Of a stretch of DNA of 64,000 nucleotides, positions 1 to 64,000 are shown in pieces; the stretch's first letter is position 1, and each line of letters starts with the position of its first letter. The notes under the pieces are model-generated. The model ran no database searches, was not told the DNA's origin, and worked only from the letters and a program-made list of their open reading frames with translations. Both the position numbers and the translations under genes were made by a program. Location: assembly GCA_012295275.1 (NCBI GenBank), contig CM022665.1, forward strand, positions 25,420,001 through 25,484,000, in the 5' to 3' direction. Source of the DNA: Chrysomallon squamiferum (Eukaryota > Animalia > Mollusca).

Positions 1-13
1 TGGCTGTGTTTAG

Positions 14-1917
14 ATATGGGACAAGTACACTGACTGATGTTTTCTTGGATCGAGTTTTTCAGGAATGTCTGACATATGAAGGAGAAATGGTAGGATATTA
101 TTTAATATATTTCTAAATTAACTATATCAAAAATAACTATAAATATTCAAATATTCAAATACTCACATTGTTCATACATTCAGTTCTTAATCTTTTACAA
201 AACAATTTCATGCACTATAGCATCTTATTTGCAAAAAGGTCAAAATAACAATTGCTGTCATGAAGATATTCTCCAATTGTTTTTTATTTCAGGATTATAA
301 AACATACCTTGACTTCATTCTGGCCATGGAAAATCGACGAGAGCCACAGGCACTTAGATACCTGTTCAGAATTCTAGATATAGAGCACAAAGGATACTTA
401 AATGTATTTTCTCTGAACTTTTTCTTTAGAGTAAGTTTCCTTCTGTTTTTCTCTATAATATGTACTTGTGTGGAAAATTTTGCATTTAGCATCTCTCTAC
501 ATTTCAATTCAGTTATTGAGAGATGATAGTGAACACATATATATGGTAATAATAAGATTTTCTTTCTTTTGATGTTATACCACTCAAGATTAAGTCTAAC
601 ATAATTATTTTGTAATGTAAAAGTCTAAACCTCAGCTGTCATCCAAGCATGTCATTAGGATAACAACACTCCAACATTTTGTTTTTATAACTGACACTCA
701 GATAATTGTTAATTTGGCTTGATATTGTTGATATTTTTGGGGGGAGAAATAGAGATGGATTTTTTTGGGGGGTGTTTTTCTTTTCTTTTTCTTTCTTTTT
801 AAAAAAAATAAAAAATAACTTCCTATTTTCTTTTAATGTAATACTTCTAGGCAATCCAAGAACAGATGAAGCTACATGGGCAAGAACCAGTATCTTTTCA
901 AGATGTCAAGGATGAAATATTTGACATGGTGAAACCAGAAGACCCATTTAAGTTGACACTGCAAGATTTAATTAATAGGTATGTAGAGATTCTGAAAACA
1001 AACCGGTTGAAATTGAAAACATTTTTTTTCATCCTTTATTTTATTGAACTAATTACTGCCATCCAAAATCATATCTGTAAAATTTCTTTTGAGAAATATT
1101 CATTTTTATTTCCTTTCACTGTGGAATCCATTCAATCCATTCATGAATAGAAATTTAAATGTTAAAATTTAGTCAGGATTATAATATTCACTTCAGCATT
1201 TAAAGGTCTGACAGTGGTTCCTATCTTTAGCAGCCCCAGGATGAGTGGCCACCTATGACATATGGACACTTTTCCGATTGTTTTTCAGTAGATATGACCC
1301 TTAGATTAGCAGAACCTGCCAAACACAGACAGCATATTTTTATTATTCCACTGCTAAAGTGGACAGTCATACTGATTTAGATTAGTTTTCTCCAAATTAA
1401 ATAATTTCATTGTGATTATGGCAGCCTTATACACTATTTTTAAAGATGGTGTCACCCATTTCCTGCACTGCACAATGCATGCAGGGATTGTTGTTTTTGC
1501 AGAATCACAAGTGCCAGCAAATGGCCAGAATCACAAGAGACAGTACTTAATGTGTGACTTCAATCCATAACTTTGATAATTCAATCATTTCATCATCATT
1601 CCATGCATATTTATGTTTTATAAACACAGTATCTTAGTGGAATTTTGACACCTGCAATGTAGGGACATTTTTGCTTGGCCTCACACATGTCCATACAAAA
1701 CTGGTATCACTGTATTTTTAATATTTCCTTTAGTTTATATTAAATGTTTCTATGCTAACTTAAAGCAGACAGTGATATTTTTTCTATATATTACTATTCT
1801 AATTTCAGTGGAAAAGGAGATACAGTTGTCAGTATTCTTATAGATCTGAATGACTTTTGGACATATGAAAACAGAGAGTATCTAGCTCCAGAAGTAACTG
1901 ATGAGGCAGAAATCTGA
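14..1917 (+). CDS. PPP2R3C: PP2A regulatory subunit B'' gamma (G5PR), last four coding exons; 5' part lies upstream of the window
   Basis: Exons 14-89, 293-430, 851-978 and 1809-1917 have AG/GT boundaries and join in frame: YGTSTLTDVFLDRVFQECLTYEGEM-DYKTYLDFILAMENRREPQALRYLFRILD...-AIQEQMKLHGQEPVSFQDVKDEIFDMVKP...-SGKGDTVVSILIDLNDFWTYENRE...EAEI*. This matches the vertebrate PPP2R3C C-terminus. Confidence 0.96.
1212..1712. mobile_element. Degraded Tc1/mariner-type MITE in the last PPP2R3C intron
   Basis: Left end CAGTGGTTCC and right end GGTATCACTG followed by TA form imperfect inverted termini. Internal GTGGCCACCT...GGACACTTT and AGGGACATTTTTGCTTGGCC motifs resemble invertebrate CAGTG-ended MITEs. 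Confidence 0.4.
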
Positions 1918-4387
1918 AAATAGGAAAAGATTGGTTTTAAATTCAATTTAACACCTATAACAATGAACATAATATTTTAAAACTTACATTATTACATGAA
2001 AACTACATAAAACAATCTTGGAGAGTATAAACAATATTTAGGATAAATAAGTTTTTTTACACAGCTGAGATTTATTTTTGATGTATTTTATATTAAAAGC
2101 TCAGAGGAGAAATTGTGCAATTGCATTTAGTTTAAAAGCATGAATGTTAAAGACTGTTATAGCCAAAGACTGTGGTCACAAAATAACTGAAGAATATTCC
2201 TCTCACTTAGTCTCTGTCTGTCTCTCTGTGATGCTAAATATGAATCTGTAAGTAAATTTAATGCATATATAGTGTGGTTGATCTGCTTCAGAATTCATTA
2301 CTGCAATTTGTTTTATAAAGATTTTTTTTTCACTTAAACATTAGTTTTATATTTGTGTCAGAATTACTAAATTTAATTTCTTACCAGTGTTGATGGAACA
2401 TCCATTCCTGTTATATTCACAGCCTGACTGAAAGTTTGTCTACATGAATTTTCTTTTTTCTTTTTTTGACCAAAACAAAAACAGTAAAAAAAAAAAAAAA
2501 AACATTAAAAAACAATTATCTCATTCCACTTTATCAGGTATTTAATATACTGCAATATGTTTATTTTTGACACATAAAAACCCCTATGGGGTGTTGTAAA
2601 ACAAATGTGATAAAATATCTGTGATGTTTTTAATAATAGATGTTTTATTATTTTGATATGCAATGGCAAGTCATCATCATACATAGTGTTTTGCAAATAT
2701 TTGTCATTGCTCACTGCCACTGTATGCAAATCAAAAACGAGTTTACCTTTGCATTGTGTGTATGTACCATTTGAAATAAAAAGCAATTTAACATAGTTTT
2801 ATTAGAAGAGATTTTTAATTTAACTGTTGTGTCAGAACACTTCATCTTATAATAAATAACCTTTCTTTTTATATATATATATATTTTTTATACTAATCCT
2901 ATTAACAGTATTCAGCTATATGTTTTCCACTATAAGGTGTATTGTCCAGAAATGAGGTTCAGCAGTTACACCTAAAGATATAAAAATCATAAGAGACGCA
3001 ACAAATAAAAAAAAATGTTTTATATAATGCTTCTTTGAAATATTTAAGTAAGCTATGCTATTTACCAGTTGTTTCTGATTTCTTGGTATAAAATACATTC
3101 ATTCCATGTTCCCAAATATAGCTTTCCATCCTGTGTACGTGAACATGTCAATTTAAATGGTTTAAAATTTATGTACAGGTACAATCATTTAATTTTTACA
3201 GCAAGCTTGGGATCAGATGTTACCTGGATTTCTGGATTTCCCAGTCTTAATAAACATTTAAAATTCTAAGTAAACTGTAAAAAGTAAAGAATGATATTGT
3301 ATTTAATATACATATTAACACACCTCAAAAGTTGATCTCCTGGAAGCCAGATATATGGTTGGGTATATATGTCTAATAATACATGCTTTATTGATATCTG
3401 TTAAAATGAATGAATTGCTGTTTATTACTGGTTTTTATATGGAAACACTGGCAGTATTATGTAGCATGGAAAACATTTAAATTATATGTCAGTGATTTTA
3501 AAGACTCTGGCAGGTATATGTGTGCATCAGGTATCACATTTCATTTTCATTGATATAATAAAATTTTCATTTGATAACTGTATATTCATTGAACATTGAT
3601 ATATAGTCACAACTAATGGATTTCTTTTTTTTATATAAATGTAACTTACTTTTATGGAACTATTCTTTAATGAAAGGTTATTTATTAGTAATAAAATGTA
3701 TTAGTTTTAATAGTTTATTTTGTTCTGAATTGTATATATGTTGGTTTTTTTTTTTTCCATCTCCATGAGATGTATTAAATAGTTTCTCTTTACACACTCT
3801 AAACATCAAAAGTATTTCAGTATGCAGTTATCTGCAACCAGTACAATATTTTCTCATTCCAACAGAATGGAAGAACAGATCTGAACATAGTCTTGATGAA
3901 GATTTATTTTCATTGTTTTCTATCAAATTCTTATTAACTGTTTGAAGCACAAATATATCTAAATTAAACAGAAACAAATTTAATATTTGCATTCAAAATG
4001 TGTGTGTTATAAAATATACATCTATGACACTTGATAAATTGATACTGTATTTCATTCAAATAAATACAGGTTTTGGTGATCACTGTAAAATTGTTATATT
4101 ATGCATTAACTATTAGTAGCTCACTAAATGAAAATATCCATACATTATATGTAAATCAGCTTACACTGCCAAATATATATTAGGAAATAAACATTTGTTT
4201 TGTAAACGAGATTTAACATAGTTAACACTTTATGCAAGATCATTTTCTATTTAAGAAATATAAAACTTATTTAAGCAACAGATTTCATTGAAATTGTAGC
4301 AGCTGTTTTCTCATATTACAGTTAATAATGCAAATTACAGTGTTGCAGCACAGACCTGGGAGCTACGCGATTTTGGTTTTATTTTTA

Positions 4388-4420
<33 letters not shown>

Positions 4421-5343
4421 GAAAAAAAAAAGAAGCAAAACAACAAACAGTAACATAAATTGCTGCTAGCTTCTGTAATGGTGCTGTTGATACAGGAGCA
4501 TTATATGATGCTGTACGTAAATCTGCAATAAATCTATGAAATGAACCGATTTAATAACTATGTATGCATCAAACTGGCATACAAAAGCAATCGGTAACAA
4601 CGACACGGTTTTGAAATGCATGTAGTTATATGCTATTGTATACTAAAGGCTAATAGTAATAGTACTACATATTTTCCATCTAAAAGGTTAATAACTATAT
4701 CATTATACAAAACCGTCCGGGAGGCAAACGCCATATCTGTGCTTGCCCTCGTTTTCAAGGTTAATGATTTGTTGGGTGGGGTGTTTTTTTTTGTTTTTTT
4801 TTTAACTAATGTTTAGGGTATATATTTTCTGAAACTGCCGGGTAACAGTTTATCACCATTGAGCAATTTGTGGTAGAGGCTAAATTCAACATGGCCGCCA
4901 CCGAATCGGTGAAAATGTTTTCTTGGTGTCTTTGTAACTAGATAAGATAATGGCATGAATCACAGGTCTTTTCATACGTTTACAGGCTATGATTTTCCTA
5001 ATAAAGCTCAAAAGAAAATCAAGACGGCCACCTAATTTTATTCGTTGCAAAAAATACATATTCTCGAGAAGCGATAACCAGCATTGCATTTTAAATGTCA
5101 TCTACTTAGAATATGTGAATTATAGTCTTGTCATTTCTGGTGTTTTTTTCATGTAGTTGCATTTAATGATATGGGTTTTGATATTTTTTGCATTCGCATG
5201 TTGACCTTTAGCTTTTCGGTTTAATATACATTCAACATTCGAATAACTCACAACCGATTTAAATGTGCCTTTAATTATTAACAAACAGTCAAACGATGCG
5301 TCTTAAGTCTTAACTTCAGTAGCAAGTTGGAGTACATCCTCAA

Positions 5344-5815
5344 ATGAAAAGGTCGATTTTGATGGAGGTAACATCTAGAACATTTATAAAGAGGAAATTC
5401 GGGTTACGATCTCCGGGGCAAAAAATGACAGACACACAAGCTGGAAAAGAGCAGGCAACGTCATTTATGGCTGCTTCATTTAAATGCACGAAAACAAGCA
5501 AAGGGTACACATCAACACCAACGTTATGCTCTCTGCCATCAGACCTCTATAGGAGAGACGCGAATCCACCAGAATTGGACGTTGAGAAATATGGATGGTG
5601 GAAAGATGAAGCCAACAAATCATTTGTGCTTACGACAATCCCGGATACAGATGCGGCTTGTTAGATATGAATGCATAAGGGACATTATTTTTCGTTCATC
5701 CATATCTGGTTTCAGGAGTGCTAATCTGTCTGACACTATATTCTGTGCTTGCCAAATCCAATTCCAAATCATCCCAAATAGATCTTACGTACATATATGT
5801 TTGGTGATTGAATAA
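5344..5815 (+). pseudogene. Frameshifted transposase C-terminal fragment (Academ-like, Cys-rich tail)
   Basis: Two overlapping ORF-track frames give ...PPELDVEKYGWWKDEANKS... then ...LVRYEC...SANLSDTIFCAC. Several expected Cys codons appear mutated. Confidence 0.55.
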
Positions 5816-6085
5816 TCAAGTTGTTTCTTACTTGATTTGACCAAAAACACTCATAGATTTATATATTGTTGAAATAAATAACAGTACACATCAATAATTA
5901 ATTATTTATTATTTACGTAGTTATTAGCCAATACCTTACATGATAATATATATATATATATATAGTGTATTAAAATACCTATAGGGTGTTGTTTAATGTT
6001 TTTTTAAAACCGTACCTCCATCCTGTTATGGTGCCAAGTTGATTTCTTTGCTTTATTGGGGAAATTATAGCTGCATTAGAGTATA

Positions 6086-7405
6086 GGGTAAGGTGGGGTA
6101 ATTCTGGCCTCCTTTTCCATTCAACCTCACCTACAGTTTCACAGATAAAAGGAAACAAAAAATGGAGTGAATAATGTGTAGTATATCTATTTCTGCTTCA
6201 AAATACACAAACACTATATGCATGGTGCTTACACTTTTGAAATGGGAACCAAGTTAAAAATTGATGTCAGGAGCCAGATTTGCCCCGATTATTTGGGGTA
6301 AATCTGGCCCCCACATTCACGATGTATTTTGGTCCTCAAATTTTTACTGATTATTACTATGTAATCATTGTTTACTACTAACAATAATTAGTTCTAATCA
6401 TAATACAAGTCAGATTGAAAACTTCAATAAACTAAACTTGACAAATATGGCGCAAGAATACAATATCTTTCAAGTCCGCACCAGCTCGGATTTCGCAAGG
6501 ATCAACACACTACCAATTTGGGCACCCGTCACATCCTATGAACTCGTCAGAATTCATTCCATCATCAACTCTGAACAGAGTTCACATTTTTCTTGTGTAT
6601 CTACTACATCTCTGTCTTCTAGTTCAGACTCGTCACCGTCAACGTTTTCTTTGACTGCATTCACCGGTTCTGCTGTAGCATTCAAATTGAACTGCTGTTT
6701 TCACTTTGGTATCTTCTACTGTTGTTTTTTTTTTTTTTTTTTTTTTTTTTTTGATGTTTTGCCTCTCTCGCCTTTGATTTCTTTGTCTTTTCTTCCTCGT
6801 CCTTCGTCTTCTCTGCCAACTCTTCTTCATACCTCTTGACACTTTCTTCTTCTGTCAATGCCTCGGCATACCTCATCCTCTTGATTTGATTTGAAGTTTG
6901 ACAGCGTGCCCCACCAGATGGACCGTGGACTTTCAGTTGTTTGAAAAAACTTAAATAAAACTCAGAATGGACTATATCAATGCCAAAATTATTGATTTCA
7001 CCACCAAATACGGGGGCCAGAATTGACCCCAAGTGGTGGAGTAAAATAAAACACATATTTCTTGACTAATTACCACATATTAATCAAGTTTATTCTGCTG
7101 AACTTAATATATGATTATATGTTTATCTGTTATAACTTATCACTAACCTTATGTATATAGGACTAAAAAAATAACACTCACTTTTGAAACCTCAAAACGC
7201 ACTTTTTTTTACAATCTTGTTGTTTTCATTACTTTCATGGCCACTGTACTTCACATGTAAATGGCTGATTACCTACATCCTTTGTTCTAATGAGAGATAG
7301 TAAGGTTCTATTTATATCAACAAAGTTCCTGAAATCAAGGCAGAGCAGTATAGTAGCTGCAAGTCATAATATACCTCGGGGGCCAGAATTACCCCCACCT
7401 CACCC
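6086..7405 (-). mobile_element. Internally deleted pogo/Tc1-mariner-like DNA transposon nested in the Academ-like element
   Basis: TIRs GGGTAAGGTGGGGTAATTCTGGCC (6086) and GGCCAGAATTACCCCCACCTCACCC (ends 7405) are flanked by TATA on both sides. Internal copies of the TIR core lie at about 6270-6310 and 7012-7030. The minus strand encodes a Lys/Glu-rich helix and a degenerate PHD finger. Confidence 0.75.
6432..6900 (-). pseudogene. Transposase C-terminal relic with degenerate PHD finger
   Basis: Minus-strand translation ALTEEESVKRYEEELAEK... then, across frameshifts, CELCS..DDGMNSDEFIGCDGCPNW*CVDPCEIRAGADLKDIVFLRHICQV*. Confidence 0.6.
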
Positions 7406-8795
7406 TATATGCCTGAACACATATAAAATGATTTTTTTATTCATGTTTCTGTCTGATTAGATATGAAGGAAATTAATCATCTATCATCCTGTGGCGGCCA
7501 TCATGGATTTAGCTTTCTAGCACAAATTACTCAAAGGTATCACGATATCACCCGCAGTTTCTGAATATTCTGAATATGTATGCCCTAAACATCAATAAAT
7601 AGCAATAAAAAAAAAAAAAAAAAAAAAAAAAGACTTTTGTCTCAAAAACGAGGCTTCATGGTTCTTCTGCTAAACTAAAAGAGACTGCGTGCACCGTTTA
7701 GGTACAGTCCAGTATTCCCCACCAAATTTTTTTTAATAATTTTGAACCTTCAGGTGTTTGGAAATTGCATCAAATCACAACATATTTTCTGTTGTAACGA
7801 AGTATAGTAATTAACCTAAATGTAAATTTCAAAAACTCATAAGCGACAATATTTTTATAGTTGTAAATTTAGGGGATAAAATAATAATAAAAGCTGTATC
7901 GGTTCAATATATAAAAATTGTTAATTGAAAAAAAAAATAATAATAATAAATAAAACATCACATGTTTTCATGGTTTTTATCTATGAAGCAATAAGGTTAT
8001 GAAAATGAATACAGACTATAATTCATTAACATCTGACTTACAGTCACTGTATTTTGGCATCTGAAAGGAAAGATTAATGCCTAAAACATTGTGAATGCAT
8101 CCCACCATCGTATGACATCTGGAGAAATTACAGAACTGTACATTTTACTTGGTTATTAAAGGTAAACAAGAATATCTCTGACCCATAAACAAGTTGTGTA
8201 GATCAAAATGTTTCAGTTTTGAAAAACCAAAGTTTATGTTATTGATAAAATTAAATATCAAGAAACTGTTTCCGACTTCTCTAAGTTGGAACAAATATTA
8301 TTTTTAATTTATTTTATTTTATTTTTTAAGAACATGTATTCAAATAAATGTCTTAATGACTCGTCTTCAGATAATTAACATAATGTGTGTTAAATACTTA
8401 GGGCTGTATTGATCTGAAAGATAATAACAGAATGCTAAAATTTATATTTTATTTATAAATAAGATCTGTCGTGAATATGCATTTCTTTTCCTTTTTATAT
8501 TCATAAAAACAAGTCAGTCTTACGCTAATCATCCGCAGACAATAATTTAATCGAATGCAAAAATAGTTCAGTGGCTAATTGATGCAATAACTGCAAATAA
8601 TAAAACCTTTTTTTTTTTTTTTTTTTATTGTTTATTTTTTTTTTTTTTCTTAATAAATATTTCTTTTAGCAATGATAAATTTAAATATTAAGCATTAGTC
8701 CTATAAACCAGTTTGTCTTGACCAATACAGGTGTTTTTTTTTCTGAAATATTGGGTGCATCCCCAAATATATCAGTAAAAGAGACTAATAATAGT

Positions 8796-9002
8796 TTATT
8801 TCTGTCCATAGGTAGCTCTAGCAACATCAGTAGGACTGACAGTATATCCCAGTATCCAAGCTCCAGATATGGCGTAAACATTAAATCCACGTTTCAGCCA
8901 TTTCCAGTTTGTATGCAACACACGCCATAATCGTTTTCGAAACTGAAATAAATAAATAAATTATAAAACAAATAAGAATATCGTTTAGACGACAGCAACA
9001 TA

Positions 9003-9040
<38 letters not shown>

Positions 9041-9383
9041 ATTATTTCAAGTTAATTTACTGCATAGGTTAAAGTAGCTCTGATTTTTTTAATGCATTAA
9101 TTTAAAATCATTTAGAGTAGTAAAATTAATATATACAGAAAATAAAATACTAGATTATCGACAGAAACAGATAAACAATGTTATGTTTCTTAAAAGGAAG
9201 AACAAATGTCAGTTTAACAGTATTTATTTAACTACAAGTTATTCTAAAGCAGTATTAAAAGAAAACGTGAATATACACTGTATATCATAGAAAGAAACGC
9301 GTAGCTCAAAATATTTTAACTGCAACACTGTTGTCATCGTCAACGACAAGAACAATAATAACAACACCGTAAATAATAATGGG

Positions 9384-9422
<39 letters not shown>

Positions 9423-9664
9423 TATTCTGTTATTACCTTTTTAGATTTCCTTAGATTTTTTTTTTGTTCAGAAAAATGATCATCTGAAGTACTCTCTCTA
9501 CATCGTCTGCTTTCGTTTGCGTATACACTGCTGGTGATTTTCATATTGGTTTCACCTGATATTAAAGGTTCGTTTTCAGAACAGCAAACTATCGAGTTTA
9601 TTTCATTCTGCTCGTCCAGAGTTTCTGTTTCTTGTTCTCTGCTGTATTTGTCCAGTAATTTCAT
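8796..9664 (-). CDS. Candidate two-exon 124-aa protein, weakly C1orf115/RDD1-like
   Basis: Exon 9664-9437 (MKLLDKY...SENEPLIS...KKNLRKSKK) ends at AAG|GTAATA. Exon 8942-8796 follows a TTTATTTCAG acceptor in phase 0 and reads FRKRLWRVLHTNWKWLKRGFNVYAISGAWILGYTVSPTDVARATYGQK*. Both exons are GC-elevated relative to their flanks. Confidence 0.6.
9003..9038. repeat. (TAA)n microsatellite
   Basis: Visible perfect run of about 11 units. Confidence 0.85.
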
Positions 9665-9849
9665 ACTGAATGTTCCCTGTTTTTGATGACAAGTTTAGTT
9701 ACATTACGACGGAAACTGTATCTAAGTATAGGAATTTTTAGCTTATTCAACCGAGGCCTTTTTTTTTTCTTTTTTTTTTTTTTTTTTAATCTAACCACCC
9801 GTTACCTCAGTATTACATGGTAGTGTTTAAAACGAAGTTATATTATTAT

Positions 9850-10020
9850 TATTCGCCGCAAATAACACGTGTGCCAGCGAATCTATTAATGATATACATT
9901 TACTATTCACGTCATACCTCAACGGAGATTATTCTGCCAAAACTTGTCAGTAGGTGAAAATAACTAGTCTGCTTCGTTAATAGGTATAACTTCTACACAG
10001 GAAAACATCACGTGACAGGT
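9850..10020 (-). promoter_or_regulatory. Putative promoter of the small minus-strand gene with an E-box/CRE cluster
   Basis: CACGTG at 9866-9871, TCACGTCA at 9907-9914 and ATCACGTGAC at 10007-10016, with local CpG retention 200-350 bp upstream of the ATG. Confidence 0.4.
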
Positions 10021-11999
10021 TAAAATTGTCACCGAATGGGGTCAAACATTGGTTTTTATCAGTTTAAAGTAGTACACTAAAGTTTTGTGGTGTTTAATAC
10101 ATATGTATTATCTACGTTGGTGTGTGTGCGTGGGTGTGTGTGTGTTTTGCTGGTATATATGTTTCACTCTGTATGTCAATCTGTGCATTTAATGTACATA
10201 TAATGAATGAGCATAAAATAATGTTATAACGAGACAGAGACGAATACATGGATATATGTTTTTGTGCAGATATTAACTGTATTAAGGCATGCAAGAGAAA
10301 GAAAATTAAAGCTGAGTACTTTAAATAATTACATGTAATAACTGACTTGCAAAATAATAATAATAACAACAACAATAGTAATAGAGAATGTATTAATGTT
10401 GATGACTAAATTTAAAATACATTTAACTTTGTATAATGGCATAACTTTATTGCACTTGCACAAATTAAAAAAAAAGAAACACAATTAACGTATGTTTCAT
10501 GTTCGATGCCAGCTGCTTCGTACTGGTGTCGTTTCGGTATCGGTTAAATGAAATTCGACATCAATAAACATTATGAAACAACTGTTATCGGACACAAAAC
10601 GCAATTTAATGAATTCATTAAAATGAAACTGTACTGCGTCTTTACTGCTGTGTATTGCAATAGCATCTGACCGCAAAGTCAAGGTGACTCATTTCGGAAG
10701 CGAAACAAATTGTTACATGGACCGAAATGCATTTTGTGTCTCTGTCGACGTCGGCTCTGGTGTTGATGTCGAAATGTGTTAATGGATTTAGTTAGAAGTG
10801 TTGATTTGTTGAGTATCACTATAATGTAATGAGGGCCTACGTTGTGGATTTTCTAAAAAAAAAAAAAAACGCACCAAAAAAATTAAACGCAGTGTATATG
10901 TTATATACATAACACATGCATTTGTACACGATAAATAAAATTTAAATAAATAAAGAGGCCCCAAAAAGAAGGACGGAGGACAGAACGCTAAATTTTTACT
11001 TAAAATATAAAGTAATAAACAATGAAAAATAAAGAATAAAGCTGTATTTAACAAATACAAATTAATACGCTTCTTAAGTAGGGATTGTTTTATGTTTATT
11101 AATCCATTTAAAATTCTTGCAATACCTGAATATAATACACTGGGGCAAATTAGGCTCCTTGATAATACAACTTAGAAAAACATGCTTAAACCTTTAATGA
11201 ATGTTTGATTACATATGTTTTCTTATAGTTTGATATGATAATGAATGAAAATGAGAGTAAACTGAAACAAATAATAACTCACTGTGAGAAGTACTTATTA
11301 CTGGCGGAAACTTAAACAAACTAGCCAGTTTTTAAAATAATAATAATAATAATAATAACTTGTTTTCCGGATTTTTCCGATTTCTGGAAGCATATAAATG
11401 GTTCATTACCTGTAGTCGTTAAAAAAAAAAAAAAAAAATATGGATTGCCTCCAACGGCTCTCATATCATTATTAAAATATGTCAACAGAAATCGATTTTT
11501 AAAACCTAAACTTTGGTATGATAATTCAATCTTACAGCCTGTTAATACACACGATCTTTGAAAAATAATTCAACAGAACATAAAGGAGTAAATGATTACG
11601 AATTTATATAAACGAAGTAGATGACTGAGTTAAAACAATATATATTTGGGGTGGGTTATGGGCTTCTTTTTTCTTTCTTTTTATTATTATTATTTTTTTT
11701 TTTAAAGAAAGAAAGAAAAACAAACAACCTAGTATAGAAAATACTAATAGAACGCTAGTAACTGATAATATAATCAGTTATAAAATTTTAAATGAATACT
11801 GTATGAAATAACTAACTATATGCGACTGGTTCGAAGATTATGTATGACAAAATGTTCAGCGTGTGATGACGGTGTCTTAGTAGAATATGCTTTCAAATGT
11901 TGGTTACAATTGATGGTATGAGCCATATATATCTTATATATATATACTCTAGGTTATTGGGGTTTTTTTTAATTTTTATTTATTTATTTATATTTAGTG

Positions 12000-12000
<1 letters not shown>

Positions 12001-12068
<68 letters not shown>

Positions 12069-12070
12069 TT
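12001..12070. repeat. (ATT)n/(TTTA)n compound microsatellite
   Basis: Directly visible tandem runs. Confidence 0.85.
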
Positions 12071-12299
12071 TTTTATAGATTTGGGTCACTGAAACCAGGT
12101 TTTGATATATATAATATATGTTTAACCTCATCGCCGCATCATTTTATATTAGTCAAAGTTACCCCGTAAAAAAAAAAAAAAAAAAAAAAATTGAAATAAA
12201 AAATAATAATAATAAAAAAAAATATTCTTACAATAATTTAGAAAATAATATAGACATAAAAAAAAAAAAAAAAAAAAAAAAAACAAATATCAAACCAAA

Positions 12300-12519
12300 A
12301 CTAGTTTATGTGATGTCGATTCGCTCCAGTTCGGAAAATAGCGACAAAAGCCGACTTTTGTCGAACAAGCAGCCATTTATGTCATGTATAGTGGGTTCAT
12401 GAATACGGAAGGATCAAGTTATTATGTACTTAGTCGAAGAATCGGCATAAATTGTGAATTTGTGAACTAATGACCTAACCTAAGCGTTTACTGATTTTTA
12501 TAAACATTTAGTCAGAATT
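12300..12519 (+). promoter_or_regulatory. CpG-rich DCAF5 promoter/5' UTR
   Basis: Dense CpGs in an otherwise CpG-poor window, an ETS-like CGGAAG near 12406 and GCCATTT near 12372, immediately upstream of the ATG at 12520. Confidence 0.5.
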
Positions 12520-15500
12520 ATGGCTACATCATATCTCAGAAGAAACATATGTCAAAGAAAACAGAGTTTGTTGAATCTACTGAATGATAGAATATTAAGT
12601 TGTGAGGCCCAAGTTGGAAAAGAGTTTGTCCAGCAGCGTATTTCGTCGACCAAAACACTCTTTTCACGTGATCTGAAATCTCACTTTGGATGCATTAATG
12701 CAATAGAATTTTCTAATAATGGAGAGGAACTTATTATTTCAGGTATACATAATGATAATGAAAAACAGTTTTAATTACGACGCCGATAGAAGCGATATTT
12801 CATTATCTGGCCAAATTGTCAAATATTTTATCAGTTTATGTTTAACATGCTGCAAATTCGTTTACTTATTTATACCATCTGTTAAGTAACTTGTTTTATT
12901 AAGCGAGTTAACAAATACCAAAACAGTCATAATAGCAGACCTTTTACGTATATTTAGCCAAAACTAAAAGGTGTTCACATTAATGAACGTGTACGGTCAC
13001 ATCAGTCATCATAAGGCACACATGGACAGACCACACAGAGATAAAGTTGAAAAGTTGACTCAGATAGTACAGGGTTCGGAATGGTCTGCGTTTTATCAAA
13101 TATTTTTTATTGAAATGCATTTATCAATATTTTAATTTGATTTTGTTATTAAATTTGCACCAATTCAAAATAAGCAATTATTAATGTTGTATCTCCATAT
13201 TGGCTCTTAACACATAACAAATGGATGAGGTGTGAAACAATAAAGTGTGTTAATCTTCTAATACTTACACATTCTGGATCACTAAGGCCCCTTGAACATA
13301 CACCCTAAACAAATATGTGAATGTCTGAGTACGGATGTTTTCTTATGGAAAAAAGTGCATGAAATATTATTTTGTTAATAATTATATTTAGGCAGTTACA
13401 TATTTTTTTCATCATCATTTAAAATGTCAAAAAGATATATATTTTCATTTAATTTGTATTTAATTCAGAAATATTTCTTCATTATGTTTAGTTTTAAAAT
13501 AATATGTATTTTTTCTTCTTTTTATATATAAATTTAGATTATGTCACTGATTTATTTTGATTAGGAGGTGATGATCGCCGTGTCTTACTGTGGAATGTTT
13601 GCAAAGCTATGCATGATATTGGTAAACCTACTGCCATGAAGGGTGATCACAACAGTAACATTTTCTGTCTAGCTTTTGACAACTGCAACAAGAAAATTTT
13701 CTCTGGAGGTGTGTACTTTTACTGTTGGTCTGCACTTTTAATATTTCTGTAATTTTAGGTTCCATGCATAATATTCAGTTAAAAAAAAACAGAAAAAAAA
13801 ACAACTAATTCATGTAATAAACATTGTATATAATGGCCAAGAGAGATCTATTAACTAAAGGCCTACACTCTGTTTTGATTCTTGCACTATTAATTTTTAT
13901 CTTATTCACTTGTTTATTATTCACATTTATACTTTTGCAAATCTTTAATTTACCTCTATTTTTTTTTTTTTTTAAATAGACATACTGAATATTAATACAT
14001 AAGCACAGACACACACATACACTATAAATTGAAAACCCAGTAAGTAATTGTTGCTTTTAATAATTTTATTTGTGAAGAATAGGAACATTGTTCTTTCAGG
14101 AAATGATGAACAAGTTATTGTGCATGATGTTCAGACGTGAGTAATTTGTAAAACATTCTTTTACCTTTTAACTACAAACTGCAAATATGTTTATCTATAT
14201 TTATCTATCTATCCATCTGTCCACATGTATAGATAGATAAAATCAAAGCAGATGCATACACACAGACACACATAAAGTAAAAAGAACAGTAGACATAATA
14301 ATAAAGATAAAATATATTACATTGGTCAGCTTAATGGGAAAGCATATGCATTTCACATTTGAGTTATTTAATTCATTTGTTTATTGTGAATGACTAATAA
14401 TAAAATAATGCTATTTAATATTATCATAATTTATAAAAATACCTGTGTAAATTATAAATGATGTATAAACATTGCATATGAAAATATTTACTTTAATGGC
14501 TGATTTTCTTACACAGTGGTGCCACCTTGGATGTTTTCCGTCATGAAGATGCTGTGTATGGTTTGTCAGCAGACCCAAACAATGACAGTGTGTTTGCCAG
14601 TGCTTGTGATGATGGACGCATTTTGATTTTTGACATTCGAGAACCACCAAGCAGTGGTGAGATTTCTTACATTCAGTTGTAATAATACTTAATTATACCA
14701 TCTTGAACAAAATTCTGTTTAAATTTGATTAAATTGTGAATGCTGAAGACCATTGTTCAAATCAAATTTATAAATATGGAGTTGTCCTTCAGTGAAGAAT
14801 TGACGTAGGAGGAATTATAAAGAAAAGTATTTTCTTGTTAAATATCAGGTCATGTTGTTTTTATTTTTAAATGGCAAATTTGAACAAAAACCAGGCATGA
14901 AAAAGATTTACTTGTAGTTTTGGTATTTCAAATTTTTACTACAAGTTTAAATCTAAGCAAGGTTATCTGGAATTAAGATATCGATTTTTGTTCCTGAATT
15001 CAGTATTTATTTATATTTTTAATGGATAGATAGTCACACTTATGGTAAACAAATGAAGCTTTAAAAAAAAAAAAAAAAAACTGTAGGAATTGCAATTATA
15101 AATTACAGTGCTATATTTATTCCTTAGATCCGTTCTGTCTGGCAAATTATACTACTTCCATGCATGCTGTGATGTATAATCCTATGGAACCAAGGCTCCT
15201 GGCAGTTGCTAATGCCTGGGAGGGAGTTGGATTGTGGGATATACGAAAACCAAAAACGTATGTTTCAAATTGCATTTCACATTCTTTTTTGGGGGTGTTT
15301 TTTTATAAATTTTCTTATAACATCTTACATTTATATTAATAGATATGAGATATAAAATGAATAAAATACTAAAACTACGATTTTATCTTTTAAACTTTAG
15401 TCTCTTAAATGAAAATTCAAAGAAATGAAAAAAAAAATCTTCTGATTATGTTTCAGTATGTATAATTGTCGATGATGTGCTGACTCTCAACTATCAAATA

Positions 15501-18500
15501 ATTCTTTCAACTCTAGATAAAGCATATTGTTACCACTCCTCTTAAAAATGTTCACTTTAAATAAACTTTCATTTTTCACAATATGAAAAAGAGATAAAGT
15601 ATACATTAAATATTAAATAAATCACATGAACTATATACATTTACATTCCAACTTTTGTTTCAGATGTGTGTTAAAATATGGTGGCAGATACACAAAAGAC
15701 AGCTGTATGAGTGTTCGCATTAATAAACGTGGAAATCACATCATTGCACTGCGTCGACGCCAGCCACCAGTTCTCTACAACATTCACAGCACTAAAGTGG
15801 CTTGTGAATTTGACCACAGTGGCTATTACAATTCTTGTACCATGAAGAGTTGCTCATTTGCTGGGGACAATGATCAGGTGAATAACAGATAACTCCTTTT
15901 TACAATTCCCATATCCCAATTTAAACTGTCTTATCTAACATGTGGCTTATACATTAACATTGATAACAAAATTAAAACTGTTTGATATTTATCAGTAGAT
16001 ACCTAATAGAGGTTTATACATTTTATCCCCTAGTAATCAAAAGATAAGCCACAAGGGTATTTACATATCATATACAAAATGTGAGAACATTGTGATCTAA
16101 AATATAAACATTGATATTAAAAACTGTACCAAAAGAGAAAAAATTGTTTAGAGTTACGTTTGTTTTTCTTTCAGTACATTTTGTCTGGATCAGATGATTT
16201 TAATCTCTACATGTGGAAAATTCCAGATGATTTAGAGAATAGTGAGTTTTTAATTAACAGACTATATTTTAAAAAACATTCCTTAAATATTGTGTTTGGA
16301 GTGCATTTCTAAACTGGGATTTTTAATACAAAAATAAATCTATATAGCCATCTATTTATCAGTAATTAATAACATAAAAAAAATATAAAAATTTTTTCAT
16401 TAAGATTAATTCTGAGAATAATTATTTAAAAAAAAAAGAATTATATAACATTACTATATATAATAAAACAGAACATTTTTGTCCGAACATTTATGGCCGA
16501 ACTTAACAAAATATTGAGATGAAAAAGCTTTTTTCTATTTTATTAGGATACTTATTATTATTATTATTAAATTAATAGCAAGACATGTAGATGAGGCTCA
16601 TGCAGTTTTAAAGGGTCACAGATCAATAGTGAATCAGGTGCGCTACAGTAATTCTGACAGTCTCATTATTTCATCAGGTGTGGAAAAAGTAATCAAGGTA
16701 ATTTCTCTTCATACACAGGCAAAAGAACATGAACTTTTTAAATGACAAAATTGTTTGTGTTTTTTTTTGTGTTTTTTTTATTTTTTATTATTATTTATTT
16801 AAATTTATTGTGTGTTTTTTTAAATCATCCATTAAAATGGAAATAATGCTATTTTAAGTTCATTTCTGTGAAAGAAACAAAATTTTCAAATATATCTCAA
16901 GCACATGAGAAGGGTCAAAATCCTCTTTTCCTCTTGTTTCATATTTGAGTAAAATGTGTAGACCTATGTATAACATTAATTACAAAATGCTGAATCCAAT
17001 TCAGTTGTTAATATAAACATTTCTTTTCATATTGCCAAGTTCTAGGAAAATGATGAAATTCATTTTAATTGTTAACAAAATCAATGATTATTTTTTTTAT
17101 CCTAATAAAAAAAATCAAAAAGTTTAAATTGTGTATCTTTAATAATTTACTTTTCAGCTATGGAGTCCATTCATTCTGCCTGCAAGCACTGCAGGCACAC
17201 ATAGTGAGAGACCTGTCTATACACCAGAGGAATATATTAACTTGGTGTTAAGAAGTGGTCACATCATGTCACATGACTATACTCAGAAATCTACTGAAGA
17301 GGATCCAAGGATGATGGCTTTCTTTGACAGCCTGGTCCAAGGTGAGGTGGAATATGGAAGCACAGAAGAAGATCTTTCCAGTGATGAAGAAGAGATGTTT
17401 GAGCTGATGATGCAGGCAAGATATGCCAATCGTCGACAACCTGAAAATGCTGAAGTGATTTCTAATGAAAGTGTTCTTGCTGAAAATGGTCACAGTTACA
17501 GTGTTCTTAACAATGGAAGTGTCCCACCTGACCCAGAAAGTAATGCAAACCATGTAAATCAACAAGACGATGACAGTGTACAGAGTCCTTCATCTTCTGA
17601 AGATGAAACAGAAACTGAGTTCAGCACTTTCACTCTTGCTTTTGCTAGTGTTATGGCTGCCCAGACTATTGGAGGTGTTTCTAACAGTCACGACAGAGTT
17701 TTGGACAGTCACACAGAAACAGTACTTGGAAATGAGTCTTCTCCACAACCTGGCGTGCTGGATGGACAGTTGGCCGATACTCAGAGAAAAAGTATTGCAG
17801 AAATTATTGCACAGAACAGACAGGAAATTCAGAGAGCAAAAGAAATTAAGAACAGATTGTTACAAAATAAGAGAAAAAATCCTTCAAAGACAAGACAGTT
17901 ACTGGTAACATCTTCAAGTTCTGACTCTGATTCAGAGCAAGAAAGTCCTGATTTGAAATCATCCCAGCCCATGCCATCCAGCAAACAGGACAGTATAAAA
18001 GAAACAATGAACAGTGCAGTAAAGTGTCACTTGAAGAGACTCAGAGATCTTAGGAACAAAGCATTAGCACCTGAATGTGCTACAAGTGATCTTGACCCAA
18101 GTCCCAGTAAAAAAGAAAAAGTTGAAGAAGGTGGTTTGCCATTGGTAATTCCAAGTTGTTCTAACATGTCTAAAGAAGTCAGTGGATCAGGTGTTGGACA
18201 ATACATATATGAATTGGATTTGAATCATAACACTGCATGTAGCCAGAACAGTTCAGAGAACAGCACAGTTATCCAAACATCCAACAATTTGAACAGTTGT
18301 GATTCAAATTCTTCTGTTACAAACAATGGCTATTCTTTGGCAAACACTGTGTTTAATGAAACACAGACTAACTCTGCATGTGGCAATGATTTGTTGACTT
18401 CTTGTGGCACAGATCCTTCTACAAGTAATGGTGATAGCCCAAAAAACAGTGAATCACCCAGCAAAAATAACAAAACTAAGGGTAGTAACAATGAAAACAA

Positions 18501-18600
18501 ACAACCAGTTTGGTCAGAGTTCAAACGTTTTAAGAACAAGGTAGAAAGAGCAAGACGTTACTATCGCAAACACACTTCAAGTGATGATGACACACAGTAA
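12520..18600 (+). CDS. DCAF5: DDB1- and CUL4-associated factor 5 (WDR22), WD40 protein with long disordered C-terminus, 838 aa
   Basis: Exons 12520-12742, 13565-13708, 14100-14136, 14517-14656, 15128-15257, 15664-15877, 16175-16241, 16579-16697 and 17158-18600 sum to 2517 nt in frame. Diagnostic motifs: HFGCINAIEFSNNGE, SGGDDRRVLLWN, HNSNIFCLAF, GYYNSCTMKSCSFAGDNDQYILSGSDDFNLYMW, LKGHRSIVNQVRY, SHDY...EEDPRMMAFFDSLVQ. Confidence 0.96.
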
Positions 18601-19944
18601 TGGCTTTATACAGTGCGAACTGTTACGATCATTGGCTTGAAAATATTTATCTTTTGAGACTGTAATTTTTTATAAAAGACAATCTGGAAAAATTACCTGA
18701 CAGCATTTCAGAGAAATTTTAATTTAGTGATTTGATAAAAATGTATTTAGAAATATTGTTGAAAGACAAATCTAACAACTATACTCCTTACAATACATTT
18801 TCTCCAATTTGATATTTTTCAACAATATGTTTTGTATTAAGAAATAGTTACTATTATTTGCTTTTTGCTTTTAGAAATAAAATATAATTCAAATAATGAA
18901 GAAAACTCCACCATGATTTATGATATTCATGAAATCAGGTTCTGGCAACAATATATGTGCTCTTGATTATTTATATAATATTTTTTACAAATGTTTCTGA
19001 ATAGTGATGATGAACAAATGTATTATAATGTTTACTTTTGATTATTTTTTATTCTAATAAAAAATATTACATGTTGATGAAATAATGTATTAAACAAAAC
19101 AACAAAGGAGAACCCATTTCGTGGTAAAATCATGAAAAAACCCCATAATGAACAATAATTACTGATTTTTTCAAAAACAATTTTCATGATTTCTGAAAGC
19201 ATTGAAGTATGACACTAGCAGGATGGAAATTATTGAAAGAGATGAAGTGAAGAGCAAAATGACCGATGGAAGTCATTAAAAACCTAATGTGTATCACATA
19301 GTTATAGCAATAAAATATAAAAATTTATGGGTTGTTGTTATTTTTGTGTCTTCAGTTGAGATTTAAGTGTTAAGATTAAAAAAAATGTGTATTTTTTTCT
19401 TTATTTATGTTAAAACTTTTAGTGAGCAAGACAATCTCTTGCATTTATTAGTCTGTTGCTAAATAGTAGGTCTTCTGACTTCATGTGTATTCCTATCTTC
19501 AACAAGATTATTGGAATGATTTTGAAAAAAATACAATGATCTTGAACGCTCTTCCCAATCTGTCCATTTCTTTGCAGAAAATACTGTGACATTTTAAACA
19601 GCTTGAAAACCCCCCCACTGTAAATGATATTTAGAATGTTCAATTCATAAATTAAGATTTATTTGAATTAAACACAAAATCATGTAAATCATAAAACATT
19701 TAATCATATTGTTATTAAAGTCTCAGAAAAAGAAAAAAAAAGGACGATATAAATCCTTATTTCTTTCTTTCTGGAAAATATATTTCAACAAACAATATGA
19801 ATACCAAAATGTTTTTCTCACAAGAAAATGTTTATTCACATTCCCTTTTTTTTTTGAAGACAAACATGTTCTAAAGTCAACTGGGGATGGAAAAAAATAA
19901 AAGAAATTCCATTTAAAAATCTGTAAAAAGAAAAATAATTTTTG

Positions 19945-22900
19945 CTACAATTTAACAGTAAAAGAATCATTAACAGTTATGTAACGCACCCATCTGCATG
20001 GTACATATGATCGTTCTCTATCATAGCATTTTAGAAATCGAATTTGTAATCCAGTGCACAGGTATGAGGATATTTCAAAGTCTACTGTGATGGGACCAAG
20101 TTCTTTCTTATTTATTATATCCCCAGACTGTGAAATCAGCTGTGAAAACAATAAAAGTGTATTAATTAAAATGAATAATATATTATTTATATCTTAAAGA
20201 TTTGTTATTAGTTGAATTTCAAGAAGCAAATAACAGATATGGATATATATCATTGCCACTGAAAACCTTTTAAAATATAACTTTAAAAAAAAAAAAATTA
20301 AAAAAAAATCATATATATCTGAAACTCACTAAAATTAATCCTCCAGTACAGATTAAAATGCTTGTTAATGTTAGCAACATTTTTTTATTTATAATTTCAT
20401 AAAAAAAACACATTTAAATTTAATCAAATAGAAATAACACTAACTCTAAATTGAGCTTCTGCTTCTGTTCCCCCTTGTAACTTGTTGATTTTCCACATGA
20501 TGAATTTATCTTCTTTATTTAGTTCTGCACGTTGTTCTGGACTGCTCAAATGCCGAGAAATACTGTTATATAAAAAAAAAAAAAAAAAAAATAACAACAA
20601 CAATAACCAATTTAAAACATACTTTTAAGTATATACTTGAAGTAAAGTTTTGCAGTTTGAATTCTGGGGACAGAAATATTTCTTACTATTAAATAACAAA
20701 GATTTTGTGGAAAATATGAATCAGGTTATTATTCTAATTATAAAAAGGATAAAATTCACAAAGGTTGTTGAAAACTATGCAGACTAATTATAGAACAGGA
20801 CCAACATTAGACACAAAATTCCAAAAATCACAGGTTTTATTTTAAATACACTAATGTTTATTGAAATGTGCTTTACAAGTTAAGCTGTCACTTTTACAAG
20901 AAAGAAATTAACCTGGTGACCGATTCTGGAACTTTTAATTTTGTTGTAATGAAGATCATATGACTCTTTAAAGGAATATCACAGTGCACTTTCAAAGTCA
21001 GATCTACATCTCTGAAATTCACAAAGTTCAGTTATTAATACATTAAAATATTTTCATGTCTGCTAGATACCTAGAAACATTATTAAAAATTATAAATAAT
21101 AATAGTATATAAAAAGAGAAGGATTTATTCATTTGGAAAATTGTAAAATGTTTAAGGAAAATACCAAGAAACAGATACCTGCTATCTTTAATATCTGACA
21201 CCATTGCTGTAATCCTAAAAGGCAAATTTACAGGAATGTCTCCTGAGGTACCATATGTCATTAGAGAAAACTGTGGAATAAACAAATCATAATTAATCCT
21301 GATTCATTTCCTATTTTTACATAATGCTGTATGGCAAATAATGAAATTGAGAAGAAAAGTTATGAAAATAAATTTAGCCTGAATGGCATAATGGATACTG
21401 AGGAGGCAGTTCTAAATTGTGTAAGATATAGAACATACATTTATGTTTGTAATGAAATCTCAGTATTATATTTACATATATTGGTGTTCATTAAATAATC
21501 AAGAAGTTCTGGATATTATTAAAAGCAGAAATCTATATTTTCGAAGAATATAGTAAGCAAATATATGTAAATCAATATAGATTATGCTCAATCTTATCAT
21601 TTTTTTAAGACTGTTTATTCTCTAATGTAAACTTGATTATAATAGATATTTTCTACATGCCTCTCCAGTTGGAGGATGGACTTTTAGAATTTTTTTACTT
21701 TCAAACTCATCAAGTTTCACACATTGGTGAAAACTGCAACGATCAAGCTGAACATTGTGACCAAAACCTGAAAAGTTCAAATCAAACAATTTATGAAATG
21801 AATCACTTTGATGATAAAATATATAATGATAATTCTAACATATTAAATACACAGTAAGAATAAGATGATGTTCATAACTCTTTGTCACTCTTTTCCAGAG
21901 TAAATTATATCATGAGAGAGAGAGAAAAAATGAGATCGTTTTAATCTTTTGTGTAAATATTAAAATTGTTAAAAATTAAAACATATAAAGGTTACCCCTG
22001 AGTTTTCCATCATTCACAACCAGATCTTCATTCAGAGCTATATTAATCTGTGGACTCCCAGTCAGAAAGTTTTTCATATTCACTGAACCAACTATTTCAA
22101 GATGACTTGTTGTTCCCTTTATATAATAATAATAATAAAAAAACAAAACAATGAATAAATAAATAAAATTAATAATGATAATAATAAATAAAAATGTAAT
22201 AATAATAATCAGTAAATTATAATTATTATATTTAATAAAAGTTATAAACATAACCTAGTGACTGGATTACTTAATCTAAACATTAAAAAGATTAATAATA
22301 AAAATAAAAAAAGCAAACTGTAAAAATTATCAGTATAGTCAAACTTTGGTAAGTAAAGACTGCAAAAACTGCTCGTGTTTTAAAGTGTTTGAATATTCAA
22401 ATTTAAAATATTTACTGCGGTTCCAACAGACAAGTAATGCATGTTTCATACTGCAAGAAACACAGTTTTGTGTTTTTGGTAAACTAAGTAAATAACTGAC
22501 AAAAATAAATAAAAGACAACTGTAAATGAATCTGACACACATATACACGTATGTACAGGAAAATGTTTTTACTGATACATAAAATAGCAGAAACAGAAGA
22601 TACATACATGTACATATATTACTGAAAATATAAAATGAAACTTGTAACTGGAAATAAATACTAAGTTCATGAATTTTCATATACAAAACAGAGGAACATA
22701 ATCAATCTGTATTGCAGTGTTAACAGCATTAGATGTACAGTACAAATATGTAAAATCACATACATTACACAAAAAAAGCACTATATCTTAGTAATTACTA
22801 CAAATATACTTATAAATGTAATTTCTACCAGAAATATGACAATTAACAATACAAATCATCAGCCAGCCAGACAAAGCCTTAAATTTTACCTTGAAGGTTC

Positions 22901-25900
22901 TGGTGAATTCATCAGCTTTTTAAAGTAATACTGACCCAGATACTGGTATATTTTTATCCCTAGCATTTTTTAACTTATTCCGAGTTGCATTTTTTATTTT
23001 TTTAAATGTTCCTGTTCTCATATTTTTACATTTAGGACTAAAATTTAAATAACCTTCTTGAAATGATCCATTGTTTTTAATCCATGGTTGATAAAATACT
23101 CAAGGGGAAATTGTTTTTCACAGCAGCTTTTATTTTTTATTTTTTTTAAATTTTACACATGCCTCCACCTCCATTAACACTTTGTATTTTGACTCAATAT
23201 TCTTCATTGCCAACTTTCATTTTATAATCTACAATCTGATTATATCCCCACTGCCAAGTCCTTCACCAGACTGCTTGGATAATGCAAATACAGAACTTTT
23301 ATTATTAGCTGATCTGGCTATCTGCACCCCACCAACCAATTACCTGGTCTTTCACCAGACTGCTCGTTGTTTCATAAATCATTTTCTGATGTAACTTAAT
23401 GACTGGTAATTTGTAAACATTAAATGTCATTTAAATAGCAGATAGGTGGTTTGACACGATACGCACATTTGCAATCAAAACTTCACTCAGAGAACTTTAT
23501 CACTTAACTTCAAAAGTTCTTTGAGAAGTCCGTCTGCAATTATATATTAAGTAAAGAAGCCAAACACTGTAAAAACACAGACAATTGAAGTGGCATATTT
23601 TGTTCCACTTAATCAACAACCCAGTGTTGTGTATTTACCAGTGGAAACAATAGATGGGCCATTCCAGCACTTGGGAGTTTTTGAAAGCTAATTTCTATTA
23701 AATCAGTAATCAGGGACCATAAATGAGGATTCTCAACATATCGATGTTTGATTATTCAAAGGTCATTATTACTAATTATTACTAACTTAAAAAGGAGCTA
23801 AACTGGGACCAGACTTTCAGCTCGACAGATCTATGTTCTAGAGAAACCAATGCTCGAGCTATCCAAATATGACTATATATAATCATATGGCAAAAATTAC
23901 TGAACAGAATTTTGAAACAACACATGAGAAATATATGTATACATTTTTTTAATCTTTAGGTTTGTTTTTAAATGTGAATTTTCTTTACAATATTAAAAGA
24001 CTAAAGAATATTGTAAATTTCTTATCCTATGTAATTTTTACAATTGAAAAACTCATAACTATAATATCAGAGATAAAATGTATTCTCCCATAGACCAAAA
24101 AACTGTTTTACAATTACCAGTTTGTTTACAATTAAAGGTTACTGAAAACAGATAGCAACACCACGATCATTTTAAAATATTTATATATTCTGCTTTGATA
24201 TATGTTTTTATTTAAAACTTACATTGGGTTCAACAATTGCTGTGACCTTCTCTATAATATCAATAAATATTTCATTCCGTTTGCTTTCCTGGAAAATATG
24301 TTGATATGAAAAACAGAAACAAATAAATAAAATATATATATATATATATTTTAGGATAAAAATCTAGAACAATAACAACATAATAAAAACAACCAAACCT
24401 TACATAATTACCAGATTTGATCTACAAATACTACCCAAATGTATTTAACAGTTATTACATCTGACTATTAATAATTAAAAAATATAGAATAAATTATTAA
24501 ACTTTTTTTTAAATAAAGTATATAAGAGAACTAAATAAAAAAAAACACAACTCACATGATCTATACCTGATCGTACCACTGGTTTGTTAGAAGCTGAACT
24601 AGGAATGTTCTTATTCTCAATACCAAACTGGAAAACAAGGATACACATAAATCTGTTTAAAAAGACAAAGCTAAATGTACGTCAAGCAGAACACATTACT
24701 AAAAACTTAATGGATTTGCATTTTTAATTAATATTTAGAAAATCTGGATAAAATATTATAATATATAAATCAAATACAACCGTTAAAAATTTATTACTAA
24801 TTAAATTCAGATCACAGGGAATAATTTTGATTGTAAATTTATATAGTAAGACAAAAATGTGAACATGGTGATCTTAAAGAAAATGTTAGGATGAATTTGA
24901 TGATACAGGTTTTATAATATCACAATGCTGAGGGATACTGTGAAAATATATGTTGCTATACTGACCAATCTGGCAGCAACATCCTCCTGTCGGGATTTTG
25001 TAGCATCAGAAATTACTGGTTCACTTGTAATGTAAGGTTTTATTTTTTCTGTGATGGCCAACTGCACATAACCAGCATCCTGTTATAGAAAACATTTTTA
25101 AAAATTAAAATCTAAAAAAACACTTACCTCAATGCATGTACATATGTTTAAAAACTGACATTATTAATCAGATGTAAAAGATATACGTTTTTAGTCTATT
25201 AAACAGGTTGTTTTTTTAGATTAAATATAAATGTTTAGTGTAGTTATTTTATTTAATAAATGGTTACAGAACCCACCAGTGTTTCATTTAGAATCTCAAA
25301 CAGGAGGAGAATGTTAAGTCGGACAGATTCTTCATTTACAAAACCACAGAAGTCTTTAAAGATGTAAAACAACCTTAAATTAAAAATGAATATTTTATCA
25401 AAAGTAATAATAACCCTGAGAATAATAAATAGTTTACAAAATGGATGACTTAAAATTAACTGCAACAATATTTCAATCAATTTTTGCAAATTATGTTCAA
25501 CAATAAGATGTATCATTTAATTGATCAAACATTCCAACCAATTGTTCACAATACTTTTTAATTTAAAATATAAACACTATTAAAAATAATTTGTAAACTC
25601 AATATAAATTAACAAATAAATCTAATAATTATTATTAATCTCACAAAAAAAAAAAAAAAAAAAAAAAAACATTAAAAATTAAAAAATCCAAGACATTTTC
25701 TTATGGAAAATAATATGAGATATTATCTTTAAAAAAACTAATATTTACCTACTTAACAACTCAACAACACTGACTGGTGACATTTCATAAGCTGATGTAG
25801 CCACAAAAAACAAACTATTACGTTTAATGCAGAAAAAATATACATTGTCCACTTTCTGAAAAACAAGAACATTTATTCAAATATGTAAATAAATAAACTC

Positions 25901-26799
25901 TTTTTATTGTTCTGTCATTCTTTAATAATTAAGATAACAGAATTATTTATAAAGCATTCATATCATAAAAACACAACTAATTTTTGTTTGTTTTTGTTTT
26001 TAAAGATTAATTTTAAGAATGTGGAAGGAAATATTTAAATAAATAGCATTTAATTTTAACTATTTTAAGGTTTTTTCATTTAAAACTATTTTTCAGATGA
26101 TAACAGTTTAATGATTTCTATAAATCTGCTGTTACTCCAAGAATTAAACTTAACTTACAAAATGTGGTGGTAGATGGTCATCTCCTTTTTCCTGTAACTT
26201 TTCCTTGAATACTTGTGCTGTTTTAGCATTAATCAGGTCATTACGGTCTTATAATGATTTAAGGAAATGTTTTCCAGAGTAATACTATAATTTTTTTAAT
26301 TATAATTTACATTTTTTTTTTTAAATATACCCAGCTTCATCACATTGTTTTGTGAAAAATTTAACCATATCTGATACAAACGGGTATTTTCAGATACTGT
26401 ATAACCCTAAAATTACCATTGAAACTATGGTATAAACTCATGAAGTGTAGCTAAGAATGCTAAGTATCAAACATATTTTGATTACGTAGCCTATAGCAAC
26501 TTTAGTTAACTGTTATAGTTAACATTTTAATAAAATACTGTAAATTTATAACTCATATTCGTAGCTGGAGATGTTTTTAAACATGATTTATATTTAAAGC
26601 ATTTCCAATCCACAAAATTGGGGCAAATGCTAAATATATTATAGGAAAATATTCCTGAATGCTTATTACTACACATATGTACTTACTATTTGATAACACA
26701 ATCTGATAAATATATCATATTTAAAGCATTTTAAAGGATACATGTTTTCTTTAGGAGTGGCTGCAAATGGGAAGACAGTACCATTATTTCTGAAATCAT
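19945..26799 (-). CDS. AP4M1: AP-4 complex subunit mu-1, 444 aa
   Basis: Exons 26799-26742, 26247-26159, 25855-25749, 25373-25277, 25079-24966, 24627-24556, 24288-24223, 22116-21996, 21767-21661, 21270-21179, 21011-20913, 20562-20445 and 20139-19945 sum to 1335 nt in frame. Motifs: MISEIMVLSS...PLLKKTYRND, KDFCGFVNEESVRLN, KRNEIFIDIIEK, IALNEDL, SFHQCV, CTGLQIRFLK...RWVRYIT. Confidence 0.93.
21271..21660 (-). other. GC-AG intron of AP4M1
   Basis: The exon ends ...CCAACTGGAGAG followed by GCATGT, and only this GC donor joins HPPTGE to FSLMTY in phase 0. Confidence 0.85.
23700..23878. mobile_element. Degraded Tigger/mariner-like MITE end in an AP4M1 intron
   Basis: GGGACCA...CTCGACAGATC...CTCGAGCTATCCAAATATGACTATA resembles the TCGA-rich terminal region of CAGTC-ended MITEs. 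No clean partner terminus was found. Confidence 0.3.
26248..26741 (-). other. U12-type (minor spliceosome) GT-AG intron of AP4M1
   Basis: Donor GTATCCTTT at 26741-26733 and branch-like TTCCTTAAA at 26266-26258, about 12 nt before an AAG acceptor, with no polypyrimidine tract. Confidence 0.88.
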
Positions 26800-28479
26800 T
26801 GTTCAAGTTGGTGCTGGTAAAAAGCTTTTCTAGTAGAACTGTATGATTTACCTACATCATGCCTGAACAGATGTGTATCACAGCATTTATCTGTAACAGC
26901 AAAATAATTGTATTAATTGCTAATAAAACTAAAGGTAACTTTTTCAAATTTAATATTAATTTTTGCATTCAATTTAAACCAAATTAAATTAGATGACGGA
27001 GATTGAGCAGGGTTTGACCATAACATTAGGCCAGGTATTTCAGCCACTGAAACCAGGATTCCAGGATTCCAGAATCCTAACATTACTAATCCATCATGTT
27101 ACTATCTTTTTTCTGTCTGTCCAGTGACTATAGTTTTCAAGATGGTTCATTCGTCCTGGTTTCAAAGTCCACCTTTCAAACATGCACTCTCCTTGCTCAA
27201 GTTGCTATAACAGTGTCAGTTTATTTATGGTATGACAACTGCACATTATGACTGTAGAAATAAAAAAATATATTCATTGTTTTCACTATAGTTTTCATAA
27301 CGTCATGACACAAACAAAAATTGTTTTAGGATGAACTAAAACTATTGTTTATAGATATGAGGGCATTTGTAAAGCTTGTATTTTGTGGATTAGCGTTGCA
27401 CAAGGCAGTCGGAAATGCTCATTTTGATGATGGCAGCAGCATGGGATGTGTTTGGCCATTATTTAACAACGAAGCAAAAATGTCATTGTCACAGTGGTTG
27501 AAAGCAGAAACGACAGATACAAGAAATAGCTATGAAAAGAACTAAATGGTCAAGATGTTTCATGCCATAACGAAAAAAGGAATTTGAATGTGTGTCAGTA
27601 TCCCATCTATGAAATCATTGTTTAGAGATAATTAAAAAAATAAAAAGAGATCATTTCATATTTGGTGCAAAAATTCTTTTATAGGGCTCCTAAATTTTAT
27701 AAACTGAAAAAAGTTAAGAAACCTGAAATTTAAAGTTGTAGTAGGTATTTAATTTTGGGTACCAAAATAAATGGTGTTCTCAGGAAATGATGCAGCCATA
27801 GTAATGGCTGTCAGTGTCTTTAAAGTTCAATGTTTTGTTAATTTTATTCAATTTAATAATAATGTGGCATTATATTCCAACTTTAGATAATATTTTCTTT
27901 CTGATAAAGATGTTGATTATGAAGACAATTCTTAGCCATATTTTATTAATTTTTTGTATATCTATATAATAAAGTCATAAGTCAACTTAACAGATCAATG
28001 TTATTAATTAACCGATTAAAAAAAATTAATGTCAGCAAAATCATAAATGCAGCAGGCCTCTACAATGCATCAGTCTTGAAAAACGATATTTTTCTTTACT
28101 GGTTTAATTTCTATAGAGTTTTAGACGATACAAAATTATAAAGGAAAATGAGATTTTTGAATATTTTGACACATGCCTAAGTTACAAATACCGGCAGTGG
28201 TAAGTATTCACTGCACTGACAATGTGTTGAATAGCCGAGCAGTGAATGAGTATACTAATAACTACACGCATGATATGATTTTTACTCATTTAATGATTTA
28301 CTGTGTAATTTAATTATCATCAGAATATCATTATGATTATGCGTAAATTATAATACGACGTGCATTTCATTATGCACTAACTTGACTAAGGGACACCATT
28401 TACAGAGATGAATCAGTCAACGGGTACATACTTGTGCAAATTAGTTTGTAACGAAATTATCATTTCTAGAATTTTGTGA

Positions 28480-29460
28480 AAATAACGTGAAGTATTACTT
28501 TACTTCGCCATTATTATTCTTCCGTTAGTATTTTCTGAACAGTTATTGAGCATCGGTTTACACATTGTGAGCATGTCTCTTCATTTGAGGTGTCAACAAC
28601 TGAACAATGTAGGTAAAGAAACTTCATTACAAATGATCTTTATTGATGATTTTCAGAAACAGCAATAATGAATTGCAAGGAACTAATTTATTGTTGTTGT
28701 TGTTATTGTTATTATTACTACTACTACTGTTTTTATTTTTATTTTATTTATTTATTTATTTATATATATATATATTTATTTATTTATTTATTATTTATTT
28801 ATTTTTTTCTTCTTCTTCAGCTTGACATATTTTCCAATATTTTTTATTCTCCTTTGTTAAAGAAATTAACATCGAAAAGTATATATTTATTTTATTCAAT
28901 CTGCTTATCTTATTTAGTTATTATTATAATATTATCCACATACAAAAATAATATTTTTACTGGAGTTGTTTTGTGTATGCTCTCTAGCTATGATCATGAT
29001 CCCGTTATGATTTCTGAGCCATAACACCGGGTCTAAGATTCTGGAATATTTTCCAGTACATAATTTTACTGAGTTCACAACAGACTTTTGTCCGTTAAAT
29101 GATATATATTCGTCATATATTATGTCTTCTGCTATTATTATTATTAGTAGTAGTAGTAGTATTTAAATAACCTTAAAACCCCTTGTTTTCACATTTAAAA
29201 AGCATTATTACTAATAGCAGTAGAAACAACAGCAGAAGCGGCGGAAGATGACCTGTTGTTAATGATTTTCCTGGAGCGTTAGCGTTTTGGGTTCCAAAAA
29301 CGAATAGCCATAGCATTTACGGGAGATCTCGAGATTTTGCGAGATAGTCCGAACCTGGAAGAAAAACTTATAATAATTGATCATTTTGATATATTTGGTG
29401 AGATAATGGTGAAGTAATTCTAAATCATACCATTAGTTTCAATTCTGCTTCGCAAACAAG
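28480..29460. promoter_or_regulatory. Putative divergent promoter region and non-coding first exons of AP4M1 (-) and Akt (+)
   Basis: Minus strand: CGGAAG (28524-28519), ATGGCG (28511-28506) and donor GTAAAGT at 28503. Plus strand: GCGGAAG at 29241, palindrome ATCTCGAGAT at 29326-29335 and donor AAG|GTAATT at 29461. CpGs are retained locally. Confidence 0.5.
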
Positions 29461-32400
29461 GTAATTACACAATTAAAAAACATATATATATATTTGTAGA
29501 ATTAATTTTGGGGGATGATATACAGGATACTTGAATTCGTGCATCACCCTTTTTCGTAGATTTATACTTACGATCTTTTGATATACCATGTCTTACTAAA
29601 CTATTAGTAATTAGCTTTGATTTTATTAATGGGTTTTGTAACGTGTTCTGTATTCCTTGAACATCACGAACCTGGATAGTATACATTAGCATTAGTTATA
29701 ATCCTTAATGATAATCATAATGACAATTTAAAGCATTTCATATAACTTTTATAAGATAAGTAACAAAGTATGAATTACAATACTCATACTGGTAATACTA
29801 AGAGGCCTAAATATGATATTCATAATTAATAGTAATGCTAATTATTGTTATAATAATTATACTCAGAGATATTAGTTGATCAATATATCTGACATAATTA
29901 CTGGGGATCCATTATTTTACTATTTTTATATATATTATAATATTAATAATATTAGAAGATATTTAATATTTCGTACATTTCGCAATTGATCAATTATTTC
30001 AGTCATATGAAAACTCTAAAAACATGAGTTAGTATTCAGCAAATTACTGTTAATAATTTGAAAATGAATGTTATCCAGTGAAGAACTGATTGAAAACCTG
30101 AATAATGTGCATAGAATAATATCATAATATGTATGACATATGGTCCATATTGTATTATAATTTTTATTTTTTTCTAACTAGTGTTACCTGACAATCAGAA
30201 ATCAAAGCACTGACTGCAGCCATAATAATAAATAAATAAATAAAATTATAACATTTGATAATATTTTATTGTTTTCTACATCAACATTGTATACAGGCAT
30301 GAGATTTCGTTTAGTGCCCAGTGAGAAATTTGTTAATGTAAAAACTGGTAGTTTGCAATTCATAATAATTTTTAAAAAATGTCAATGCATTGTAAAACTT
30401 TTTTAAAATGTTACAGCCTTCTTCTTTTTTACATATATTTGTAAAATTTGTTTATTTTTACTTTTAGCATTTTATTGTTGTTCAGCAAAATTTGTCTCAT
30501 CATGGTTAGCAAGTAATTTGTAGTAACCAATAAAATCACACTATATTCAGAAATATTAAATAGTGATATGTAAATCAACTTAATTATTAATATTTAAAAA
30601 TATTTACTTCCATTAAAAATTAAGGATTCATGTTTCAAGTATAAATAAACATTTATGTTTTATGATAAATAGTATAAATATTTTCTTATAATGTCATACA
30701 AATTCAAACTTCAAAGTTTAGAAACATAAGCTGTTACTTTCAGTATTTAACTGTGTAGTATAATTAATGTTATATATTTAAACATATCAGAAATTATCAG
30801 AGAAAAATAAAATATATATAACAAAATATTAACATAGTAAAGATGTTTACTATATTAATAGTAAATATGAACATTTTTTTAGCAACTTTCTTTTTATTAA
30901 GAGAACCATATTATTTATATTTATTATTATTGTAAAAAGAAAATATGCAGCATTCAATTTTTTCATCACAGAGAGACTGTTTTAATAACCCTAATGAAAA
31001 TAATTTTTGTTACAGAATTTAATTCTCACTTTCAGTATTTGATATACTGATAATGAGCCATGACAAACTAAACTCCTTGTTAAGTTCAGTTTGCTACAAG
31101 TGAAAGAAACGTTTAAAATTGATGCACTAAAAGATGGTTTGAAAATACAAATAATTTTTTTTCAACAAAGCTGTGAGAAACATTAGTTAATTTCTTTGAA
31201 ACTTTGTTTTAGCAGATTAGAAAAGATTTGTAATTTGTTAAAAACTAATTCTGGTTATGGCTCATTGTTAAACTACTTGCCTAAGATACAGTGATTTGCA
31301 GGATCAGTCCACATAGGAGTTACCACTAGCCTACTGCTTGTTCCACTTAGTTTCATTTGCCTTAATATATATATGACTGTTTTATAAGTAATTTATATAA
31401 TTCAAATATGAAATTTTCAGTATCTACCTAATACATTTCTAAACAAATTTATGGTGAGTGTGTATGTGTGTGTTTGTGTGTGTGAAATGGTAGAAAATAA
31501 TATATAGCTTTTTCTTTTGAAGAAAACATGCTTATCAAAGAGATACGAATTTTGTTTTTGTTTACCTGTTCATTTTCATTACCACATTCTCATTTAAATA
31601 ATCATGAGCAAATGATTCAACATATTGATATCCACTACCCAAATATAATCAATGTAAATTAAATGATAATATTAATGACAAAATTAACAGTAACATGAAC
31701 AAGTCTATTAGTTTCTTTGTTAAGAAAATTTCAGTATGTTATAAATAATCACATATGATGTAGTTTTACAATGCCTGTAGTTAATATATTAAACAATAAG
31801 TCAATACAGGTTAAAAATACATCTAATGTAATTTGTCACATATATCTGCTTGTTTAATATTTCTTCATTTAAGCTAATCATTCAAAACATAAGAGAGTTT
31901 AAAACGTAAGTACATGCAGCCACATTTGGAAGTGCTCAGTAACTGAGTAAGTAAAATATCTCAAGCTGATAATTAATATGAATAATCCTGTGTGGCAGTA
32001 ATGGTTTTTCATTTTTGTTTAAATCTCATTACTACTAATACCTTTATTTCAAACATACCTATGCCATCTAATAATAGTATTAAAATGCTGTTTATATTAC
32101 AAAAATAAATAAAAAGATGAATGAATTAATTTTTTATAATATACATTATAAGAAATTCATTTTGTTTTTTTAAATATAAATAAGAACTGATGATAAAAAG
32201 CAGATTCTGTGACATGTACATTTTTTCCATTGCATTGTGCATGTAAAGACTGTTAAAAACAATTTAAAAGACAATGATTTGTTTTAAAAAAAAATGAAAT
32301 GAAAGATATCTTTTTCAGATTTGAAATCTATTAAAGATAGAAATAATCTCAAACATATTTATGAAATTATTTGTTTCAGTTTAATATGTTTTAGAAGGAA

Positions 32401-35400
32401 TATTTATTTATTATTATTTTATTTTTAATTTTTTCAGTTTTTTTTAATAATGAATTTAATAAAAAAAAATTTTAATAAAATTGTGTAGCACTTAATCTCT
32501 GAAAGTTGCATAGTGATTAATGACATGACAGTGAACAAAAATGTTCATTTTTGTATAATAATTATGAGGTGAGATACATGTATTAAGTGTACTTGTTTTA
32601 ATATCAAGATGTAATTAACTTATTAGATCATTCAGTTTCATATATTTGTTTTGTTTACCTTTTAACTCAATCTATCATGTAATATATTTCATCAGTATTT
32701 TAAAATATTTTTTAAATTAGATATTTTTTTTAATATGAAAAAGATGAAAAAGCTGCATTAATTTGTACATTATTTTCACAGTTCTGTAATGTTATAACTA
32801 ATGTATGTTAATGTTAATATTAGTGTTGGGCTTTATAACTTTAACCTAGAGCTGTTACTTTTGTTGACACTTAGTATTTTCATGTACTTGTTGTTACTAA
32901 GACCAGATAATCTGTGCGATTATTGTTTTTATTAGTTAAGTAACTGCTTACAAATGACACTAATTTTTTCATTGAAATTAGTTAAGCATGGAAAGGTTTT
33001 AGGAATTTAAGTAGCAGTTACAAAAGAAACACTTAGTACCTCCTGCAATATTACATATCACAGGAGGATATAAATGTCAGTATTCTATCAGTGTTATTAA
33101 AGAAATTTTTTCCTCAAGCATTTTACGTGCCTCTAGTCTAGCTTAAATGTTCGTGCATATCTGATAAGAGTACCAACTGTAAATGTTTTATCTAATTCTA
33201 TGCAGCAGTTTGCAGTAGAAATTTTAATCAGAATGTAATAATAAATAAAAGTTTGACAAGATGCAGTAGACTAAAGAAACAAGAAAGTATATTCTTAGTT
33301 TTAATAGATATTATGATATATCAGTGATGGATCTGGACATTGTTCTAATATTTATTTGAGAAATGAATATTTAACCTGAAAAATAAAAGTAATTTAAAAT
33401 AAAAATAATAATAATAAAAAAATAATTATAAATTCAATATTAATTACAACTACAGCTTAAGCTAGTGCTTGAATAATAATAATAATAATAAAAATAATAA
33501 GAACAACAACAACAACAACAAATCCATGTGCTCATGATTTATATTAGAATTTTACTGATGACAATTTATATCTGGGAACAGTGGTTGTAATTCTGTGATT
33601 TACAATACTAATTTGTAAACTCAGTATTCATTTATTTATTTTATTTAAGCATGGTAATAAAAGTATTAATTATTTTTATGTCATTTTAACTTAACTGTTC
33701 TTTTTTTTTTTTCATTCTTAGATACTTCTAATTTCGTTTGTGCATATGGTGTATAGATGTTTGTATATGTTCGTTGGTTGAATTTGCATATATCACTATA
33801 CTTATTTATTATGGTTGCCAAGATAATATACAAAATTTCAAATTAAGTTTTCCCCATCAAGTCATTTTTTTTAATTGTTTGGTAAAAGTAGTGATTGAAT
33901 GAAACAACAAAATAACACAGAAACAAATGTATGACTCATTCAGTTGCATATAATTATTACACTTACACAGATTAGATTAGATTAGATAATAGATATAAAA
34001 TTTTAAAAGAATTGTAAATATTCTTTTCAATTTAAAATTAAATACAAAAAAGATGTAACCTATAAAATGCTATAAATTTAATAATAATTAAAAGCGTTTT
34101 TAAAACTATTATTATTTTTTTATTTAAATTATTGCTTGTGCTATTTAAATCTCTTTAGAAAATTGAGATATTTATTTCGCTACTTTGGTGTAATATATAT
34201 ATTTCTATTTCTTTTTTTTTTTTTTTTTTTTTGTTATTGTTAATATACAAATAGATAAACATTTACAATTAACATATCTGCTAATATGTGTAAATTAATA
34301 CGTAACAAGCGTCCACTGATGAAATAATTATTTCATCACTTTAATAAAGTGGCCTCTTAAATGAAGTAGCTGGTTACTGTTGTGTTACTTCAATTTTTAT
34401 TAGTTGTTTGTTAATAAATACATTTTCTTAATTTTATTTTTATTTATTGTATTTTTTTTTCCTGAACATTTCATTAGATAATAATGTGTTGATATTTAAG
34501 CTGCAGTGATCAGTTAACCATAACTTGCAGGTGTTATTACTTTGTCAGGGTACACCCTCTAAACATAGTTGTTTACATGTATCTGCTGGCTGTCAGACCA
34601 TGTCTACTTATGTAATTTCCTGCCTGGTCAATACATGGACACAGGTCAAGCAGAAATAAACACTGGCAAACCAAATTTGGCCATTTTCCAATATCTGCAG
34701 GAATCTGAGACAAACTGAATTCATTGCAGAGATTAATAACAGCCTCTGAGTATCAGGGGAAACATGGTGAAATTTAATAGTCTTTCATTTAGACATTAAG
34801 GCCACAACCTTGCTAGCCAGAGGATTGGTTACAGTGTGGCTGGCAGGCTAGTCTGAAGGTGAATGACCTAGCCAGTTTGAGCGTCAACAAGTACATGCAT
34901 CAGTCAGTCCTATAGTCTAGCCACTGTTTAAACTGTATATGCAGCATTGTCTGCTGTAAGGAGCTCTTTCAGAGATGACATTTCTGCAGAATTTTACCAC
35001 ACTTTCAAAGCAGTTCCTGCTCATTATGACAACACAGATCATCTGACTGACAGTTGGATTTTATTGATTGTAAACATGTTGACCATTCAAGGCTGATTAT
35101 CTAGCTGAGGAGATATTACGGCTCTTGTTTTGCACATAAATTTTGTACAGAATGGAGATAGATGTAACAAGGTAGGAAAATCTGCTTTTGTGAAAAGGTT
35201 CCTTTTGTTTGTCATAAGAATTGATTTTCTTTCCAGCATGAAATGTCTGCTGTTGTATGTCTGAAGTGAAATGAAATAATCCTTGACTAGTGACAGTAAT
35301 GTTATCTGTGTAACAAATGCCAGTTATGATGGCTGTATGTGCATCTGTACTGATCTTCTTGACTGACATTTAATGACAGCAGTCAAGTTATTTGTGTTGT

Positions 35401-37069
35401 GCTACTTCTGATTTCTGTGTGTGTGTGTGTGGAAGTTCTATTCTTGTAAAGATGTTTTGTAAGTCTACACTGACTTGTATAGCCTGCAGGTTTTGCTGGG
35501 TCAAGCTAACTTGCACTGATCTTGTTGTTTTTCTTCAAATCCCTGACCTGTCTGTGCTATGATAAACGATAACAACATTTACAAAGTTAATATCAGTTAA
35601 GTAGCTGGTTAGTGCAACATCATTATTTGTATTTGATGCAAATTAATTTGTTATATGAACTGTAACACACTGAATGCTGCACATTCAGTTAAAAGAACTG
35701 AATTAGTTGTATGATACTAAGTGCTGCATTATGATAATGCTAATTTTTCATCTTCTGTAGTAGCATGTGAACACTGGTGTATGCATGTTCAACACATTTT
35801 ATTTTAATGGAAGAATATCTAAGACTAATTTTTTTTTTTTAATGGGTTATGGTTCATGTGCATAGTTTATTACTGTTAAAAATGAGAACTATGATGTTAA
35901 TTCTTAAATGTATATTAAATAATGCATTTGTTTACCAGGTTATATGAACTTGCACAAACATCCATATCAGTACATATATTGATATATTGCTTACAGTTTA
36001 GCTAATTCTGTACTCAGTATTTAATTGTTTAAAATTTTACACAAAATTATTTAGAAACCACCCAATATACTGTTCACAAGACATTCTGTAATAAATAAAT
36101 AAACAGGCTAAATAGCAAATTTGATTTTCTGAATTTAATGTTTAAAAAATATTGTTAATAATTTATTCAAAGAAATGAAGTTAAATCATTATTTGAGTGA
36201 TATTATTGAAGGCAACAGCATAAGTAGCAACAGCTGCTGTATATTAATAACACTAATATTTCATTAACATACTGAAAGTTAAAACCAATCAGATAATTTT
36301 CTAATGTTATAAACTTTTATTTATATAAAACAGTAGTGTTAAGAAATTTACAATAAATATTTTATCTACAGCTGCAACATTTTACATTACAACTTTACGC
36401 TTGCAAGCCAAAAATAAATAGTGAGGATTATGAACTCTAAACTTAAACAGGATTTAAAAAACTCAGTTTTCCAACACTATCATTTTTAACAGGTATTATT
36501 AAAATTTATTTATTATGTATATGTTGTGAAAGAAAGAAAAGTGGAGAGCGAAGAAAAATGATACTGGATGTTCCTTTACTGGACATAATGCAGCATTCTT
36601 GAAATGCATGAAATTAGTGAATTTAAAAATTAAAATACAGTTTCGTTAAAGAATTCACACCTGTGTAAAAGAAAACAAAAATAGATGTTGACATTGTTCT
36701 CTTGGAGTGTTTGTTTTTGCATTATTCTAATTTTTCTTTAGCTTTATTTTCATTACTCTGTTAAGTCTTGCTTTAAAAACAATCCATGTTTTCCTGTAAT
36801 TCAATCCAGTGCACCATTTTTTTTTTTTTTTATTGTTATTTTTTTGTAAATGCACTGAACTGCATTTTTGTTTTATTTACATTCTTTTGACTGTGAAAAC
36901 AAAGTACATTCCTTTATATTTTAGTTTAAAATTATTCTTTACATTTTTTTTTTATTTTTTTATTAGATTTTTTAATTTTTAATTATTTTTAAAGATTATT
37001 ATTAATATTTTTATTTGAATTTAAATAAATTGTTTTTTGATTAAATAAAAGGTGGATGTTGTTCCATTT

Positions 37070-37096
37070 ATTACATACATACAAACAAACATACAA

Positions 37097-37155
<59 letters not shown>
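37070..37155. repeat. (ACAT)n/(AT)n compound microsatellite
   Basis: Directly visible tandem runs. Confidence 0.85.
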
Positions 37156-37161
<6 letters not shown>

Positions 37162-37785
37162 CACACAATATATATATAATGCTTAAATTTGAAAATAAAT
37201 TTATGTTTCTAAGTTAGAAAATATAGCATACACATAAGCAGGATATCCTCTTCCTGTTTTTATTTGAAATACACTTTCTGTATTGATGCTAGTAAGTTTC
37301 ATCAGTAAACACCATTTAACTAGGAAGTATTCACAACATACAGAGAAAATTATAAGAACAAGTTGGAGTAATATTTGTCATTTTATGTTAAATTTACATA
37401 AGCCATTTGAAGCATTCTTTCACATTATATGCAAGTTAGATAATTCTTATTCCTTTTTTCTCTGTTTATAAAAAAAAGAAGAAAAAAAGTCACATAAATA
37501 ATTCTTATATTGATAATTAATTCTTAGTACAAATTTATACTCAATAGAATGTATACTGTTTTATTATTATTATTATTATTATTTAGATTACATTCATCAT
37601 TAAAACTTACTAAAAATGTACAGATCACAATTGAGAATTTGCTTGGTGATATTACTGAAAGTGCAATGAATTTGCCTAGCTATGGAGCTGTATTACATTA
37701 AATATATGTGTTCATTATAAAGATTACATGTTTATGCTGATATTTGTTTTGTTTTTTTAAATTTAGGGCTGATTTGGCCACCGCA

Positions 37786-46950
<9,165 letters not shown>

Positions 46951-47747
46951 GATTAGATAATGTTTAGGTCTGTAGACGAGCTTGGAACATCAGCATCCAA
47001 ACTAAAGTAGTCCAAAAGAGAATTTTGCATTATGGGCATTTTCTTCTTTTATTACACTAGCAGTTAAAATTTCCTGTCAAAATATATTTTTCTTTTCTCC
47101 TTGTTATGTCTTTTTTTCTTTTCTTTTTTCAGAAGTGGTACATTTTTTATTAATTTATTATTATTTTTTTATTCTTAAATTAAAATTTAAAAAAAAAGAA
47201 TGAAAAGCAAGCCAACTATCTTAGCACAAGACTATTTTTAACTGCTTATTTTTTGTTGACTCTCATAAGCACTTTTCTTGCACCCTTCATGTAACTACTA
47301 AATAACTAACAAGTATATTAACATGGCATAAAAGACTTACTGTTAACTGTATATAGTCATTTCTTTTGATTTCTACATGTACTCACATTTCACTGCATGT
47401 CTTCTTATTTTGAACTAAGTATTGGTACATGCTCTTGCTGAATACATTTTTATTATTATTATGGTTTTATTTTATTTTATTTTATTTTATTATTATTATT
47501 TTTTGTTATTAGCAGTTGAGAATGCTGAAGACATGGAATGACTGAATAAATTAAATTAACTGTAATTTTAAGATACTGAATTATTCTTTTAGCAAACTGT
47601 CACAGGTAGCATGTTTCTATTTACTTTATCTGTCTGCTGTACTTTTTGAAGATGATGCATCCTGCACAATGAATCGGTGAAACGTGTTCATAGTAATCTT
47701 CTTTTCAGATACATTACTACAGAAATTTTAATGGCTTTTGTATTCTA

Positions 47748-47783
47748 TTGTTGTTGTTGTTGTTGTTATTGTTGTTGTTGTTA

Positions 47784-47842
<59 letters not shown>

Positions 47843-47845
47843 TAT
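47748..47845. repeat. (TTG)n/(TTA)n microsatellite downstream of Akt exon A
   Basis: Directly visible tandem runs. Confidence 0.85.
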
Positions 47846-49179
47846 TTACTGTTATTTTGAACATGCACAAAAGTTCCAGAGATTTTAACATTTTATGGAT
47901 TTGCTTAGAACAGTTTAGATCAGATTTTTGCTTTGTGATTTATTTGCTTTATTTGTATTTTAAAATAATGAATATTTTCTTTTTGTTTTAACTAAACACT
48001 AAAAATATTGTTTTACTTTTAGTCAGAATAGAATAAAAAAAAATTAAGTTGCAGTGCTGCTTAATATTTTAAATGTATTCGATATTTCTGTAAATACTGG
48101 GACAGAAAGAAAACGTTATGTATATTTGATGTTTTTATGATAAATAATAGGAATAAATATCAGTTTATTTTATAACTTTCAGTTTTAAATTTTATTAAAT
48201 ACATTTTCTGCAACAAAAATAGTTGGAGTTGTTTGTATTTTGTCATATTAAAATAATTTTTGTTTGAATTTGGTTTACATAGATTTTTTTCAGATATCTG
48301 TTAATATTTTGATTTTTTGTTGGGTTTTTTTTTTGTTATAAATTGGAACTACCCATTGAAAAATTTATATTTGTAAAGAGCATTTCATAGACCTAAGATA
48401 AACATTGGTAATGATAATTAATGTTAAAATATACCACAGCCAAAAATATTGTTATATTATATTTTCTTTAAAATGTTTTTATTTCTTTTATACAATTTGT
48501 ATAAAAAAATGTTTCTGTGGGAAAATAATATATATGTTAATGTGTTTTGGTTTGTTTTGTATACTTAAACATGAAGAATAATCAGGCATGGACTGGCTGT
48601 AAAATAATTAAAAATTAATTAAAGAAAAAAAAAAAAAAAAAAAAAAATAATTTTTAAGTTGTAGAATTCAGTTAACAAATATTGTTTATATGTACAACCT
48701 TTTCTCATATTCAACATCTTTCCACATATTTTATAGCCATCTATGTTGTTTTTGTTTTTTTAAATGGTGTCATTTTGGTTTTTCACTTGCATAAGTTAAC
48801 ACATATTTATATCAGTTTAAGATATGGTTACATTTAATTTATATATATTTTTTAAAGATTAGTACATGTATTAAAATGGCAATTAAATTAAAAATTTTTT
48901 TTTTTAAATCCCCCTTTTTTTAACATTTTATATACTGCTTATTTTTAATAATAATAATAATGTACAGGCAGTTTTCAGTAGCAACATTAACCTTTTGGGT
49001 TTTTTTTCTCTCTCTTATACTGAAAGGAGTCAGAGGTTTAAAAAAATTTTTTTTTTTAAAAACTGCACATTCACACTCCACCACAACAAATCTACATTGG
49101 AATGAGACTCAAAAATTGTTTTATCATTTATGTGTTTACTTATACTTTAATTTTTATTTTTTATTTTTTATTTTTTTAG

Positions 49180-49422
49180 ATAACTCCTCCATGGAAGCCT
49201 GATGTTAAAAGTTCGTGGGACACAAAATATATCCCTGAAGAGTTTGCACAGGAACCCATGCACTTGTCTCCAACAGAAGCCTGTGGAAGTCGCGAGCTTG
49301 AGAGCATCAGTGAAGATGGTGAACTTCCCCACTTTGACCAGTTTTCTTACCACGGTGGAAGCAGAGGTAGTTTTGGAAATTACCTCAGTGCTTCAGCCCA
49401 GGCTGGGAATGAACTTTTTTGA
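49180..49422 (+). CDS. AKT: Alternative terminal exon B of Akt, encoding a second AGC C-terminal tail (485-aa isoform)
   Basis: A strong T-rich acceptor ends in TAG at 49179, in phase 0 like exon A. The frame is open and reads ITPPWKPDVKSSWDTKYIPEEFAQEPMHLSPTEACGSRELESISEDGELPHFDQFSYHGGSRGSFGNYLSASAQAGNELF*, homologous to exon A. Confidence 0.88.
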   Translation: MTPPWKPDVKSSWDTKYIPEEFAQEPMHLSPTEACGSRELESISEDGELPHFDQFSYHGGSRGSFGNYLSASAQAGNELF

Positions 49423-51826
49423 ATGCCTTTTTCTTTTGTTCTTTTTTAATACCTCTTCACTATTATGATTATATTCTTCTCCTTTTTTTAAATTGATAAA
49501 AAAAGAGGAAGAGACTTCAAACTAAATTTTTAAAATCATGTCCAACCAACGAGTTGTTTATTATATATATAAATATATATGTATATGTATATTTATATAT
49601 AAACATATAAATTTTGCAGCAAGTGCTGCTTTGTTCTTGAATCTGGCATTCAACTGTATTGTTTTGTTTATGTTTGATGTAATGATAAATGTGTAATTTA
49701 GTCTAATTTTGTGAAAACAAAAGTGATAGATTTCTTTTGTGTTTTGATTGTTATGTATTACAATGATTATGGTATTCTTGCAAGAATTTTTTTTTTTTTT
49801 AAATTATTAAGAATTAATCCAAGAATTCCATATGTGACTAAGAAGATAATAATAGTAATAATAATTAAATAACAAAAAAAACACCAAAAACATTATCACT
49901 TACATCTCATCACACATACACTTTAATCTTGAATGACAAGTATGTCACAGAAGTTAATTTTTAATTGAATATGAAAATAGTTGAAAATGCAAACTTTTTA
50001 TCCTAAGTATAATTAGGTAACTGTTTTGTGTATGTATGTGTGTGTGTGTCTGTGTGTATGCACACACACACACTTTGTATAGATAGTTGACAACTGTTGA
50101 TCTGCCTGTAACAGATAAAGTGTTTTCATTTGTTAAGATATAAATCAGGTGCACCAAAATAAGTTGTTAAATTTTTAAATGGACGTAACTCATGCAAGCC
50201 AGATCTGTAGAGCACCATGTTTTGATTGGGTATTTTGTTTTGTTGTTTTTTTTTGGCCCACAAGCATTTAAGACAGTTTCCAAAAAAAAATTAACTATGA
50301 AATATTAGTTTCAAAAATAAATGTGTAGAAAATCAGAAGTTCTTGTGTGAAATAACAGCTTATTTCCTTTGTTTTTTTTCTTCAGGGATTCATTTGTTCA
50401 ATATCATGTACAAATTAACTATTTCACCATGAAATATGATTCATAATTTGTTATATTCTGTGAAAGATTTTGATCTGTGTAAATAATTTATTTGAAATTG
50501 ATGTTAATTTCATCATGAACATGAACTGGGCATGATCCAATTTTATTTTTTATTTGTCTCACTAAGATTTAATTTATGTAAAAAGATCAGTAGCTAGTAA
50601 TTCATAAACATAGCACCATTTAATTTAATTTAACTTGTTCTTAACAGAATATTTTATATTATTTCAAATACATAAATATATATATAAATATATATGTATG
50701 TATGTATATTAATGTTCTGGTAGAATACTGCACTTTTTGTGAAGGTTTAGTTTTGCTTTTGAGATCACTAACTTTATAATTTATTTTCTGAATGGACTTT
50801 GCTTCTTATAATTTTCTAATGGAATTCAGTGTAATATTTTAATGATTCTTGTTTTTTTATTTCAACATTTCTATTACCATCTTTTAAAGTGATCAACATA
50901 TATCAGTCCTAAAAAACGAACATAGAACAAAAATACATATAAAGGAGAAAATATTTAAAATTGAGGTTAAAACTAAATGTGGACACATGAGAAATCAAGC
51001 TTTTCTTCTTTTCTTTTTTTTTTAAACTCAGTTACAGTAGGTTGTTTTTAAATTTAAAAGTTTACTGTATTCAGATTCTTCTGTAAATTTTCTTGTAATT
51101 CAGTATCAAATAAGTGGATTTTGTCCAGTTGTTATTCATGATTCAAATGCATATTTGGAATAATATTACTATTGAGTAATACATCTGGTATGTATAAATT
51201 TCCTGGTGAAAAATGAATGTTCTGTTAATAAAGAACACTAATTAGTATTTAGTTTCCTTATTTAACAACACACAACAGAAAAGAATTGCTACATATCTTT
51301 GAAATAAATAATACATTGATTGATTTTAATATAAACAACATCAAAACATCTGGTATTTGTCAGTGCCTTGATAAGTGGTTTAAATAATGGCAGCTTGGAT
51401 GATGGCTTTAGATCCTTCTATCCAGTCTCTGCAGTTGCCCACAATAATTGACAATAATAGAAATTGCCACTTATTAATTATTCATGGGAAAGTTTTACAA
51501 ATTCTTATTTGAAAATACTAACAATATTTTTTTTTTGCATTAACTATTTTGTTTTGGCATACTTTTATTTGAGAGATTTGAATATATATTTAGGGTAAAA
51601 AAAAAAAAAATGAATCAATTGTTTTTACAAATTATGCTTTTTGTATGTAACTATTTTTTCATGCTAAGAAGTATATTCAAGGCTTACTTAGTGTTTCAAT
51701 TAACGTAATTATTGTTTATTTTTATTGTTTGATCCAGACTGTTGATGGTGAAATATTACATAGGCTAAAACTTAATTTTACAAATATTTCATGTCCAGTA
51801 AATCAAATATTATAAACCCTGTATTG

Positions 51827-51857
<31 letters not shown>

Positions 51858-54800
51858 TAATTCTTTGTTCTGTTATATAGTTTTTATTTGGTTATTGGTA
51901 TTAAAAAAACATTTCTTTAAAATACATGATAAATGAAACAGTATGTTCAGAAATTTTGAAAACATTAAATACATGTAAGTTGGATTTTTGATGAATGCTT
52001 TAGATATCTGGATTCTAGTATTTGATATGCCAGGAACTGTGATTCACTGGAAAATGGAATAATGGAAAATGACCAGTTAATATGTTGTAGAATGTATTAA
52101 TTTTAAAAACAAAATCTGTTTGATGAAATATCTGTGTGTGTATATATATATATATATATATTTTTTAAATCTAAAATTAGAACAAACAATTTTGTTCTTT
52201 CTTAAAATGTACGTGAATGGTTTGAACAAATTTTATCAATTTTTGGAAGTTCTATTTATAAATTTTGAAAATTTGGAATGAATTATAGTTAATGGTTCCT
52301 ATTAGTCCATACGTTTTTCCCTTTTCTCTTTATTTTTTAATTAATTAATTAAAAAAATAAAAAATAAATAAATAATAAAAATAAAAATATAATATGCCAG
52401 TGAAAATACATTTTGTTGAAGTTAATTTTTTGATGGTTTTATTTTTGAGGTATAATTTCTTTTCATATATAGATAACTATTGCTGCCTCAGTTGTAATTT
52501 TAAACATACTTAAAAATCTTATAATGAAATAACTTACTATTGAAATTGTAATTTATTTCAGAGTTCTCAGCCCTATCTTTTTTCTTTTGTTTGATTTGCA
52601 TTTTCATGTGCAAAAAGTGTATTTTAATATGGTTTCAGCTTGTCCCAAATGAAGATTTGTTTTATAATTAAAGATATCATGTTTAATGTTTTGAAAAACT
52701 GTTCGAGAAATTACACCAAACTAAACTATAAATTAAAGAACTGATTAGTTCTTAACTCAGAGAATAAATTTAAATACTTAAAAATTATGAAGTTAATATT
52801 ATTCAAAATTTTGGCTACATGACAGAAAAGGGACATTTAGCTAAAATCATTTAAAATCAAAAGCTGTTAGTACTAAGTACTGTATTGCATAATGTGTTTA
52901 TTGTAAGTAATCATTTATTTTAGTTTTTTTTTTTTAGTTTTTTTTTAATCCTGAAAATCTTTATCTGGAATAATAATGTACAGCATATATTTTATGGATA
53001 AATAACTGTGTCACTGTTTGTTATTTAAAACTTTTACTGCAATATAAATGATATTGTTGAATCAGTTTATATTGTACTTGCCTTTTCATATTTGTTTTTT
53101 TTTATCACCAACTACAGATTCTTAAAGTGCTTTCATTAAGGAGTAACAGATGCACTTTGGCTTTGTCTTATTTTATATTTAAAAAAAAAAACCACAAATC
53201 TTTGGGAGTGCTAAAAATAGATAAATTTTTAAAAAATTGTAAAATGAGATATATTTCTCTGAAATAGAATACAATACTGATTTTTCTTAAATGTTTTCTT
53301 GATTAATAATAAATTCACATATATACTTTCTAACAGTCTGATTTTTAATTGTACAAACATTATCATAGTCATTGTAATTTTTGCTGGAATCCAGACCATT
53401 GTCATGTTTGTGCCTTCAGTTAACATTTGTACATGTGGTTCCAAATGTTAGTTTAGTCACATTAGCTTTTAGAAATGTAAAACAAATAAACTCGTATTTA
53501 ATAAACTGTATCTTTTACTGTCCTGATCCATTAGGCTGTGAAGATCATGGCATATATAACAATACAGTTGTATATTCTGTAACAAAGTAAATAACAATTA
53601 TTGACAGTAATATACTTGTATACTATAATCTTTATATTGTAGCTTTGTGAGGGTTTTTGTGTGTTGTAATTGTTAAATAATGTCAAAGAGATTTATGTAC
53701 AAAATTTTGAAATACAGTGGAACGTTCAAGATTATTATTATTATTTTGTTACACATTACCTCAGTGTGTACACTGTAAATTTGGAAACAAGAAATAAAAA
53801 TGATTCTAATAGTTGGTAATGTTGTTCTTTATATGCATACATGTATAAACACTCTCCCTTCCCTGTGTTGCCTTCAGAAGAAGAAAAAATTGTCAAATGA
53901 CAGAAGTTTGTAATGGGTTCCTTTACAGTTTTAACTTGTTTTATATCCAAGAGTAAAAGTTATAAAGATGGCTATTAGTCAAAATAGTTATTATTTTTAA
54001 ATGTAAAACTAAAAAGTCAGAAGTCCATATTTGTTCTAATATATTTGTTGTATTATGTGTTCAAATTTCCCCATGAACAGACCTTTTTAGTAATCTTGTT
54101 TGCATTTATCATTTTGTCTTTGTCTCTTTATTTTACATTTCTGAAATCAAAAATGTTCATGTTTCCCTGAACCTTTATTTTGTTGACTGGTATCTTGAGC
54201 ATATGATGTAAAGGATGGTACAGAGATTATGCATGTCACAAATTTAAGTAATATTTGTGTAGTAATGATTAAAATAAGACATTGAAGAATAACAAATATT
54301 TAAGCTATTTGTGTATATGCTGAAAACAAAATAGTAAAATAAAAAGGAAAATGGTAGGTTTACCAGTTTTGTTGTGGATAATTTCAGTTATATGGTATTG
54401 GTTTTTCCTTTGACATTTGTGTCAGTAGCATCAATTATGAAAAGAAATGCCACAGAGAATCATGCAAGAACAATATTATTTTCATTTATTTACTTTAACA
54501 TTTTCCGATTTGTATCATAAATTTAACATTTATTTAAGGCAATTTTAATTTTCAGTATTTACTTTTTATAAAATAGTGTTTATTCTGTCAGTTTTGGAAA
54601 GTGTAGACTTGTTTAATATTTTATAACACTGGCTTGGAACAAAGAAGTGACAGCAGTTTCTTGGGGCCCAAATCATCAAACGTCTGCTGTGGTCCTGAAC
54701 ATAGTCATCTCTGGAATGGTGAAAAAAAAACAAGGCGTTTAATTTATCTATAGACTATTGTACCCCATTTTTGAACTAACTGAAAAGAATTTAAAGGTGG

Positions 54801-55089
54801 TTTCAAAGCAGAAAACCCACGTATAGGCCTGTGAATGCCAAAAACAGCTATGCCATTGGCAACACTGGATTTGCAAGTTTCATACAATGATGTTTCCTTA
54901 GAATCTTAATATTTTGGAAAATCTCTGCCACTGTTACGTCACGACTACAAAAAAAATTAGTGAGCTCCAGACGGTTAAATGATTTATTAAATATCTGTTG
55001 TTACGTATTCAATAATTCATCAAATCATTCGTTATTAAAACATAACTTGGAAGTATGATGAATACATCTAGAATATTTATTTGTGTCAC

Positions 55090-55403
55090 CAAGCCTTACG
55101 GTAAACGGAAGAAACATGCTTGTAGTCCAACATTCAAGATATTAAATATACATATATATATATATAATTAACTAACATTTCATCGCCAATTCATTCAACA
55201 TATAATATATGAGTGGTCTCCCATTAACAACCAGACATGCGCAGTGACACGTGTATAGTGTCAATATGGCGATCGTCGTGTTGGCACATCAAAGAAAAAT
55301 AAAGTGTATGCAAAGTTGTAGTGGAAAATCCTATCCAAAGAAATAATTTAACGTGCGCTCAAATCGAACAAACCCTCATACCTTAAAGTCAAATGTTAGC
55401 AAC
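55090..55403 (+). promoter_or_regulatory. TRIP11 promoter/5' UTR
   Basis: CGGAAG near 55106, NRF1-like CATGCGCA at 55236-55243, CACGTG at 55248-55253 and YY1-like ATATGGCG at 55264-55271, with CpG retention. Confidence 0.6.
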
Positions 55404-58400
55404 ATGTCATGGTTGGGTGGAAGCCTTTCTTCCCTGACTGGACAACTAACAAACTTAACTAAAGATATTTTGACAGAAGGTACCGAGGAAGTTAGTGGTG
55501 GGTATTATTATTAATATGTTATTATTAGTAGTAGTAATAACACTAGTACTACTGATAATAGTTGTACATCGTTTTTCAAATTTAATAGTTTTTATTAGCA
55601 GCTTTTCTCTTTCAAAGTATTTTAATGGATGTTGATGTTAGGCCTATTTTAAATTTATATATCACTTACCAGAATTGATTAGACTATTTTAAAGTGTAAA
55701 TTGTGATATTATAATACATTTTCAGATAGACATTTAGTATTAGGCTTACCAAAGAAAAAATGGGTGTAATAGTATAGTCATTATCTTCCTGATAAGGATC
55801 GTGCAAAAAGTTTATTAGTTCCATTCAGTTATTTAATTTTATACAAGTTTTCTAAAAGTTTGTAAACTGAACTAATTCACATTGCTGTAAGCATAGAATG
55901 TCTAGAACTCATTTGCTTATTCTAGTCATTCTTGTGAATTGTTTTCTTTTCACAGCAACAGTGCAAGTTAACTGAAAAAAATAGAAGAACTTTAAATCAA
56001 ATTTTATCTATTACTATTAGTATTACAAATATTATATAAAATCTTTATTTTGTAGTAATTTTACAGTCATTATAAACTATATGTATTATTTTAAAGACGT
56101 AAACTGCTACTTACTAGCTGAGTTTTCCAGAGATATTAATTTATAAATATTTGAGTAGATATGTTTCCATAATGTTTTGAACATTTACAAAAGTCTGTCC
56201 TGTTGGACTCAACATTCAGGTAATATACAGAATGTCAGTGTTAATTTGAAAAATATTCTTTAAGTTCAGTTTTGATTCACTAGTTAAGCTTGTTATCTGA
56301 CAAATATCAAATTAATTTTATGTAAGATATCAATACAAAAAATATTTTGTTAATTCATCCATCTGTCACATTATATATGATACCTCACTGACTACTGCAC
56401 ACATGCAACAAATATAATCATATTGTTTAAGATCATAATTAAACTTTAGTAATTTGTTAAGTGTTACTAAGATGTCTTTGAAATTTCATGTAATCAAAAA
56501 TGTAAAATTATTAAAATACATCAAACGTTCAGTTATTATTTACATTTCTGTAAAATAATATTTTAATGTCAGTATGTTTGCATCCATGTTTTCTGAATTT
56601 TTAAAGCTGTAGTGAGAGGATTGATTGGTGCAAAATGTTTATAAAGAATGAGTCAGCGGGTGGCTATTAAATTACTGTTAAAAGTTGTGTTAAGAATTAA
56701 ATTTCCCATTGTATTTCCAGTATTCATCACTGTAAATAATCAGCAAACAGTTAAATAGTTTTTTTTATTTTGCCATTTATATTGAATTAACTGCTCAACC
56801 ATTTCAGATTAGTGTGTGTATGTGTATATGTGGATTTTTTTTTTTTTTTTTGGCTGTTATTCGTTTGCCAGATATATTTGAAAGGTGTTCAGTTTATTTG
56901 ATATTATATGTGTCTGTAAAGTTCGGTAATTTATTTATTATTATTTATTTATTTTACCCAGCATGCATAATAATAATAATCTTATTTCTATTCAATCCAT
57001 TATCTATAAACACATGTATAAAATATCATTTGTGTGCTTTCTTGTCTAAAATAAGGCATTTGTGTACACACATACATTTCATATTGATAATCATTGTGAA
57101 CTGCCTATTATACTTAATGAAAAACCTTGTGATAAACATTAATAAACTTTAATAAAAAATGTTCTGAAATATTATTATACTAATATTAATTTATTTTCTT
57201 TTATAACTGTTAATAACTATCTTAAATAGTCTTAAACTATTTAATTAATAAGATTTTAATCCTCGATGATGGTCATTATGTTCTTGGTTATTTGAATTAC
57301 ATATATTTTGTTAGAAATGGTGCAACATATGCATTAATTTAAAAAAAATATATTTGTTTTATAGATTTTATGCAAACCATAAATATGATTTAAACTTTGT
57401 ATAAATAAAAATATTTAACAGAAAATAGATACTGAAGTTATTTTGTAATATTGATTTTAATTGTGGATCCAGGTTATAGCCAAGTGATAAATACTCATAA
57501 CCACATGTTGCAAGATCAATCTGTTTTTTAACTACCACATTTCCAGACGAATATATTATTTTATATTTCTTTGTTGAAAATTTATTTATTTATTTATTTA
57601 TTTTAATATTTATTTTTAATTTTGTAAATAATGATATAAGAGAAAAAAATCCATGAACAACTGTTTTCCAGTCAGCAGAAATAAATTGTATTTTCCCGTA
57701 GACAGTAATGGACGTCATTGCCTCTGATAAAGAATATTGCCAGGAATTGGAAATGACTGATAATACACATATTCAGTTTGAATTATCTAGTGACCTGTCA
57801 TAATTCCATTCATTACTCTGACACTAATCTATAGCCAGCTTCTATAAATACAAGCTGCTTTTCATTTTATAGCAATAAAAATGAAAATTTTATTTTAGAT
57901 AATGGTTGTATTTCAGCCAGAGTTTTACAACCTTCACGTTATCTAACACTTTTTCCAAATTAGCCTCTTTAACATTTTGGTTTTGTTCTTCATAACAGTT
58001 TGAACCTAAGGTAACAGATTCAGCTTATGAAACTCATTATTTTAAAAATAAGTGAATAATAAAATGAATAGATTTTATTTTATTATTATTATTAATTTTT
58101 TTTTTTTTCACTTGAATGTTGTAGACACATTCTTTTCACCTTTTTATTATTCATTAACTACATTTACATAGCATTTTTATTATATATGTTCCATATTTAA
58201 TTTATTTCTTTAATGAAGACTATTCCCTAACTTTTTTCTGAAGTACCTTTTATAAATTAAAAAAAAAAAAAAAAAAAACCCAAATAAAACAGGAAGTCAT
58301 TTATTCATATCTAGCAGCTTTATTTTTTTATTTTTTATTTTTTATTTTTTTGGTGTGCTGTTCAGAGGGACTTAAAATCCTTCTTTTTATCAGCAATTTG

Positions 58401-61400
58401 TAGAGACTTTGTTATCAAGACCTAATCTGATCAGTTCCCTGGTTGGTTATTATGTGGTAGTAACAGAAATATGAGCAGATTTATAACCATTCCTGTCACC
58501 ATGTTTATTCAGCATTTGATTTAATGATTTATATTCTGTTCTGTGGCTTGGTAGCAAATGTTTACTTAGGCTTTATCACTGTGCTTTCTGGATAGAGATT
58601 TTGGTATTTAGGTTGCAATCGTGGCACTCATTTGCTGTAGTCATCTTTACAGACTGTATTTAAGTTTAAAATGTAACTGCCACTTTGTTTCTGTTGTAGA
58701 TGTTTGTTTAAAATGAATTTAGAAATCAAATTAATTTCAAATGCCAGAACTTTTCAAAATATATTTTAAAGTGGAGGAAACAAATTTTAATATAAAAAAA
58801 AAGACAAAAATTGCAGTTTAACAGAATTTAATAATAAAAACAACAGGTAAGTAAATTTCAAAAAAAAAGAAAAAAGAAAATATCCATCGTAAAGTTTATA
58901 TAAATATATTGATTTTGAATCATTTATTTGATTGTTGTTTGGCTTTTGTAATAAAGTACTATCTTATAAACCATAAACTATATAAAATTAAAAATTATGA
59001 TCATTTTGTTTATTTCTTAAAATAGAGAAAGCACTAAATTTTGGTCATTTTGACAGAACCTATTTAGGCAGTTCATATTTGAAGTAGATATAAATATTCT
59101 GTATGAGCAGGTCTCAGGATTTCATGTTCAGGAAAAGCAATAAAGCTGGATCAAACCTGTAAGTGAAATTAAACTCATTGGCATTTATTATTAATTGTCA
59201 GTTTTTACCTTAATAAATATTTTAGCACTGCCTCAGTTCAAGGAAGTGTGCTGTATTATTTTACTGGAATATCTACCACTTAGTAGTCAGGAATTTTAAA
59301 TATGTGCATTACTTCCAAATATGAAAACAAAATTACCAACATATTTCAGACAGAGATATTCAAAACTAAATGTTAAAGGACAAATCTTGGAACAAATCTT
59401 GGAACAAATCTTGGGGCTGTTGTCCTTGTACACTCTCATGAAATGGACATTATTACTTAATTCCAATAAGTATGTTGGCATATTTAATTAGTAAAATAGT
59501 GCCAAATATTACAATTTACACGTTAAGAGTATAATGCATTTGAATATAAGGTACATTGTGCAAAATGAATCACATGATGAACAATAAATGCTGGATAAAT
59601 GAATTGAAATAGTTTTATGATGCTGACAAATAATGACAAATAATGCTGCCCATTTCTTAATATTGTGGTTATGGATGTTTTGTTTATTACAGGTTTTTTT
59701 GTTTTTTTTTTGTTTGTTTAATAATGAGACAGCATTCTTATTTGTGATATCATTCCTGCCAAACTGTTTACTTGCAACAACAAAAATTAAGTGTTATTTA
59801 TTTGTATGTATTTTCCTTAATATATAATACTCTTTTTTTAATTGAATTTTGAACATAATAATAATACCATAAGCATCATAATGCTTCAATCTGTAAATGA
59901 CAGCATTTAGACATCAGTATGTTACATCATATTTAAAGCAGTATCTTTAAATCAATATTTGTTTTGTTATAATTACAGGACAACAAAACTTTTAAATAAA
60001 TCTTTTATTACTTTTTTAACATGTTCTTTCTTCCTGGATGTCATAATGTACACTTTAAAGAAATGAAATGATTGAAACCCAGATATAAAAAAAATCATTT
60101 AAGGAAAATGTCAAATGCACCACTGTATGTTGCATAACTTAAAGGAAATTGCCTTTATTCTATTGTTGTTGTTTTTTTGTCATTTTTCAAATACAAATTT
60201 CCACATCGTAACTAGCTCATAGAGCTTTACCCTTAATTCTAAATATATCAATAACCAAAGATAACCAGTTTGTAAGGACTTAGGTAAATATTAATGATAT
60301 GCTAGTACTGTTAGAATCAATGAAACTAATACCAAAATAAAATAAAATAATAACCCATGGCAAATGATACAGAATATTTTATTTTTCTTGCTGTCTAAAA
60401 TACTTTTTAAAAACTTGTTAGCAGATGTTTGTCTGAGTCACCAGTTATCATTTGAAATTTGTTTAAAACGAAAAACAACAACAACAAAAAGCCACAAACA
60501 AACAATTATTACTTTAACAAAATTGTGATGAGTCTGAAAATGAGACATTAATGTTTTCATCTGAATAAGCATTTGTTACCAAAGGTAAAAATATTTTGTA
60601 AAATTTTATTGATCAAATGCGCTTGTTTATTCAGCAATTTGGGTGAAAATATGGCTGAACAACTGGTAGACGATCAGGTTTCAAAATGTTCAATAATATA
60701 GATTGACAGTGTTGGCCCGCCCTGGAGTGGTGACACTGCAGCTGGCTTTGCTCTTATCATTTCCTAATATGGCTTATCAATGTTGGGACAGGACATTTGT
60801 GCAGGTAAAGTGACTGTTTGCTCTGTCTTGCAGATCATGCTACAGAACTTCGTTTGGCACAGCAGAAACTTAGTGAAATCCAGTCAACATACGCCGCTCA
60901 GAAATCAGAGGTAACAGGTTTTAATTTTTATTATAAAATAATAAAGACAATAATGAACTTTTAATGAAAAATATATAATTTGGTAATTTTGGACTGGGTG
61001 GTTTTTATTTTGGTTTTTTTTTTTTTTTACTTCATGATGCAAACTAAATAATTGATGATGCATCTTGCACTGACAGGAAGCTAACATTCATCTTAATTTT
61101 AAAAAAATTATTTTTCTTTTTACTTAATTATTGCTGTAGCATATGGTATGTATTATGTTAGAAGCATTTTGTTTTGTTTCTTTCATAAGATAGATTTGTA
61201 CATGGACACCAAGTCATTGGTTAAAAGAAACATTCAAGAGTCATCATTTTTTGTTCCCAAAATTGAATAATATGTTTTTACAATTGTCCAGAAACATTCC
61301 AAATTAAATAATATTTTTCTGATTTGTTAATAAACTTCTTTTTTAACTTGTAAAAAGTAAAAAGTTGTCAGGGTTTCCAAATTATGACATTCTATGCAGT

Positions 61401-62662
61401 GGTTATTTTCAAATGAGGTATATGGCTTGGTTTACCATTGTTATTGGAAGTCTGCAGCGTATTGTTTGTTTAACATTTAAATTCAGATTTGAACACAATA
61501 TTTCAATTTACTATAAATGTTGTCAGATCAGTCTTAAGGGGGAATTTTTTTTATAATGGCCAAAGAAATTAATGGCAGTCACAGTAAAAATGATAAATTG
61601 GATAGTTTCCTTTTTGTTATTATTAATTTTTTTTTAGAAACTGTATCTGTGTGCATGTGGCTATGTGTATGTGTGTGTTAAGTAGTATGAGGTTGTGTTT
61701 ACTAAATCTGTTAATTGGGCAGCTGTCATTGTCAGTTTCATATTTTAAAAATAAACAATTGTAAATGAAAAACTGCTCTGCATTTTATTTTAGGTATAAA
61801 TAGCTTTCAGTTTTATAACTTGCAAAAATTGATAAAAAAAAAATTAAATTCTAAAAATTTGAATCTTTGATGAAGCAAAAGTTAACACAAAGATAAAGCA
61901 TAGAGTAGTTTATGTGGATTTTTATTGTTCTGATCCATTTTTTTGTTTTGATTGTTGGAATTTTAGTAAATTGTTAAACTGAAGATGTACAGTTATCTTT
62001 AGACTTGTAATCCACAATATGCATATGATTATCAGTCTTTCTTTTCAACTCATGTAAAATAAAAATACAAATATATATTAATTTAATCATGCTGAAAGTG
62101 CTCTGTACAGTATTTTAAAGAAAACTAATTTCATTTAGATTTTTAACATTTGATTAAAATTAATATTCTTAAAATATGCACAGAACATTACATTATTCAT
62201 TATGTGTAAATTGATATCTGTCAAGAACACCTGTTTAACAGTTTCATTTTTAAAATTTCAATTTGTGTGTGGAAAATTCTACTGTGAATGTAGTTAGTTT
62301 GACCTTTGTTTAGAACACAGTGGACCAGATAATAGTTTTAAATGTTACAATTAGTTCATATATTAAAAGGTATGTTATTTTTATATGATATAGAATATAT
62401 GCTTTGTGTCTGTGTATGGATGTGTGAGTGTGTTTGTGTAAAGACAAAAAAAAAACTTCTAATATCTGATATCGGGTAATAGTCTTTCTAACTAACTCTC
62501 ATTATTGTTATTATTACTTTTTTTTCTTTGTTTATTTTTATCTTTTTTAAGTGTGAAAGACTAAAGCGAATCAGCCATCAGTATGAAGAAAATGCAGAAT
62601 CAGCAGAACTTCAGATTAATGCCATCTCCCGTGAATATCGCACACTGCTTGAAGAGAAAGAG
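55404..62662 (+). CDS. TRIP11: Golgin GMAP-210 / thyroid receptor-interacting protein 11, first three coding exons; continues beyond the window
   Basis: Exons 55404-55497 (MSWLGGSLSSLTGQLTNLTKDILTEGTEEVS), 60834-60910 (DHATELRLAQQKL...QKSE) and 62552-62662 (CERLKR...ESAELQINAISREYRTLLEEKE) join in frame and align with the TRIP11 N-terminus. Confidence 0.93.
59380..59414. repeat. 12-bp tandem repeat (ACAAATCTTGGA x3)
   Basis: Directly visible. Confidence 0.8.
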
Positions 62663-62741
62663 GTACAGATAACAAAATTGTTTCTGGCTGCTTAATCTTT
62701 TCATAATAAGATGAAGAAAATAAAGTCAATAAAATAAAACA

Positions 62742-62783
62742 AAGGAAATAAAATTCAAATATTTATATGTGTGTGTGTGTGTG

Positions 62784-62823
<40 letters not shown>

Positions 62824-63115
62824 GTAGATATACACACACATACATACATAAACATACAAACATGCACATATATATGTATATTTGTTGTGTGGGCATGTGT
62901 GTTAATGTTTGTTCAAGATATAATAAAGGAAATAAAATTTAAATTTGTGTGTGTGTATATATATGCATATATGTAGATATACACACACATACATACATAA
63001 ACATAGACACATGCACAGATATAAATGTTTGCATATGCATCTATATATGCAAGTATACATGTATTTGCACATACATAGTTATATTTGTTGTGTATGTGTG
63101 TTAATGTTTCTTCAA
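62742..63115. repeat. About 183-bp tandem duplication containing TG/TA/ACAT microsatellites
   Basis: AAAGGAAATAAAATT at 62742 and 62925. GTAGATATACACACACATACATACATAAACATA and ATGTGTGTTAATGTTT each occur twice. Confidence 0.7.
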
Positions 63116-64000
63116 AATGTGCTTATAGTGATGTTTCATTCTCCAACAACATTATGTATTTGTGATTCAGTTGAATAAAATATTGCCTCAATTTTTCTGG
63201 GTCCATAGAAACATTATGCAAAGTTCACAGTGACACAGGATTGGTTTCCTTGCAAGTGCATGTTTTACATTATAATACTGATGAAAAACAAAAGGACAGA
63301 GATGAATCAGCAGTACTTAGATGATATATGAACACGTGTGAAGGTGTAGGACATCTCTGTATAAAATTAGTTTGAAAGGGGAAACAAATTTACATTTCTC
63401 ACTATTTATTTTGTTTTGTTACTTGAACAAATTTATTATTACTATTTATTTATTTACATTATTATTATTATTCTTATGTGGTTTTTTGTTGTTATTTTTT
63501 TTTTAGGGGTTTTGAGGGGTTTTTTTTTGCAAATAAAAAATATTTTAACCAGACAAAATTTTCAAAATATTAAATTCCTTTTTGGGATATTACCACTGTA
63601 ATCAATGCGACTTTAACATAACTGACCTCCTTCCTTCATGAGATTATTATACAGCCCCCACAAAGTGTTTGATAAGCACTTGTACTGCCATATCCTCCTC
63701 ACTTTAATTTTATCTGCCTCTATTTCCTGTAGTTAAGGACTGACCCTTTTCAAAAGCAGATATTTCAAATCTTAAACTGCGTAAAGCTATTGGATAAAAA
63801 GTTAGTGTTATGAAAAGACAGTCAAAACCTTTTTAGATAAAATACCGGAAGATACAGCATAAAGGATTGGTTATGATTTTTGTTAAAAGGCATATTTCTT
63901 TGTTAAAATAGTAGAATAATAAAAATGTGCTCATGTCTGAGAAATAAATAATGATGATAATTTTTTGTAAATAGCATTCTTAGTTTTATTTGTAGTTTTC

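Follow-up and report, generated by a model that had tools for sequence, protein, structure and literature searches.

An Akt gene with two alternative last exons

The window, by which we mean the whole stretch of 64,000 nucleotides analysed, is AT-rich (GC content 27.6%) and carries an Akt gene on its + strand. From the ATG at 37786, ten coding exons ending at 43441 encode a core of 405 residues, composed of a PH domain and a kinase domain. Downstream of coding exon 10 lie two homologous last exons, A and B, both in phase 0 after an AG, and the frame is open without internal stops with either of them, giving 480 residues with tail A and 485 with tail B. The features of the gene are the following.

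29429..29460, +: 3' end of an upstream non-coding Akt exon; the loose end of RNA contigs (X1, X3) before coding exon 1 maps to 29429, and the sequence borders show AG/GT directly after the exon
37767..37843, +: Akt coding exon 1 with ATG 37786; joint 37841-38747, GT..AG, in 3/3 RNA runs
38749..40403, +: PH domain and linker, three exons (38749-38874, 39780-39891, 40307-40403) with AG/GT borders and open frame, also backed by RNA contig pieces and joints
40816-40947, 41244-41309 and 41778-41969, +: kinase domain exons 1-3 of six, GT..AG joints in RNA contigs
42261-42389, 42702-42916 and 43354-43441, +: kinase domain exons 4-6 of six, GT..AG joints in RNA contigs; 43354-43441 is exon 10, common to both tails
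46723..46950, +: last exon A, the canonical tail, 84% identical to Haliotis A tails
49156..49179, +: acceptor of exon B, T-rich (18 T in 20 bases)
49180..49422, +: last exon B, 80 residues and stop in one frame, with an RNA junction from exon 10

The translated core begins with a PH domain, which is followed by an AGC kinase domain. It is 87% identical to the Akt of Haliotis asinina over 404 residues and 87% identical to record P0001, which carries PF00169 and PF00069. The catalytic motifs and the activation-loop Thr (the PDK1 site) are intact, the activation loop of the kinase domain (40816..43441) reading TFCGTPEY. Of the 11 acceptors that were scored, that of exon B is the richest in T; that of exon A has 8 T and 14 pyrimidines. 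AATAAA or ATTAAA words follow both stops, such words being common at this AT-rich composition, and a third copy of the tail was absent from the window by tblastn. A and B are tandem duplicated alternative last exons: they are homologous, share the same phase, and each has its own acceptor and stop.

RNA contigs link the end of exon 10 to the start of exon B (mapped to 49184) in 3/3 RNA runs of one study (X1, X2 and X3), and 97-100% of the sampled words of 49180-49560 were present in 4 RNA runs, again of one study. Among the RNA contig matches listed, GT..AG joints were found at 8/9 introns between the Akt coding exons, and the link between exons 2 and 3 was seen as adjacent contig pieces. These contigs show presence only, and a junction from exon 10 to exon A was not among the 24 of 92 loose ends listed. 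Tail B is encoded by an alternative last exon that is spliced into Akt transcripts, and isoform B arises by exon choice within one gene rather than from a second gene.

Elsewhere in the window, exons of a WD40 gene lie at 10600-18600 on the + strand, with DCAF5 as the best solved match (E 5.6e-18, 14497-14679) and a weak WD40 match in Pfam. A 484-codon open frame at 17146-18597, which has no Pfam match, may be the last exon of this gene. At 5323-5812 and 6351-7065 there are open frames, 110-160 codons long, in which GC is raised; the three tested gave no Pfam match, and these frames are perhaps remains of repeats or transposons.

Tail B compared with tail A and AKT1

The motifs of the two tails are located as follows.

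46729, 46768, 46804, 46870 and 46936, +: starts of PPFKP, RYFDD, ELTPP, FEQFS and TWTA in tail A (translation)
46789-46791, +: Thr of the TIM (TOR interaction motif) in YFDDTFT of tail A, which has Phe-Asp, a TP turn motif and the hydrophobic motif FEQFSF
49186..49200, +: PPWKP of tail B, PxxP kept, Trp replacing Phe (AKT1 F425)
49228..49248, +: YIPEEFA of tail B, Ile-Pro at Phe438-Asp439 and Phe442 kept (alignment to AKT1); YIPEEF at 49228-49245 (translation)
49246-49248, +: Ala of tail B at the position of the TIM Thr443 (alignment to AKT1)
49261-49275, +: HLSPT of tail B (translation)
49267..49272, +: Ser-Pro turn motif of tail B, AKT1 T450-P451 (alignment)
49333..49350, +: hydrophobic motif FDQFSY of tail B, Ser 49345-49347 corresponding to AKT1 S473 (alignment); FDQFS at 49333-49347 (translation)
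49408..49419, +: C-terminal NELF of tail B, a [DE]-x-F end
49420-49422, +: stop TGA of tail B

Within the window, tail B is 43% identical to tail A over 67 residues (tblastn E 1.9e-12). With human AKT1 chains it aligns at E 1e-6 and ungapped through PPFKP...YFDEEFT...ITPP, and against Pfam Pkinase_C it scores 19.8 bits, slightly below the cut-off of 20.9. The AKT1 numbering of tail B was anchored on P424-x-x-P427 as given in the available part of PMC5989616. An earlier note on this DNA had claimed that tail B lacks Phe-Asp and the TIM Thr while keeping the hydrophobic motif, and had mapped the tails onto AKT1 F438, T443, T450 and S473. All the motifs it named in tails A and B were recovered in place, in a single + strand frame, and the anchored alignment to AKT1 agrees with both the loss and the mapping. 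Isoform A has Phe-Asp at AKT1 F438-D439 and isoform B has Ile-Pro; FD-x-x-FT with a phosphorylatable Thr is absent from tail B, which reads IP-EE-FA. The PxxP (PWKP), the turn motif SP and the hydrophobic motif FDQFSY are all present in tail B, the Ser-Pro lying seven residues past the TIM position, the same spacing as in AKT1. The element that contains AKT1 F438-D439 is called the active-site tether, and F438 lines the ATP site.

Isoform B has the PH domain, catalytic motifs, PDK1 site, PxxP, Phe442, turn motif and hydrophobic motif in common with the Akt/PKB of human (AKT1-3), arthropods and nematodes. Unlike these, its tail has Trp in place of F425 and Ile-Pro in place of F438-D439, lacks a Thr at 443 and has a different C-terminal end. 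Set beside the TIM-bearing mTORC2 substrates Akt and PKC, tail B has the same second Phe and the same spacing of turn and hydrophobic motifs, whereas the first Phe, the Asp and the acceptor Thr are all missing. Engineered AKT1 T443A copies just one of these three changes. In AlphaFold2 models of the B and A isoforms of the gastropod Gigantopelta aegis (44-row alignments, mean pLDDT 71.7 and 59.6), pLDDT falls below 50 over most of both tails; in a fold search with the B-isoform model AKT1/AKT2 ranked first. Judged by domain order and catalytic motifs, isoform B is an Akt; lacking Phe-Asp and the TIM Thr, it is a variant without the canonical tail.

Distribution and conservation of the B tail

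Homologues were collected with tail B alone (22 candidates scored), with an alignment of five B tails as query (45 matches among 7,989 candidates scored, plus cluster look-ups) and by a search of 50% representatives (56 matches). B-type tails were found in gastropods, bivalves, octopods, a chiton and annelids (Owenia, Arenicola), and also in nemerteans (Lineus, Tubulanus), the orthonectid Intoshia linei and flatworms. The tail of the window is 81% identical to that of Haliotis and 65% to that of a chiton; the closest named relative is the snail Gigantopelta aegis, which makes the source animal likely a gastropod related to it, and the two B tails differ at 6/80 residues. A and B records were compared in 25 species pairs picked by hand; in 23 of them the final 300 residues of the core are identical, the two exceptions being Ostrea, with a second internal variant, and Bradybaena, with records on different contigs. 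The RefSeq Akt isoforms of molluscs and nemerteans (Gigantopelta aegis X1/X3 vs X2, Haliotis X1 vs X2) have the same two tails on one core, under automatic names only ('isoform X1/X2'). In the search with five B tails, the precomputed Pkinase_C label was absent from all B-type rows but one. Two cloned Haliotis Akt records are of type A, and a third-party record from Lymnaea is of type B.

In Bradybaena similaris the cores of P0021 (B) and P0093 (A) are identical at 261/300 residues and lie on contigs of different length; there are possibly two gene copies that each keep one tail, or two annotations that each catch one. Babylonia areolata (P0012 and P0104, both seen as B-type) and Nucella lapillus (P0249 and P0056) have two Akt records on different contigs, which suggests a second Akt gene in neogastropods. 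Outside the tail, isoforms of Octopus (481-490 residues), Littorina (489/490) and Haliotis show differences of one residue to a few, likely through splice shifts in the N-terminus or in the linker between PH and kinase domain (compare 40404-40816 in the window). Several fish and nematode Akt records that rank high in the search on PH and kinase domains but have odd length or 49% coverage (P0196, P0204, P0205, P0201, P0217, P0219, P0227, P0229, P0234 and P0243) suggest repeated kinase segments, which would be either duplicated exons run together in the model or mis-annotation.

We compared 214 distinct tails (93 B, 120 A and 1 other), which are related sequences and not independent events. B tails were defined by the Trp together with the Ile/Val change, so that 93/93 have both by definition; the Trp was found in no tail that has Phe-Asp/Glu. 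Among the 93 B tails Tyr is present in 93, Ile in 85 and Val in 8, the following Pro in 90 and Phe442 in 92, while 92 have the turn motif [ST]P at AKT1-like spacing and 88 the hydrophobic motif. The spacing between PxxP and the TIM position is unaltered in 89/89 B tails. At the TIM position itself ten residue types occur (Ala 59, Gln 11, Lys 8, Leu 5, Glu 3, Ser 3, and Thr, Ile, Asp and Arg 1 each), whereas the residue is Thr in 119/120 A tails, the lone exception being a false match of the search pattern. Ile/Val-Pro is kept in 89/93 B tails and Phe-Asp/Glu-x-x-Phe-Thr in 119/120 A tails. In B tails the scaffold is thus held and the tether fixed in a second state, with the phospho-acceptor site free to drift. 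P0146 is the sole B tail of the 93 with a TIM Thr (YIPEEFT) and three more have Ser; these are possible intermediates or reversions. The earlier note had asked whether YIPEEFA is conserved in orthologs and had named, as one of two outcomes that would overturn it, that the substitutions are not conserved and B is inactive. Changes of this type are kept together with the tail across phyla, and with the substitutions conserved and exon B spliced that outcome fails.

The free C-termini also differ. Once tails that lack the hydrophobic motif or carry long extensions (15 B and 6 A records) had been set aside, a [DE]-x-F end was present in 44/89 distinct B tails and 0/116 A tails; it occurs in molluscs, Tubulanus and trematodes and is missing in 45/89 B tails (cestodes and several annelid-like ones). 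Counting [DE]-x-hydrophobic at the free C-terminus, the numbers are 46/89 B and 0/116 A, the window B tail ending in NELF. Further end motifs are YL[SAQ] in 53/89 B tails and S[FY][ED]xxW in 35/116 A tails. The [DE]-x-F end resembles PDZ class III ligands. The suggestion of the earlier note that the different ends may recruit different partners gains from these counts, as an end conserved in B and never seen in A would fit a partner-binding function.

A tree was built from 51 tails over 72 columns; many of its forks are unresolved, and a branch with support of 100/99 has the 25 B tails on one side. With the four diagnostic sites masked, 23 B tails are still on one side (96/95); the masked tree leaves out three rows, namely both tails of the window and that of Intoshia. 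Arthropod, nematode and fish tails sit opposite the B group; the named rows include no rotifer, chaetognath, cnidarian or invertebrate deuterostome. This arrangement fits a single duplication of the last exon before the split of flatworms and molluscs, so that tail B likely arose once.

In a search drawn and scored on the PH and kinase domains only, the best 120 of 1,723 comprised 70 Phe-Asp tails, 41 B tails, 5 other and 4 without a tail, the five others being four Phe-Glu tails with Thr and one B-like tail. Named flatworm records, listed by hand, gave 44 B, 0 A and 10 without tail (54 records, many from close Schistosoma species, yet covering trematodes, cestodes, Dugesia and Macrostomum). 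Named octopod records gave 9 B, 0 A and 1 without tail (10 records, with 15 of 19 cluster members listed), and named ecdysozoan and vertebrate records 42 A, 0 B and 2 without tail (44 records). The Lingula and Patella clusters had A only. Flatworms and octopods have therefore likely kept B alone, as judged from protein records rather than genomes. With 10 sequences per group, no kinase-core columns were found that compensate specifically in the B-only lineages; the core columns that set these lineages apart from arthropods do the same for two-tail species. That the tail appears to be ancient, and the sole type in flatworm and octopod records, is the main point beyond the earlier note.

How an Akt without the TIM may work

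The Akt of Schistosoma mansoni has the B-type tail. Record P0281 (586 residues) reads YVPDEFK, so that Lys takes the TIM position, and agrees with the published numbering (P517-W-K-P520, D385FG, T401, F561EQFSF566). The enzyme (Smp_073930) shares its tail type with window B, having PWKP, YVPDEFK, a TP turn motif, FEQFSF and the end GDTF; unlike the two-tail gene of the window, it has no A-type record among those found. According to PMC4266776 the gene is single, and the cloned protein, in activated mutant form, was phosphorylated at T401 and drove oocyte maturation, which is an indirect read-out of activity. Immunoprecipitated worm Akt phosphorylated GSK-3; the native band ran at ~52 kDa rather than 68, and an anti-pS473 antibody gave no signal (PMC5989616). 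Both papers predate the TIM; their available parts note the PxxP or the hydrophobic motif, call the structure conserved and do not mention the lost Phe-Asp or Thr. In the part of the S. mansoni phosphoproteome tables searched by gene id or short motif (PMC7089424), an Akt phosphopeptide was absent among the matches listed. The mollusc isoform B is likely an active kinase, and Akt likely works without the disputed TIM 'priming' threonine.

Published work disagrees on whether mTORC2 activates Akt by priming the TIM Thr443 or by acting on Ser473 directly. One proposal is that mTORC2 phosphorylates the TIM (FD-x-x-FT, T443) and thereby primes Akt to autophosphorylate S473 (PMC10903481, PMC9555796). 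AKT1 T443A is reported to have lower basal activity with mTORC2 activation and pS473 retained, and kinase-dead AKT1 is still phosphorylated at S473 by mTORC2 (bioRxiv 10.64898/2026.01.08.698367). The complex is described as docking via Sin1 on the N- and C-lobes, local sequence mattering little (PMC13089146), while a review has the TIM sequence required for binding of the Sin1 CRIM domain (PMC9555796). F327 of PKA, the matching Phe, helps to bind ATP, and F327A is almost inactive and unstable (PMC2650257).

We regard it as reasonably probable that tail B is a shared, spliced last exon that arose once and gives an active Akt without the TIM, one that is activated by PDK1 and by mTORC2 acting directly on the hydrophobic motif and is tuned differently from isoform A. 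Selecting A or B would then mean selecting an acceptor together with a poly(A) site. Isoform B, having the same core, would depend on its PH domain for recruitment and on PDK1 for phosphorylation as A does, and mTORC2 would dock through Sin1 on the shared kinase lobes and phosphorylate the turn and hydrophobic motifs directly, without a TIM step. Such direct activation is suggested because the PH domain, PDK1 site and docking lobes are shared with A and both remaining mTORC2 sites are kept. The ATP-site contact is probably looser but kept, since the residue is always Ile or Val, a large or branched hydrophobic; Ile would close the adenine pocket less tightly than Phe. From this looser contact we would predict a lower basal activity, together with a steeper need for hydrophobic-motif phosphorylation, and a changed sensitivity to ATP-site inhibitors. 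The exchange of Phe for Ile may cost more than assumed, given the nearly inactive PKA F327A (PMC2650257), and B is possibly a poorer mTORC2 substrate, given that the TIM is said to be needed for Sin1 CRIM binding (PMC9555796). The [DE]-x-F end could tie isoform B to a PDZ-type scaffold.

Other explanations deserve consideration. A and B might be alike in kinase regulation, both exons being retained because they supply different C-termini and 3' UTRs, with the Trp, Ile-Pro and TIM changes compensating each other or near neutral and the ends serving location, partner choice or mRNA control. In vitro T443A merely lowers basal activity, each end has its own conserved motifs, and seemingly one-tail lineages exist for both types (B in flatworms and octopods, A in Lingula and Patella), which suggests that either tail does the basic job. 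However, two fixed states at the ATP-site contact (89/93 B and 119/120 A tails) exceed neutral expectation, and we find equal regulation unlikely, if worth keeping in mind. It is less likely again that B has escaped mTORC2, its hydrophobic motif being phosphorylated by itself or by another kinase so that an mTORC2-independent Akt results. The loss of the proposed priming consensus FD-x-x-FT speaks for such an escape, and PKC isoforms without a TIM are regarded as mTORC2-independent. Yet the turn motif, an mTORC2 site in AKT1, is kept in 92/93 B tails, the docking surfaces reported for mTORC2 lie on the shared core, and kinase-dead AKT1 is reported still to receive the S473 phosphate from mTORC2. 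The earlier note had raised the prospect of an altered mTORC2 dependence, stability or inhibitor sensitivity of isoform B; in its strong form the altered mTORC2 dependence is disfavoured, because T443A is reportedly still activated by mTORC2 and the docking lobes are common to A and B.

In species with both exons B might also be a weak or inactive isoform that serves as a scaffold or as a competitor of A, as the lack of the Phe and the nearly dead PKA F327A could indicate. This seems to us distinctly improbable: B is the sole type in flatworm and octopod records, the B-type enzyme of S. mansoni is reported to be active, and the exon B junction is the one seen in the RNA of this species. The Pfam score under the cut-off could be read as a sign of a decayed duplicate or an assembly artefact, to which we give practically no weight with the frame open and the tail 81% identical to Haliotis and 65% to the chiton; spliced in RNA, open in frame and conserved across phyla, tail B refutes such a reading.

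The active Akt without a TIM remains the reading we prefer for tail B. As a wider claim, we judge it slightly favoured that a large share of spiralians has a splice switch between a TIM-bearing Akt and a TIM-less one whose ATP-site tether is rebuilt, and that flatworms (blood flukes and tapeworms among them) and octopods run all Akt signalling without the TIM. The RefSeq two-isoform models under automatic names and the flatworm Akt studies were already known. We found no published account of a two-tail Akt or of a TIM-less invertebrate Akt in a literature coverage that takes in few subscription journals.

The split of molluscs, annelids and flatworms is Cambrian or earlier, and by the comparison of tails the TIM would have been absent from this Akt tail since before it. 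A natural TIM-less Akt on the same core as a canonical isoform would allow a clean comparison of A and B for the disputed TIM model, and studies of mollusc Akt that start from one cloned cDNA may cover one isoform only. If the wider claim is right, living animals would show that Akt needs no TIM priming, and the ATP pocket of the parasite Akt would be lined differently from that of the human enzyme. Schistosome Akt, which is studied as a drug target, differs from human AKT at an ATP-site residue, a possible handle for selective inhibitors.
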